Shown here: positions 1 through 64,000 of the stretch, piece by piece
Layout: each line of letters opens with the position of its first letter
Numbering within the stretch: the first letter of the stretch is position 1
Assembly: GCF_037042905.1 (NCBI RefSeq)
Contig: NC_087246.1
Coordinates: 11,718,001 to 11,782,000, forward strand
DNA length: 64,000 bases
Direction of reading: 5' to 3'
From: Lytechinus pictus
Taxonomy: Eukaryota
Program-made: the position numbers and the translations under genes
Notes under the pieces: generated by a model
The model's database searches: none
Seen by the model: only the letters and a program-made list of their open reading frames with translations
What the model was told of the DNA's origin: nothing

Positions 1-910
1 ATTTTTCTCCTTCACTCTACCTCTCTTTTTCCCTTTTGAATCCTGATTTCTATATCCTTCATGTCTACTCTATTCCTAATTATTATCACCCCTCAATGCA
101 CCTCCCCTATCTCTCATTCTCTCTCTTCTTTTTGTTCTCTACTTTTCATACAATACGGACACTTTCTATCTTCCACTCTCTAACATGTCAAACAGAAGAC
201 AGTTAATGTAGCATGACATAACAAGCAAGAATACCCATCTTACTGTCACAATTGCATGATTCAGTAAATAAAGAACCAAAATAGATTCTACTGACAATTA
301 CCGCTCTCAGCAAAAAACAAAGTTCACATTTCCAGTGGTATGCATTCAGAACACATTCTATGAACACATTCTATGATGGATTTTCGTCAAACCTGTTATA
401 GTTCTCAGATTTTTCTCCTTTTAATAAATCCAAAGATCTTGATGTTGGGATCAACATCCTATCTACTAATGTAAATACAATAATTTCAGGAAGGGAAGAG
501 AAAAGATGTCAATACGAGAAAGCCTCATCTCATTACCTTTACATGACTGGGCCTCAAGGGATGGGGATGGGGGAGGATTTTCAAGTAAAAGGCGGTGACT
601 ACAAAGAGAGATGGAGAGGCACAGACTTTAAGGAGAAAGGAAGCAATGATTATACATGTAGTGTTGTTTTCAGTCAGATCTTGTCGGTGTTGCATTTGAA
701 TATTTGTATTTGAAAGGTGGCAATTTGGGGAAACTGAAGGTAATAATTGAGGATTAAAAAAAAGTAAAAGGCGGAGATATCTATTTGACTTTAATATAGA
801 AGGTAGACGTATGAACGTTTGATATACATTTAGATGACAATTCTATAATAAATACAACCAGAGATGCCTTTGAACCTAAAATTACCTTTGAACTTTAGAA
901 TATAACCTAC

Positions 911-3900
911 CTCATGAAGCTGATTGGCTAGTTTCAAGTTCTGATCTTTCTGTTCCAAAAGCTCTCCAATGATGCCCTGCTTGTTGCTATTGGCAACCTT
1001 GAGGACCTCACTCTGATTGGCTAACTCCTTCCGCAGAGACTCCACCTCCATGCGGAGATCGTACGACATGTTCTCCTTCTCGGTGTGGGCAGTCTCCAGC
1101 TTCATACGGAGCTCATGCCTCTCCTGCTCCAGGGCCTGGAGAATTTGGAATAAAATTAATATCAACAATCGTATAATTATAAAAAAATATTTTAATCAAT
1201 AACTCTATCATAATAATTGAGTTATAACTTGATTGATTTCACTCTCCTTTTTCTAAATGTCTTTCTGCCCCTCCCTCCCCCTCTTTCTCTCCATCCCACC
1301 CCTCCCTCTACATTTCTTAAGTCTCACTGTCTCTATCTACATATAGATATGGCTCCTTGCCTTCCTTGTCTGTCTCATTTTACTTTCCTTATTCCTCCAT
1401 ATCTTTTCCCTCATCCTCCCTCTCCCTCCTCTCTCCTACATGTTCAATGCAATATTCTGCCTCAAAATCCCACAATCAATACCCAACCCATTGGCCATTA
1501 CAAGAAATATTCATAATTCAACAAGTATTAAAAGCATCTGTCCTGGAACGATCACGTCCTCGCATTCTCATTCACTTGCTCTCAACTTTCACCTTCATTG
1601 GCGGCATACTTGGTGCTGTGCAAGTCACGCAGGTAGAACTAAGTTGACCATTAGAAAGTATGCAGCAATTTCACGCAGCAGAGAATCAATGCTGAAGGAC
1701 ATTCGCTTGCACGCAACCTGTATATACATGTACATTGAACATCCAATGCATGGATAAAAGCCCAAATGTTATGTGCTTCAATCATAATGTGATCAAAATC
1801 ATCACAATGAGAATATTGCGTTAGGCAATTTTGATTGATTTATTTGAAACGAAGCAGTATGACCTTGCAGTCGATATGTACAGACATTAATTGTGGTGTT
1901 ACAAAACAAAAGGGGATCAATGGAAAGGTGATGTAATCTTCACTTTTGTACTCTCTACCAAGCCTACAGTTAAGAATATCTTACAAAATACATTCCCTAA
2001 AATGAAAATAATCTATTTGATTATACAGTGTGTATCAAAAAAAGTTTACACTTTGAAAAAGCCCTGGGAATTAAAAAAGATACATCATGTGGGTAATTTT
2101 TTCACATATAATCTTAGGTTTGGGTCTCATCTATCCAATGAAACTATAAGTTTTGACAGAATGTTACACTTGAGTGAGCACTGTCCATTTTTGTAAAGCT
2201 CGCAGAAATCTGTTTGCGCAGAAATGCTAGTTTTCACGCAGTGTCAAGGGGAAAGGGCAAAATCAAATTTACCCTGCGAAACATTTCTCATACATTTCCC
2301 TTGCAGTTTTAGTCAATTGAAATAAAACAGATACATTCAAGCATTTTGTAACAATTTTGCCACCCAAATTGATATTTCAACACTTAGTAAGCACAACCTT
2401 TACCCTTTTTGTGCCAGCTGGATCTGAGGACATAACTAAATCTGAACAAAAGTTTATATCAGACATCTCCAGCATTTTTTCACTAAGTTTTTATCATTTA
2501 AAGTGGGTTTACATTTCATTTTTTATTTAATACTTGTTTCTCCACACCTTTTCCAAGCTTGACAATGATTAACAAAATGAAAATCAAGCCTAAGCCATTT
2601 CATGTAAATCACAGCTCAGTGTAAATCAAATATCGTCACGATGGCCTTGGTGTGTGGGGGAGTGGGATGAAGCGCAATGCACTCTTTGAAGTGTTTTGGG
2701 CAAGGAAATAAGTTAAAAAGGTAAAAGAAATCTTCAAATCAATTTTACTAGCTAAATTCAACGTGTTCTTCATGATTAAGGTCTACTTTTATTCGCATAA
2801 CTATTTCAAAGTTCTGCGCAAATCATTTTTCACTAACTTTTCAAAAGTAAGTGGTGCTCACTCAAGCGGAAATATTTTTGACAGTTATATCGTCATTTGC
2901 TTAAATGGATCTGTACCAATGTTAAATTGTGGAAAAATCTTCAGGATATTACAAATGTATAATTTTACAGGATTTTTTATAAGTGTAAACTTTATTTTGA
3001 TACGCACTGTATAGCCTTTAGATTAATTTTTGTAAATGCATTTTGATATTCGAATGTACACAAAGTTTTACACGAAGTGGCCCAGTGCATGCAGAGTGAC
3101 TACTGTACATGTACATGTACACTGTAATAAAAAAAAACATTTGAAACATTTCTCCTTCATTCTTATGACTTTTTTATCTCTGCAAAGTGTATACATGTAC
3201 ATGTAGAAAGACTTTTTTTAAGACAGCTTGCAGGCAAAGTAAAAATGTCTTCCATTTAAAGAATAAAATCTTCTTTGTTGAATTTATTGATTCCTGGTCA
3301 AATACAAAGTAGAAACTGATTGAATATAAAAGAATGTAATGTAGATAAAACGTAGTATCTTATTAATTCAAATACTCATGCACTGGAAAAACTATGAACT
3401 TTTAAATACTCGATCAAATGAGCCTGGAATGAAACCTAGCTCCAAAACACATGTACATGTAGGCCTACGTATCAGTACTAATAGACCTGGAGGTTCCATT
3501 TGGAGGGGGGGGGGGCGTAAATGTTAGATTGATCAATAAATTGAACAAGTGGAATGCCTCTGGCGGTCTCACCTGCATCACACGCGATTCAATATAGCAG
3601 TAGTGCTGACTTTGAAAACTACTACAAATAATTATTCACAAAAAACACCATTCATATTTATAATGAAACAATACTACGTGCATCGACATTTGACCTTGAT
3701 CATGTGACCTAAAACTTGTCAGTGAAACTTGATTACCCCTATATCCACATCCACATTTTATACACTATATCTATAAAATTTGAAAGTAATGACAGCAATC
3801 TAATAATTACCTCTAAAATGGCCAAAGTTCAATGACCTTACATGACCTTTGACCTTGATCATGTGACGCGAAACTTGCACAGGATGTTCAGTGATACTTG

Positions 3901-5353
3901 ATTACTCTTATGTCCAAGTTTCATGAATCAGATCCATAAACTTTCAAAGTTATGATGGTAATTCAACAGATACCCCCATTATGGCCAAAGTTCATTGACC
4001 TTTGACCTTGGTCATGTGACCTGAAATGCGCACAGGATGTTCAGTGATACTTGATTACTCTTATGTCCAGGTTTTATGAACTAGACCAATACACTTTCAA
4101 AGTCATGATGTAATTCAACAAATACCCCCAACTTGGCCGAAGTTCATTGACCTTAAATGACCTTTGACCTTAATCATGTGACCTGAAACTTGCACAGGAT
4201 GTTGATTACTCTTATGTCCAAGTTTCATGAATCAGATCCATAAACTTTTAAAGTTATGATGGTAATTCAACAGATACCCCCAATCTGGCCAAAGTTCATT
4301 GACCCTAAGGCCTAAATGACCTTTGACCTTGGTCATGTGACGTGAAACTCAAGCAGGATGTTCAGTAATACTTGATTAACCTTATGTCCAAGTTTCATGA
4401 ACTAGGTCCATATATTTTCTAAGTTATGATGACATTTCAAAAACTTAACCTTAGGTTAAGATTTTGATGTTGATTCCCCCAACATGGTCTAAGTTCATTG
4501 ACCCTAAATGACCTTTGACCTTAGTCATATGACCTGAAACTCAGGCAGGATGTTCAGTAATACTTGATTAATCTTATGGCAAAGTTTCATCAACTAGGTC
4601 CATATACTTTCTAATTTATGCTGTCATTTCAAAAACTTAACCTTAGGTTAAGATTTGGTGTTGACGCCGCCGCCGTCGGAAAAGCGGCGCCTATAGTCTC
4701 ACTCTGCAATGCAGGTGAGACAAAAACTATTACACAAATTTTAATCACTTAACAGTGTGAAATACATGTACATGTGTAATGCACTTTTTAATTAATTGGA
4801 TATTTATGTTTATGTTTGTGGTAACTCCCGTAGGAACTCGGCAGGACAGCATTTTGCTGGTAAACACCAAGCTGGTATGTAACCAATTACCTAGAAACAT
4901 TTTATATATTTATATATATATGTGTAAAGTTATAAATGTACAACAGCTTTGGCAACTCTTTTATTTAAATATTGTAAAGAAATGGATGAAGAGAACAATG
5001 GTAGGCGTAGCTTAAATCAAGGTTCCCCAGAGCTATCTACCCTTTGGAAAAATTGGTGACGCCGAAAAAATGTCTCTGCCGGGAATCGAACCCGGGCCCC
5101 CAGCTTTGAACGCCGGTGCCTTAACCACTAGACCACAGAGACGGGTTAGTGGCTAGGGCAACCCCGATCCGATTGACCGTCAGATAGACAGATTTTCGAC
5201 ACTATACCAATTATAATTTCCTTTGTCGGGTGAAGGTGGGTTTCGAACAATGACAAGCCGCCATGCTTCAGCTGGATCAAAGCTATTGCTTTGATACAGT
5301 ACACGTATGGGAGAAAGTATACAAATATGTGTAAAGTTATAAATGTACAACAG

Positions 5354-5396
<43 letters not shown>

Positions 5397-8300
5397 ATTG
5401 GCGAAGAAGCTCAAAAAGCATTGAAGCTAGAGACGTGAAGATACCTGAAGAAGGCCCAACTAAATGGCTGAAAGCTTGTACTAATAAAAGTTGAAGAAAT
5501 CCAGGCTACGTCTCTAGCTTCAATGCTTTTTGAGCTTCTTCGCCAATATATTACTCACTGAAGCACCCACGCAATGTTTAGGTCCTTGCTCGTCACAATT
5601 ATATATATATATATATATATACATATATGTATATATGATATATATTTGATGCTCTATGGATGTAAACAAGGATGTGCGGGTGGATTGGAATGGTTGTGGT
5701 ACAAATGAACAGTCATTGGACATGATTCTACATACATATTTAAAGCCTACGATTTTAGATTTCCTTTTCTAATTCATAAGCATGAACGAATTAGTGTCTT
5801 ATAGGACTTGATGTAATATACATGTTCATGTACAGCATAAAGTAAGCTGAGAAAAGGGCAATGACCAAATTAAAACCGAGATCTTTTCACCTTTACAGTT
5901 TTTTTTTAGAAACATACCTGTATGTATAATGCTGAGTTGAACTAGAAATGACTCACAAAAAAATTTACTAGGACTTCACTAATTTCTGTCTAAAGTGCAG
6001 AACTTAAGAAAATATGGTATTTCCCCTGGTTGGTTTTGTAATGAATACACTGATTTATAATAGATAAGTGGTTGACATGAACCTATAACCCGGATGTAAT
6101 CAAAACCAATCACTTCCTGTGAATGCAGAAAGAGAAAAACGACATAACTTCACATGTACATGTACAGTACTTGACCAAGCCATTCGGGAAAGAAAATAAA
6201 GTTTGGGTGGGGTGCGTAGCAAAAATGTCATTACAAAAACATGAAATTTTTCAATTCTAAAATAAAAATTGCTTTTACCCCTTGCAAATATCTACATTTA
6301 TTCAAAAGTTCATATAAATTATCAAGTTAAAATAACAGTAACCAAACTCCAGAGTCAAAGGCTAAAAGACTGATATTTAAAAGGGAACATTATAATTTTC
6401 ACATCAATGTATTTTCATAAAATATAAAGTTAGAATAAATATGTATTATAAATATATTCCAACTTTATATAATTTTTAGGCAGACATACACTCATTATGT
6501 ACTGTGCAATGTACATGTATGGACATTTTGTTGTCACACTGGTCCTAAACAATTAATTTACTACTATTATAATCTATATGTTCTTCAAAATCTGAGACTC
6601 TGAGCGTAATAATTTCCTTACATTACAAACCAAATTCAAGTCTGAAAAAAATGTTTTTATTTGTCAAAATTACTGCCTATGATTGTATTTTTTTGTATTG
6701 ACACAAGCAGTATTTATTTAAGGCTTCACAGTTCAGGCCACTACACAATGGTTTTGATCAATTAAAATATCTCAACATCTGCTCAACACAAAACAGACAC
6801 ACGTACAATCAATACTAACCTTACATGTATTTTTTTATACATGTATATTTGCAACAATAGTCGTACAGCATATAAAGGAATTAGAAACAGTGTTATAATA
6901 CAGGGTTACTTTAATTTTCAGCTTTAACAGCATGAATGAAACTGACTCCTGAATATTTATACCAAAGTATATAGTATACCATATTTTCTATGTTCATTTT
7001 ATTTTCTATGATTATTCTCAGTTTGAATATAGCCTACATGTACATGTATGCACACATCACTCTGAGCTACAAAAATGAGGACCAGGTAAAGTAAGGCACT
7101 GTATGTGTGATTGGACCGACTGATCTTTTGATAAAAAATTTGGGTATTGATGCATTGCATCATGACGTATACTGCATTGTTCTGTGGCATTGGAATTTGA
7201 CAATTATTACATAAATAATTTTGCTATAGAAACAACAATAATAATGATCATATTCAGTGCAGTGATGCACCATCCAGCCAAAGTGAGCCAATAACAATGT
7301 CCATGGTAATTGAAATTCAGAATCAACACTAAAGATGTTACTTTTTTTTAAATGTTTGGGTAGTCTGCTTCTCCATTTTATATCAACTGTCATTTCAAAT
7401 GACCAGTATAATTAGTTCAGATCTATACCATTGTGCTTGCCATAGTTTAAAGCAACTTAATTAAAAGGAATGACTTCACTAGTTCTTATTCTCCTATTTT
7501 GTTATTTTTCTCTGTTTTCTTTCCCCTTCTTCTTCTTCCACTTCCTCCCCCTGTCCATTCTTCAACTTCATCAACATCATCTTTTCTTCATCTTCCCCTT
7601 CTCCTGAACACCTTCTCTATCATATTCTTCTACTTTGCTACATAATCTCCAATCTAGACTTGTAGACAATTTTTCTGACTGCCATGATCCTGGTATCGAT
7701 GATACACCTGAGCAAACAGTGATGGCTTCTTAACTGCACGTCTTCTTACCTATATCTAATATTACGCCAAACTTGGTGAACAAATCAAGCATCTTTACTC
7801 TCGGAAGCCTACATCTAATACAATACCTGGGACTGATGCAATCTTGAGTTTGTGGAACGTTTATTAACATACTGTACATGATATGCAAAATAATCTTGAT
7901 GTGTACAGCATCGTAAATTCTCAATATCAAGCCTACATCTATCACCTGCACCCGTTCTCTCTCTCTCTCTCTCATGTGTTTATCTTTTTTATTACCTGTC
8001 ATGAACAAAGATCTACATTCATCTGAATTCTCTATTTCTCTCTCTCTCTCTTGTTCCAAGAATATATTTTCTGCTTTGATCCCTTAATTATTTTATAAAG
8101 TGAACAAAGTTTTCAATTTGACAGCATGCTAATAAACTCTCACTTCCAATGGGTCTCAATTACCTGTTTCTAAGGGGCTGATAGAAACTCTATCATTAAA
8201 TTATAGTTCTACCACAAGAATAAAAGATAAGACTTGGGTTTCTAAAGATCTTTTTTTTTTCTCCTATAGAAATGCAGTCTCTTTATTAATGTACATGAAT

Positions 8301-11300
8301 CTGATCAATCTACATAAATGTAACACATTCGCCAAAACCATATTACACTCCTTTGCTTAAATTGTGAACTCTTTTTTTTTTGGTTGGTCTCTATTAGGAT
8401 GAATTTAACTGGAAGTTTGTATTATGGACAAATAAAGTCAATTCATTTTGACAAAAGAAAAAAAATACATACATGTACAAACAGTACATGTAGACAGTGA
8501 GGTCATTCATCATAACCTCACAGGTTATCATATTCCTTGAAAACTGGAGTAATCATATGCACGCGTGACAATAGAGAAATGCATCAAGGTTATTTACTTC
8601 AAGCAGTGTTCCCTCATCAATCATTCTAAACAGGGTGGCATAATAAATGGATATCAATAAATGAAAATGACCAGAAATATGTGTGCTTTTTTAAATGACC
8701 TTGGTTGCCATAGCTTAGCAAGAAATATCAAATATGGTACAAGTATACCCATGTTTAACCATGCTCAGGTGAAATTTAATCCATATTAATGGAAACAATA
8801 TCAAACTTGTTATTAAAGTAAAATTTCCAATGATCAGTAAAAACTGGGAAATCTTAACAAATTTTCAAACTGTGCATTTTTTATTTCTTCATATTCTTTC
8901 TTTATCCCTCCCCCATTCTTTATCACTTTTTTCCTTATTCACTTTGCTGATAACTCGCATGGTACATGCAGTACAATGTTGAAGGAAGATTTTAGGTTTT
9001 TTATTTTTTATTTTTAGGAAATGGAAAAAGAACAAAATGAATAATAAGGTGAAACTTTGAAGAAAAAAAAGAGCACATGAGAGCGTGAAAGGGGTAGAAA
9101 AAAAATTTATCGCAAATAATAGGACAAGAAAATAATAGAAATAGAGCTAAGATTCAAGATAGAATATTAACAAAAAATAAATGATATAAATGAAACACAA
9201 TACTATTCAAACTAAATTTATAAACAATGTGAATAAGACTAATAAAGCAATGCATTAAAAAAGACAAATTCTTCATTTCTCTAAAGCCAGATCTGGAATT
9301 ATTCACCAGAATGTCAGCATATTGGCATTATACAGACATTCAAATCATCCACATTCTGAAGATTCAAATACCATTCCAAAGCTAAATGTGGTTTTCAGTG
9401 TGATTCCTACCCACACACAAGCCGCAATATACAATTTCCATAATCAAACAATTTTTTTGTTTGGCTCCAATCCAGCAGTTTTTGTTTTCAATTTTATATT
9501 CTGTTTTTCATTTTCTCTCAAAAGAAATAGGTCTGTACTTTGACGTATTGAACAACACTCATTTTAATATCAAGTTGAAAGAATATAACAGAACCATAAA
9601 AGTGTATGTCAAAATGACTGTCTTACAAGCTGTATTTTCTACCTGTAGATACACATGAAGCACTTATGTTTTTAAGAGCTCTATCTAGCCTTCTGAATGT
9701 CATTTTCCCGTCATTTTGCTTCGTTCATACAGAGGCAAACATGCACATTGTAATGTGTCTCTATCAAAGCATAATGTAATTAAAATAATGAAGTAAAAAA
9801 TTGCTGATAAATCAAATTTATAAACTCAAATTATTGGTATCTTCAAGCTGCTTTATTGTCTACAATGTACTTTTTTTTTTCATCTGGCTGTATGTCCTCT
9901 TGACTTTTTGTACCCCTTTATCTTCTGGGCTCCATAACACGAATGTTTGATAAATACTAATGACCAATCTGAATCAAGATCATCATTGCATGCGCACTCT
10001 GTTTAAAATACTGACCGGGAACCAATCATATTTTCATATTTGCAATTCATCGCAAACTTTGTGTTACGGAGCCCTGATCTTTCAAACTCTTTCTAACATT
10101 TCAACATGTCTAAAATCTCGGAATATCTCCCTTTTTCTGACTCACTGCATTGTAAATACCCCCCCCATACATACTTCTCTCTGTGTATCTCTGCAATTTA
10201 AGATATCAGGCCTTTATTGTACATTTTTAGGGCAAAACACTTATTAATAGTATACGGCAGGTTTCTATATTACCAAATGAAGGGAAATGTTTTAAGAGAA
10301 TCCAAGATAACTGTAGGAAGTATATCATTCCCAATCTTCACTGATAATATCTATTATATTTGAAATTTGAAAAACAATACTAAACAAAAAATGAAGAAAG
10401 TATTTCATATTCATTCATCGCTAAGCTCACCTCAATGCTTGCGCTCGTCTCCTGCTTAGCTTGTTGATTGAGGATACGTAGCTCCTGGTTCTCCTCCAGG
10501 AGTGCATTACCAAACTCTCCAGCCATCTTGAGCTTCTCTTCCATCTCGGCTAGTTGGTGGTAGACATCATCCTCCATGATGAGGGTGTGGTCACCATCGG
10601 GGTCATCTAGGAACCTACAGGTTAAAGTGCAGAGGTTAAAGGTCACGTTTAGTTCAACTTCACGACTATTCAGCAAATATTCATACAAATTCTACACATT
10701 TATTCAGGACCGTAGGACTATGAATAATAAATATGTCACACTTTGACAAGTTCTAAAAGGTATCAACTTGTACAAGTACTTAGTACATCTTATCAGATTT
10801 GTGTTTGTGGGAGCAGTGGGCAGATATATTAATAAATTAATTAAAGAACCTTCTTTTATTAACAGAGGATGCTGTCCATGAAATTCATGCAATAGTTATT
10901 GAAATTCATTGGAGTATAAATCCTTTAATCATAACAAACAAATTGGAGTGGAATATAAAACATTGTCTGAGATAATTTAAACATAGATCAACGGTTCAAT
11001 ACTTGTCACGTATTGAGAACTCATCAAGCAAATAGTGTAAACCAACAAAACCACTCATTTCTCTGTGTGCATAATGCAGCTCAAGATTACACTTACATTA
11101 TGCATGCACATATTTATTTGAATTTCACTGTTTGATAGCAAATCAAACATCCACTCTCTGTCACTGGAGCATGTACGGCATTTCAAGCAGGATTCATTTC
11201 AATAAAGATTTGACTAAAATAAGGGTGTACATGTATGTAAGTAAGTCTCAAATGACTAATACATGTATCTCAATGATTTGTACAATGTAATTAAATATGG

Positions 11301-11669
11301 AGGATTTTTTTCACATTCTTTGAGCATTTCAGAATAAACTGCAAAAGGACAACTTTGATTTTTTTTTTTTTTTCATTACTCGATTTCAATGACTGGCAAG
11401 CTTTAGGGGCAGTAAAGAAGGATTCTTAATTACAGACAGAAGTGACCTCATCATTACCTTAGATTAGGCTCCCCTTCGTCTTCTTCATGAATGGCAAGCG
11501 ATGTCGCTGCACGGCTTGAACCACTCAAAATATTCTCATCAGGGGTACCATCCCAAGACAGATCACTCATGACAGACTCATTGTCTCCGCCATCGGCCGA
11601 AGAGCCCTGGTATGACTGAATGGAGTGAGGCATGGCAATGGGAGGACTTGGTTCACGCGCTACTGCCAT
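911..11669 (-). CDS. BICDL1: BICD-family-like cargo adaptor (bicaudal D-related, BICDR/BICDL-like), 5' coding exons 11669-11458, 10614-10431, 1135-911; gene continues past the left edge
   Basis: Three exons have GT-AG ends and consistent phases (2, 0, 0). The ATG at 11669 is in a CCAAGATGG context. The protein reads LAEMEEKLKMAGEFGNALLEENQEL...ALEQERHELRMKLE...ELLEQKDQNLKLANQL, resembling the CC1-box coiled coil of BICDR1 (LAARLGKALLERN...LEQEKHELR). Spindly and other adaptors are a less likely alternative. Confidence 0.75.
2026..3009. mobile_element. Non-autonomous Tc1/mariner-type element
   Basis: TA|CAGTGTGTATCAAAAAAAGTTTACACTT ... AAGTGTAAACTTTATTTTGATACGCACTG|TA. Imperfect inverted similarity extends about 200 bp inward. 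No transposase ORF. Confidence 0.85.
3544..4726 (+). mobile_element. Helentron-associated / pearl-Tsp-like non-autonomous element with internal tandem repeats
   Basis: Subterminal inverted repeat GTCTCACCTGCA (3566) / TGCAGGTGAGAC (4710-4721), a 3' hairpin and a short A-run end. About 6 internal units of ~150-200 bp contain TGACCTTTGACCTTG. Confidence 0.7.
4918..5356. repeat. 407-bp unit with 32-bp terminal direct repeat, embedded in (TA)n and carrying the tRNA-like gene
   Basis: ATATGTGTAAAGTTATAAATGTACAACAGCTT occurs at 4918-4949 and 5325-5356, with TA microsatellite on both sides. Confidence 0.8.
5071..5142 (-). tRNA. tRNA-like gene with UCA anticodon (opal-suppressor-like, probably repeat-borne); not tRNA-Sec
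   Basis: 72-nt cloverleaf: acceptor stem GTCTCTG/CAGAGAC, D stem GTCT/AGGC, anticodon stem CCGGC/GCTGG with loop GT-TCA-AA, 4-nt variable loop, T stem CCGGG-TTCGATT-CCCGG. A and B boxes are intact and TTTTTT follows immediately 3'. Confidence 0.75.
5394..5600 (+). mobile_element. Penelope-like element fragment with inverted segment and minimal hammerhead-like motif
   Basis: Perfect 43-bp inverted repeat (5394-5436 / 5508-5550). The spacer contains CTGAAGA-AGGCC..GGCT-GAAA-GCTT. Flanked by (TA)n. Confidence 0.55.
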
Positions 11670-12599
11670 CTTGGATCCATAGAGAAGTGCCAACAAGTAG
11701 GGTAGACATCTTGGGCCCTAATATACTATTCAGGATTGGTAACTATTTTTTTTTTTTATAAGATCTATGGGACCACTAGATATGCCAAAAATGCATGGTC
11801 CTGTTCCAATACAGATAAGTCTCTTTAAATTTACAGTGCCTAAAGTTCAGCCTTCCTTAAGTTTCTAATAAAATTGTGTGTGGGGTATAATATTCCTAAA
11901 CTCCAATATCTTATGTGTAGGCAAGAAGTTACTGGAATAAATTATATAGAGAGATTAATTGCGGTGCAGACAGCAGAGTATAATGATGCTACAGTAGTAC
12001 AATGATCTATAGCAGGACTGAGATTTTCAATGTAGAACTTTTACACTAGATCATCCCTTTTTAAGCCATGTACACATAATGATAATTATCTACAAATGTA
12101 CATCACTTGGTCTCAATGTGCCTCCTACATGATTTGATCCTATTGGCTCTGCTTCATACAATCTGTAACAAGAGAAAAAAAAGGGGGAAAAAACTGCCAT
12201 TAAAATCATGTTAGCATCGAGGTGACTCAGATCGTAATCTTGTATGATTGCTTATTCATCATTTCAATCTACATGTTGAAATTTCAAGGATAAATCAAAA
12301 TTGATAAAAAGATAGTATGAAAATAATGTGTTAAAATTTTGCAAATGCCGAAGAGCCACTTTGATTGGTTTTCATAAACATTTGAAATTTTAAGAATAAG
12401 TCAATATTGTTCACTCTAGAACAAATTTTTATTTTCACAAATACTTGCAGAACAAGAATTTACAAGGGTAGACAGCCGAATAGCAATTAAAACAAAAGAA
12501 AATCAAACAGGATGATTTAACTAGAAATTTCATCAATGTATGATATCAAACACAGGTTTATTGGGCATACAGTATAAGTAAGCAAAAGAGAGAGAGCTG

Positions 12600-12869
12600 G
12601 GCCCCGTCTTACAAAGATGATTGATCCGATCAATCGTAACTATGGAAAGCCAGCAATGTCAACATCTAAAATACATGTTTGTTCAAAATATTTTCTAGAA
12701 ATGATGTATTCACTGTTTTCTTGACAATTCAGTATACCGGTAGTATAGCACTTCTCTTTGTTTTCAAAGGACATTGAGCAAATTTCCTAAAGAAAAAATT
12801 ATGATATTGATGGATTTCCATATACTTGAGATAGATTGGATCAATCGTAACCCTTTGTAAGATGGGGTC
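12600..12869. mobile_element. PIF/Harbinger-like MITE
   Basis: CTG|GGCCCCGTCTTACAAAG ... CTTTGTAAGATGGGGTC|CTG. A related, diverged copy lies in reverse orientation at ~19893-20158. Confidence 0.7.
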
Positions 12870-15089
12870 CTGGCGTCCTGCTAACGTCAGACCCCATTAT
12901 TTCTTTTGTACATTCTAATACATTCTCATCAACATTTTTTCATAAAGTACAAAATGATTAAATTAAGAATGACAATTTCCTCCTTTTTCCCCATGAAGGG
13001 GTCAAATCATAATTTACATAATTGTATTGGAGGGAAAATGGAAAACATTTCATATTTTATAAAATACAATAATAATTTGACCATGTGGAGTGTATTGCAT
13101 CATAGACTCCACTGTTTGTGCATTCCAGTGTTTTGTGAAAATACATTGAATTAGCATTAAACAGATTTATACCCTGTATAATACTGTAGATCTATAAAAG
13201 AATAATGAACTTTAATTTTGTGTACACTGTTTTACACTGTACATGCACACATTTTAAACACTAGCAGTATTGATAGACTTGATCGGATTTGGATGTCAGT
13301 TCCATATAATTATGTTTTTGACATTAAAGAACTATCGAAATGAAGAAAATTATCTACATTTGCTGAAAGCATACGTATCTAACAATATCATAAATAACTG
13401 ACGTTGGCTGCAGCAAAAAATAAGAAAAACTGTGATGGTGATGGCATTTTAATAAAAGTACAGGAGTAATGTTCAAGATGAAAGGCAACCAATGAATATA
13501 AAGAACTGCTAACCCCAGTGCCCCTCCACCTCCACCATCCTCCCCCCCCCCCACTTCCAGCCTTGGTAAGCATGTTCATGGCCCTGGAAAGCGCGGGTGC
13601 TAAAGAGCACCCCAATATTTTCATGGGGGGTGTGCGTGTGTCATTCTCCATAGGTAGCACCCCCTGCAATTGTAAGGTGTGCCAAAATGGAAAAATACAA
13701 CGAAAAGGTATCTCCATTTGTAGTGAAACCCTTATATTTTATTTTTTGCTTGTCAAATTTCTTGCAACCAAAATGGCCTTCATTTTGTAGTGAAACCCTT
13801 CTTTTTTTTTTGCTTGCCAAATTCAAATCAGCACCCCCTCTATAAAAAAATTGTTCCCAGTTACATGTATGTACACTTAATAGTACTTAGTCAGGCATTC
13901 TTTTCATTGATTAATTTTGTGATTTGTTTCCCCTTTTAACGAGTAAAGTGAATTTATCCTACATGTATTAAAAAAATACTGTACATAGGAATTGAATTTT
14001 TATATTGATTAAGCTACACTTTCATTCAAATGTAACAACAGTGCAGAGTTTAATGAATCTTGTAAAAACAATACAAATTTACTTATTTAATTAATTAGAT
14101 ACTTGCAATACTACACATATTTTCTAGAAATTTTTTTTTACAGAGTTATGTTCTTAAAAAACTATAGACACAATAGTATTCTAAAATTTTAATTCCGTTC
14201 CATGGTCGAGAAGACATTTTATGCCAAAATGTATTTTTAATACATGTTTAACCATAGACTCACCTTTTTTAATATTGTCATTTAAATATTAATTCCACTT
14301 GTATAGACGTATAATATCATTGTGCATGTACATCACATCTTTCCTACAATCTTTATATCTGCCAATATATTCAAACTCTGAAAATACATGTAAGAAATCA
14401 TACCGATTTTAATTTCTCTTGAAGTTTGATTTACCAATAATGTTTTTAATACAGTTTGATAACATTAATTTTAAAGTTAACACACATTTCATCTTTTTTC
14501 TAGATCTATTGTTTATATAAAACTTTTAAAAGGACTTGAAAATGTGAAAATTTAATTTTAATTTCTACATAAAATGAAAATTGGTAGGTCTGCATGTGCA
14601 TGTACATGTGTTTATTAATAACAAGATTAATAATAACAAAGTAAAATTTGAATATTAAAACATTTTATTTATTCCTTTTGTCTGGAGAAATATCTTGAGA
14701 TTACCTCACTTCTGCCAGAAAGTTTGAAAGGGGAATCAAACGTACAGAATGAAAGTCAGTGTGTATGAAAATATTTCAAAAAGTAAACGTAAATTGGGAG
14801 AGAAATTAGTCTGGGGGGGTGTTTCACAAACAAGTCAGACATTAGATTTAGATATAGGCCTAGACCACTCCTAGTACCAATGAGGTCCAAACATTAACAT
14901 GTATGGACCTCATAGGCGACAATGCGTTAAAAACAGGTTAGAAGTCCTGCACCCAAGTATTTTTATGATATTAGTGATTATTACTCGAAAAATGCAAGCT
15001 TTGTCCTCATTTGTTTAGCATTTATTAAAAAATTACCCATTAACTATAATCCTACTCATACTATAAATGTTATAAAATAAAGGGAAACT

Positions 15090-16450
15090 TACATTTGAGT
15101 CCTTTTTCGATCTTTTCTTGGCAGTCAGTCCGGTCCCGTCGAGTGCGATCAAAGCGGTACGAAGCTGATTTTCAGATCACGTGATACGAGTAGTCATCAC
15201 CTGATCGATCGACTATCCTTTTTTAAAGACCGCAACAAATATAAATTTTATTATAAAATATATATAGAATAAATAATTGCATGATATTATATATATTTCT
15301 ACAATTAAAAATATTTTGTGATATGAATTTAATATTTGACGTAAAAATCGCTATTTAACAAAATATTTATTAAAAAATAAAAAATCAAACAAAATAAAAA
15401 CGCCTTGGACACAGTGCAAAAAACCTAACAATTTGGCCGCGTTCTTAACAACTATCGTAAGGGGCGCTCTATTTATAAATAAAGTTGCATATGTAGCTGT
15501 CTACCGCGACAGGAACAGCCGCAGAATTGAAGCCAGAAGCGTGGGAAATTGCCAGAAAATTCAAGAAAAGAACCGGTGAGTACCGATTTAACAGTACTAA
15601 TTTATTAAGTAACATTTATTGAATCATTACAAGATTTATTTTTTAGTAAAACAAAGCTTAGTTCTAAGCTAGGGCGGCCCAAATGCGCGTGAGTGGAGTC
15701 CCAGTTTATTAGCACGGGTAAGTATTGGGGTGTCGCCTAGGCTAGAGTGGCCTAGACCTCCTACTTCAGAAGTTCAGTACTTCTTGTCTTAATAATTTAC
15801 TTTTAATAGCGAGTGCACGCACAGCCCGCGTCCAAAACTGAAAAAAAAAACCTTTAAACATGTTTTTTGGTCACACATGTGTACATCAATATATTTGACT
15901 GCCCCCCCCCCCGGCTCAATGTTAACGTAAAAATTGAACCACCCCCCCCCCCCCCTCCCCCGCTAGTACACCGGTTCGGGATCTTGACCTACGGGTACCC
16001 CGCAGCGAGAGGCGACGAAGATCCCGCGTTACTAGCCTGCTGCACGATTTGTTTGTTCCATGATTGAAGCCCTTCCCAATGTAAATTTGGGTTGCCATAT
16101 ACCGTAGTCCACTTAACGAAATACCATAACTCACCTTGTATTCCGGCAGTTAACATGATGGGTTGATTCTAATCACAGAAAAAACTACAATAATCCACAA
16201 ATTATTCCACAAACCGTGCAACTTACATTTACCGTCCCGGTAGTTATGTTGTTTGGTTGGTCGGATATCGGCGCTGCATAATACCGGTACGGTATACGGG
16301 TACGTATGTAGCGAGCGCGCGCTGCTCGGGTATTTCTCCGGCGGATCCGGAGTCGAGTGCAGTACCGTACGGTACCGTACTAGGCAGTGGCGGGCCAGTG
16401 GAAAGAGATGGCGCGAGAATGCCAATTAATCGTTATAGACATTGATTTTC
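15090..16450. promoter_or_regulatory. CpG-rich putative promoter / first-exon region of the BICDR-like gene
   Basis: Local CpG enrichment. Consensus minus-strand donors GTAAGT (15092) and GTGAGT (16134). A pyrimidine-rich minus-strand acceptor at 12163 lies upstream of the ATG exon. Confidence 0.5.
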
Positions 16451-16904
16451 TTCTCATCCATCAGACAGGGCAGAAGTGGAAGTCCCTGGTGGAAGTATAT
16501 GAGTTAGAGAGAAGGGAAAAGATCTGTCCCCGGGATCTGTCCCGTTTGATAGAGACTTAAATACAATAACAAAATCATGCACAGGGGCAGCGGACCAGGG
16601 AACAAAGTGTGCATATTTTTTTCAAAATGGAAAATGCCTTCTTTTTTTTCAAAATGAAATATAACCTTTATGAATTAAGCAAGCCTAAATTTTATTTAGA
16701 AAATCACAATTTTTTTGGCTCGCGCTTCGCATCAATTAGGGCCTATTGTCAGTATTAAAGGTAGGCCTATATTCATCCTGTTCCTGGTTACAAACCTATG
16801 CTTACCCGGCTTAGAATATCCAGTTTTCAGGTTGGAATCCATCCCTATGCCATAAATTTTTGGCTCGCGTATTAAAAAAGTGGGGCCACCATATATACAG
16901 AGGA

Positions 16905-18273
16905 GCAGGGGCGTAGACAACGGGGGGGGGGGGGGGTGAGGGGGATGCATGGCATGTACAATCATCCCCCCAGGTTTTGGGGAATGATATTTGGTTACTT
17001 AATAAGTCATAATGATGATAATAATATTAATAATAATAATGATAACAATTATAATATTAATAATAATAATAATTATGATGATGATAATAATAATCCTCAT
17101 CATTATTGTAATTGTGTTTATTGTTATTAGCCACATTCACACGGTGAAAGCCAATTCAGACGGTAAAAAAAAGAAAATCTTACAAGTATTTACTGGGCAG
17201 GAACGAAAAGAGGCGCAAGATATTTGGTTTCTAAGACACAAATTTGCAAGACTACAAAAGTAAAACTGACTAAGAGACCGATATGTTTGTTTGTTGAGCC
17301 ATGAATGCTCCTTAAGTAAGTTTACCAACTTACCGCATGTCTCTATTATCTGATTAGCAACTGTTAATCAAGCTGTTTTTGGTATGGGAATGAAGCAACA
17401 ACTTTTTCTTTTCATCGAGACTACTTTTCAGGCACGAACCGAGTACTAGCAATACCTTCGAATATATGATATGTATTATATTTATTTATTTATTTAATAG
17501 TTTATATCAGATTATATTACAGGTATATGATATTTATACATATATATATACATTATATGCATTTATTTATTTATTTATTTATATATTTATATACACGTTA
17601 TTTTCTCAAGTCGGTTTTTATTGAAATACATGTGTGGTCTGGCCCACTCGTGTTATAGGCATTATACATTGTGTGCAAAATGCATCAGCGCAATCTAAAA
17701 CAGAATAGAAAATGAATGTGATACAACAATATACATAATAATTCGTGACAGAGAGTACCATACTACTATCTTTATAACAAGTATTATTCAAACAAACATA
17801 TATAATTATGTATAATCATGAATTGTTCAACTTCATGCTCCCACTATATGACTATTGTTACACTAATACTGATATCAGGACTGACTGGCAGGGGCGTAGA
17901 CAACGGGGGGGATGAGGGGGATGCATCCCCCCCACCTCACAAGGTGGGGGGGATGGCATGTACAATCATCCCCCCCAGGTTTTGGGGAATGATATTTGGT
18001 TACTTAATAAGTCATAATGATTATAATAATAGTAATAATAATAATGATAACAATTATAATATTAATAATAATAATAATTATGATGATGATAATAATAATC
18101 CTCATCATTATTGTAATTGTGTTTATTGTTATTAGCCGCATTCACACGGTGAAAGCCAATTCAGACGGTAAAAAAAGAAAATCTTACAAGTATTTTGTGG
18201 TTATCTTGTGGTTTGGAACAGGCTCCCACTATATGACTATTGTTACACTAATACTGATATCAGGACTGACTGG
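16905..18273 (+). repeat. Local duplication of a ~290-310-bp segment containing (AAT)n (16905-17191 and 17888-18195); second copy flanked by a 52-bp direct repeat
   Basis: The two copies are near-identical. GCTCCCACTATATG...GGACTGACTGG occurs at 17837-17888 and 18222-18273. Confidence 0.9.
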
Positions 18274-20163
18274 TATACATTAGTTTGTTGTTAAGCTTGC
18301 AGCAGCTACATCTTTTCTGTATTGTTAACTATTTATTTATTTTTGTTTTATTTAAGATGCACTTTGTTTTGTATTCATTTAAAGTATGTTGATTGATGCA
18401 TGAAGACATAAGTTTGAAATGTTTAAAGAAGTTTGTTTCATGTAAAGCGCAGTGTGAATTTACCCTGTCTTGAAATGCGAGATAAAAGAAACCTATTAGT
18501 ATTAGCATTATTATTTGTATTAGTATTATTTTTTATTTGTATTATTATTATTATTATTATTACTATTATAAGACTGAGATCAAATAGAAGTAAATAATGC
18601 CCTAATTTGAAACGATGCAATGCCGTTATGGTTCCGATTTCTTCACAAACTTACAAAGCAGTATTGTTACTCCATGGATCATAGTGATACTGTTTATGTT
18701 TTTTGTATCTGTATGTTAATGAGCCGCCAGCCAATATCCATCTATGGATACTATGCCTGTTTCTTTGAGGTAAAAAAAAGCATAGTATGTACGTATTCAT
18801 TATGCTTATTATAATGAACAGACATATTGTTATTTGTTTGTTGTTTATGTGTTCTATTCACAAATGGCCACAGAGGCTGTTTTCATTCATAATCACATAC
18901 CCATATCAAGACAACAAAGACTATACCTGCGTGTACACAGTTGACATTGGTTTTTTTTCTGAAGAGGTGTAACAGCAAAATTCACAGAGATAAATAAATA
19001 CGTACCGGTAGTGTGGTTCAATATGCAATACTATGTGTCAGTCCATTCTGTATTCGTATGCCACGGTGTGTAGATCTTGTCTATGTATGTCTGTCCATTC
19101 AAGGCGTATTATGTGTGTGGTGCGCGCACCCGTGTGTGTGTGTGTGTGTGTGAGTATATGTGTGTGTGCGTGCGCGCTTGTGTGTGTTATTTTACCTCAT
19201 TAAGTATGCATCAGATTGCACGATTTCAAGTTCAAAATTGCAAAAGCTCCCTACCGTGGGAGGGGGGACACCCCCCTCCCACACCCTCCCCCCGCTCGGT
19301 CGCTTCGCTCCCTCGCTCGGGCGCTTCGCGCCCTCACTAGCGTTGGCAGCCCAGTCAATTTTCTTATTTTACATCCGATTTTGATGAAATTTTCAATGTT
19401 ATGTTTGTTGGATTTTTCTCTTTTTATTCAAATAAACTTTTTGTTGGGGTGGACTTGTCCTTTAAGGATTATTTTATGAAGAATTTGCCATTTGCACTTT
19501 GTGATTTTGTTATAAAGCATGAATGCATCGAGTGAAGTATGAATATTGTTTCTTTAACGTTGTTTCTTTCATATTGCTGATCGTTTACTTGTCATATCTA
19601 GCCCGCCCCCGTCATAGCCTAGTTCAGCATTTATACAATCATTAAAGGTATGGTCCGGGCTGAAAATATTTATATCTAAATAAATAGAGTAAAATTCATG
19701 GAGCAAAATGCTGAAAATTTCATAAAAATCGGATAACAAAATAATAACGAAGTTATTGAATTTTAAAGTTTAGCAATATTTTTTTTAAACAGTTATAAAA
19801 ATTATGCACATCGTCATGAATTCGGTGGGCTGATGATGTCATATCCCCACTTTCCTTTTTCTTATGTTATTACATAATTGTTTTATTTTTTCAAGAGTTA
19901 CGATTGATCCAATCAATCTCAACTCTATGGAACTTCCATCCATACCATAATTTTTCTCCAGGAAATGTGCACATTCTCCTTGCTAAACGAAGAGAATCAC
20001 ACTGAATCTTCAAGAGAACAATAAAAGTATGAATTTACATCATAATTGAGAAAACATTTTGAACAAATTTGCAATTTAGATGTTGACGTTGCTGGCCGTC
20101 CATAGTTGTGGTTGATCGGATCAATCGCAACTTTTTGTATAAAAAATAATACGGGCCCATCAG

Positions 20164-20320
20164 GGGAGCGTTTCATGAAAGGACTTGTCGGACGTTTTAT
20201 CCGACAAGTCCCATTTTATCCGACAGTTACCATAGTAACAGTACCTCTCAGCCAATCAACATCAGAGAAAGATGTCAGATCTGACAACTTGTCGGATGAA
20301 AATGTTGATGAAACACTCCC
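20164..20320. mobile_element. Short PIF/Harbinger-like MITE
   Basis: CAG|GGGAGCGTTTCAT ... ATGAAACACTCCC|CAG, giving a 3-bp CAG target duplication. Confidence 0.7.
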
Positions 20321-21697
20321 CAGGTGTACATTACCGGTAAAATGGAACGGATAATGGGTAATAACGAAAACGTTAACAGCAAAAAATATATTGGACTTGC
20401 ATGAGGTGAGAAAAAGAAAAGGGTCCCAGCTTATGCCGAATTTTCAACAACATAAGTGAAGGGCCCAATCTCACGCACGGTATAGCATATCTCGCGATGT
20501 TTTTAAAAGAATTCCCTTCCCAAGTGTGTTCGAATCATTAAGGAAAAACAAGCATATTCTTTGGATGATTCCCAACAGGCGCGTCCTAATGAGGAGGGGG
20601 TATTATTATGTAAAATGATCTGTATGAACAAAATGCATATATTGTAGCGTTGCTGCATGTATTTTGCAGACGCTTGATTTTTTTTCCTCGAATGCACTAA
20701 ACATGAATTTGATTTCACAGACTGTCATGACTCATGAGAAGTTAATATTTAGGCCTGAGGCATTTTAGGATTTAATTCAGTTACAATTAGTAGCTCGTAA
20801 TCGATAATGTCATTTTCAAGTCAAAACTGGGGGTAAAATTAATTCGTGGTAACCACGCAAAACACAGGAAGAGAAAGAGAGATAGAGCCGAGAGGGTGTG
20901 GAATGCTGTATATCAAGAGATGCGTCTCCAGCATGCACGACAAATAAAATTATCGTCGACTAGTTTGGATTTGATATTTTATCGTATCCATTATCACTTT
21001 TTTAAAAGATGTTTTATTGTTTTTCTCTCAAATTAAATTCATACAATGCAGTTCACAAAGTAACTATTATAAAGAATAATTCGAACAAATTACTTAAACC
21101 CTTATACATTATGCACATCATGTAGTATTATTCAAAGACACTGCATCGTACCAGATGAGTGTGACACACATTTATATCAGAGAAAAAAATTATAAAAGTA
21201 TATATGCTTTGACTCTACTCTGCGATGACGACATGAAGATACGGTATTTCCAAACTAAAACATCCGTCAATACAAATTCTGACAATGTTAATCTTTTACG
21301 GGGGTGGGGGCTACGTAGTGCCTCATCAGGTCCCGCATCAGGTTATTTGTATTGGCAAGATGTCTATAATCCCTCTTCCAAACTCAAAAGATCAAACTCC
21401 AAAAGATTATTCTGAACAGCTTGAACTTTATGATCGCAGGAAGACATGTTGATTCAAAAGAACAAACTTTGTTGACAATCATTATAGGCCCAGTGGCTAA
21501 CATTTCATTACGTAAGAAACGTTAATATACTGTATTGTGAATCAGCGTAAGATTAGCCATCGAGCTATGTTTTATAGCTCCATGGATAAGCCCTTAAAAT
21601 TGAAAACAATTAGCAGGTGCAATACATTGGATACACACAGGGTCCGAAGGCGGTCGATTTTTTTTTAAAAGCGGTATTCGTAGGAGATATATCTAAA

Positions 21698-24600
21698 ATG
21701 CGAATCATAATACCATTATTGTGTATACTTATTTTTGCTTCGACATATATTTATGCTAGTCCAGGTGGGGACAATGAAGGCAAGAAAAAACGCCCCCGAA
21801 ACGAAGAAAGGCCTCCAAGACGTAACCGTCCAAATAAGGGACCTGGACGTGGAAATGACCCCTCTGCAACAACGATAACAACAACCGAATCTTCGACGAC
21901 CACGACGGAACCAACTCCTCGTCCAAATCGACCAGTCAAACCAGTTCGTTTCCATGACAACATGAATAGAAATGGTCCGATGCCGGACCCTCAAAAAAAA
22001 AGCCGACGTCGACGGCCCACCTCTGGTGGGGGCACTGGGCAGCGTGGAATCGGGAGTGTAAAGGGGGCTACAAGTGGTGCGCAGGGTTTACCTCAGACAA
22101 AGCAGGTGAACACGAATAGTCTTTCGTCAGAGATGAAGCTAATGTTCTTGAATGCACATAATGATTTTAGAAGTCAAGTCCACAGTCCAACTGCAGCCAA
22201 CATGGTCCAGATGGTAAGATCATAATAACAGTCAACATTTTATGTAGGCCTATATACCTATTGTATATACAGAAAAATATTTCTATTTTTACAGGGGCAA
22301 CAGTGCAAAGTAGTGATTCTGACAACATTTTAAGTGATAAAAAGGAGAGGAAAAAAGGGAAAATGCGGAATAAATGAAAAAATAACAGAAAATAGGAAAA
22401 GAGGGAAAATGTGTAAATGATTTATTCCCTGCATTATGCAATACTCTGCTGTTCTAAAAAATATATAAAAATGAAGTAAACTAAACAACTTTTATGTGAG
22501 TAACCTTGTCCATTCTGCCCTCCCGTATAAAATCGACGCTGTGCCTAATACATTTTGCTTATTAGGCTATAATATGACTATATAGTTCTCGTGTTGTTCA
22601 CAATATTATTTTCACCTAATAACAAGGTGACTGCAAGACTATCGAGAAAGCAACACTGAAATCAAAACAAAATAAAACAAAAGTGAACAAAATATCAATG
22701 ATATTAAAGGAATGTAACAGTTTTGGCAATTTTAATTTACCAACTCAAAGAAACAATTGGTTTAAGCCAGGTAACTATAAAACATATATAGACTTAAGTA
22801 AGGGGATGATTAAATTTAGTGTAAATTCAAACAATTGGGCGTAATATTGTCGATCTTGAATTTATAATAAACTTGCAAATTAACATTTTTTTAATAAGCT
22901 TTCCTGTAAAATTCATTCTAAATTATTTTTTAGGAATGGGACGACAGCCTTGCCGAGATGGCCCAAGGCTGGTCCGATCAGTGCACCTTCGGCCATGGCA
23001 ATCCGCCCAATATCTCTCCATATTCATGGGTTGGTCAGAATATCTGGGCTGGATCAGGGACCGGATGGGATCACTATGGAATGATTGAAGATTGGTATAA
23101 TGAGGTATCTGATTTTAACTACCAGACCAACTCCTGCACTGGTATATGCGGCCATTACACACAGGTAATATGAGGGGGACATCTATTGTTGCGACCCGCA
23201 AAAAAAAAGAAATTTCTCTGCTCTGACGCCAATGAACATACATTTGAGTATAGTGTGATGTGACATCATTTTCTCAATATCCGAATAAGAAATGTGGCTG
23301 TGGGGTTTGCAGATATATAGACATTATCTTTATTATATTGTTTTCAGATAGGCCTAACTCTAAAATTCATTTTCAGTTTTCGCATACTGTAATTCATTAA
23401 TTTCAACACGAAATATTGTAAGATAATATTATTACAGTGTCGTTCTCCCGGCTTTATGACTTTGCAATATGGGGTTTATCACTTAAAACACACTCACAGT
23501 ACAAAAACCCATCCTCACACAAGGAAAGACATAACTATAATAATCTACGCCATTGTCGACTTCTTTTCACTTTTTGCATGACAATGGTAATTTTGAATAT
23601 CTTTGAATATCTTAGTACCGTACATCAAGTATCAAATATTTTCTGACGATGATAACAGGTTGTTTGGGCTGAGTCAACCCATGTAGGATGCGCCATTACT
23701 ACTTGTACCACAATCCAGAACCTCGGTTGGTCACCAGCTACAATATTGGTCTGTAACTATGGTGAAGGGTAAGTATGAGATTATCAAATTAAAAGGCGCG
23801 ATATTTCCACCTATATATTTTAATTTTGTCAAAACATTTGTTTACATTCAGAACCACACGGGACTCTGCATGTGGTTCAAACATTTTTGTTTATTGTTTG
23901 TTTCTATACTAGTCTGGATGTAACTCGCTTTTTCTTGTCAATGGAACTATTTTTTTTTTGCATGGTGAAAAATAAAACAAACAAAAAGAAATCATACTGA
24001 GAGTATTCCAGTAATATAATGGTAAAGAATATTAATATTACCATGATTACATTACGTTTTAGATATTTTTACGATTATGTTGCCAATATGGATTTCTTAG
24101 ATGTAATTTAATGTTTCATATCATTTCAACGAAAAAGTGCCATGTTATAAATTATGATTCATGCACTATACATACATTCGCATTCACTTATAGAAGTAGA
24201 GTATAATCTAATAATGAAAATAGGCCTGTTTGAATAAAGAAATCTATTTTTCCACCGAAAATATGGTGGTCCCATTCCTTCATATTTCAGAGGAAATTAC
24301 GTAGGACAGAAGCCTTACGTGAGTGGTCCGCCTTGCAGTCAATGTCCTTCCAGTCATCAGATATGTGTAAACGGCAAACTATGTGGTATGATCAAAAGAA
24401 AAAGCTTATTATTTACATAGGGACTAATTTCACAATGCTTGAATTACATGTATAATCATTATGGATTGAATTTTCAGAACAAATGAATCTTTTTGACATT
24501 CCTAATCTTAAGAGATGTTGTAACAAATAAACCAAATACAGCAAAATAATAATAATAGTGATAAAAATGATTAAATCATCGCCATTGTCCGTGGAACAGA

Positions 24601-27600
24601 AGAGAAAGAGGGATAGAGAAAGAGTGGGAGAGTAGTATAATTTTCTTTCATAACTGTTATGGCTCATCGTTTATCCCTTTTTTCGTCTATCGATCACACA
24701 GCCGAGTCAGCGGGATCGTGTCGGTTTTTCTGAGAATCTTATTTTTTTGTCCGTCAGAATTCTTTCTAAACTATAAGATTAATCTTTTTACCTGCTTTGA
24801 TTAAGAACAACTTATTATTATTAATACATTTCAGTAAAACTATAAATCCGTGGTCCTTATCATTGTATATTATATTTGGACATGTTTCTATATACTGTTC
24901 CCTTTTGTCGACGAATAGGCCTAGTGATTGTAGAGGAATTATCAAAAAATATATTTATCTGACCTTTATTACCGTAGCTGCTGAAGGATCAAATCCTAAC
25001 CCTGGGAATGGGAATGGTGGTGGCAACAACGGCGGTAACAATGGTGGCAACAATAGTGGCAACACTGGTAGTGGTGGCAACACAGGAGGAAACAACAGTG
25101 ACAATATTGGTTAGCAACCTATATCAGTACTTTTCAGAGTCTCATAATGATTAACATACTACAAACTAAAGTTTTGATCGAAATTACTATCTTCTTTAGA
25201 TATGAAATTTGTTTTGAATATACATATATATATATATATATTCACGTTCTCGTTGCCCTTTCCGGTTGTTCGTTTTACGTTATGCCCTTTCCTTTGTATT
25301 GTTTATTCTATTGTATTTTTGTCTATAGGCGTATCCCGCCACAAGCCTCAGCTTTTAGGGTATACGCCTTCTTCCTTAAACCCAACATGTACATAATTAT
25401 ATTTTTCATAACAAATTGATTTATGTATGAACTTATGTTTGCAAGAAAAATATGTGATGAAATGGAATAAAATAAATGTTTTATTTGAATTGAATTGAAT
25501 TGTTATAATCGGCATGATATAATGATAGTCATTCAAGATTAACTTAGATCACGAAGTCTACGCCATATACCAAACCATTTTTTTAATAACATTATAGTAT
25601 ATCGGCCTTTTCTCTCAATGATATTGATTCTTCATTGAATAGAAATTTTCTAATATGTATTTACTTATTAATACATTTATAACTTGTATAGTGCTAGTGG
25701 AAGGTCAATTTAGTTTTTAGGACATGTAATTAGTATGAAAATACAGTCACACCTGCTCTAAAGACCACATGTTTGGTTTTGCTCGAATTAATATATAGGA
25801 ACATGTGTACACAATTCACAAAGACGATTATTCCCGTTTCCCTTGGTCAGCCTTTATACGTATAGAGGTTTGAACTGTGTTTAGTTTTTTATTCATTTTC
25901 CGATTCCTCATTTTGTTTTATTGTGAAGAATGTGGAGGTACGTTGACAGATGACCAGGGCTCCTTCACGTCGCCTGGTTGGTCTGCGCCATACCCGTTAA
26001 ACAGCCATTGCGAATGGATAATCCAGGTTTGTTATTTATCAACCGATATATGTTTGGTGGTAGATATGTTTTCAGAAGTGAAGGGATGTATCTTGATGAG
26101 GATTAAGCGCCTTGAGTACGTCTACGTGAAGATGGAAGGCGTGTGATATAAGTCTCATTAGTATGGGAATATAGGGTTCTGGTAGTGGTGGCTTATAGGA
26201 GCAATAGTCATGTTATAGTGGTATAGGTGGTAGTGGGAGATATTTTGGCAATGGAGGCCGCGTCAATTGTGGTGGTGGTGGTGGTGAAGGTTGTGGTAGT
26301 GTTGGAGGTATAATTGTAATCCCTTTTCTTCGCCTGTATACAGAGAATTCAATATCATGCGCTGCTTTCGTCAGTTTTAATTTAGAATTTTGATCACAAA
26401 TTCAATTATTCGGAAAGCCATTAGCTAAATTAAATCATATCTTTAATGCTTAATTACTTATACCATGCTCATGACGGAGAATTTGAAGACAAGTTATACG
26501 AAAGAAAAGGAAAGGGTCTGGTATTATAGTGACTTTTCTGACATATTCTCATTTCTTCCGATAAGGGGAACCAAGGGGACCAGATAACTTTGACATTGAC
26601 ATACATGGATATCGAGGTTGGACCATCATGTTCTTGGGATTATCTTCAAATTCAAACCTCTCCTTCTGACCCGGGTATCAAGTAAGTATCTTAAATGCCC
26701 CCTTCCCACATCAGATGACCAGAACATGGAAAAGGTTTGGCCGATATTTCGATCAGCTGAATCAATAATTATCATCTTACCAAACATGGTTAAAATCTCA
26801 GTGTGTAATCTTTTAATTTGTCGAGTAATCTCTTTGCCCTTATGTGATATTCAAAACTAAATTATGAATGGCTACCGGTGTATTTTGTAATTTGGGTGGA
26901 TCGTACTCTCGTGTGCGGTAGAAGCATGTTTTTCTCATGATGATCATTTTCTTTTAACATTGATCTGTATATCATCAATATTGCACATAGGATTTGGTCA
27001 TCATCATCATCATAATCATCACCACCACCACCACCATCGTCATTGGCATCACCACCATAACCATCCTCCGGTTCTTCCCCTCATCGGTATACCGGTACAT
27101 CCATCGACTTTGGTCAACGTGATCTCAATTGATTCGGTCTACCGATTGATTATCATTCAAACCAAAGTCCTAGCTGTCAACGTCATTTGCTTTTAGCCAC
27201 AACAACCGTGACATTACACGATCTGTCGCCTATCATAACACTGCCGAACTGAAAGACCACCCCTCCACAATACCATTCTTTTTTATGTTTTGCTAATCAT
27301 CATTATCAGCCATCATTGGTGTCCACAAGGAATTATGGATTTCAAATATTGAAATAATGCCTCCTTATACTGTAGGTACTGTGGGATGCAGACCCCACCA
27401 CAAATCACTTCAGATAGTGGTATGATGCTTATCACTTTCCACTCAGATTATACCGTACCCCGTGGAGGGTTTACAACCAACTACAAGATCATCGAAAATA
27501 AGCAAGGTAAAAGGAATTCAAGCATTTCAATAGTATCCCCCAAGAAAAAAAGAGAAAAGAAAGATCAAAAGGTTTTAAGAGTGCCCCTAGGGGCGGCGAC

Positions 27601-30600
27601 CCCCACTTTTTGAAGCACTGAAAAAGTGCCCTTTTTACGCAAGAAAAATGCCCCCTCATGAACGTGTGCTGTGTCCCTTTCACCTGAGGAGGACCCGTTT
27701 TAGGTGTTACCAGGTGCCCCTTCTCGTGTAAGTGCAATTTCTTTTAAATACAAAACATGCCCTCTCTCGAACGTATTCTGTGCCCCTTTCCCCTTAGAAG
27801 GACCCGTTTTATGTGTGAGCAGTTCCCCCTTGTCTTCTTATAAAGTGTCCTTTCTCGAATCAGTGCCCCTTTTTACCGAAGAAAGGTGCCCCTAACGAAC
27901 GTGTTCTTTGCCCCACTCATACCTGAGGACCCGTTTAGTGCCCCTTAACTTCTCATACAGGTTCTTCATATCAGATAAGTTATCCTTATAAAAAACACTC
28001 TTTTCGTGCCCGATGAGCCCCCGCTTTCTTTATTTAGCGTTCTGCTTCATTCTGCAAGTGCATCCTAGCTTTAATCGCATCCCTTTCAAAATATGATTTG
28101 CCCCTTTCGCTACTTCTTTTTCTGTTGATAATGAAACACATGCCCTATTTTAATATGCCCTTATTTACTCTTGATAAATGCCCCTTTTCATTTCTAGTTT
28201 GTTCAAAATGTTCAGTATGTTAATATTCTAATGGTGCCCATTTTCCTTCGGAAAACACATTTTAAATTGACGATTTTCACATAATTATCTTGATGAATAT
28301 TATGAAGCTGTTGTCGACAGGAATAGCCAGCGTTTGCAATACTTTAGTAAATTCCCATGAAGATAGAGCATCATTGCAAAGAAACAAGAAAACAATATTC
28401 TCAATTTTATGAAGGAAACTTTAAGAATAATCCTACGTGCGTTTAGTTTTGTGAGTCATGTGAGTGGGGTAGATGGTCATTTTTTTAATTTGTTTTAAGT
28501 TACAGTGCCCTTTTCGAAAGAAAATGTGCCCTTTTTCCATGTGCCCCCCACTTTCAACATCTCTCCGCCGCCCCTGAGTGCCCCATAATGTTATTTTAGT
28601 TTTTTTCTTGTTGAAATGTTATCGTTGAGAATACAATATATGATATACAAACGCAATTATATTGAATATTTGTTCACAATTTATTTTAATTAAAAGTCAT
28701 GATTGTTCTCAAACTAACAAGTCTTATTTACTAATTATTTTTTTTATAAAGGATTAATTCATTGTTTTTTCTTACATCTATACACATATATCACATTTTT
28801 AAAATAAACACATTGAGATGAAATAACTTAACCAAATATCAAACACTTTATAACACTTTCAAACAATCTTATGATTAAATGATTGTGATCGTGGGTCACG
28901 GAAAATTGAGACAACGCGTACTTAATGTGCGGAAGCAGAAAAGTCATAGAATGAGATCACCAAAAGTTTGAGTAAAATTTGAATAAGAAAGTTATGAGCT
29001 TGGAATGTTTAAATCGCTATACGGAGATCCTCTCATCGGCAATGCGAACAAGGTCCGTTATCACACGAGTACAACATATACCCCATTACATCTCTTTTTT
29101 GCTCATTCCAAGAATTCTGACAAACAATTCCTCCATGATTTTATGTGTGATACCTGTATTACATGCCCTCTTTATAATGAAAAAGAACACATGATCTTTC
29201 TATAGACTATAGATAAAAGATACTTTTAAATGAAATATGTATTAAAGTAATTTGTAGGCCTACGTGTTTTACATCACAGATCTCGGTCACTTTGCCAATA
29301 TCTAAAAGCAACCATCTCAATACTCAAATGCTCTTTGATAACTATATCTTCCACAAAATATCATTAATCTCTTTCTTCAATTTTTTTTTCTATGCATGTG
29401 ACTGGTTTCAAGTACATGTTTTAGTCTCTTTTGGTTCTTTTTCAAGTTAGTAAGACCTGAAAAGAGATATTTTAAGGAAAGTTTGTCGGATCAGGATATG
29501 TATCTCTCTAGATAATTCGAGTGCAAAGTATTAATTATTTTGTTGATAATACTGTGTTCACATGAAATATGCTTGAGTGAGAACTCTAATCATGATAGGA
29601 ATGCATGGATGAGTGAACACAGCAAATTATGTTTCATTTTGTGAGAAAAAATATATATTTCCAAAATTTCCTTTGCACACAGTGTTTTTCTCTTGCAGCA
29701 ATTCATGTTGTCGCTATATATATACCTAAATTAATTTGATTTCCTAACTTCAGATGAATGTGGTGGTATCCTCCAAGGTGGAAAGGGTTCGCTTACTTCA
29801 CCAGGCTGGCCTTCTCCTTACGGTCCACAACAAGACTGCCTATGGACCATTCGGGTGTGTATTAATTTCATTATGGTATCAAGTTTATAGGCCAAGTCCA
29901 CCCCTGAAAAATGTTGATATGATTGATTCAATAGAGAAAAATCAAACAAGCATAACGCTGAAATTTCATCAAAATCGGATGTAAAATAAGAAAGTTATGG
30001 CATTTCTAAGTTTTGATTAATTTCACAATGGCAGAAAGAAGCTGCTGAAAACTGCTTATCTAATAAAAGAGAGCCAATGTTTTTCACAAAACAGTTATTA
30101 TGCACATCCCGGTCGGTATGCAGATGAGGGGACTGATGGCATCACTCACTCACTATTTCTTTTGTATTTGATTATATGAAAAAGGAAATATTCTAATTTT
30201 CTCATTGTCCAGTGAAACAAAGTTTTATTTCTCCCTGAACTTGTGGAATTACCATTGTTTAATATTCTATGGTTCAGTCAATTTGTCTTTCTTATTTCAC
30301 ATCAAATTTTGATGACATTTTCAGCGTTATGCTTGTTTGATTTTTCTCTATTGAATCATATCAAAATTGTTCTCTCTGTGGAAGTCAGTCACAGACATCA
30401 TTGATTTTTTTTGGCTGCTTCATATATGAATGATCTCCACCTTGATGCACCATCTCTCACCCCCACGGCACCCCAATTAAAAGTTTTTTTTAAAGTTTAT
30501 ATGGATGTCTATAAAGCAATCATTACTGCAGTGAATTTTCACTAGTTTAATTCAACTGTCAGTACCCCGTTGTTTATGGATATTACGTGTAGTTTTACAA

Positions 30601-30905
30601 TAGTGCTGTTTTTTGGGGAATAAAATGTGCAGTTGATTGGGTTCCAGAACCACATTAAGATGTTCAAAAAGATATCTCATCTCTGTTACTTGTCAAGGCA
30701 GGTTCCCCAGAACAAACGAGTACAGATATGGTTCACGGCATTCAACCTTGAAGATCACGAGACTTGTTCTTACGACCACGTCACTCTCAAACTCGGCGAT
30801 GAAAAAGTTCCGATGAGGTAGTAATAATCATAGAAATAATACATTATATGGAATGTATGCTCTCAAATAAGCATATTGTAAATATATGTGTATACATACA
30901 TACAT

Positions 30906-30938
<33 letters not shown>

Positions 30939-31495
30939 TCAGATTAAAGCAACTATGTAAATCTTAGAAAACTGGGGAGAGGGATAGAAAGAAGCATCAT
31001 TTCACTTTTTTTAAGATAAAGTTTTGAGAAACACTTGAGAGCTGCTTGACACATCAAATAAGAAAATAACTACAAACTCCCCATTATGAAAGTTCATTTC
31101 TTATGGGAATATCCACATTTCATACTTTTATATGAATATATTCATATCAAATTCATATTGGCATTTTTATATTTTTACAGGATGTATTTTCAAGTCATTT
31201 GATCTTATCATTCAAGAACAGATTGACTTCATTTAGGACATAGGGGCGGATATTCTTGACCAAAATTAAATAATTTTGAATTGCCTAAGTTTAGTATTTC
31301 AACAATATCCTATTCTTATTGTTGTTGAACCAAGTTAAATACTGATGATTTGAACATCAATATTTCAGATTATGTGGTTCAGATGTGTCGACAGGCAAGT
31401 ACACTTCCACCAGGCGTGAAGTTCTGCTGCGATTCAGATCGATACATGGTCAGGGTAAAATAGGATTCCGTGCACAATTCAAGGCTGTTCGTTAA
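21698..31495 (+). CDS. Secreted CAP (SCP/CRISP/PR-1) domain protein with two CUB domains, ~590 aa; exons 21698-22213, 22934-23164, 23659-23768, 24291-24385, 24978-25109, 25929-26026, 26566-26681, 27376-27506, 29754-29854, 30702-30817, 31369-31495
   Basis: All 11 exons have GT-AG ends and join in frame (1773 nt, ending TAA). Signal peptide MRIIIPLLCILIFASTYIYA. CAP motifs HNDFR, GQNI, WYNE, GHYTQVVW, LVCNYGEGGNY and hinge PCSQCP..C..LC. Gly/Asn linker. CUB motifs CGG..FTSPGW..YP..CEWII..CSWDYL..YCG..FHSD..GF, repeated. AATAAA at 31591. Confidence 0.92.
27588..28576. mobile_element. hAT-like non-autonomous element in an intron of the CAP-CUB gene
   Basis: 8-bp duplication AGTGCCCC (27580-27587 / 28577-28584). 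Ends TAGGGGCGGCG / CGCCGCCCCTG. Many internal TGCCC motifs. Confidence 0.75.
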
Positions 31496-32110
31496 ACATT
31501 ATGTCAGTTATTCAAGTATCATCAAGCATCAGGTATCATCCAAGAGATCCTTAGTATTATACACGAGTCATGTTAATTCACAATGTGAAGAATAAAAAGA
31601 AAATATGCTTATGTGGAATACTGCATTCTTCATTTTTTACTTTCACGTGTAATTGCAACCAAACATGTTTTGTTAAGTATCTGTGGGGTTAACTCAGTCT
31701 TTTCAAAATACCACGACTTCTTGACAACATTGGTTTTGGCATAATGAGCCAAAGGGTTTCAACACTTATTGATTTGTCAAGTGTTGATTAAGTGAGCACA
31801 CTTATTTACTAGTGTGAGCAAAACATAATAAAAGTTTTCAAAATTAAGAAGGGTAATATTCTCAAATTAAGAAATTTGATGAATTATATCCTTTTATGAC
31901 CCAATTACACATCTCCTGACACGTTTGAACATTTTGTCATGCACCTGCGAGTTCATTAAATAGGCCTACTGTTCAAATTTTGTAAAATATGTTGAACCGA
32001 TCCCTCATTCAATCAGTGGCGTTATGAGCGAATGAGAAACATTTGACACATAAATACAAAAATATTATTTGTGATACATTTTGACATGATATTCAGAAAA
32101 TATTTTCATA

Positions 32111-33980
32111 ACGACAAACCCCACCATAGAAGACTTGAGACCAGTTTCGCTAACAGACCATTTCACAAAGATCCTGGAGAAATTTATTGCGAAGTGGTTG
32201 GTGGGTGACATTGGCAATGCGATCGATAAGTCACAGTTCGGCAACAGGAAAGGTCATTCAACTGCACATTATTTGATAGATATACTAAACACAATTCATC
32301 AGAATGCCGATAAACCAAAAATGGTCTCAACCCTGGTGGCTACGGACTTCAGCAAAGCCTTCGACAGGATAGATCATGGGCTAGCTGTTAGGAAACTGCT
32401 TGATATGGGGGCATCTCCGTCCTTGGTGGCTTGGATCTCCAATTTCCTCTCCAACCGAAAGCAGAATGTACGTTATCTGTCTCAACTCTCTGATTGGATG
32501 GAGATTTCGGCAGGTACTCCGCAAGGCACTCGACTTGGACCGATAATCTTCGTCTGAATGATCAACGACTTGTTCAAGGATAGCGACCACCAATATTGGA
32601 AATATGTCGACGACCTCTCCCTGCTTGAATGTAGGAAATCAACGGATCAATTAAAAATCCAAGAAGAAGTAAATGAACTGGAGAAATGGACCAAAGACAA
32701 CTGCATGAAACTGAACCCTAAGAAATGTGTCGTAATGAACGTTCAGTTTATGAGAAACCCAACATGTGTCCCAAAAGTAATAATTGATGATCAAGAACTA
32801 GGTGAAGTCCATCTTGTTAAACTTTTAGGTGTGTTCGTACAAGATGACTTAAAATGGTCATACCATGTTACAGAAATGGTCAAGGCAGCGAGCATGAGGC
32901 TACACATGATGCGGATCCTGAAAGGTTTTCGGCTACCAGTTGAGGATTTGAAAGTAGTATATTGTTCTTATGTGCGCCCGAAACTCGAATACTGCGCCCC
33001 GGTTTGGCATTCTGGCCTAACGCAGAAAGAAAAAAAAATGATTGAGAGAATTCAGAAACGTGCGTGTCGCCTCATGCTTGGCCAAAGGTACACCAGTTAT
33101 GATGATGCCCTCACTGTTCTTCACCTCCCAACATTAGAAGAGAGAAGGGAAACGTTAACACTGAAACTAGCAAGTAACCTTACAAAAGAGACGTCCCCAT
33201 TCCATCACTGGCTCCCTCCTACCAGAGCCATTAGCACCTCCCGTAACCTGCGGAATGCTGGGAAATACTCTGAAATTAAGTGCAAAACCCAGCGCTATAA
33301 AAAGAGCGCACTGCCATTCATTGTGAGGCTACTCAACTCAAAATCTGAATAACTGGCTAAATTATAATAATGATAACAAATAATACATTGTATGAATAAT
33401 TGATTTTTTAGTTGGCAGTATGAAAAAATGAAATGATTAGCATCAGAGTTACTTATTCTACTTATAATATAGATGCAGATCATAAATTATGCTCAAATTA
33501 TAAATCTTAATGCTCTTGGACACATTTTTTTTTTTTTAACACTTTTATACATTTCAAGCTGGATATCCCGCTAGTCTTTATCATGTTTGCCAAGGCAATA
33601 CTGTATATCAGTGTTTTAACGATACAAAAAATATTTCTATTGCCACCCATATTGTATAAATTATATGACCTTAAACTTTGTATCCTTAAGCCTATACTTG
33701 CACCGAAAGATGCATGGCATATATATCACAAAACAACCGTATTGAATTATATTATATTATGAAATCTTCATCTAGTAAAATCATTTGTTAAATCCTATTA
33801 CCAATATCCATTTATTCAGATCAGAGTTTAGTTACTTATGTCTTATTTCAATATCTTATTTTTAACAACTATTGTGTGTGTATTGTTTGTATTAATCATT
33901 TTTGTAAATTGCACGCAATTCAGCCGTGAGGCTGCTATATGCAAATGTTTTTATACCAAAATAAATATTTTAAAAAAAAT
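32111..33980 (+). mobile_element. 5'-truncated non-LTR retrotransposon (LINE, CR1/L2-group-like RT) with one premature stop
   Basis: RT motifs LRPVSLT, QFG, DFSKAFD, GTPQGTRLGP, YVDD and a C-terminal YVRPKLEYCAPVW...IERIQKRACR. In-frame TGA at 32555-32557, ORF stop at 33352. The AT-rich 3' UTR ends in AATAAA plus an A-run near 33960-33979. Confidence 0.9.
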
Positions 33981-36598
33981 ATGTCAGCCTTTTCCTTTTT
34001 CATTTGACTTTCTTGGTCCTGAAAATTTTAGGGGGCCCAATTATGAATGAAGTACATTTATTTCCAACGAATAAAAGCAACTATTAATACATTTTATGAA
34101 TTTGAAAAAAAAAAACAATGGAGGTAGCAACTCAGAAAGCACAGCTTGTGATGAGTGCACCGCGACATAAACAATAAATACACATAGTACATGAAAGAAA
34201 CTTATCTAATTAATCGGTTCTCCATCAGTTTGCATAACGGACAGGATGTATATAGGGCAAAACTTGAAAATGACACAACTTTCTTATTTCACATATGATT
34301 TGGATGGAATTTTCAGTATATTTGTTTGGATTTTCTCTTTTGATCCAAGTCTACTTTTTTGTTGAAGAGGACTTTCTGTTTGCTTCATCATAGAAAAGTC
34401 AACCCAACAAAAGTTGATTTTAATAAAACAAAGAAAATTAAAATTCAGATGAAAAAAAAAAAAGGGAAAAAAAAAAAAGGAAAAAAAAAAGTTTAACTTA
34501 ATATCACAAAACAGTTAACAGTTTATTTTATGACGCAGGATTTAAAAAAAAATCCTCTCATCACAGTAATGTGAAATAAAGTTTGATTCCTCCCTGAATA
34601 TTTGGAAATGGCATTGTTGTAATTTGATTTTAAAGAGTCACCTATCTTCAAATTTGCAAAAAGTGAAATATTTTATAATTCTAAGAATTTCCATCGATAT
34701 ACATACATATATATATATAAAAGTAAGCATGAAAACTTTTAAATTGTCATTTCTTTCTTATTTCACTTTCGATTTTGATAGTTATTTATACAGCCAGTTT
34801 AATGGTTATTATTAGAAATACTTATATATATCTCATTTAGTTCTTTATACATGTATATTGAATTTCTTTCTTTGTTATAATCAGTCAAATAAACTTAAGA
34901 CTGGGTGCATGCTCATGGCATTTGGTTGATAAATATTCTTTTGTTCATTCCCTGACTCTCACTTCTTGCCCTTCTCATCTTTTTCTCTTGTCACTTCTTC
35001 TTCTCCTTTTCTAAAAAATCTTCTTTCTACCCCTTACTCTCCATTCCTCACTCGATAAACAACCTTGTATTTCTCTAAAAGCACACACTATTTTTTCCCC
35101 ACAAATATTAGGTTTTATATACCAATGTGCATGATATATTTTACTGCACTATAGTAAATTATCCCATTAATCTAGCATTGACAATTAACACAATCAAAAA
35201 AGAACTTAATACATGTATAAAGAAATAACAATAAGATATATTAGTATTTCTAGTAAAACCCATCAAACCACAGCTTTGTGAATTACAACTTATTTTTAAT
35301 AGTTTATGTTCAAGCACAACAAATGCATGCAAAACAACAAGGAAGTCTTAACATGCATTAAAATACTCAGCTAATAAATAACACAATGGGAGACGAAATC
35401 CATAACAAAAAACAAGAGGAAGGAGAATGAGAAGGAAGACCTGAAGCGAAAATGGCTTAGAAGAATGTTTTCAGAAAACATTGGCCATTTCAAACATGTT
35501 GATATGACGACCTTGTATAATCGCCAAATATGAATGCTAGATAGAAAAGAAAGAAGGAAAAAGTAGATGGAAAGTTGAAATATAACTTGGCAAAAGAAAA
35601 ATGGAAGGAGCAGGACAAGCAGTAGACAGAGGAGTTTAAAGTGTTACTAAAAACTATCAGGAACTTACATTTAAGAGATGCAATCAAAAATACAAAGACT
35701 ATGGTGGGCAAAGCAGTATCAAAATCCAGATTTTTTTTTATTACATGATATAAAACTGCTCCATCTATTCATAGAACTGAAGCCTTACAATGCATCAACA
35801 TTAATTCTACAACTGTGCATTGTGCAGGATACATGTATTCAGAAAAGAAAGACATACACTCCGAACCGTCGAATCACAAATACATGGTGCAAACCCATTT
35901 CAGAGAAAATCGACTTCAAAGTTTTGACCGACCGTGATTTCAATGCGCGCGATCAGTCAAGCGTCGTATTGCTTTTTCACGTGCAAAGTCAATGCAGTGT
36001 GATACGACGGCTTAGCTGACCACACGCATTGAATTCGCGGTCAGTCAAAAACGTTGTATCGCTCTGCTACAGTACACGTTTCTAATGGGATTGCGTATTT
36101 TATAACAAAATTTGTATGACATCGCCTTGAAAATCCCCTCTATCTCAAGAACTTAAATAAATTGCATCCTAGAAATTTAGTTATAGAAAAATCCCAAAAT
36201 AATTTTTTTCGCCAAATTGACTGATACCACGGTTCAGATGAACGCCGACGAATTATTTCCAAGCTGTAGATTTTCTTGTTCCACAGGGATGTATGTTGGA
36301 ACTGCAACTGTTCTTATTGTATAATATGATAATGAATAATTGCAACAAAATGATTCAAGCAGAGCTCCATTTCTCGAGAAACACAAGAGAAACTCCAGCA
36401 GCACGATGGCCTTTGATGTACCATGTTTAATGATGCTGGTTTCACGTGAAAAACTCAGAAATGATTTTTCTTAATTTGGGGGAAGAAACAAAATGAATAT
36501 TTAATCTTTTATTTTAAGAAGCTGGAATTCTAGCAATGTGAAAAACATTAATAATCAACCCTCATTGTACTGAGAAAAGTGGCATGCTTATGTATAAT

Positions 36599-36875
36599 CA
36601 GGGGCGGATCCAGCTTTTTATAAAGGGGGGGGGGGTTGGGGTGGTATGCGAGGGAGCGTAGCCACCGAGTCCAAGCGAGCGAGGGGGGAGGGTGTGGGAG
36701 GGGGGTGTCCCCCCTCCCACAGTAGGGAAAATTTTTGAAAATCTGTGTGTGAAAATGGCGTTTTCTTGCATTACAAGTTTTAAAAAAAAGATAAGATTTT
36801 AAAAAATGGTCCCCGGATTTTTTTTTTTGGGGGGGGGTTGCAACCCCCCCAACCCCCCCTCTAGATCCGCTTCTG
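36599..36875. mobile_element. Small MITE (CAGGGGCGGATC type)
   Basis: Ends CAGGGGCGGATCCAG / CTAGATCCGCTTCTG, with G/C-run interior. Confidence 0.55.
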
Positions 36876-37559
36876 ATAATTCATACTCTCTCTTTGTATC
36901 AAAGTCCACAAGGCCCTAAGGATCAGAAAGGCATTTAGCACATCTCTCAATTGCTACCTACTTCTCTCTCAGTTCCTGCACAGAACAGAATCACATTTTT
37001 ACCTCATTCATAGGGAATTGTTGACAGGCTACAAATTAAGTAGCAAACATGAGTTTGCAACAAGTGACTGAAGAAATCCGATAGAAACTATGTTGAAACA
37101 AAGGGAAAAAAGATAAGAAGCAAATATTGGCATATATCCCTAATTGGTATACTAATTTGAATGAAGGCAAGCAGGTAAGTACTGGCAGTTGCAAACTAGC
37201 TGGATCAAGTAATTGTCTATGTCTTGAAGTTTTTACCTGTATTTGATTACATCACAGGCAGCCTGCATTCCATTCATCATTATTATGAGGTCAAAAACTA
37301 AGCTTTCAGAATTAGCCCCACCCCCCATATTATGGGGGGGGGGCACTTCCATTTACAAGAGGATATAATGCCTGCCCAAATAACGTAATAATGGTGTCAA
37401 AAACTCTAAAATGCTGAAAAAGGGGTATACTTTTTGTGAGGCAACGTATGTGATTAGAGTCTGATTTGCAAGGGTTTAATCTCTTTCCTAAAATGCATAA
37501 GGAAATAATTATTGACGGGGTTCTGTAGATAATACTTGGTTGTCATACCCAACACTTGT

Positions 37560-38143
37560 CAATGGTCAAGTCCACACCAGAAAAGCTTAATTCGAATAAA
37601 AAGAGAAAATTCAAACAAGCATAACACTGAAAAGTTCATCAAAATCGGATGTAAAATTTATAACATTTTATTAAACTCTTGCTCATTTAAAAAAAACAGT
37701 TGTATGCATATCTCAGTGATATGCCAATGAGAGAGTTGATGATGTTCCTCACTATTTGTTTTTTATTGTTTGAATTATACAATATTTCAATTTTTACAGA
37801 TTTGACAATAAGGAGCCCCTTGTCCCTTGTTTGAACCACAAAATGGGAAAACAATGATATACAGTATACACATATGTTCAGGAAGGAATAATGTTTCATA
37901 TGAGAACAAGGGGAAAATTATAATATTTCATGTAATGAAATATAGAAGAAATAGTGAGTGGATGATGTCATTTGCATACCAATCTGGATTTCAATATGAC
38001 TATTTTGTGAAATTGAGCGAAAGTTTTAAATGTCATAACTTTCTTATTTTACATTCAAGTTTGATGAAATTTTCAGTGTTATGCTTCTTTGATTTTCCTC
38101 TTTTTATTCAAAACAACTTTATGTTGGGGTGGACTTGTCCTTT
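37560..38143. mobile_element. Degenerate MITE of an abundant family; partial copies at ~19350-19465, ~29890-30370, ~34250-34680
   Basis: Ends GGTCAAGTCCAC / GTGGACTTGTCCTTT. The subterminal motif GAAATTTCATCAAAATCGGATGTAAAAT recurs in several copies. Confidence 0.6.
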
Positions 38144-38479
38144 GAGGGTGGAGCAAGGTTATGTAGGTTCTCACATACTTGTTAAAGGATTTTTTTTTTT
38201 AAACTATGGAATCGCATGATATCCATTGGTCAATGGAAGTGGCCTCTGGGGCTTCTTATGCATGAAATTTGCCAATTTTTTAGGGAACACAATATTTGCT
38301 GAAACAAAATTAAAGAAATATCACTGCTGTTGACCTTGTGTTAAACAGGCAAGAATACAAGTCATATTTGGTATCCATATTGATGAGAAAATTGGAAAAT
38401 AAATGTATCCTCCAACTCATTTCCCTTGACACAGCTTTATTTTCTTACCTCATTCTGTTCATAACTAGAGAACATCTTG

Positions 38480-40066
38480 TCAATAAGCCTTATACTGATT
38501 ATTGCGTATATAGTCCTTTACGTTCCTCCATGTGCGGGAACTCAAACATGGTGTTTTAGAGAGAGCAGTCTCAATTTCAGCTTTCCCTGGGAGTGTTTTT
38601 ACATGACTATGGCTGGTCATATATGACCTGAAAGCAGTTGCTACTGCTAACTTTTCCTTGTATGTCCATTTCTGTTTCTTGGTTGCTTTCTTAGACTGCT
38701 TGATTCTTTCCCTGGAAGTTTTCTTCTTTGTTGCATCCTTCTTTGCAGGGCTTTTTGAAGCATTCAGGACTACATGATAGAAAAATACAAAATTGAGTAG
38801 CATTTGAACAAAAGAGTGGTGCAAAGGCGAGCACATAATACACCCGCCTGTAAAGTGGAAAAATTGAGTTATTATTCAAGCAAGAAAGAGGAAGGTGGCA
38901 ATTTGACCTTTGACCTCAAAATCAATAGAATTCCTGAGATCCATGCTAGTATCATACACACCAAATTATATGAGCACTTAAGTTAAACTAAGGGAAATGA
39001 AACCTTTGGAGCAAGTGGGCTTGTGTGGAAACAGAAATATCAAAGAAGAAGAACAAAGAAAGTTTGAGAAAAGTCTGACAAATAATGAGAAAGTTATGAG
39101 CCTTTGACCATGGCGATCACTAATGCTATGGGGATCCTCCCATTTGCAATGTGACAAAGATGTGTGATGTCACATGTGAACAACTTTCCCTTTGATGGAC
39201 TATGAAATACCCCCAAAATGTATCTTTTTGTTCTTTCTTTTGGTGATACAAACTCTTTATCCATAATGTATTCTTTGAAAATCTGTATTACATGCCCTCC
39301 TATAGAAAGAATACATGATCTACTCATGGATGTGATAACAGAGGCAGTTTAAGTGAAATAATATAGAAAAGTAATGGGAGAGTTGTTTACAAGTGACATT
39401 ACACATCTTTATCGCATTGCCAATTAGAGGAGCTCCATGGCATGAATGATTGCAATATTCAAATGCTCATAACTTTCTTATTATTTGTCCCGATTTTTCT
39501 CAAACTTTCGTTGATCTGTTTCTTTGATTTTTCTGTTTTCACACAAGCTTTCTTGTTCCAAAGATTTCATTTTCCTTTAAACTGAAGTTATCGTGTTTAC
39601 AAAGAAAAGTTAACGGACTGACAGACAGACGGACGGACACCGAGCATGACACCATAAATAATACGTCTCACAGGACGGGCGAGTAAAAAAAGTTATGTGT
39701 CGTGACTAATGGGGCGTTGCAAGAAACTTGTGATCAATTGCGAGTCTATTTTCAGTCTCTAAATCAATCATAGGTATTGCATTTAATTACAAATTTGCAA
39801 CTGATTGCTAATCTGCTCCATGAAACAAGGAGTGTAATCTGATTTGCTACAGCTAAAATTGATCAATCAATTGTAAAATTGCAAAAGAATATTTGTAATT
39901 GATTGCAAATATTTTCTTGCAACACCCCCTAAGGCTTTTGTTAAGGTACCCTGTACGTTACCTGCATGGTTACAAGTATTTTGCCCATGTGATTCTGTCT
40001 CATCATCTACAAGTAATCCATCCTTCTCATGATCAGGTGCTTCAAGGGACTTAGCCATAGGCACAA
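38480..40066 (-). CDS. Last two exons (40066-39962, 38769-38480) of the recombinase-derived isoform; basic region plus Myb/SANT-like C-terminal domain
   Basis: Phase-1 GT-AG junctions join in frame to the large exon. The sequence KQKWTYKEKLAVATAF...LPGKAEIETAL..PCLSSRTWRNVKDYIRN matches the C-terminal W..E..AV..PGK..R.W..VK..RN pattern of this protein family. Candidate polyA signal at 38441-38436. Confidence 0.8.
38806..39690 (+). mobile_element. Helentron/pearl-like element with (ACAG)/(ACGG) microsatellite, interrupted by another repeat
   Basis: TGACCTTTGACCT core, GACAGACAGACGGACGGAC near the 3' end, and terminal TACACCCGCC / GGGCGAGTA inverted motifs. Confidence 0.5.
39711..39928. mobile_element. 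MITE
   Basis: Ends GGGGCGTTGCAAGAAA / TTTCTTGCAACACCCC. Confidence 0.65.
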
Positions 40067-40746
40067 CTGATAAAAAAAAAATTCCATTCTACATACTGTT
40101 ACAATACTTAGACCTCTGCAGGATTCAAAATAATTCTATCTAATGGACACCAATTATAAAATGATACATGGACAATTATTTTCAAATATATTACATCTAC
40201 CAAAAGTGAATTATTATTTACACAAATCTTTATCATAGCCAGAATGTTTTACATTCTGGGGTTTTGGTTAGGGTTCATGGTTCTGTGATGCACATAAATG
40301 AATGCCAGTTTTATGGTGATAGGTATTTTCTTCAGGATGGTTATTTCACACACAGTACTAATATATCCTATTTGATTTACTGTATCAAGGCTCACACCAG
40401 GTATACATGATGGATGTTCGGACATAGATATGTAAACTTAGAAAATAATGAAAGATACCTTTCATAACTCACCATCTATTTAAAAATAACAAATAATTCT
40501 ACAAATTTATCAAAGATTGACCCTTCCAAATCTAATTTTTGTTTATGAAAAAAAAACCTCAATAATAACACACCTGGGTCCAGTAACATGTCATGAATGA
40601 TACATTTGACTGTACAAACTAGTATAACTAAGTCGATGGCAAACTGTTTACAAAAACTTATACAAATTCTAACAATTTTAAGAATTAATGTCACATGCCC
40701 TAGTAATTTGATCTGTAATGAGAATGATCCAATTTCATATCTTTAC

Positions 40747-43083
40747 CTTCATCTACAAGGATCTCAGCTAGTGTTTTTCCTGCCATTTCTGGCATTGCTC
40801 CATTCTCCATCAAAAACAGAAGCTTTGACACTTTTGCCACTATTAACACGTCTTCAGGTAAGCCAAAGTCCTGATGGGGTGTTCCGATGCCTTGTCCAAG
40901 AAACAATGTCAAAATACCTTGTTCATTCTTTCTCAAGTTCATCACCTGATAAATGGTAGCAATGTGATGTTTCAGCTCTGTTGATTGGATGTTCTCTGGA
41001 TGTTTTGCACCACACCTAACTGCATGCGTATGGATTGCATCATTCCCTTTGATATGACCTGTAGAGTTGAGGAGAGGAAAGAAGAAAGGATTCTCATCCA
41101 AGACACCTGCATCTGTACGTCTACGTCTGAGAAGATTCATGGCTTCTTTCACACCTTGGGTTAGTAACAAAGGCACTTTCCTATCATCCTCTCCGGTGGT
41201 TTCCATCACCCACATCACTCTGCAGAGCTGTTTCTCAAACTCTGTTAATCCTCCAAGCGTGCTCTTTCCATTGTTTCCTGAGACACACTCATCAAAATCA
41301 AACACTTTAATCTTCGATGGATCACCGGATCGTTTGCAATTGAATACCAATACTGACGTTAAGACCACCTCACTCAATTCTGTGAATGGCCCAGCTACAT
41401 TTTTTATTGACTGGTGTAGGGCCTCCTTTCCTTCCTGTACCTTTTGATTCAAATAAATTGATAGCTTCATTACATCATTTGTGAGAGACGAGTACTTTGT
41501 ACTCTTCAATATTTCTGCATTTTCAGAATGGCAAGCCATTTGATCATTCCATTCATGTTCACATAATTTGATGAAGTTTTTTGCTCTTGTCTCCAAACCT
41601 TCATCTCTGTCACAAACTGCCATTCCAAGGAGTATTCCTCCTGCATGCTTCAATGTATACCTTATTTTCAGAGTGAATGAAAGACTAGGCATGTGTTTCT
41701 TCCCATTACACCCTGCTGCACATCTGGCTGCTTTTACAACATTTCTGAACTTCACAGGGTCAATGACATCTGAGAATGATGCATTTTTCTCATTTGTGAT
41801 CTCCCTGTAGGCAAGTAACAGTCGCCCGATATTGCGAAGTTTGCCTTTGATGTCATAAAAGTGCTCTTCTTCTTGCCCTAACTTGAAAACCACTTTTTCT
41901 GCCAATTTTTTCACAAGCATGTCGTCCTTGATGAGAGCTGACACATCATCTTCCCTCATGCTTGAAAATATTTTATTGACCCGTTCACTTGCATCACCAG
42001 TTGTTGGTAGCAGAAAGGAGCTTAGACTAATCAACTTTTGTTTTTTCTTCTTCTCACCTCCAGTCAGCTTGCTATCCTGGTTACTTTTCTTTACCTTGCA
42101 AGAATGCTTCCATAAATCTGCCTTAGCAAAGAAGCCAAAGCAAGACATACATGGTACATAGTTCTTATAACTGACTTCATGAGTAGGTCTATACACAGGA
42201 ATTATTGTTCCTTTACCTTCTCTTAATACCTGTGTATTGTGATAAAAGTTTCCTGAGTTTCTCATCCTTGTTAACCTCTCAAGTTTCAAGAGTGGGTCAC
42301 TTGTATTTAACCACTGGATTACCTGGGGTTCGTGTTGGTGTTCCTTACAAACTAAATGTCTTGTAAGTTTCATCTGGAGTTTGTGGCAGAAAGGACAGTA
42401 CGCTCCTTTGTCAAATTTCCTCCTTACACTATTGTTTGAACGCATTACTTTGATGTCACAGTTTGTGACATCATTCTTGTCTTCACTACCCATAGTCTTG
42501 TCATCAGACTCCATGGATGTGACAGAATCACCTTCTGCAGCATCATCAATTCCTAATGCACATAATTCATTATCAGCATCACTTTCAGCATGATGTGTTG
42601 TAACATGATTTGATATTGAATACTCAAATTTACTTTTCACTAAGTGCCTCTTGCACCTATTTACTACTGAAGTACCCTTAAATATTGTTGATATGAGGTG
42701 TTCGGTAGTGGCATCCACGGTCAATTCAGATTCAGAATCACATTCTGGTGAAGTGGGGTTGTCAGAATCACCATCTATTATAACAGACTCTGAATCAGGA
42801 TCTACCAGTTCTAGTGAGATGGGGCTGTCAGCATCAGAGGCACCAATACTCCATACACATTCTTGATAAGGTTCCTGTAGAAGTGACTCCGAAACAGGAT
42901 CCAGTTCTGGTGAGGTGGGGCTGTCAGTAGCAGAGGAACCAATACTCCATACACACTCTTGATAAGGATCCTGTAGAAGTGACGAGTGATTTTCAGTAGC
43001 ACCATCCACACTCATCATAGACTCGAAATAAGGATCCACTTGTGAATTGAGGTCACCAATAGCTTCCTTACTGTTTGCTGATT
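40747..43083 (-). CDS. Large exon (2337 nt, phase 1-1) encoding two zinc-binding motifs and a Crypton-like tyrosine-recombinase-fold domain with degenerate active site
   Basis: Uninterrupted 779-codon frame with acceptor at 43084-85 and donor G|GTAAAG at 40746. Motifs YCPFCHK..KLTRHL..H, GNFYHNTQVLREGKG, YVPCMSCFGFF..LWKH, FNCKRSGD, RKVPLLLT, NPFFF, STELKHHIAT, FLGQ, LPE..AKVSKLL resemble animal transposon-type tyrosine recombinases (FNRRRxGE, GKRGRKVPVLL, STKLRKHIAT, FLGH..H..YY.LPE). Confidence 0.8.
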
Positions 43084-43448
43084 CTGTAGATCAAAGACAT
43101 ATACCGGTAATTTGAATGATTAGAATTACAGTCAAATGACCAATACTATACCCAATCATTGAGATATTGCTCATATAAATGTCAATTCATTGTCACGCTA
43201 TAGGAATAGTGGTCACAGTGATTTTTTTTTAATTACAGTTTGTTTAACATTTGCAATCTGAGAGCATTCTGAGTGTTTGACCAATCATGAGGCAAGTCTG
43301 TCTTGCACTTAAAACTGTTGAGGGGCATTTATTTATTTATTCACCCCAAATATGATATCAGCCAATGATCATTTGCACCACGTATGAACACAATTGGTGC
43401 AGAAATAAGAGCAAGAAACAAAAATTTCGATATTTTCAAAATAAGAAA

Positions 43449-44412
43449 GACTAGAAAAGCTCGGTGGGTCGTGCGGCCGAGCACATGTATCCCCCAAACC
43501 CACCGCATCATCCATCATTGCGATATATCGAGCTCACTCAGAAATTATCATGGCAACAACAACCCTGCCCACATTTTGCCTCTGGGTACAAAATTTGATG
43601 ACAACAATATAACGCAGCAGCGTGATCTTTCAGCCACCTTGCACTGAGAATTTACATATAGTTGTAATATTCTTTCAAGTGCAAAATGTTGCCCGGCACC
43701 CATGACAAGGACGCAGATCACAAGCATATTCTTCAAAGCATTTTTTCTTAAAAAGACTTCACACTTTGTACAAAATTAAAATACAGACATTTGCATAATA
43801 TTTTGGAGATGTTTTGGGTAATATTTCAAATGTTTGGAACAATATTGCACATATGTGGTTTAAATTTGGATATGATAGATTGCCCTGAAGTATATGACGG
43901 GTGCCAATAGTCAAGAGGCTCTAATTTTGAGCCTGTTTATTTGAACACTTGAAACAAGCAAGTAGAAAACAAACTACATCTTTTCTATATGTGAACAGCA
44001 TGGTCAGGTACCTTGGAATGAAGTAAGCTTGATACATTGGATTGTCATAGTTATTGGTAACACTCACTTGGATTGTTACCATGGCAATAAAGACCCCCCC
44101 CCACTAAATATGATAGGCATCTTCGCTTTACCTTCTAATATTGCTTTTGTGTGCCAACCATTATGACAAACTGGAAAAAAATGCAGAAGTTACAGGTTTT
44201 ACCAAATTTTCCACAAAAATATCGTTACCATTGCAATCATGTCTCCACCCACTCCAAAATCAATAGGCGGCTTTGCTTTATCATAATGGACCTTCATGAC
44301 AAATTTGAAGATGATCGGAGAAGAAACGCAGCCAGTAGAGCACTCACAAGGTAATCTTTGCGATGAGGCCAAATCCATAGTATCCTCCAAACTCTGTTCG
44401 GGGGATACAATT
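43449..44412 (+). mobile_element. Helentron/pearl-like non-autonomous element
   Basis: Subterminal inverted motif TGTATCCCCC (~43486) / GGGGGATACA (~44400-44409), with a 3' hairpin GTATCCTCC...GGGGGATAC. Confidence 0.55.
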
Positions 44413-45367
44413 ATGTGTATGGCCTCCCACTATTTGACCTTTTTAACCGACAGATGACCTCTGACCTTACTATCTTCATCAAAATAAGTATGGTATTTAC
44501 CCAAAGATCATTTGTATCGACTATGAACAAAAATGATGCCGAAATAAAGAAATAATAGCAAGTTTAACAAAAAATTTAACAGTTTTGTAACAGATCAACA
44601 GGAACATTTTTAAATCAAACCAACAGGAATAATGAATTACTGGGTCTCTGCCCAACTTCGATCAGGCCAAACAACTATAACTGGAGATCTCAGGCAAAGA
44701 GATTTCCCTATCTAGAGTCCTGATGCTATGGTAACTTAATATTCAGCATCAATATTATGGAAATATTAGGGTATCAGCATTTACAACAGGGTATCATAGT
44801 CCTTGATGTTTAAAGCATGGACTCAACAGGTTTACATCTTAAATGGTAATGTTTTATGGAAATATTGTTTCACTTCTGGATGTACGCTATCAATTGCAGG
44901 GGATTAGATCTGTCTTTTGAATAGAGAGTCATGTGTTTGGACCTCTCCTATGATGTGTTTTTCTTTCTGCAAGAAACTTATCCATATTGTGATGCATTCG
45001 ACCCAGATGAGGTTCTACCTGGCAGGATTAATCACTTGAATGCATTGAGCATCAAAATTAAGCAGCAGATCGAGCTTAAGCCTTGGTAATAATAATTGTC
45101 CCTTTTATCCTTTATCTTAAAATCCAGCTTTCATCATTGTTATCAATATTCAAGATTTAAATCTCAACTCAGAGAATTAGTGGATATTACTTTTAGAAAA
45201 GTTTGGGATTTAAATCCTTGTAATTGAGAGTGAATAAATATCTCAGGCACAGAGATTTTTTGCGAGTATGGCTAATCATAGTTAGATGTAAAAGTAGTAT
45301 CTACTGCAGCCATTACGTATGCAACTTATAAGTACGGATCCTATAACAGGCAAAATATTTGTTAAAG

Positions 45368-45414
<47 letters not shown>

Positions 45415-46129
45415 GTATATATATAATTGCATGATTGATCTAAGGTAGATATGAAGTTTGTCTCTATTGCTGCATTTAAATCATTTGAACCTGAAAATTT
45501 ATTTAAGATTTAAGCATAAGTCCAGAGACAGACTGCTCATTGCAAATTCATGTAAAGTGTGTGAATTGTATGTTGATTTTGTTTGAATGATTGATCAAAG
45601 GTAAATGTGAAGTTAGTCTCTACCGCAGCCATCTTGTCTGCAACTAGTTCTTGACTTTTAACATTGATATGGGCCCTGAAACATAAACAATATATATAAA
45701 GTTTAACAGTAGCTTGCAACTAGGCTACAGTGTTATTGTACAGGGATATAAGGACAACTAGTCAGTAGTTTTTATCATTAAAATATCATGTCCATGGATA
45801 CAACTTCTAACTTCACAATTTCTAATCCATAAAGGGAGTGTTTACCTATATAGCTACTGCATGAAAGCACTAGAAATTTACTCCCACTTCCTACTAGATT
45901 TTCATTTAACACAAGGGACCAATTGTATAGACTTTTTCCTTTAAAAATAATCTGGTAAAATGATGACACAGAGTTAGCACAGTCCTGCCAGTGGCATTTA
46001 AGGGATAAAATCCGGTAAAAAATAACTTTGAAGTTTTCTATGGCTAAATTTTTATTTTTGCAATAGAGGGTCCTCATTGAAGAGGGGGAAATACAGATCA
46101 CGGTCTTGCTTAAGTCAGTCATGTCCATG

Positions 46130-46550
46130 ATTTATTATCATCATCATCATCGTCGGCTTCCTTTATTGTAACCATCATCTTCATCAGTCATCCACCATCA
46201 GCAGCACCTTCACCATCATTATCATCAACATCACCACCATAATATCTTGTCATAATCACAATAATTTCTTGTCATAATCACCATTATTTATCATCATCAC
46301 TCATTCATCATCATCACTCATTCATCACCAGCAGCAGTCAGTCATTCATCATCAGCAGCCGCATCTTCATCTTCATCATCATCATCATCATCATCAATCT
46401 ATCATCATTACCATCATCTTCATCATCATCATCAGTTCACAACCACCACCATCAGCCATTGTCATGATCACGATAATCATTGTCATTCATCATCATTCAT
46501 CATCATCATCATCATATGCATGATTATCATAATTATCACCACAATCATCT
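46130..46550. repeat. Degenerate (CAT)n microsatellite / low-complexity tract
   Basis: Long imperfect CAT/CAC/CAG trinucleotide run. A similar short tract lies at 26997-27065. Confidence 0.9.
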
Positions 46551-47634
46551 TTCACAAGAAATACTTTATTCCATGAAAAAGCAGACATATAGCATAAATT
46601 TTATGAAAGACATATTCTGATACAGGGAATCAGCCACCAAAAACAAAGACAATGAAAACTGTCGTTTTTAAACGTACAGATACGCCTTGGTATTTGCCAT
46701 TGTCAAAACACCTGTATGTTCTCCTTAAGATGCAGATAATCATTAATAAGTGGCGGAACTTGTTTGATCAAAGAAAGAATCAAGTTGAATGTAGAGTTTG
46801 GGTAGTCCATTCAGGACCAACAATTGCCCGTGAAAGATACATGGTGTAACGTGAAACCCACTAAACTCTTCTTCTTTGCCATGGAAACCTTCAGAAGTTA
46901 CAAGTTGAATGTCCATCTCTACTAGCTACAATGGTTGATTTAACATTTCTTTTCAAAATCCCTCTGAGATATTTTCACTTTTCTAAACCTTACTCAATAT
47001 TAAAGTTTTGAAATGATTAATTCAATGATATGTAATGTACATGTGGAAGGCTGTATCACATGTATTGTACAAAAAGGTAGACTACATGAAGTATTAATGT
47101 GTTCTGCTTGTAAAATTTTTCTATTAAAAGGTAAGCCAATCCACATTCAGAGTCACTTAAATGAAAAAAGGAAAAATCAAACAAATGTAACAATAAAAAT
47201 TACATCAAAAGCAGATAAGAAAGTGTAACATTTTAAAGCTTCGCTTAATTTCACAAAAACAGAACATATACATGCACATTCCGGTCAGTATGCAAATAAT
47301 GGAACTAATGGCATCACCTAATCATCATTTCCTTTGTATGTTATCATGAGAAATTTAAAATACAATGTTCCTTATTATAGAGTTTGTGAAGTAAGGTTTC
47401 ATAAGGATCGCCATAGTTGCAACCTACTGTCATTCAACAAACATGCATCCTTTGGCTCTAACTAAAAATCAACTTACTGATACATGTAAGTGGAAATGGA
47501 CTTCAACAACATACCAGTATACCAGTGTGTGTGAATGGTAATTTATGTCTGGGACCAACCCACAAAGTCATCTAAAACTTAAAAGACACTTAATAAACTC
47601 CAACTCAAACCAAAGTATGGGGGAAAGATCCCTG

Positions 47635-48637
47635 GGGCCCGTTTCTCAACACCGTCATAAGTCTAACTTCTTGACTAAATCGGAGATAGTGAGCTACTTG
47701 TCCGCTAACCGTTTCACGACGCCCACTTTACCAAGATCGGGTACAACAACCTCACTAAATAATTATGACACCTCCGAACCTGTCATAACTTTTTTCTTAG
47801 TGACGTAGTGGCATCATGTGGGTAGACTATGACATGCAAAAGTGCCAAGAAATTTGAAAATTATAATCTTACGTAATCAATCATAGAGGTTGAAATTACA
47901 TTGCAAAACAGGTGTGATAGATCATTCAATAATAATTGTGATGCACAGAAACTATAAAAACTGTTGGTACAACGCAACAAAGACATTAATTTTGAAATAG
48001 TAAATAATCAAATCAATAAAGATTCTACCACGTCAGGTCATCCATAACTGGACTCGTTGTTTTCAGCCCCTTATCAACACTTTGATAAATTCTCTAATTG
48101 ATAAAATCTCTAATTTATGCAAATAATTTGTCAATTGTGTGTTTCGGTATCTAAACATTTTAAAATTTATGTTAAACTATATTTTGATGATGTTTGGAAC
48201 CATTAATAAACGTATAATTATCATTATTTTACAAAGAAAACCATTTTGGTTTACTTCCGTAAACTATCAAAATTTACTATCCCGGGGGTACCCATCTCAA
48301 CGTTCACATGTGATATTATAGTCATGAAAAGAATTATTCATAATTTTATTTTCTCAGCAATTGAATGCTCCAGTCGTCATGGTTTAAGTATGCATGGTAC
48401 ATATTTTGCCTCTGCTATCATTTTGATTAGATTTATTTCCAAATTAATCACAATAATTGCATTTTTATCATTTGTGACTAAGGCTACGTCTCGTCTGCTC
48501 TTTCCACCGATAGTATCGATATCAAGGGATTCTAGTTAGGAAGCATTTCGTGAAACGGGTTTAGTAAGATTGGAACTAACTCCGTGGTTGGCGGATAAAG
48601 ATATGACTAACTTGTCCATGTGTTGAGAAACGGGCCC
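47635..48637. mobile_element. PIF/Harbinger-like non-autonomous element just downstream of the zinc-finger stop
   Basis: CTG|GGGCCCGTTTCTCAACA ... TGTTGAGAAACGGGCCC|CTG: 17-bp perfect TIR and 3-bp TSD. Confidence 0.85.
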
Positions 48638-48765
48638 CTGAATACATTCTCTATAATATGGGAAATCCCCAGGTCCTTTGCAAGCAACCCAAATTAAAGA
48701 TGAATCATATTGATACACAATTCTTTTGAGATGATGTTGAATTCTGGTTTCATAAAAGGCCTTGT

Positions 48766-50204
48766 TTAATTTGATTCTCCTGTGTGCACACGGAAATGAC
48801 TTTTTAGATGAGATTTGCGAGAAAATGTTCTCTTGCAGAATGCACATTCAAATGGTTTTAATCCAGAGTGAACTTTCGAATGACGTACAAGATCACTCTT
48901 CTGGGCAAAGCATTTCTTACAATGTGAACATTCATATTTCTTTCCACCTATGTGCATTTGGAGATGACCTTCAAGATAATATTTACGGGTAAATCCTTTC
49001 CCACAGAAAAAACATTCATGTAGCTTCTCTCCTGTATGTGTTTTGACATGCTGCTCAAGATCAGATTGACAATCAAATGTTTGTTTACAATGAGGACATA
49101 GATGTGAACATTCTTTGTTGTTTCCTTGGATGCGACGTCTTGGGTTACTTTGATCAGAAACTCCTTTCTTTTTCCCTGAATGTGTTCTCAGATGGCGTTC
49201 AAGACGACTTTGAGTGGAAAATAACTTCTTACAGTAAAAACACTCATGACACTTTTCTACAGCGTGTTTTTTGACATGACGTTGCATATCTGTTTTAAAA
49301 CAGAAAGTTTTCTTACATATGAAACATTCATACGGCTTTTCTCCTGTGTGTATACGAATGTGACATTTTAGATAATAATTACGAGCAAATCGTTTCTTGC
49401 AGTATGAACATTCGTATGGCTTTGCAAAAGTACAAACGTCCATATGATGTTCAAGATCACTCTTCTGAGAGAAACCCATCTCACAATGTGAACATTCATA
49501 TGGCTTTTCTCCTGGATGCGTTCTGTCATGATGCTGAAGATCAGACTGACAATCAACATTTTGTTTACTTTGAGTCTTGCAGAATGAAGGTTCATTCTTT
49601 TCTCCTGCATGTGTTACAAGATGACTCTCAAGATCAGTTTGAGAGGAAAATATCTTCTTACAGTATGAACATTCGTGATGCTTTTCTGCACTGTGTTTTT
49701 TGACATGATGGTGCAAATCCATTCTAAAAGTGAAGGTTTTCTTACAAATGGAACATTCATATGGCTTCTCTCCCGTGTGCATACGAATGTGGCTTTTTAG
49801 ATGACATTTACGTGAAAATGTTTTCGTGCAGAATGTACATTCATATGGCTTTAATCCAGAGTGGATTTTCAAATGACGTACAAGATCGCACTTCTGGGCA
49901 AAGCATTTCTTACAATGTGGACATTCATATTGTTTTCCACCTCTGTGCACTTGGAGATGGCCTTGTAGATAATATTTACGGGTAAATCCTTTCCCGCAGT
50001 AAGAACATTCATGTAGCTTCTCTTCTGTTATTCCTGTATGTGTTTTGACAAGTTGCCCAACAGCGGGTTGAAAAGAAAAAGCTTGTTTGCCGTTTGAACT
50101 TTCATTTAGCTTCCTTCCAGAATGTACAGTTGAATGGATTTTATCTCCACTGTTGAGTAACATATCATGATCTTTCCCATCTTGTTTGTTGTCAATAGTG
50201 TATT
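48766..50204 (-). CDS. Terminal exon encoding a tandem C2H2 zinc-finger array (12 canonical fingers, 1 C2HC, 1 degenerate)
   Basis: Repeated CxxC-x12-HxxxH with TGEKP-like linkers. Phase-1 acceptor TTTTTTGTCTTTGACTTCAG|AA at 50205-06. Stop TAA at 48766. Confidence 0.92.
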
Positions 50205-52443
50205 CTGAAGTCAAAGACAAAAAATAAGGAAAACATCCTGTCACCACTCCAATGACATGCCTGCCATAAGGACTTTCTACAAGCAGGTAAATGCAAATTA
50301 TCAGGGAAACAGACAACAGATGAACTAATACCCAATTGTGGATATGACTGTCAACCCTAGAAGAAAACTGAAAAGCCATACAGGATGCTGTCCTGTAAAT
50401 CCCCCATGGCATCGCATGGAGTGAAGCAGGCAAGCCAATTAATATTGATATTTGACCTTTTGACCCCTAGATGACCTTGACCCCATTATCCTCAATAACA
50501 CATGTATTACCAAAGGGTGATTTGATGCGGAAATAAAGAAATGAGAGAAAGTTACACACAAAAAATTCAAAAAAGGATAGACATGACCTCTTATCATTTG
50601 ACCTTTTGAACCCTAGATGACCTGAGACCCCATCACCCTCATCCGAGATGCCAACCTGAACAAGAACATTTCAGTATTTTAAAGGCTGAAAATCAGTATT
50701 TTAGTAAGAAAATCAGTACAATCACAAAAATACCAAAGGACAACACATATAAACTGAAACTTTAGTAATAAGTAATTTGCATGAAACCACCAGTATCCTT
50801 TCCGTAATAATTACTGGAAACCACTACTATTTGGCACTTCTATCTCATAGACACACGTGTGGTATTATCCAAGGATCATAACAAGTATGAACTTAGTAGA
50901 TGCAGAAATAAAGAAATGAGAGCAAGTTGAACAAAAACATTTAGGAACAGACTACTAACAGACCAACAGGAAAAGTGATAACAGGTTCATTCTCTACCAA
51001 ACTTCGTTCAGGCGAGACAAAATCATTTTTAAAGTCATGTGTCTGGATGTTTAAAAAGATTTTAAAATATATAGGTGAAACTTTTGATAAAAAACATGAT
51101 ATATAATAATCATTTTCATCCGACAAAAGTTGTTGTTTTCACACTTCATTTCTGTTTGTATATTTTTAGATTATGGTAAAGCTGAAGATCTTAGCTTTAA
51201 TATGATATAGGTTTTAGAGTTATTTTAGATGGGTCAGCATCTAGCATTTCATAGGCTAAGTATATTTGAAGTTTGAAAACAAGAATGCTACACTCTGATT
51301 GGTCAAAGAGACCACACAACCACCCAAATTCCAACGGATCCATGCTGGGGCCTCTCCAAGGTCACGCTCACCACATGGTTATCTCATCAAGTTACCAGCA
51401 CCTGAAACCTTATACAGTCAATTAGAACTCTGTATTTTATGCTACTCAGAATTTTCAGAAATAAGAAATCTTGTCTTGTATCTTGATGGGAAAAGCTGGC
51501 TCTTGACCCATCTAAAAGTGCTACATATCAGAGTAACATTATGAGAAACTAGATTTTCAGCTTTCTGATGATATAAATAGTATTTGGGCCAAAATAAGTT
51601 TTTTACAATTTGCAAGATAAATCAGAAGAAAATTCTGTTTTGAGGCATCTGTTCAGGTTTGAAATTCACTCTTTATCAATATATTTTAATCAAAATAAAT
51701 GACCAATATAAAAGAGTAACATTTATCTATAGTACAAAAATAATCAATTTTACTTGAAGTTAAAGTGGTTAAATTTTGTTATGAAGAAAGCCTTGTTGTA
51801 CACGAGATTTTGAAATTCAGCCACAAGAGGATTTGGATAAATCGTACTCATTAGCAGAGGGACCTGCAGTCTGACCGAAACTTACTTGAAAAGGGAAAAT
51901 AAACTATATATACCATGGGCCGAAGACATAACACCAGAGAGAAAAGGGCCATAGCGGCATAGCCTGGATGGCTTATACAGTTAATGAAAAGCGAGAGCTG
52001 GGAAAGAGGATTCATGCAAAGCAAAAAGAAAATCGCCCTAAAAGTGCGCTTTCACACTCACAAGTACAACATAGGCTCCCACACAAGGCAAAAGACTGTC
52101 TTCTCCAACAGATGAAAAGAGAAGGGGCTGAGGAAACAGCTCAACTTTACCAGTAGTGGCAGTCTGACACACATTATCACAATCAACCAATCAAATCACA
52201 AATTAATCATGTCCATATAGACATTTTTAAACACAACTGTGTCAATTTAAAATTCCCCTCTAAAAAGCAAAATTTAGCCAAGAAAATGTTGAATCTGTGC
52301 TATATTGCCAAAGCAATAAAAAAAAAACACACAAAAGCATAAAAAAGGGTCTTCAATGTTAGGGTATCAAAGTAAATCAAGTCCTCAGCCTTAAAAATAT
52401 CAAACTGAAATAAATCTCAATTATGACAGTATGAAATGATATA

Positions 52444-54004
52444 CACTACTCAAAAAAAGTTAAGGACCACTTTTTAAAACGTACATAAAGATTTTATACA
52501 AGGTGTTTTATTTCTGGAAATACCTCAGTACAACTGTCCTAAATGTCCTTAAACACGCTGTGATCAATTTCACGCATGGGTGGTTTCAGTTGTTGCACAA
52601 TGTCTCTCGCATCACTGCACATCCTGAAAAGTGGGCCCCGAGGGGTATCAGCTACCGACATGAAGTGGTAAAAACGAATGTCTGAGTGTCTTTCAGGCAG
52701 TTCAGTAACGAGTGTGACCACCTCCTGCAGCAATAACGGCTTCACAGCGCTGTCTCATGGAGCTGATGAGGCGATTGATGTCTCTGACGTCCAGTGCATC
52801 CCATGCAGCCTCCAGAGCCACACCCAGCTGCTGCAGTCCAAGTGGATGGGCTTCGAGCTGCTCGAGACTCCTCCCCATCATGTCCCAGACGTGCTCTATC
52901 GGGTTTAAGTCCGGGGACCTCGCTGGCCACTCCATACGCTCAATCCCCTGGCCCTCAAGGAACTCGGTCACCACCCTAGCTCGGTGGGCACGGGCATTGT
53001 CATCCATGAAAATGATGTTTTGTCCCACATTTTCTGCAAATGGCACCACTATAGGTTCAAGGACCTCATCCCTGTACCTCACTCCTGTCATTGCTCCCCC
53101 TGGGACCACGTAGAGACGAGTACGGTTGGCGTAGGTGATGCCTCCCCACACCATGACGCTGCCTCCCCCATAACGGTCATGTTCTGCAATACAGGGGTCT
53201 GCAAATCTCTCTCCTGGTCGCCTCCAGACTCTCGAACGTCCATCATTGTGGTCAAGGGAAAATCTGCTCTCATCTGTGAACAGAACTCTACGCCATTGCT
53301 GTCTGGTCCATCTGACATGCTCCCGGGCCCAGTTGAGACGAATTCTTCTGTGAGCAGGGGTGAGTGGGACACACTGAGCTGGCCGTCTGGCATGCATATT
53401 GGCTCTGTGAAGTCGGTTACGGATTGTTTGAGTGGAAACAATCACTCCAGTTGCCGCAGCGAAGTCATTGTTGAGGCGGCGTGCACTGTGAAAGCGGTTG
53501 CGGAGGCTGAGATTCGTCAAGTAGCGATCATCTCTAGGGGTTGTCGAAACTGGTCGGCCACTGCGGGGTCTCTCGGAGTATAGCCCTGTCTCTCGGTGTC
53601 TTTGATTTGCTCTGCTAATGACACTGTGTGACACGCCCATCATTCTGGCTACTCTTCGCTGACTGAGGCCAGCTTCCAGCATCCCTAGGGCTCTGGCTAC
53701 ATCTGTTTCACTTAGGTGGTGTCTTGGCATTGCTGTTGTAGGCAAGTTGTTGATTGTAGAGACTAAAGACAGAAAATGCATTTGAATCCACATTTGTACC
53801 ACTTCACAATGGGCCCACTTTTCAGGATATGCAATAATGCGAGAGACATCATGCAACAACTGAAACCACCCATGTGTGAAATTGTTACAGGGTGTTTGAG
53901 GAGATTCAAGACAGCCATATTCGGGTATTTCTAGAAATACAACACCCGGTTTGAAAATTGTATACACACATTAAAAAGTGGTCCTTAACTTTTTTTGAGT
54001 AGTG
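52444..54004 (-). mobile_element. Full-length Tc1-family DNA transposon (1561 bp)
   Basis: TA duplication. Perfect outer TIR CACTACTCAAAAAAAGTTAAGGACCACTTTTT, with imperfect inverted similarity to ~195 bp. Intact transposase inside. Confidence 0.96.
52702..53730 (-). CDS. Tc1 DD34E transposase, 342 aa, intact
   Basis: Starts MPRHHLSE with a paired-like HTH, then RSGRP, VLFTDESRF, VMVWGGI, FMDDNARAH-...-SPDLNPIEHVW. There are 34 residues between the second D and the E. Confidence 0.95.
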   Translation of the reverse strand: MPRHHLSETDVARALGMLEAGLSQRRVARMMGVSHSVISRANQRHRETGLYSERPRSGRPVSTTPRDDRYLTNLSLRNRFHSARRLNNDFAAATGVIVSTQTIRNRLHRANMHARRPAQCVPLTPAHRRIRLNWAREHVRWTRQQWRRVLFTDESRFSLDHNDGRSRVWRRPGERFADPCIAEHDRYGGGSVMVWGGITYANRTRLYVVPGGAMTGVRYRDEVLEPIVVPFAENVGQNIIFMDDNARAHRARVVTEFLEGQGIERMEWPARSPDLNPIEHVWDMMGRSLEQLEAHPLGLQQLGVALEAAWDALDVRDINRLISSMRQRCEAVIAAGGGHTRY

Positions 54005-55023
54005 TATTAATCACAATTCTTATACGGTATGGTACAATTTGACTTTATATGGGAGTGGGTGATTAACAGTATGCCATTAGAAATAGGACCAAGGGACATG
54101 AAATGTGGTTTTATGGTCCACTTTTTTTTAAATGTGTGGAGGTACATGGGTGATGAGTGATATTAAAGTATGCTTTCCCAGCCTTGGTAATAACCCCCGT
54201 CTTATTACGGTTTCAGGAGACCTTGAAAGAGAGTGCCAAATCACTAGAAACTGGCAATATTATATGATTCATTTAAATTTATTTAAATTTAAACTAAAAA
54301 AATACAAATAAAACTGCCTCTTAACATTACCAAATGATGATTGGCCTTGTTTTCAGAAGCCAATAACATTATTAATTCATTTAGGGATTCCTGTGTACCA
54401 TTTGGGGCCCCTGTTGGACTGATTCTTATCAAATTTAGACTGTGGTTGTTATCACGTTCTGCTGAAATATGAAAATGAAATGATTTGGTACTTGTTGCAA
54501 GTGGTGATGAATTCTTCAGCATCAGTTAGATTATCTGACTCCGTATATCTGAGACATACCGAGACAAAGCTCAGCAATATTTTTCATAGTATTGAAGAAT
54601 ATAAGACAATCACTTGACTTACTTAACAGACATTATTGTAAAAAAATGTATGCTTCAAACCTACAAACATTTAAAGTTGTGTAGACAATCTAAGGACATT
54701 AGAGTGATGTAGTTATGTTATGAACTTTGATTATAAGGAATTCAGCATGATGTTGTGAGTTTGCCCCTAACTTTTTTAACATTATCAATTTACTCTGCAC
54801 TAATTTCATTAAAGAATCTGAATGGACAAGTCTTGTGATGCGTTGTGACAAAAAAACATGTCGCTTTAATAGGCAGAAGACATTTTGTTTAAATTGACTT
54901 AGTACACAAGAACGTTGTCAAGTTTTGTTGCTGTGAACATTATGCAATGAATCTGGCAATGCACTACGCACAATATCAGTACTTAGATCTAACTGGAACA
55001 ATATGCTTGAATATAAATATTAC

Positions 55024-56890
55024 CTGATGTTGAGGCTTGTTCTGAATCTTTCCTTTCTCCACCAGAACTTGTTGAAGAAATAGGATTTGAACTGTCCACT
55101 TCTTGCTTGAGTTTCCCTAAAATAAATTATAATTCTAAGATTTTTTTTTTTTTTAATTTCAGGATCCAATATTATATCCATACAGATGAGATTTTATAAA
55201 ATGTTGAGCAATTGTTACAACACTATGTACGTGTTACTGTTTTCTTCCAGATATCAGTAAGCACTATATTCACTGAAAAGAGGGGATATTTCACAAGTCA
55301 AAATACACATAAAGCCTAGTCTACTTAGGATTAAAGAGCAAATTGACAGTACATTGATAAGCCAGGAGCTGAAATAAAGGAGAAATGCACCTTGTTGATC
55401 TCTTCAGCTTAATAATACAAAAACATCAGCTCCAAATAGAACTATATATTTGAGGAGGAAAATACATTCTTTTTACCATATTACATACACAAGGGCATTT
55501 TCAGAAAGAGATAATGGAAAATTTATCTATTTTAACCATTGCTTTGGAAATGAAATTACATGTTTACACTTTGTTCAAAGACAGGTCCCTAAATAAAGAC
55601 ATTGTAATATCTATATTTCAATCTTCATCTGAAGAAGTACCTTTCACAAACATGTTATTTATAACAAGCCAGTGAGGACTGCATCAGCCTCCACACCCAG
55701 TTTTAGTAGGGTTTAACTCTTAATATGCCATCAGAAAATAAGCTCCATAGACTTTATGTGATACCAATGGGTAACTAGGGCATGATGACATTAATACAAA
55801 TACAATGTACCTTCTCGACTCGGTGGAACAAGATTTTCACAAGTCTCTCCTGAAGGTTCTTGCTTGATGTAGATTTTGGTTGAAAGGTGTGTTACTTCAT
55901 CTGAAATGCCATCTGTGTTTGAAACCATCCCGTCTTGTTCTCCCTTGATGATAACCTCTATGACAGATGGATTTGTTTTGTCGCTCAACTGTATGGATCT
56001 TTTTTCATTTTCTTGCACTCCTTTTACTGATTGGGTAGAATCTTCCGAGTTAGTATTCAAAGACAGCATCTTTTGCTTGACCTGCACTCCTAGGAATGAC
56101 TGAACCCTTTTCTCTGAGCTGGCATTAGAAGGTAATGGAGTATGTACAGTTCCATCTTCAGCCTCAAGCTTGATCTGCACTCCTATGACTGACTCTACAG
56201 TTTCTTCTAATAGATTATGTAAGGTCCTCATTTCATCCTTTCCTATTAGACTTACATGCCCTGAAAAGAGAGAAAAGAGCTTGTTACTTGCCATTACACT
56301 TACAAGAAAGGTAAAGACAAAGGCCATGGGGTTGTTGTGACATTTCACAATTGATGCATTTGTATCATATCGCTCTGCCATTTTGCAAGAACATAACACG
56401 AATCCTAATAACTATAAATGGGAGGAATGTCTCTGGTAATCACCAATGGTCGACTGAGGAACAGAAATAAATATTTTGTTCAAATACAAAGAAGCATTTT
56501 TTGTGATTTCCAAAAGTACAGATAACAAATAATGGACATTATATTTTATATTATCCGAAATGTTTAAATACAAAGAAGCATTTCTTTGTAATTTCAAAAA
56601 GTAAACATAACAGATTGTGGACATTTTGGATATTATGAGGACGACATCATCCTCAGCACATGTGCTCTTCTTTGGGGGGGGGTTGCAATATATTTAGTGT
56701 TGATGAAAACAAGAATATGACATGACAAATGAAGAGGCAACACTGGCAGCTGGCTAAAGAATTGTTATCTTCAAAATTTGAATATTATCCTCTAGTGTTT
56801 GATGATGATACCTTCATTTGGCTTCAAACTTAAATCTGTATTAGTGTGCCTCTCTTCTTTCTCTGGTGCTTCTTGCTTGATCCTGATCAT
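55024..56890 (-). CDS. Shared 5' coding exons (56890/56908-56812, 56260-55811, 55116-55024) of the zinc-finger / recombinase locus; low-complexity N-terminus with repeated psi-K-x-E motifs
   Basis: GT-AG exons all end in phase 1. ATG in ACCAACATGA context at 56890. Motifs IKQE, IKLE, IKGE, IKQE, LKQE. A possible extra small exon begins at 54461. Confidence 0.75.
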
Positions 56891-57174
56891 GTTGGTGTCA
56901 TCTGTAACCTGTTGAAAAAAAAGGCATGAAGGTGAAGCTGATTCAAGGTAAAGAGCAGTGGCAGCTGATTAATGATGATTTCATTGTGTAGATTTTTTAA
57001 TAAAAGTAATTCGTTAAAAGAAACTTAACCACTCTCCTGGACGGATTCATTTTTCCCCCTTTTCCATTCGCAGTCGTGTATTTAGAAAAGGAATGCCAGA
57101 ATAAAGTCTGCAAGGAAAATCGGTGAGATTTATAAATTTTCTTGTAATTGATCTTAACCCAGCCCGTTATCCTG

Positions 57175-57929
57175 GGGCCGTATTCTGAAAATTGTCTTAA
57201 GAGAAATATTCTTGTATCTTTGGAGTTACAATAAAATCCGTATTCTGAAAATTCTTGTATCTTTTCTTGTAACTTACACTGAGCGCGTATGTCAGAGCTA
57301 TAATGATGCGTAAGTTAAAAACGGCGCCTAAATATCTATGTGTGCAAGATTACATATCAAGATAATAGGTATTCTGAAAATTCTCTTATCTTTGCGTTCC
57401 GTTAACTTCCTTGCAAAAATACAAGAAAATTTACAAGAGGTACGGGGCTATTGTAACTTAATGTTGCATGCGATATTTCTCGATCAAAAATAATAATTTC
57501 TTGCTGCATCCCGCAAGAAAGAACATCATGCTTTACTGCATTCTGAAGACATTACAGAGACGGATTGGTAGACTTTTCAGCAATTAAAAATTGGTAAAGA
57601 AAATATGACTCTGAGATCAGCCACGTGTATTTTTAGCAGTGGCGCACATGCATAAGCGTCGGGGGCGCAAGGGAAATACACCTCATGTCAACAATGCGCT
57701 TATAATATTATTCAGAAGAGACACTTCTATTGGTTGGCCTAAGCATATAACAACTTTAATGATTGATTGATCATCATTGATGACAGAATGTTGGGCGTGT
57801 CAGAGATAAAAAAGGGGACGTCCTTACAGAGATAAGACAATTTTCAGAATACCCATTTAAGACAATTTTAGCGAGCTGTTTGCTTGCTAAGTTACATGAA
57901 AAGTTAAGACAATTTTCAGAATACCACCC
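57175..57929. mobile_element. PIF/Harbinger-like MITE with subterminal repeats
   Basis: CTG|GGGCCGTATTCTGAAAATTGTCTTAA ... TTAAGACAATTTTCAGAATACCACCC|CTG. GTATTCTGAAAATT is repeated at both ends. Confidence 0.8.
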
Positions 57930-58356
57930 CTGGTCACCCAAGGGTTCATTACATGCCGCCACGCACAGAAAAATAAAGCCATAGAAGTCATGTGTTGTGG
58001 ACACCAGAAGTGGGATCCCAGCATGCGCGACCCACTAGTTCGAAATCCACTACCAAACGCGGTTCATGGTGCGAGGTTAGTATACTAATACTTAGACCAA
58101 AAGCTTCAGTCTCTGTTATGTTGGTTGTTCCGCTGAACTCCGTTGGCTCCACTCACCAAATACAGAGACCAAAGTTCTAGCTCGATCTGTACAGGGACTC
58201 AATGGCCATATGTTTATGTATTAAGTTCGGATAAAACAGGGAAGTGAAGTTGCGCGACAGCCGAAGTAAATCACTGTTTTTCACCTTATAAGTTTATTTT
58301 TCCCCGTTTTGGTGCGTTTCAGGCCAAAACGGAATAATAATCTTTTTTTTGGTCTA

Positions 58357-59818
58357 GGGTCATTCCATGCCAATTCACCCAATGAATGTGCAATTTTGCA
58401 CCCGACCCTCTCGGAATTCGTTGTAAATTGGTAAACATAAAATTCACCATGGCCCACGCACAAAACAAAAAAAATAAGTCAAATTGGTCCGTCGGTTCTC
58501 GCGCTACGGCCCGCCCTTTTCTCCTTGTTTTGACAAAAATGGGCGTGACCTTCAACTTTCAATGGCCACTGCGTTGTAACGTGTTGACCAATTTTCATGA
58601 AACTGGTACCATTTATTAGGAAATTCAGAGAGGAATCCAAAACATGCATCAAAAAATGTATTGGAGCGATTTATAAGGTCGTGACCTTTGACCTTTACTC
58701 TGACCTTGAGTTTGACCCCCGGACAAATAATTTTTTTACTTGATTTTCGTGTATGTTAATTATTAGTATGATATTGACAAAATATGTTAAAATCAATGAT
58801 GATATTTTATTTCTTCACCTTTTAAAACTCTTCCAAAGATACCATGAAATTTCACTCTAGTCCTACATACTGATATTCATGTTAGTAAAGTGTTTACCAG
58901 TTACATGATTTCTTCCAATCTTAAGTTACAGTATGCATGCACATGAAAAGAAATTAAGCTCATCAGTTCACAAATGAAACATTAAACATTTATGCTCATG
59001 AATAGGTATCTGTTTAGGCATTTTGATGTTCAGCAATATATATCATATATATATATGTATTCTTGTTAGTAAATAGGCATATACTCAACAATTTGATGAT
59101 AAAAGTAAACACTTTACTAAGAAGAATATATATATATATGATATATATTGCTGAACATCAAAATGCCTAAACAGATACCTATTCATGAGCATAAATGTTT
59201 AATGTTTCATTTGTGAACTGATGAGCTTAATTTCATTTTATGTGTTTGCATACTGTAACTTAAGATTGGAAGAAATCATGTAACTGGTAAACACTTTTAC
59301 TAACATGAATATTAGTATGTGGGACTAGAGTGAAATTTCTTGGTATCTTTGGAAGAGTTTTAAAAGGTGAAGAAATAAAATATCATCATTGGTTTTTACA
59401 TATTTTGTCAATATCATACAAATAATTAACACACACGAAAATCAAGTTAAAAAATTATTTGTCCGGGGGTCAAACTCAAGGTCAAAGTAAAGGTCAAGGG
59501 TCACGACCTTATAAATCGCTCCAATACATTATTTGATGCATGTTTTGGATTCCTCTCTGAATTTCCTAATAAATGGTACCAGTTTCATGAAAATTGGTCA
59601 ACACGTTACGACGCAGTGGCCATTGAAAGTTGAAGGTCACGCCCATTTTTGTCAAAACAAGGAGAAAAGGGCGGGCCGTAGCGCGAGAACTGATGGACCA
59701 ATTGGACTTATTTTTTTTGTTTTGTACGTGGGCCATGGTGAATTTTATGTGTACCAAATTACAACGAATTCTGAGACGGTCGGGTGCAACCCCTGGGTGA
59801 ATCCAGATGGAATGACCC
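58357..59818. mobile_element. Foldback non-autonomous DNA transposon with ~715-bp arms (Sola2-like termini)
   Basis: TCTA|GGGTCATTCCA ... TGGAATGACCC|TCTA (4-bp TSD). The arms are highly similar inverted copies separated by a ~40-bp spacer near 59074-59112. Confidence 0.88.
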
Positions 59819-59989
59819 TCTAGTTCTTTTTATATATTTTTATGAAATAAACTAAAGACAAAAATCGATGTGCCCCGTCGGTGGGATTTTGCATTGTTTA
59901 CCCCCTAATGGTGGCTGCACGATAGTGAGCCGTCTGTGTACGAGGATAATTTTTTTTTTTAATGTTAAAAAACTCCTCGAAGCTGTCTA

Positions 59990-60247
59990 ACTAATACTAA
60001 CCTCGCAATACGTGTGAGTGCCCCTGGTAAGATAAGAGTTCTTTTTATGGCAACCACCCAAACTTTGAAGAAAAAAAAGAAAGAAATATTTAGGGAAATA
60101 TGCAGGACCAATTCTAATGTAAATTCATCCAAGTGGGGAGGGGGGGGGGACAAGGTTTATAAACTTTGGTTACATACCTTGTACTAGCCAGCAAACTACG
60201 TTTCATGTCGTTAGACACTCATACGTGTTGCGAGGATAGTATTAGTA
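59990..60247. mobile_element. Small MITE
   Basis: ACTAATACTAACCTCGCAATACGTGTGAGTG / CACTCATACGTGTTGCGAGGATAGTATTAGT inverted ends. Confidence 0.6.
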
Positions 60248-60319
60248 CTGGTCGTTAGACTTAGATCTCAATTTGGCTTTTAAAATTAGACTTAGGACTT
60301 CAGTGGAACTGATGGTGCA

Positions 60320-61285
60320 CCGGGGGGGGGGGGGGGGGGGGGGTACTCGACCAAAAAAGTGGTAGGTATGTGCCGCGGGCGAGACAAAAAACCGGGGGCC
60401 TTGCATGGAGCGGACTTATTGTAAAAAGGAAGGTCCTCGGAACGGGCTTCGGAACTGTTTGTGAAAACGGGGGTCCTTGGAACGGGTCCCCTGCGTGTGC
60501 ATCCCTATGGAACGGGCATACGTGTATATGCAGCAGGGGCCGCGGAACCGGGGGGGCTTCAGCCCCCCCCCCCCACTTTTTTCCAAAACCGTGTACAAAA
60601 ACGACCATATGATCGTGAGTTTTTGCATGGTCAGCCCCCCCACTTTGAAAACCGTTCCGCGGCCCCTGTGCAGCGCTAGCCCAGCGGCACGGGCGCCGGG
60701 TGCACTAGCGCAGAGGCGATGAGCGCTCTACGGCCGCTTTTCACCAAAAAGGCAAAATTGCAGCTCATTGACATTGTGCCATTTGTGGCGGATCAATGCG
60801 ACCCGACCGCCGTAACGAAAAATATGCGAAGCTTTGGAGCGGATTTCTTTCTTCTTTTCTCTCCAAAGAAGAAAATGCTATGCTTCGGAGGCGGAGCAGC
60901 TTTCTTAGTTCTTTTTCTCAAAATGAAAATGCTATGCCTATGCCCTGGAACGGAAATTTGAGTGTAAAAATGGGGGTCCCCTCCGCGGCAGTTATGTTGT
61001 GTGAGTCACGTCAGTGACAGTGGTCTTATATACCAATACCCACTATTGACTTAGACAGGAATAACCGTCGTTTCTGGGGATTTATTCAACAATTTCTGAC
61101 ATTTTACTTTAATCCCCATTAGCCAACGCAGTTCAGCGGAACAACCAAAATACAGAGACTGAAGCTTTTGGTCTAGGGAGCCAACGCAGTTCAGCGGAAC
61201 AACCAAAATACAGAGACTGAAGCTTTTGGTCTACTATTGACTATGACTATGCATTATAAATATACTGAGTGCCCCCCGGGCCGGG
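60320..61285. mobile_element. GC-rich CCGGGG-terminated element with a nested MITE (60534-60668)
   Basis: Ends CCGGGGGG..GTACTC / GAGTGCCCCCCGG, with GGTGCACC on both flanks. The nested CAGGGGCCGCGGAAC / GTTCCGCGGCCCCTG is flanked by TGCAG. Confidence 0.55.
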
Positions 61286-61368
61286 GGTGCACCGCAGTTT
61301 TGATAAAATGTTACACTTACAAAATAATACAATCTCTCGATCACATTTCAACCACTCATCCTACGAAC

Positions 61369-61441
61369 TAACCCAGGCCCAGGGAGCTCCGGCCCGCGCA
61401 GCGGGGCGCTGCGCGGGCCGGAGCTCCCTGGGCCTGGGTTA
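61369..61441. mobile_element. 73-bp perfect hairpin mini-MITE with 9-bp target-site duplication
   Basis: 35-bp perfect arms, GGG loop, and CCTACGAAC on both sides (61360-61368, 61442-61450). Confidence 0.9.
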
Positions 61442-61649
61442 CCTACGAACGAGGTTAATAATATGATTTCAACAGGCCACTGCTTGGTAACTTTTTGGTT
61501 TATATCTTTACCCGAGATTCTGGAAGAGTCCTCTGTTACCTGTCAAAATAACAGCCTTCTTGTGGTTTGTATGGTGTTACTCTCTGTTCAATATCACTCA
61601 TGCACAAGCTTTGAACGGACAAAAAAAGCAAGAGGAAGGAAGGGAATGG

Positions 61650-62400
61650 CAAACGATCGAGTCATCACGAGAGCTTATTTTACCGGTACGAAAAAAAAAA
61701 AATATTGACGTGACGTGCATGACGCGCGCGACGCCGCGCCGACGACGGCGCACCCAGGCCCTCTACGTTCATTACCGTAAATGTCCTTGACCTTAATCGA
61801 TCGGGGAACCCCTTAATCATCCAACCGGTACCAACAACAACATTAACAACAACGACCTTAATCAATATCTTCAATTTTGTTCGACATCATCGGAAAGGAA
61901 AGATAGAACGCTATCTAACTTCGGTACGGTACTAGAACTAGAAAGCAAGAACAACAATTCGGTAAGCAACATCTCAAAAATATCCCTTGATACTCGGACC
62001 GCGCTTAACGTTAGACTTAAAGTAGGGACCCCAATGAAGACAAACAAACAAAAATCTCCTTCGTTTTATAATATTAAAATCACTTACTTGATTAAAATAA
62101 GTGGTACTAAACCATTCAGACAAGTCTTGTTATTCCAACATGTAAATTAAATTAGAAAAAAAGGGTTCAAACTTGGCCCAAAACGTTCAATTTCCCCATT
62201 GACTCCGTCCGCGCTGCTTTGTGTCAATAAAGCTTTGCGGCCAGTTTTAGACAGTTTGGGACGGAGACAGCTGCGCGAAAATATCAGGTGATCGCTGGCG
62301 CATCGCGTAAGTCCGATGACCCCAAAATATAGTCTTATAAAAGACGTCGCTGTCCCGCGCCGTTATTCAATAAATGATCTCGGTCCCGAAATATTTCCAC
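61650..62400. promoter_or_regulatory. CpG-rich putative promoter / first exon of the zinc-finger-recombinase locus
   Basis: Strong CpG enrichment, TGACGTGACGT (CRE-like) at ~61706, minus-strand GTAAGT donor at 62087 and plus-strand G|GTAAGC at 61962. Confidence 0.4.
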
Positions 62401-62769
62401 CCAGTTAAAGTCACTTTTAATGTACGTCCATCGAACATTGATAGAACAGAAAGAAAGCGTGAGTGAGTCAAGGAAATGAGAGAAAACAGAGAGGGAAAAG
62501 TAGTATTTAAATTGTTTTCAGATATTGCTTGTGTGCCATTTATTTGTGAAGTCATCAAGCTCGAAGAAGAGCAGAATGCAGATATTTTTATTGTTAGATT
62601 ATTGTTGCATTGTTATGATTTGATTCCTTACTAAGTTACTTTAAATTTGATCTAGAGTATGGTGATATTTGACATCTAATTCATCGAACTGATAATCATG
62701 TCATGAGCTCTGTCTCTTAATTTTGGCAACCTACTACCTCGGAACATTTGCTCATGCAAAGGCCGTCCG

Positions 62770-63825
62770 ACGAGTAAAAAAAAACCGCCCGTCTTAACAT
62801 TTTAAATAGCTCCGTGGTTTGAATAAAAATGAATAAAACGGCCGTCGTATAAACAAATGTGACCGAGGTAGAGGCCTGTTGTAGGCTCCAGTGGCGTACG
62901 CGGGGTTGGGGGGGGGGGGGGTGAAGACCAAGTCAAAATAGTGATGATTATTTATTTTTCATTTTTCGATCTTATTACCGCCCCCCAGAAAAAAACCACA
63001 CCTAGCTGTCCTTACCAGATCATTCTCCCACGAGAATATGTTCACCTTTATTGTTCCCACTGAATGTCGACCTTACTCGATCATGTTCTCATATTTCTTT
63101 TTCTCCCCCCCCCCCCCCCCCTCTTCGTACGGAACAAAGAAATACGCTATGGGAGAATGCTCTGGTAGGGACAGCTAGGAGCTCTGTCTTGGGAGTGGGG
63201 GCGTTGAGGGACATTATGGAGGAAAAGAGTCAGTTGTTTGGATTTATATAGGTTATTTTTGTTCCTCTTCCTTTTCTGTTATTTTCTGTAAATGTTTCCT
63301 TTTTATATCAGATACACTACAGTCACATTTGCTCTATGGTGGCAGAACGGTGAATAAAAAAAAACAGCCGTTTTAAAGATTTTAAAAAATAGCTATATCA
63401 TACTAGGTGGGTTGGTTACTAATAGTTTGAATAGAAATGAATAAAACGGCTGTGTTCGACCACCGTACGGCCGCCGTAAATCAGATCAAAATGTGACTGA
63501 GGTGTTACACGCTCGTAAAAATAAGGAAAGAGGGGGGGGGGGTAGAGACAGTTATGATATTTTTATCGATCTGATTACGGTCGCCTTACCTCCCCCCCCC
63601 CAAGAAAAATAAAACTACCTCCCAGTCTCTACCATTAGCATTCTCCCGTGAAATTGTTCCCACTTACGAAGAGGACGGGATGTCGACCTTGCTCATGAAT
63701 GTTTTTTTCCTCGGTAACTGCTATCTTTTTTTTTTTGGGGGGGGGGGGGGAGTGGGGAGGGGGTGTTGAATGACATCATACAGGGTTGAAGGAAAAGTTT
63801 AAGTTAATTGTTGGGATTTTGGGTT
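62770..63825 (+). repeat. Diverged tandem duplication, unit ~600 bp
   Basis: The blocks AATGAATAAAACGGC, AAATGTGAC(C/T)GAGGT, CATTCTCCC and ATGTCGACCTT recur in the same order at ~62770-63250 and ~63350-63825. Confidence 0.65.
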
Positions 63826-64000
63826 CGGCGCCCCCCTATATATTCTTTTTTATTTTATATACGTACATGATTTAAAAAAAAACCTCAGATAACGGTAAAA
63901 GCCATTGATCTTATCTCTGTATGCCTATATATAACGACGTAAACCGGGACGTATCTTCCCTTTTTTTTTTTATAGAAAGAGTGGGTCAGTGTATGAAAAA

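What the first reader, a model, noticed from the sequence alone, without database searches (positions are those of the whole stretch)
5065..5142. Fully paired tRNA with a UCA (UGA-stop-reading) anticodon and its own Pol III terminator
Seen: all four stems pair (only G-U wobbles), U33 and purine 37 are present, the A and B boxes are intact, and TTTTTT directly follows the discriminator base. Known: tRNA-Sec has a long variable arm and an extended acceptor stem, which this lacks. SINE heads usually lose acceptor pairing and continue into a body before terminating. Inference: a discrete opal-suppressor-like or stop-codon-decoy RNA, possibly amplified by a repeat. G32 is non-canonical and may block decoding.
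Basis: partly seen in the sequence, partly recalled or inferred. Interest (0 to 1): 0.8.

Follow-up and report, generated by a model that had tools for sequence, protein, structure and literature searches.

The report
Repeat-borne tRNA gene with stop anticodon
The perfectly shaped tRNA gene with a UGA-reading anticodon is real, but it is the conserved core of a roughly 407-base repeat present in thousands of copies, so it is more likely a part that the repeat uses for itself than a working stop-codon suppressor.

Summary
A 72-nt cloverleaf lies on the minus strand at 5142..5071. It scores 60.9 bits on Rfam tRNA and has anticodon UCA, intact A and B boxes, and T6 directly after the discriminator.

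It is not a solitary gene. It sits in a 407-bp unit (4920-5326) followed by a 30-39-nt second copy of the unit's other end, lodged in (TA)n. Read laying found 11,228 DNA contigs of one run matching this stretch. Summed word depth is about one million, against 18-67 for single diverged copies. Head-to-tail junctions occur, and the same element is in two further organisms with an identical tRNA part.

The scan found the same thing before: about 20 first-reader notes on other windows of this genome describe this UCA-tRNA repeat, including arrays with a period near 406 bp.

The layout matches the published insertion signature of Penelope-like retroelements: a (TA)n target, a partial tandem or 30-40-bp tail, no hammerhead and very high copy number. 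My best reading is a non-autonomous, probably Penelope-mobilised tandem element. Its tRNA module would serve the element, as a Pol III unit or an RNase P/Z cutting signal. Decoding of UGA is untested and unlikely. This is a new variant of a known kind.

The parts
5071..5142 (-). 72-nt tRNA-like gene. All four stems are paired, the anticodon UCA is at 5109..5107, position 32 is G, and the A box (UGGUCUAGUGG) and B box (GGUUCGAUUCC) are intact.
   Evidence: ARAGORN; Rfam tRNA 60.9 bits; pair list. It equals the family consensus: every listed position where nearly all reads differ from this copy lies outside the tRNA.
5065..5070 (-). T6 Pol III terminator directly after the discriminator base. 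A back-up T5 lies at 5052..5048.
   Evidence: Sequence.
4920..5326 (-). One full 407-bp repeat unit, given in tRNA sense, 5326 to 4920: 184 nt upstream part, tRNA, terminator, about 145 nt downstream part. The tRNA and the downstream part are the conserved block. The upstream part is variable among copies.
   Evidence: Direct repeat spacing of 407. Very high summed depth from 4928 to 5326 in three organisms. Listed variant density: 0.014 per nt in the tRNA, 0.026 in the downstream part, 0.27 in the 30 nt just upstream of the tRNA, and 0.10 in the rest of the upstream part.
5327..5356 (-). A 30-nt extra copy of the unit's other end. The match is 39 nt with 2 mismatches if 5318-5356 is compared with 4911-4949. 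It is either a heavily truncated neighbouring unit or a 'tail'.
   Evidence: the repeat finder family D5; 37/39 identity. The segment belongs to the repeat family and is not target DNA: depth over 4928-4948 is 268,030 in organism A and 85,976 in organism E.
5357..5389 (.). (TA)n microsatellite abutting one end of the insertion. TA-rich sequence at 4903-4919 abuts the other end.
   Evidence: Sequence. Loose ends of other copies also run into TA repeats in organisms A and E (table 7).
5144..5174 (+). Degenerate inverted partial copy of the tRNA's D-arm region, lying head-to-head against the tRNA 5' end. It is the most variable stretch among copies and can pair with the tRNA in long transcripts.
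   Evidence: Local alignment 15/18 to tRNA positions 8-26, with 5 of 300 shuffles scoring as well. Helices 5155-5147/5130-5122 and 5174-5166/5092-5084 appear in the fold of the whole unit. Variant sites are listed.

Best explanation
The UCA tRNA is the conserved core module of a high-copy, about 407-bp non-autonomous mobile repeat. The repeat inserts into (TA)n microsatellites and forms head-to-tail arrays and partial tandems. It is most likely copied by the reverse transcriptase and endonuclease of Penelope-like elements (PLEs). That would make it a relative of animal non-LTR 'retrozymes', with a tRNA where those carry a hammerhead ribozyme. In this reading the tRNA shape is kept because the repeat needs it. 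It could act as a self-contained Pol III transcription unit, or as a signal that lets host RNase P and RNase Z cut long tandem transcripts into unit lengths. The UCA anticodon would be an accident of the founder copy, kept because master copies are copied faithfully, and not because UGA is decoded. Shown: the gene's anatomy, the repeat unit, its abundance, tandem junctions, the (TA)n context, presence in three organisms, and lower variation in the tRNA. Inferred: PLE dependence, the role of the tRNA module, and lack of decoding.
For: The anatomy is that of a complete Pol III gene. The 407-bp unit carries a 30-39-nt terminal redundancy between TA repeats.

Abundance: 11,228 contigs of DNA run X1 were laid on the stretch. 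Summed word depth is 0.86-1.3 million over 4991-5137, against 18-67 for single diverged contigs. Organisms C and E hold the element too.

A contig joins 5307 back to 4945, which is only possible for head-to-tail units (tables 5 and 5c). Unchecked scan notes report arrays such as five tRNAs in 1,696 nt, a period of about 406.

Conservation: 1 listed variant site in 72 nt of tRNA against 27 in the other 305 nt of the unit (Fisher p = 0.025). That one change (A68 to G) keeps the pair as U.G. Organism C's 173-nt contig across the tRNA differs from this copy at only two places, both outside the tRNA and both being this copy's own private changes. Organism E's fixed differences all lie upstream of the tRNA.

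PMC8557442 describes, for PLEs of the Naiad clade: a preference for (TA)n targets, full copies preceded by truncated copies, a 30-40-bp tail at one end, no canonical hammerhead, and up to tens of thousands of copies. Each of these is seen here. Scan notes report many young PLEs in this genome.

The whole unit folds into a long rod on the tRNA-sense strand (-130.3 kcal/mol, z -4.4, 0 of 100 shuffles as stable), as retrozyme RNAs do.

A tRNA-like module 82.6% identical over 69 nt sits in another organism's partial-tandem repeat. It shares the acceptor, D and T arms but has a different anticodon arm (anticodon GAU, C33).
Against: No PLE partner was tied to this unit by sequence. I had only one copy and no access to the rest of the genome.

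The strand of the presumed RNA intermediate is unresolved. If it is the tRNA-sense strand, the RNA must pass T6 and so cannot be a Pol III product.

No read ends pile up at the tRNA borders in the one RNA-seq run laid (table 6). Processing by RNase P/Z therefore has no direct support.

The lower variation is shared by the 115 nt downstream of the tRNA, so it is not specific to the cloverleaf. Only the best-supported 40 of 90 variant sites were shown.

The depth sums are, by the tool's own warning, not copy numbers.

The rod-like fold is nearly as good on the other strand (z -4.0). Complementarity of the distal flanks alone is modest (z -2.7).
Confidence: 0.55

Rival explanations
1. A DNA-level repeat. 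The 407-bp unit is a satellite-like monomer or the cargo of a DNA transposon (Helitron/Helentron-type, TIR-type or recombinase-mobilised) that once captured an ordinary tRNA gene with its flanks. The tRNA is passive cargo.
For: Non-autonomous Helentrons of marine invertebrates carry a microsatellite followed by short arrays such as 1.5-2 monomers. A Helentron-like array with a terminal palindrome lies 250 bp away at 3680-4721. One scan note calls another copy a TIR transposon. Both strands of the unit fold almost equally well.
Against: This copy has no terminal inverted repeats, no TC...CTRR ends and no 3' palindrome. Helentron microsatellites in the cited work are 3-8-nt motifs, with insertion at TT and not at (TA)n. 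Passive cargo does not explain why the tRNA varies less than the upstream part, or why it is identical in three organisms.
Confidence: 0.22
2. A working UGA-reading tRNA. Many copies are transcribed by Pol III, matured and charged. The tRNA then reads UGA, either to the host's cost or to the benefit of mobile elements whose reading frames contain in-frame UGA.
For: All features needed for Pol III transcription and for tRNA folding are intact, including U8, A14, G18-G19, the G15-C48 pair, G53-C61 and the T loop. The anticodon does not vary among the listed variants or between organisms. Variation is concentrated in the 30 nt just upstream and the 12 nt just downstream of the gene. From my own knowledge, that pattern resembles the flank mutation pattern reported for actively transcribed tRNA genes. 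PLEs of the Naiad clade in clams and spiders have 3-4 in-frame UGA codons.
Against: Thousands of active suppressor genes should be very harmful. G32 is almost never seen in decoding tRNAs (my own knowledge). Those Naiad UGAs come with SECIS elements and are read as selenocysteine, which needs tRNA-Sec, and this is not tRNA-Sec. No SECIS or other RNA family was found in 4700-5700. RNA-seq shows no enrichment and no ends at the gene. The related module in L001 has a different anticodon arm.
Confidence: 0.07
3. An ordinary tRNA-derived SINE. The tRNA is the head with the internal promoter, and the rest is the body and tail copied by a LINE.
For: It is a tRNA-related, short, very abundant repeat with a simple-repeat end.
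Against: T6 follows the discriminator directly and a T5 follows 12 nt later, so a Pol III transcript would end before any body. 184 nt of the unit lie upstream of the tRNA and are part of the repeat. The acceptor stem is fully paired, unlike SINE heads.
Confidence: 0.05
4. A selenocysteine tRNA gene or its pseudogene.
For: The UCA anticodon, the anticodon loop with A37 and A38, and ARAGORN's label 'SeC'.
Against: The label rests on the anticodon alone. The acceptor/T stems are 7/5 and not 9/4, the D stem has 4 pairs and not 6, the variable region is 4 nt, and the discriminator is A and not G. The copy number is in the thousands.
Confidence: 0.01

Closest known systems
Animal non-LTR retrozymes and other non-autonomous derivatives of Penelope-like elements (10.64898/2026.07.22.740005; PMC8557442)
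   Same: Short non-coding units of 170-400 nt in tandem or partial tandem, high copy number, microsatellite targets, 30-40-bp one-sided tails, and a strongly self-paired unit RNA.
   Different: Retrozymes are defined by a hammerhead ribozyme in each unit. This unit has none and carries a complete tRNA gene instead. No sequence link to a PLE and no circular RNA was shown.
Helenus: non-autonomous LTR retrotransposons with tRNA-like sequences in their LTRs (PMC10886601)
   Same: A mobile element multiplies tRNAscan-type predictions, including stop-anticodon ones. In rust fungi all 109 and 245 predicted tRNA-Sup-CTA genes come from Helenus.
   Different: There are no LTR pair, no TG..CA ends, no PBS or PPT and no 5-bp duplication here. 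No match to the published Helenus consensus file was found.
tRNA-derived SINEs
   Same: A tRNA-related Pol III module inside a short, abundant repeat.
   Different: Here the tRNA is complete, internal to the unit and immediately terminated. SINE heads are at the 5' end, run on into the body and usually lose the acceptor pairing.
Tandemly repeated genuine tRNA gene clusters (my own knowledge, for example Xenopus and zebrafish; a tRNA-Lys array is noted in this genome)
   Same: Head-to-tail units, each with a full tRNA gene and terminator.
   Different: Those encode sense-codon tRNAs in local clusters. This one has a stop anticodon and G32, and is also dispersed as single units in (TA)n.
Eukaryotic tRNA-Sec
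   Same: UCA anticodon with A37 and A38.
   Different: The architecture differs in every defining respect.

Membership tests
tRNA (Rfam RF00005), canonical elongator tRNA gene | Cloverleaf with conserved tertiary nucleotides, scoring above the family's gathering score | tested here: met
   60.9 bits against 29. All stems are paired. U8, A14, G18-G19, A21, the G15-C48 pair, G53-C61 and U54-U55-C56 are present.
tRNA (Rfam RF00005), canonical elongator tRNA gene | Pyrimidine at position 32 and a body that fits the isotype of the anticodon | tested here: not met
   Position 32 is G. Isotype models (tRNAscan-SE 2) were not available. No sense isotype corresponds to UCA in the standard code.
tRNA (Rfam RF00005), canonical elongator tRNA gene | Mature CCA-tailed, aminoacylated RNA | not testable with these tools
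   Only a standard paired RNA-seq run could be laid. It shows read-through coverage and no ends at the gene.
tRNA-Sec | 9/4 (or 8/5) acceptor/T stems, 6-bp D stem, long variable arm, G73 | tested here: not met
   7/5 stems, 4-bp D stem, 4-nt variable loop, A73.
tRNA-derived SINE | tRNA head at the 5' end of the element, running on without a terminator into a body and a LINE-like tail | tested here: not met
   T6 lies directly after the discriminator, with a T5 12 nt later. 184 nt of the repeat lie upstream of the tRNA.
PLE-mobilised non-autonomous element / non-LTR retrozyme | Tandem or partial-tandem copies and a 30-40-bp one-sided tail | tested here: met
   30-39-nt second copy of the unit's other end. 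A head-to-tail junction contig joins 5307 to 4945. Arrays are reported in other windows (unchecked notes).
PLE-mobilised non-autonomous element / non-LTR retrozyme | Insertion into microsatellites ((TA)n for the Naiad clade) | tested here: met
   TA repeats lie on both sides here and at the ends of other copies in two organisms (table 7).
PLE-mobilised non-autonomous element / non-LTR retrozyme | Hammerhead ribozyme in each unit (defines retrozymes; absent from Naiads) | tested here: not met
   No hammerhead at Rfam gathering score in the window, none at E up to 5 in 4700-5700, and no CUGANGA...GAAA core inside the unit.
PLE-mobilised non-autonomous element / non-LTR retrozyme | Sequence shared with the 3' end or pLTR of an autonomous PLE of the same genome | not tested
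   No PLE is present in this window and the rest of the genome is not readable with these tools.
Helenus (LTR element with tRNA-like LTRs) | Two LTRs with TG..CA ends, PBS and PPT, 5-bp target duplication | tested here: not met
   No such structure. No match to the published consensus sequences.
Helentron/HINE tandem-repeat carrier | Subterminal inverted repeats, 3' palindrome, insertion at TT without duplication | tested here: inconclusive
   None of these adjoins the tRNA unit. A separate HINE-like element lies next door, and the true outer borders of a possible composite could not be set from one copy.

The most novel reading that the evidence does not exclude
Thousands of repeat-borne genes make a matured, charged tRNA that reads UGA. 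Retroelements of this genome would exploit it, for instance Penelope-like elements with in-frame UGA codons. That would make it a mobile element family carrying its own decoding factor, as some phages do. A milder version is that the tRNA replaces the hammerhead ribozyme as the unit-cutting device of a retrozyme-like element, by recruiting host RNase P and RNase Z.
Probability: 0.05. Interest if true: 0.9.

Novelty: new variant of a known kind. Interest (0 to 1): 0.48.

Why it matters
Repeat-borne tRNA look-alikes inflate tRNA gene counts and produce 'suppressor tRNA' calls in genome annotation. This family would add thousands of high-scoring false suppressors to one animal genome.

If the Penelope link holds, it shows that these elements can mobilise short parasites built around a tRNA rather than a hammerhead. 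That gives a testable idea for how tandem transcripts are cut to unit length by host enzymes.

If many copies are transcribed, the family is also a natural test of how a cell tolerates, or silences, a large load of tRNA genes with a stop anticodon.

Tried and rejected
**Reading the 32-nt direct repeat as a target-site duplication.** Rejected, because that segment is itself highly repeated in organisms A and E.

**Bivalve origin and known oyster repeats.** I first took the genome for an oyster. The tRNA and the flank motifs are absent from the 52 C. gigas satellite consensus sequences and from the Helenus consensus file. A scan follow-up note calls the genome a sea urchin. I did not verify this.

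**Fetching more copies.**
- Exact-pattern scans with a free anticodon found nothing in metagenome, viral or prokaryote-genome collections.
- Look-ups of two short ORFs of the element found nothing.
- A protein search with the translated tRNA region found no candidates.
- A transposase search meant to name the organism gave no names.

**Features looked for and not found.**
- Hammerhead, SECIS or other RNA families in or beside the unit: none.
- A primer-binding site for this tRNA's 3' end elsewhere in the window: none.
- Large-scale inverted repeat between the two flanks of the tRNA: the alignment score is not above shuffles. Only a modest folding signal appears.

**Parent isotype.** From memory the D arm, the 4-nt variable loop and the T arm resemble tRNA-Glu, while the related L001 module resembles tRNA-Thr. 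I could not test this and make no claim.

**Literature.** Ten searches found no description of this family. Repbase and Dfam could not be queried.

Full report
**What is at the site.** The window holds exactly one tRNA call, on the minus strand at 5142..5071, with anticodon UCA. Rfam's tRNA model scores it 60.9 bits (gathering score 29) over the full model, and no pair is flagged as non-standard.

My own pair list gives:
- 7/7 Watson-Crick pairs in the acceptor stem
- 4/4 in the D stem, one of them G.U
- 5/5 in the anticodon stem, one of them G.U
- 5/5 in the T stem

The nucleotides that hold a tRNA together are all present: U8, A14, G18-G19, A21, the G15-C48 pair, G53-C61 and the UUCGAUU T loop. 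The A box (UGGUCUAGUGG) and B box (GGUUCGAUUCC) are intact. T6 (5070..5065) follows the discriminator A directly, and a second T5 lies 12 nt further on.

The only atypical base is G32. The gene is not tRNA-Sec. ARAGORN's 'SeC' label rests on the anticodon alone, and the 7/5 stems, the 4-bp D stem, the 4-nt variable loop and A73 all differ from tRNA-Sec.

**It is part of a repeat.** A 39-nt stretch (4911-4949) recurs 407 nt later (5318-5356) with 37/39 identity. The exact part is about 30-32 nt. TA repeats lie outside both copies, at 4903-4919 and 5357-5389.

I first read this as a long target duplication. That is wrong, because the repeated segment is itself part of a very abundant family. When contigs of public runs were laid on 4760-5360:
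- 11,228 contigs of DNA run X1 (organism A) matched.
- Summed word depth reached 0.86-1.3 million over 4991-5137, while single diverged contigs have depths of 18-67.
- The left 32-nt segment alone carries 268,030 in A and 85,976 in organism E.

The tool warns that such sums are not copy numbers. I take them to mean thousands, perhaps about ten thousand, copies.

A contig that runs to 5307 and then continues at 4945 shows true head-to-tail units (tables 5 and 5c).

The scan's own notes, which are unchecked, list about twenty other places in this genome with the same thing. They include 'five intact cloverleaves in 1,696 letters' (period about 406), arrays of 1,695 and 2,084 letters, and cassettes inserted in (TA)n. 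This window has one copy only.

**Conservation.** This copy's tRNA equals the family consensus. The positions where nearly all reads differ from this copy (5060, 5160, 5244, 5267, 5342) all lie outside the gene.

Among the listed variant sites (at least 5% of reads; the 40 best supported of 90), one lies in the 72-nt tRNA. It is 5075, which is A68 to G and keeps the pair with U4 as U.G. The other 305 nt of the unit hold 27 sites (Fisher p = 0.025).

Listed variant density across the unit:

| Segment | Sites per nt |
|---|---|
| 30 nt just upstream of the tRNA | 0.27 |
| Rest of the upstream part | 0.10 |
| Downstream part | 0.026 |

The conserved block is therefore the tRNA plus about 115 nt downstream, and not the tRNA alone.

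Organism C holds a 173-nt contig across the tRNA. It differs from this copy only at 5060 and 5160, which are this copy's private changes. Organism E's fixed differences (5156, 5186, 5191, 5195) are all upstream of the tRNA. The anticodon is therefore stable among copies and among organisms. That is expected both under selection and under faithful copying of a few master copies.

**Expression.** One raw RNA-seq run (X41) covers the unit at about 180-420 reads per orientation, equally on both strands. Coverage is not enriched on the tRNA, no read ends pile up at its borders, and half of what was laid runs on into unlike flanks. This is read-through transcription of many copies within longer RNAs. 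It says nothing about a mature 72-nt RNA, which such libraries do not capture.

Several variants are frequent in RNA but rare in DNA. For example, 5075 T>C is about 50% in RNA against 0.5% in DNA, and a 6-nt deletion at 5214 is a third of RNA reads against none in DNA. A minority subfamily, or a few loci, therefore dominates the transcripts.

**What carries it.** I tested several carriers.
- *Helenus* (LTR elements with tRNA-like LTRs): no LTR structure and no match to the published sequences.
- *Oyster satellites*: no match.
- *Classical SINE*: contradicted by the immediate terminators and by the 184 nt of repeat upstream of the tRNA.
- *Helentron-type carriers*: they do hold a microsatellite followed by arrays of 1.5-2 monomers. 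However, their ends, their palindrome and their TT target are not seen at this unit.

The best match is the insertion signature of Penelope-like elements as described in PMC8557442:
- full copies preceded by truncated copies
- a 30-40-bp extension at one end
- a strong bias for microsatellites, specifically (TA)n for the Naiad clade
- no canonical hammerhead in that clade
- up to tens of thousands of copies in marine invertebrates

All of these are seen here. A scan note on another window (s1-323396) had proposed a Penelope-parasitic composite around a UCA tRNA, and that note gave me the lead. Other notes report many young PLEs in this genome, which one follow-up calls the painted sea urchin. 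I did not verify the organism.

A 2026 preprint argues that animal non-LTR retrozymes, which are tandem 170-400-nt units with a hammerhead, are non-autonomous PLE derivatives. The present unit looks like that kind of element with a tRNA in place of the ribozyme.

The unit has no hammerhead. Its RNA folds into a long rod (z -4.4 on the tRNA-sense strand and -4.0 on the other). Part of that rod comes from a degenerate inverted copy of the tRNA's D-arm region lying head-to-head against the gene (5144-5174).

**What the tRNA does.** A scan for tRNAs with the same D and T arms found one metagenome contig, L001. Its tRNA-like module is 82.6% identical over 69 nt. It also sits in a partial tandem (277-nt spacing), between inverted arms of about 200 nt.

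That module shares the acceptor stem, D arm and T arm with this one. Its anticodon arm is different (anticodon GAU, C33, and a mismatch at the top of the stem). This is one sequence from an unknown organism. Still, it points to constraint on the parts that Pol III factors and RNase P/Z recognise, and not on the anticodon.

Together with G32 and the copy number, I think decoding of UGA is unlikely (about 7%). The module more likely serves the repeat, either as a Pol III unit or as a cutting signal for host tRNA-processing enzymes in tandem transcripts. This is inference, and no end-mapping supports it yet.

The concentration of variation right next to the gene resembles the flank mutation pattern of actively transcribed tRNA genes (my own knowledge). 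It is a weak hint that many copies are transcribed.

**Limits.**
- Only one copy could be read.
- The variant table was truncated.
- Depth sums are not copy numbers.
- The sense strand of a presumed RNA intermediate is unresolved.
- No autonomous partner was linked by sequence.
- Repbase and Dfam could not be searched, so the family may already have a name there. Ten literature searches found no description.

**Verdict.** The finding is a new variant of a known kind, namely repeat-borne tRNA-like genes, with a probable link to Penelope-like elements that is worth testing.

Noticed in passing
window 3680-4721: About six tandem units of 151-192 bp (3678-4666) are followed by a G+C-rich stretch and a 12-bp-stem palindrome (GTCTCAC..CTGCA A TGCAG..GTGAGAC, 4696-4721). 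The layout is that of non-autonomous Helentron (HINE) elements.
   Followed up: partly
window 4803-4900: A second, unrelated dispersed repeat is directly beside the tRNA unit. Summed depth reaches 5.6e5 in DNA run X1 and about 900 per orientation in RNA-seq. Its left border is sharp at 4803-4831, with heterogeneous flanks beyond. It is nearly absent from organisms C and E.
   Followed up: no
window 5394-5550: A 157-bp palindromic element has 43-bp perfectly complementary arms and a 71-nt centre, and is flanked by TA repeats on both sides. The centre holds a hammerhead-like core (CUGAAGA, a 4-bp stem, GAAA, 5445-5473), but the cleavage-site base would be G and Rfam does not call it. Scan notes describe similar palindrome-plus-hammerhead Penelope relics elsewhere in this genome.
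   Followed up: partly
window 5075, 5146-5165, 5214: Several variants of the repeat are common in RNA-seq reads (30-50%) but rare in the DNA contigs (0-10%). One is T>C at 5075 inside the tRNA. Either a minority subfamily supplies most transcripts, or RNA editing could contribute. The DNA and RNA come from different individuals.
   Followed up: no
window 52702-53967 (-): A Tc1/mariner-type transposase frame of 421 aa (HTH_Tnp_Tc3_2 plus DDE_3). Products 99% identical occur on contigs of other public runs, so the element is young.
   Followed up: partly
window 32135-33352 (+): Two adjacent frames carry the two halves of a reverse transcriptase domain (RVT_1, E 4e-18 and 3e-5). This is a broken retroelement whose clade was not determined.
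   Followed up: no
L001 586-1552: A metagenome contig has a related tRNA-like module (anticodon GAU, C33, an extra base before the D stem) and a degenerate second copy 277 nt upstream. Both lie between inverted arms of about 200 nt (586-784 and 1344-1552). This looks like another tRNA-bearing repeat in an unknown organism.
   Followed up: partly
window 5245-5262 (-): The upstream part of the unit contains a B-box-like motif (GUUCGAAACCC). It may be the remnant of a second tRNA-like module. Rfam does not call it.
   Followed up: no

What the first reader, a model, noticed from the sequence alone, without database searches (positions are those of the whole stretch)
38480..56890. One N-terminus, two interchangeable DNA-binding C-termini: C2H2 array versus domesticated tyrosine recombinase
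Seen: the shared exons end in phase 1 at 55024. Both the zinc-finger exon (50204) and the recombinase exon (43083) begin with phase-1 acceptors and are open from their first base, predicting ~686-aa and ~1117-aa isoforms. The finger exon has its own stop, so the two are mutually exclusive. No CpG-rich promoter is evident between them. Known: lola and mod(mdg4) use variable 3' exons on a common N-terminus, and transposase capture by splicing creates host regulators. Inference: an undescribed switchable chromatin regulator, possibly recognising transposon ends through the captured recombinase fold.
Basis: partly seen in the sequence, partly recalled or inferred. Interest (0 to 1): 0.9.

Follow-up and report, generated by a model that had tools for sequence, protein, structure and literature searches.

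The report
Dead recombinase gene behind zinc-finger gene
A sea-urchin zinc-finger gene is followed on the same strand by a well-preserved but catalytically dead tyrosine-recombinase gene copy that could be spliced onto the same front end, though no transcript evidence could be obtained here.

Summary
The exon arithmetic is correct. Three minus-strand 5' exons (56890-55024) total 622 nt and end in phase 1. Both the C2H2 exon (from 50204) and the large downstream ORF (from 43083) begin at AG acceptors in phase 1, which reproduces the 686-aa and 1117-aa products.

The downstream unit has a real tyrosine-recombinase (YR) fold. It belongs to a very large eukaryotic family with no Pfam model, built as zinc-finger pair, YR core-binding and catalytic domains, then a homeodomain/Myb-like tail. 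It is not DUF3504.

The window's copy is single in its genome (apparently Lytechinus pictus) and 44% identical to its nearest paralogue. All conserved zinc-finger residues are kept. The active site is lost: K440E, R513K, H539Q and Y548F. An intact three-exon frame with no possible catalysis points to a domesticated DNA-binding protein.

The central claim, that one N-terminus is spliced alternately to either C-terminus, could not be tested. Indirect clues weakly favour one transcription unit: phase match, an exon that opens at an acceptor with no start codon, no SET remnant, and intron-like CpG depletion across the gap. I put it at about 0.45.

If true, it is a new case of a known kind (transposase capture, KIAA1958 and KCTD1b).

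The parts
56812..56908 (-). Exon e1. Acceptor at 56908 and ATG at 56890; the coding part 56890-56812 is 79 nt. Donor AAG|GTATCA. Encodes MIRIKQE...
55811..56260 (-). Exon e2, 450 nt, phase 1 to phase 1. It carries three of the five psi-K-x-E (SUMO-consensus) motifs of the shared N-terminus. Single copy in the genome, no Pfam domain.
55024..55116 (-). Exon e3, 93 nt, ending in phase 1 at 55024 (CAG|GTAATA). This is the proposed shared donor.
54399..54461 (-). Possible 63-nt cassette exon. It stays in frame only with the donor AATG|GTACAC; the 131-nt version ending at 54331 shifts the frame.
48766..50204 (-). Terminal C2H2 zinc-finger exon with a phase-1 acceptor, 13 intact fingers plus one degenerate, and its own stop. 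Fingers 1-3 resemble fingers 11-13, an internal duplication. Poly(A) signals at 48437 and 48350.
40747..43083 (-). Large exon of 2337 nt, phase 1 to phase 1. It encodes a repeat-rich acidic linker, two zinc fingers, and the tyrosine-recombinase core-binding and catalytic domains. The active site is lost (K440E, R513K, H539Q, Y548F in the numbering of the 602-aa core, window:40703-42508).
39962..40066 (-). 105-nt linker exon, phase 1 to phase 1. The paralogue on C21 has an exon at the equivalent place.
38480..38769 (-). Last exon: a basic stretch plus a three-helix homeodomain/Myb-like tail that is conserved across the family (W34, P60, K62, L75, R78, W80 and K84 all kept), then the stop.
37000..57000 (.). 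Continuous CpG-depleted block (o/e 0.15-0.55) whose edges coincide with e1 and with about 1.4 kb past the recombinase stop. The flanks are at 0.77 (15-37 kb) and 0.94 (57-64 kb).

Best explanation
SHOWN: the locus holds a C2H2 zinc-finger gene, made of small 5' exons rich in SUMO-consensus motifs plus one large finger exon. 5.7 kb downstream on the same strand lies a three-exon unit. It encodes a catalytically dead member of a large eukaryotic family built as zinc-finger pair, tyrosine recombinase, then homeodomain/Myb-like tail.

This copy arose by DNA-level duplication, because the introns are retained. It lacks the SET-domain front end of its closest paralogues. It kept its DNA-binding parts and lost the nucleophile tyrosine and its partner residues.

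INFERRED: the protein works as a non-catalytic DNA-binding or chromatin factor, like other dead recombinase derivatives.

INFERRED, NOT SHOWN: the big exon is an internal-type exon. It opens at an acceptor and has no start codon at its edge. It is therefore supplied by the only in-phase upstream coding exons, those of the zinc-finger gene. That gives two alternative last-exon isoforms: N-terminus plus 13 fingers (686 aa), or N-terminus plus dead recombinase module (1117 aa). The choice would be made by use or skipping of the finger exon and its poly(A) sites.

The confidence given is for this whole model including the splice link. For 'domesticated dead recombinase-fold gene' alone I would say about 0.85.
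For: Fold:
- AlphaFold2 model with mean pLDDT 80.
- The top Foldseek PDB hits are Cre, XerD, XerA and XerH.
- The top 30 Swiss-Prot AFDB hits are all XerC/D/S, over query residues 172-580, best E 7e-4.
- VIA-align gives Z 9.9 to the XerD catalytic domain, 162 residues at 3.3 A.
- PF00589 hits 4 of 34 relatives.

Family: 4909 clusters at E<=1e-3. The consensus motifs are FNRRRxGE, GKRGRxVPV, LRKH and GHDIRVHRExYRLP.

Loss of catalysis with retention of the rest:
- 67 of 87 highly conserved columns are kept: zinc fingers 18/18, core-binding 12/15, catalytic 37/54.
- The losses fall at K440E, R513K, H539Q, H544P, R545H, Y548F and R549G.
- All invariant residues of the tail are kept, and its fold is homeodomain/Myb-like.

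Gene status:
- Single diverged copy; the best paralogue is 44% identical.
- The intron positions and the 3' three-exon layout are shared with the C21 paralogue.

Splice link:
- Phase 1 at the donor and at both acceptors.
- An in-frame stop lies immediately upstream of the 43083 acceptor, and the first Met is about 22 codons in.
- There is no SET remnant or other coding exon in 43-57 kb.
- CpG o/e of the gap without the repeat is 0.36, like the introns (0.26-0.28) and unlike the flanks (0.77-0.94).
- Runs X2 and X8 hold both e2 and the recombinase exon.
- Every known domesticated YR gene is fused to host-derived parts (PMC3212892).
Against:
- The runs holding the exons are only guessed to be RNA.
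- Each phase match has about a 1/3 chance probability.
- The 43083 acceptor has a weaker pyrimidine tract than the finger exon's acceptor, which would have to be skipped along with its poly(A) signals.
- CpG depletion is also seen at paralogous loci, including broken copies. It is noisy at the C21 paralogue, so it is weak evidence.
- No protein of 1117 aa, 686 aa or any other length from this locus is in the databases searched, although the C21 paralogue's protein from the same genome is.
- No orthologue above 46% identity was found in any other species, so conservation of the arrangement is unknown.
- The RefSeq model of the C21 paralogue starts at an internal Met of its big exon, which shows that a stand-alone reading is possible.
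Confidence: 0.45

Rival explanations
1. Two separate genes in tandem. The dead-recombinase unit has its own promoter and a short, possibly non-coding, first exon somewhere in 43.1-48.7 kb. Alternatively its TSS lies just upstream of 43083, and translation starts at the Met pair in ESMMS, giving about 890 aa. On this reading the phase match with the zinc-finger gene is coincidence.
For: - In-frame Met codons lie about 22 codons into the exon.
- The RefSeq protein of the closest paralogue (P0001) starts at an internal Met of its big exon.
- Another degenerate family member, P0003 in L. variegatus, is an ordinary multi-exon gene with its own N-terminal exons.
- The phase match has a 1/3 chance probability.
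- The CpG-rich 1-kb repeat at 47631-48641 could act as a promoter.
- Tandem same-strand genes are far commoner than alternative last-exon fusions (general knowledge).
Against: - No coding-looking ORF lies in the gap.
- The gap has intron-like CpG depletion of 0.36, against 0.77-0.94 in the non-genic flanks.
- The open frame starts exactly at a consensus acceptor, as for an internal exon.
- No stand-alone protein of about 890 aa is present in the databases.
Confidence: 0.35
2. A decaying relic. The recombinase unit is a duplicated gene copy or old element that lost its 5' part and its catalytic residues. It is no longer translated, and its open frame is a leftover.
For: - The active site is destroyed.
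- The SET front end of the paralogues is missing.
- No annotated protein and no orthologue were found.
- Several other family copies in this genome carry stops.
Against: - 779 codons in one exon plus two further exons are all in frame, with intact splice sites, at only 44% identity to the nearest relative.
- The losses are not random. Zinc-finger columns are kept 18/18 and the tail invariants 7/7, while the losses cluster at the active site.
- The exon is held at 0.87-0.99 of its words in eight small assemblies from two studies that are probably RNA.
Confidence: 0.1
3. The 5' exons e1-e3 serve only one of the two downstream units. One version has them as the front end of the recombinase unit alone, with the finger exon belonging to another transcript. 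Another version has further unseen coding exons upstream of e1 that change both products.
For: - e1 has an acceptor at 56908 and an open frame for 6 codons before the ATG.
- Neither a 686-aa nor an 1117-aa protein is in the databases.
- The finger exon's link to 55024 is as untested as the other.
Against: - The finger exon has no start codon before its first finger other than one internal Met, and it has a strong phase-1 acceptor.
- No coding-looking ORF lies in 57-64 kb, which is CpG-rich like a promoter region.
Confidence: 0.1

Closest known systems
Crypton-derived DUF3504 genes (KIAA1958 isoforms a/b, KCTD1 isoform b, ZMYM2/3/4, QRICH1, WOC; the ATF7IP intronic copy in birds), PMC3212892
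   Same: A tyrosine-recombinase domain has lost its catalytic residues and is kept as part of a nuclear regulator. KIAA1958 is predicted to swap two different dead-recombinase 3' exons on a common front end. KCTD1b arose when an element landed next to a host gene and created a new transcript variant. For ATF7IP, the fusion by alternative splicing was likewise predicted without cDNA support.
   Different: The sequence family differs. There is no PF12012 match in the window's copy or in 34 relatives, and hhalign gives a probability of 0.1%. This family also carries an N-terminal zinc-finger pair and a C-terminal homeodomain/Myb-like tail. Here the alternative partner would be a C2H2 array rather than a second recombinase domain. 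No orthologues are known.
Host-transposase fusion genes formed by transposase capture through alternative splicing (bioRxiv 10.1101/2020.05.07.082677)
   Same: A transposon-type ORF lies downstream of host exons. It has an acceptor in frame with a host donor, and the host N-terminal regulatory region would be joined to a TE-derived DNA-binding module.
   Different: The documented cases involve DDE-type transposases in vertebrates and have transcript support. Here the module is a tyrosine recombinase in a sea urchin, and the fusion transcript is unproven. This copy also looks like a gene duplicate with retained introns rather than a fresh insertion.
Drosophila lola / mod(mdg4) (from my own knowledge)
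   Same: Common 5' exons would be joined to alternative 3' exons that encode different DNA-binding modules.
   Different: Those genes share a BTB domain and have dozens of zinc-finger or FLYWCH 3' exons, and mod(mdg4) uses trans-splicing. Here the shared exons have no recognisable domain, and there are at most two alternatives.
Yeast Ndc10/Cbf2 and Gcr1, derived from CryptonF (PMC3212892; the structural role of Ndc10 is from my own knowledge)
   Same: A dead tyrosine-recombinase fold is retained and used for DNA binding rather than recombination.
   Different: They are fungal, of a different Crypton lineage, carry a GCR1_C domain and involve no alternative splicing.
SET-repeat-ZnF-YR-Myb paralogues in the same genome (C21, which encodes LOC129278875 of L. 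pictus, and C10)
   Same: [quoted passage not shown] They are 43-44% identical to the window's copy.
   Different: The paralogues keep the catalytic R, K, R, H and Y and carry a SET domain upstream. The window's copy has neither.

Membership tests
Tyrosine recombinase superfamily | Two-domain fold: a helical core-binding domain plus a catalytic domain | tested here: met
   All top structural matches are Cre, Xer, lambda Int or topoisomerase IB. Foldseek against AFDB Swiss-Prot gives E 7e-4 over residues 172-580. VIA-align gives Z 9.9 to the XerD catalytic domain.
Tyrosine recombinase superfamily | Catalytic residues R-K-(H)-R-H/W-Y, including the nucleophile tyrosine | tested here: not met
   The family consensus has them, with XerD-like spacing. 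The window's copy keeps only the first Arg (R393) and has K440E, R513K, H539Q and Y548F. The residue mapping rests on motif position, spacing and the model's secondary structure, not on a residue-level superposition.
Tyrosine recombinase superfamily | Sequence-profile match to Pfam PF00589 | tested here: not met
   The window's copy has no hit at E<=0.1. 4 of 34 relatives hit, best E 5.4e-6.
DUF3504 / CryptonA-derived domesticated genes | Match to PF12012 (DUF3504) | tested here: not met
   There is no hit in the window's copy or in 34 relatives. hhalign of the family profile against DUF3504 regions gives a probability of 0.1%.
DUF3504 / CryptonA-derived domesticated genes | Recombinase-derived domain without a complete catalytic tetrad, in an otherwise intact gene | tested here: met
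DUF3504 / CryptonA-derived domesticated genes | Orthologues conserved across species under purifying selection | tested here: inconclusive
   No protein above 46% identity was found in 1.84 billion representatives, and none in the word-indexed search. Eukaryotic genomes of relatives cannot be searched with these tools.
Host-transposase fusion gene (capture by splicing) | A TE-type ORF preceded by an acceptor that is in frame with an upstream host donor | tested here: met
   The donor at 55024 and the acceptor at 43083 are both phase 1, and the joined frame is open for 1117 aa.
Host-transposase fusion gene (capture by splicing) | A fusion transcript is observed | not testable with these tools
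There are no protein fragments in the databases and no retrocopy of either junction.
lola / mod(mdg4)-type loci | Common exons encode a BTB/POZ domain | tested here: not met
   The e2 ORF has no Pfam family. It is single copy with no paralogues.
C2H2 zinc-finger transcription factor | Tandem C2H2 fingers with TGEKP-type linkers | tested here: met
   PF00096 scores E 9e-49 and PF13465 scores E 3e-62. A pattern search finds 13 intact fingers.

The most novel reading that the evidence does not exclude
One sea-urchin gene uses mutually exclusive last-exon sets to place either a 13-finger C2H2 array or a complete but catalytically dead zinc finger-tyrosine recombinase-homeodomain-like module on the same SUMO-motif-rich N-terminus. 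That would retarget a common regulatory domain between two unrelated modes of DNA recognition. The recombinase module comes from a large recombinase lineage without a Pfam model, whose other members are fused to SET or BRCT domains.
Probability: 0.4. Interest if true: 0.65.

Novelty: new member of a known kind. Interest (0 to 1): 0.45.

Why it matters
If the splice link is real, this would be an invertebrate example of exon capture of a tyrosine recombinase rather than a DDE transposase. It would create a factor that switches between two unrelated DNA-binding modules. It would also be an independent domestication of a recombinase lineage other than DUF3504.

Even without the link, two things are worth recording.
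- The family is very large: 4909 clusters at 50% identity across chordates, arthropods, cnidarians and echinoderms. It has no Pfam model, keeps its catalytic residues in most members, and recurs with SET and BRCT domains.
- The window's copy shows a clean signature of exaptation. Its DNA-binding parts are fully conserved and its active site is erased, which makes it a good candidate for ChIP/CUT&RUN in a tractable model urchin.

Tried and rejected
No read evidence was possible after that.
2. I looked for annotated or assembled proteins from this locus, using the whole recombinase ORF, the finger exon and the first 170 aa of the recombinase exon. No own-locus protein or fragment turned up. The exhaustive HMMER search also found nothing above 46% identity. 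This absence is not informative about splicing, because database coverage of this species is unclear. The C21 paralogue's protein is present at 100% identity.
3. A search for a genomic retrocopy of either spliced junction, with 32-mers and up to 3 mismatches, found none.
4. A DUF3504/CryptonA relationship was rejected at the sequence level.
5. A search for a remnant of the paralogues' SET domain upstream of 43083 found none, even at E 50.
6. The idea that the 43083 acceptor is a duplicate of the 50204 acceptor, since they share TGTCTTTGA...CAGAAT, was rejected. The alignment shows no homology.
7. The idea that the unit is a young multi-copy transposon was rejected. The family is low-copy and deeply diverged in this genome. 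The only high-copy DNA in the gap is a 1-kb repeat.
8. Direct sequence search of PDB, with the single sequence and with the profile, gave nothing useful beyond zinc-finger noise.
9. An Atlas search with the tail exon found no named cluster.
10. CpG profiling of the C21 paralogue as a calibrator was too noisy to sharpen the promoter argument.


Full report
WHAT IS THERE

The window is AT-rich animal DNA (36% G+C). A paralogous locus of the same assembly encodes a stretch 100% identical to residues 426-1016 of LOC129278875 of Lytechinus pictus. The genome is therefore that sea urchin or something indistinguishable from it. It has 811.7 Mb in 368 contigs, and the window is C2:11718001-11782000. 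Everything of interest lies on the minus strand.

CHECK OF THE OBSERVATION

I read the splice contexts and rebuilt the coding sequences.
- Exons e1 (56890-56812), e2 (56260-55811) and e3 (55116-55024) sum to 622 nt, so they end in phase 1.
- The zinc-finger exon starts at 50204 behind ...ttgacttcag. It enters at codon position 2 and runs to a stop at 48766. This gives 686 aa with 13 intact C2H2 fingers.
- The large ORF starts at 43083 behind ...gatctacag, again at codon position 2. An in-frame TGA sits immediately upstream.
- With the donor after 40747, a 105-nt exon (40066-39962) and a last exon (38769-38480), the product is exactly 1117 aa.

On its own it is weak, because each phase match has about a one-in-three chance.

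WHAT THE DOWNSTREAM UNIT IS

Pfam finds nothing in the 779-aa ORF. An exhaustive HMMER search finds 4909 clusters at E<=1e-3 and 808 at E<=1e-30.

An alignment of 34 core regions (A1) shows this layout:
- two zinc-binding motifs;
- a helical region;
- a C-terminal region with the motifs FNRRRxGE, GKRGRxVPV, LRKH and GHDIRVHRExYRLP.

That is the arginine, hairpin lysine, arginine, histidine and tyrosine of tyrosine recombinases. The His-to-Tyr spacing of 9 residues matches what I recall for XerD.

Several results agree on the fold.
- Four of the 34 relatives hit PF00589.
- The AlphaFold2 model of the window's core has mean pLDDT 80.
- Its best PDB matches are Cre, XerD, XerA and XerH.
- The top 30 Swiss-Prot models are all XerC/D/S over residues 172-580.
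- VIA-align gives Z 9.9 to the XerD catalytic domain, followed by other recombinases and type IB topoisomerases.

The last exon encodes a tail that is conserved across the family. It folds as a three-helix homeodomain/Myb-like domain. The E-values are weak, but every hit is of that kind.

The family shows no profile similarity to DUF3504, so it is a different recombinase lineage from the known domesticated Cryptons.

THE COPY IS CATALYTICALLY DEAD BUT OTHERWISE PRESERVED

87 columns are at least 85% conserved in the other 33 sequences. The window's copy keeps 67 of them:
- all 18 in the zinc-finger region;
- 12 of 15 in the core-binding region;
- 37 of 54 in the catalytic region.

The losses fall on K440E, R513K, H539Q, H544P, R545H, Y548F and R549G, and no tyrosine lies nearby. 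The segment that should carry the nucleophile is the only low-confidence stretch inside the catalytic domain of the model (residues 533-550).

All seven invariant residues of the tail are kept. The frame is open over three exons. The exon layout of big exon, short exon and tail exon is the same as in the paralogue on C21.

The copy is unique in the genome. The nearest relatives are 44% and 43% identical, and the family is low-copy and deeply diverged, with several broken members.

A neutral relic at this divergence would not keep about 900 codons open and lose conserved residues only around the active site. I therefore read it as a domesticated, non-catalytic DNA-binding protein (confidence about 0.85).

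Another degenerate member is P0003 of L. variegatus, which has LKNH and no tyrosine. It is an ordinary multi-exon gene with unrelated N-terminal exons. This shows that such domestications occur in this family.

WHERE THE FRONT END COMES FROM

The two closest paralogues carry the C-terminal half of a SET domain and tandem repeats in the same big exon, with the first SET half in an upstream exon. SET recurs elsewhere in the family (P0128, P0131, P0136), and one member has BRCT domains.

The window's copy has repeats and an acidic stretch but no SET. No SET remnant exists anywhere in 43-57 kb.

Its big exon still looks like an internal exon. It opens at an acceptor and has no Met for about 22 codons. 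Something upstream probably supplies the start. The only coding-looking, in-phase exons upstream on this strand are e1-e3, and e2 is single copy.

The shared 207 aa have no Pfam domain but carry five psi-K-x-E motifs. That pattern is typical of SUMO-dependent repression regions (my inference).

THE SPLICE LINK COULD NOT BE TESTED

- The two run searches show only that e2 and the recombinase exon are held, at 0.81-0.99 of their words, in small assemblies of two studies. Runs X2 and X8 hold both. The kind of these runs is only guessed to be RNA.
- No protein or fragment from this locus is in the protein collections.
- No retrocopy carries either junction.

One indirect clue comes from CpG content. 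CpG observed/expected is 0.15-0.55 from about 37 to 57 kb, and the block's edges fall at e1 and about 1.4 kb past the recombinase stop. The flanks are at 0.77 and 0.94. The 4.5 kb between the finger exon and 43083, without a young 1-kb repeat, is at 0.36, like the introns. In animals with gene-body methylation this is what an intron looks like, not an intergenic promoter.

However, other family loci, including broken ones, are also depleted, and the C21 paralogue gives a noisy profile. I count this as weak support.

VERDICT

- The 'domesticated tyrosine recombinase' part is supported and sharpened: dead active site, intact zinc fingers and tail, and a new lineage distinct from DUF3504.
- The 'one N-terminus, two C-termini' part remains a frame-compatible hypothesis. 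I put it at about 0.45. A separate gene gets about 0.35. A decaying relic and other exon assignments get about 0.1 each.

COMPARISON WITH WHAT IS KNOWN

Kojima and Jurka (PMC3212892) described:
- dead Crypton recombinase domains in KCTD1b, KIAA1958, ZMYM2-4 and QRICH1;
- KIAA1958 with two alternative recombinase-derived exon sets;
- an intronic copy in avian ATF7IP that was predicted, without cDNA, to be alternatively spliced.

Cosby and colleagues (bioRxiv 10.1101/2020.05.07.082677) showed that capture of transposase ORFs by alternative splicing is a recurrent route to new transcription factors.

The present case would be a new member of that kind, from another recombinase lineage, in an echinoderm, and with a C2H2 array as the alternative partner.

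EARLIER NOTES OF THIS SCAN

Two unchecked first-reader notes bear on this. One describes a SET-repeat-ZnF-YR-Myb gene elsewhere in this genome, which agrees with what I saw at C21 and C10. The other describes a catalytically stripped Crypton recombinase 2.78 Mb away on the same chromosome.

Noticed in passing
window:52441-54007: A Tc1/mariner element lies in the intron between e3/e4 and the finger exon, in the same orientation. It has roughly 200-nt inverted ends (52441-52638 and 53811-54007). Its frame is open over 421 codons and carries HTH_Tnp_Tc3_2 and DDE_3 domains. It is GC-rich (50%) against the 35% background.
   Followed up: partly
window:47631-48641: A high-copy repeat of about 1 kb sits just downstream of the finger exon's stop. 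At least 40 copies at 83-90% identity are spread over many chromosomes, and 7297 first-look candidates were found. Its CpG o/e is 0.96 inside an otherwise CpG-poor block. The finger exon's poly(A) signals (48437 and 48350) lie inside it.
   Followed up: partly
L002 (G000:C21:10271696-10276480), L003 (G000:C10:30238658-30243343); L017: The closest paralogues encode the second half of a SET domain, tandem peptide repeats, and then the zinc finger-recombinase core in a single exon, with the catalytic residues intact. The first SET half lies in an upstream exon (C21:10277255-10277410) that the public protein model P0001 omits. The C10 copy has one in-frame TAA stop. SET plus this recombinase core recurs in P0128, P0131 and P0136, and P0137 has BRCT domains instead.
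   Followed up: partly
protein family of window:40703-42508:-: The zinc finger-recombinase-tail family is very large: 4909 clusters at 50% identity with E<=1e-3. Atlas taxa include Chordata, Arthropoda and Cnidaria. It has no Pfam model of its own. Most members keep the catalytic motif set, which suggests a widespread, little-described recombinase element or gene family.
   Followed up: partly
window:38990-39577: A foldback or MITE-like element lies in the intron before the last exon. It has two arm pairs, 38990-39075/39492-39577 and 39077-39193/39373-39489, that are 82-85% complementary.
   Followed up: no
window:48766-50204: The finger array shows an internal duplication. Fingers 1-3 closely resemble fingers 11-13, and fingers 4-5 resemble 8-9. 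One finger between positions 5 and 6 has decayed.
   Followed up: no
window:1-15000 and 15001-37000: A second CpG-depleted block (o/e about 0.41) covers 1-15 kb and probably marks another methylated gene body. 15-37 kb is CpG-normal (0.77), with peaks at 15-17 and 19-22 kb.
   Followed up: no
L014 (L. variegatus CM031020.1:30315825-30355878): LOC121417348 (P0003) is another family member with a degenerate active site (LKNH, and the tyrosine segment deleted). It is split into at least 8 coding exons over 20 kb, and its Q-rich N-terminal exons contain an IIKEE motif. Its gene body is not strongly CpG-depleted.
   Followed up: partly

Follow-up and report, generated by a model that had tools for sequence, protein, structure and literature searches.

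A long reading frame on the minus strand of a 64,000-nucleotide stretch of the Lytechinus pictus genome (NC_087246.1, positions 11,718,001 to 11,782,000; the window) raises the question of what a recombinase gene has become once its active site is taken apart and its frame stays open. The original prediction for this locus was domestication as a non-catalytic DNA or chromatin binder. From the data presented here we favor, with moderate confidence, a domesticated recombinase that acts as a non-catalytic DNA binder.

The window is AT-rich. The open reading frame extends from 40700 to 43039 and has the predicted 779 stop-free codons when counted from the first listed start, or 796 codons from stop to stop. 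No stop interrupts the frame of the main coding exon from its first base onward. This exon encodes an acidic N-terminal region that contains a tandem duplication of 33 aa, as well as the two zinc fingers, the core-binding domain and the disabled catalytic domain (Table 1). Stranded RNA reads from two individuals covered the frame on one strand only and skipped both introns. Both splice junctions were observed in raw reads (runs X10 and X9) and in contigs (runs X2 and X1), and a single 2,890-nt RNA contig from a third run joined all three exons and carried 91 further upstream bases. These reads and contigs confirmed the spliced downstream exons that had been postulated. Expression was modest, with a depth of about 5-10 when 6% of each run was read. 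The spliced frame is open over 910 codons and ends in the C-terminal domain of the family described below, followed by a 3' UTR that reaches to at least 38350. We propose that this is a host gene with at least four exons.

Table 1. Positions in the window of the exons, introns, domains and active-site residues of the gene.
Feature	Position	Strand	Evidence
Main coding exon	40747..43083	-	RNA contigs and reads over 40747-43086, one strand only
Linker exon, 105 nt, in frame	39962..40066	-	Junctions 40747>40066 and 39962>38769
Last coding exon	38480..38769	-	Stop codon 38480-38482; RNA and frame check
Intron 1, after the main exon	40067-40746	-	GT..AG ends, RNA-confirmed
Intron 2	38770-39961	-	GT..AG ends, RNA-confirmed
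Zinc finger 1	42338..42397	-	C215, C218, H228, H234; weak C2H2 matches
Zinc finger 2	42098..42151	-	C297, C300, H312, C314; columns invariant in family alignment
Helical core-binding (N-terminal DNA-binding) domain, approximate limits	41525..41959	-	Model residues ~166-310 align to N-terminal domains of XerD/XerC/Cre
Recombinase catalytic-domain fold, approximate limits	40775..41497	-	VIA to XerD C-terminal domain; Foldseek to Xer
C-terminal three-helix domain, W..E..A...PGK...L..R.W..K....N	38492..38668	-	Common to sea-urchin and fish relatives
Arg-I retained, R570 in FNCKRSGD	41330..41332	-	Family alignment and codon listing
Beta-hairpin catalytic Lys to Glu, E617 in GEDDRK	41189..41191	-	K in 62/63 relatives
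Arg-II to Lys, K690 in STELKHH	40970..40972	-	R in 62/63 relatives
LGH His to Gln, Q716	40892..40894	-	H in 62/63 relatives
Nucleophile loop: His to Pro, P721 (40877-40879); Tyr to Phe, F725 (40865-40867, QDFGLPE)	40865..40879	-	Y in 62/63 and H in 59/63 relatives
Candidate upstream exon, 93 nt, inferred	55024..55116	-	Phase-compatible donor, from sequence only

Searched alone at E ≤ 1, the protein matched no Pfam family, Phage_integrase (PF00589) included, and a sequence search of solved structures (PDB) with the ORF alone returned nothing useful; a family profile run against the PDB sequences returned the zinc fingers only. Among 64 family members, eight did match PF00589 at E ≤ 0.1, with a best E of 3.8e-6, and two paralogs scanned singly stayed below its gathering score. 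An AlphaFold2 model of residues 196-779 had a mean pLDDT of 83.6 and its lowest confidence in the nucleophile loop (model residues 520-532). Foldseek placed XerH, XerD, Cre, XerA and lambda integrase in the top ranks of the PDB, with probabilities up to 0.92; over the entire 584-residue model, E values were only about 0.07-0.2. Against the Swiss-Prot models, the best 30 matches were all whole XerC, XerD or XerS proteins at a probability of 1.00, with E down to 2e-4. VIA-align superposed 158 residues on the XerD catalytic domain (Z 10.5, rmsd 3.2) and 281-287 residues on Cre, covering both domains; its remaining matches were recombinases and type IB topoisomerases. The recombinase fold assumed in the original prediction was thus recovered, as whole XerD, XerC, XerH and Cre were matched by the model. 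By its predicted fold, the protein belongs to the tyrosine recombinase (YR) / type IB topoisomerase superfamily.

The modules on either side of this core are also preserved. In zinc finger 1, the ligand columns, conserved in at least 90% of the family, are all kept in the window protein. The C-terminal domain, on a separate exon joined by RNA, keeps 11 of 11 invariant columns and was modelled as three helices with a pLDDT of 83-90. Its best fold matches were homeodomain and Myb domains, none of them significant (E > 1), and a Pfam search with this domain alone gave no meaningful match.

On the model, the correspondence between the conserved family residues and the canonical YR active site is sound, because the fold matches, relatives match PF00589, the Lys column falls into a hairpin turn (E617 lies between model strands 415-420 and 426-431) and the spacing from LGH to Tyr corresponds to the nine residues of XerD, LGH-(9)-Y. 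In a 64-sequence alignment, 62 of the 63 relatives read R-K-R-H-H-Y at the catalytic columns, whereas the window protein reads R-E-K-Q-P-F. Likewise, of roughly 170 full-length domains taken from the 150 top-ranking database representatives, 133 have the intact signature. The family pattern given in the original prediction is therefore a real one whose motif strings agree with the consensus, and all the changes named there (GEDDRK, STELKHH, FLGQ and PHQDFGLPE, with the Arg of FNCKRSGD kept) are present on the minus strand within 40850-41350. Two further residues differ nearby: the family Glu near Arg-I is Asp in the window protein (D573), and the codon just after F725 (40862-40864) encodes Gly instead of Arg (G726). 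Activity above 5% in Cre strictly depends on just two residues, the nucleophilic Tyr and the Lys of the hairpin (PMC2943603). Since both are replaced here, in addition to Arg-II and two His, we strongly infer from the sequence that the protein has no recombinase activity. Arg-I alone of the catalytic set is kept; descent and fold, but not catalytic function, therefore make the protein a YR.

The parent family was delimited by an exhaustive HMMER search of 1.84 billion representatives, which returned 4,837 clusters at E ≤ 0.001 and 809 at E ≤ 1e-30. Its members stem from sea urchins, a sea cucumber, a sea slug and many teleosts, with Strongylocentrotus, Lytechinus, Diadema and Holothuria among the genera named, and are labelled 'uncharacterized protein' or 'SET domain-containing protein'. 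They share two zinc fingers, a helical plus alpha/beta core of about 400 residues and a short C-terminal domain; echinoid members usually have an N-terminal SET domain too. We found no description of the family in the searchable literature, and it is apparently a very large, unnamed animal family. The best single-module relative of the window protein is P0012 (E 1e-148), and in the tree the gene falls into a 100/100 clade of seven with Lytechinus and Strongylocentrotus proteins, the echinoid SET-YR group. The window gene shares with this SET-YR or 'KMT5A-like' family its two zinc fingers, its C-terminal domain and a fold made up of core-binding and catalytic domains. Unlike its SET-YR relatives, it lacks R-K-R-H-H-Y, and its terminal branch of 1.04 is the longest in the clade, about twice the 0.4-0.5 of its clade mates. 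A SET domain was also missing from the 64-kb window, where tblastn with full-length P0012, P0015 and L002 matched recombinase and C-terminal parts only.

In the genome of the window, the family is represented by about 20 low-copy, heterogeneous loci, some of which carry stops. Two of them, L013 and L014, are located on different chromosomes, are identical over the 586 residues compared and have the full R-K-R-H-H-Y set, which is intact in paralog L002 as well. L002 matches XP_054770981 (L. pictus) with 99.5% identity and paralog L005 matches LOC121417348 (L. variegatus) with 99.8%. Low-copy heterogeneous loci, some with stops, and an identical pair on different chromosomes make the parent family look like a mobile element. 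Catalysis may also have been lost separately in L005, in a Diadema protein and in giant two-module percomorph fish proteins. A single ancient inactivation common to the window gene, P0077 and L005/P0180 was considered and rejected, as these fall into three different clades of the tree.

The reading that we favor would start from such a low-copy, transposon-like animal family with zinc fingers, a two-domain YR and a C-terminal three-helix domain, one copy of which would have been fixed at a single locus in this lineage. This copy would have lost the chemistry of DNA cleavage, namely the general-acid Lys, Arg-II, two His and the Tyr nucleophile, whereas its open frame, the two zinc fingers, the C-terminal domain and the fold of the core-binding and catalytic domains would have been retained. 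As a host gene that is transcribed and spliced, it would encode a protein that clamps DNA in the manner of a recombinase without cleaving it, aided by the two zinc fingers and the C-terminal three-helix bundle. Its role might be that of a transcription factor or chromatin factor, or else that of a competitor or binder at sites recognised by intact relatives. As to the predicted domestication, the fold, the disabled site, the single copy and the transcription and splicing all speak for it; the binding of DNA or chromatin is the part that we deduce, because the DNA-binding domains are retained.

The dead subunit might instead regulate its own family in a repressor-like way, by binding the ends or targets of intact paralogs or by joining their tetramers. 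Tyrosine recombinases act as tetramers on paired sites, paralogs with an intact R-K-R-H-H-Y set (L002, L013/L014) coexist in the genome, and all DNA-binding modules are retained in the window protein. The structural matches moreover include MrpR and YopR of SPbeta and SroF of phi3T (Z 6.5-7.0), catalysis-free repressors in which the YR fold is reused for DNA binding and regulation. These are prokaryotic phage regulators without sequence relationship to the window gene, and the likeness is one of principle only. With the closest intact paralog just 44% identical, however, shared site specificity and heteromers are doubtful, and we regard such a role as unlikely.

Is the gene maintained at all, or is it a dying copy, that is an immobilised element or duplicate that became non-functional rather recently, is still transcribed from a neighbouring promoter and is so far free of stops? 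Among the 68 columns in which at least 90% of relatives agree, 54 are unchanged in the gene and 14 (21%) differ, and the long terminal branch is what relaxed constraint would give as well. The losses are not evenly spread, however, but cluster in the active site, with changes at 5 of 6 catalytic columns versus 9 of the 62 other conserved columns (Fisher P = 0.001); several of these nine flank catalytic residues. This clustering exceeds chance and bears out the observation as first made. In simulations of neutral substitution on the coding sequence, which count substitutions only and ignore indels, the frame stayed open in 0/300 runs at 20% amino-acid change and in 10/300 at 5%. Drift large enough for the observed changes should therefore have closed the 910-codon frame. 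Against decay also speak the retained zinc-finger ligands and C-terminal invariant residues, the precise splicing of both introns and the fact that other family copies in the same genome do carry stops.

Polymorphism data point in both directions. Compared with the reference, the two RNA individuals showed 16 coding SNPs, 6 synonymous and 10 non-synonymous, with no stop among them, and the sole indel polymorphism seen in the coding sequence was an in-frame TAT insertion (3 nt); the frame is open in all three individuals. The pN/pS of 0.45 was not significantly below 1 (P = 0.10; 16 sites, two individuals), due to so few sites, and leaves room for decay. Synonymous sites are saturated in comparisons with paralogs at 44% amino-acid identity.

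The absence of an ortholog would fit a dying copy, too. The HMMER search of 1.84 billion representatives and word-indexed protein searches returned none from other species and nothing above 47% identity. The databases searched do contain proteins with L. pictus and L. variegatus RefSeq labels. The eight sequencing runs in which the stretch was recovered all bear a single species label. Since the window gene's own product is also absent from these databases, the lack of an ortholog may reflect annotation, not biology. A protein search via the neighbouring C2H2 gene returned generic vertebrate zinc-finger proteins and no echinoderm. Dispersed near-identical copies were looked for in the genome and none were found. 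The locus is single-copy, with the next best paralog at 44% identity and no DNA-level copy of its exons detected elsewhere in the genome; its only multi-copy part is a 590-bp intronic repeat. Taken on both sides, the evidence makes a dying copy quite unlikely. We argue that selection has preserved the frame but no longer constrained the active site, and the gene appears to be under purifying selection. Because no ortholog was retrieved and the pN/pS test gave the P value above, the case for domestication rests on within-genome evidence.

That the protein is still an enzyme, with other residues for cleavage or with a different reaction, is highly improbable: Arg-I is kept, K621 lies four residues past the lost Lys and the change of Arg-II to Lys is conservative, but the K621 column is not conserved in the family (T in 34/63 and K in 17/63 relatives), the nucleophile is Phe in an aligned loop, PHQDFGLPE, without any Tyr, and any substitution of Tyr or Lys leaves Cre with at most 5% activity (PMC2943603).

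How does a domesticated, non-cutting recombinase compare with known systems? The conversion of mobile-element recombinases into non-cutting DNA-binding host proteins is a known route to regulators, as for ZMYM, QRICH1 and ALOG, and to our knowledge all animal cases on record derive from Crypton or DIRS-type elements. The closest known kind to the window gene is that of the Crypton-derived DUF3504 genes (PMC3212892, PMC13465315), which are ZMYM2/3/4, QRICH1, KCTD1 and KIAA1958 (Kojima & Jurka 2011, PMC3212892). In both, a eukaryotic transposon-type YR turned into a spliced host gene, with most catalytic residues gone and joined with zinc fingers and other domains. The source family differs, however. 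Animal Cryptons match DUF3504 at E ≤ 8e-12 (PMC3212892), whereas no DUF3504 match was obtained for the window protein or listed for its relatives, this domain (PF12012) not being among the 25 Pfam families most matched over 64 family members at E ≤ 0.1. Crypton-derived human proteins were likewise missing from the 30 best Swiss-Prot structural matches. As the family is not Crypton/DUF3504, the parallel with ZMYM and QRICH1 is one of kind, not of ancestry, in agreement with the independent origin proposed beforehand. Crypton-derived genes are furthermore conserved across vertebrates or bilaterians, whereas no ortholog of the window gene was found outside one genus-level genome.

With the Xer, Cre and lambda-Int proteins of bacteria and phages, the window protein shares the two-domain architecture and fold as well as the position of the Lys in the beta-hairpin turn. 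It differs from them by a sequence identity of 8-13%, zinc fingers added at the N-terminus, an additional domain at the C-terminus, a longer stretch inserted between Arg-I and Lys and the replaced catalytic residues. If domestication holds true, the gene adds a case whose source is another YR family, very large (about 4,800 clusters at 50% identity) and seemingly without a name. The clean split between chemistry lost and architecture kept would inform on the uses of the recombinase fold after recombination stops. With the sea urchin becoming a genetic model, binding sites and knock-out phenotypes are testable.

Another observation concerned the 5' end of the gene. Upstream of the junction at 43086, RNA contigs carried 24 to 91 additional bases. 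Since genomic 43087-43089 is not AG, the true acceptor of the main exon is probably CAG/AAT at 43083, preceded by an upstream exon that ends in CAG. In the interval 43087-57500, the donor of the candidate upstream exon is the only CAG/GT(A/G) that closes a phase-1 frame open over 25 codons or more. A C2H2-array exon has its acceptor near 50207, similar to that at 43083 and of the same phase, so that shared 5' exons may splice to either the C2H2-array exon or the dead-recombinase exon. This would fit a joint reading that we hold possible, if on balance doubtful: the window gene would be one of several independent exaptations of an undescribed animal YR family, possibly as an alternative product of one transcription unit, with catalysis separately lost elsewhere in the family. 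Should the alternative splicing be true, one N-terminus would carry two interchangeable DNA-binding bodies.

The dead-recombinase gene is accompanied in the same genome by a second family member with a compromised active site (L005; coordinates of this and the other features are collected in the table below). In L005, Arg-II is replaced by Lys, and the nucleophilic Tyr is gone through a five-residue deletion. This locus is 99.8% identical to P0180, the annotated 878-aa L. variegatus protein LOC121417348. In the family tree, L005 and the window gene fall into separate clades, so their catalytic losses are independent of each other. Degenerate catalytic signatures were also seen in P0013 from Diadema setosum, in P0077 from an ENA contig and likewise in the percomorph fish members P0017, P0019, P0024, P0041 and P0073. 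Among the degenerate members are fish proteins of 2,400-4,150 aa that carry two recombinase modules in tandem, with signatures such as R-E-K-H-H-Q-Y-R. Also among them are the sea cucumber protein P0011, the sea slug protein P0020 and P0018, from an ENA contig, in which only the N-terminal half is present, repeated 4-9 times.

Features of the window and family loci of the same genome (plain numbers are window positions)
Feature	Position	Strand	Remarks
Reverse-transcriptase-like ORF pair	32135-33352		
Repeat, ~590 bp	38990-39580		intron between linker exon and last exon
Tandem duplication, ~100 bp	42786-42983		88% identical
C2H2 zinc-finger array exon	ORF 48766-50433		acceptor ~50207; upstream of dead-recombinase exon
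ORF, 421 codons	52702-53967	minus	intact
Two candidate upstream exons	55024-55116 and 55806		phase-1 donors
L002	G000:C21:10273196-10274980 + upstream		closest intact paralog of window gene
L005	G000:C6:7017561-7018943	minus	family member, active site compromised
L013	G000:C3:57922417-57924174		
L014	G000:C16:11921696-11923453		

The open frame of the closest intact paralog, L002, comprises 1,069 codons; it opens on the C-terminal portion of a SET domain (Pfam E 7e-4) and continues into tandem repeats of about 40 aa. Its L. pictus counterpart is LOC129278875, and S. purpuratus relatives at several loci are annotated as 'SET domain-containing protein'. L013 and L014 come from a distant subfamily whose catalytic residues are intact; their open frames of 1,591-1,654 codons include a long tandem-repeat region at the N-terminus. 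These two loci, on separate chromosomes, were identical across all 586 residues compared, and a broken copy on C9 was 98% identical, which together suggests recent mobility.

Upstream of the dead-recombinase exon lies an exon coding for a C2H2 zinc-finger array. The acceptors of the two exons, that of the dead-recombinase exon being at 43083, are alike in sequence and identical in phase. Two exons located further upstream are candidates for a 5' part common to both bodies and, as judged from the sequence, the transcript may be spliced alternatively to one of two distinct DNA-binding bodies, the C2H2 array or the dead recombinase. In the N-terminal region of the window gene, the tandem duplication encodes a 33-aa motif, acidic and rich in Ser/Pro, in two copies, and an in-frame TAT insertion polymorphism after 42775 adjoins it.

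The putative long intron of the window gene also contains the 421-codon ORF, which on reading looks like a Tc1/mariner-type transposase and sits within a GC-rich island (0.465 vs ~0.35 in the surroundings). The repeat in the last intron matched its own opposite strand at 72-75% and is thus palindromic and MITE-like. At least 40 scored copies with 90-92% identity were found in the genome search, where the first look gave 6,747 candidates, and the repeat sequence was present at very high abundance in RNA runs.
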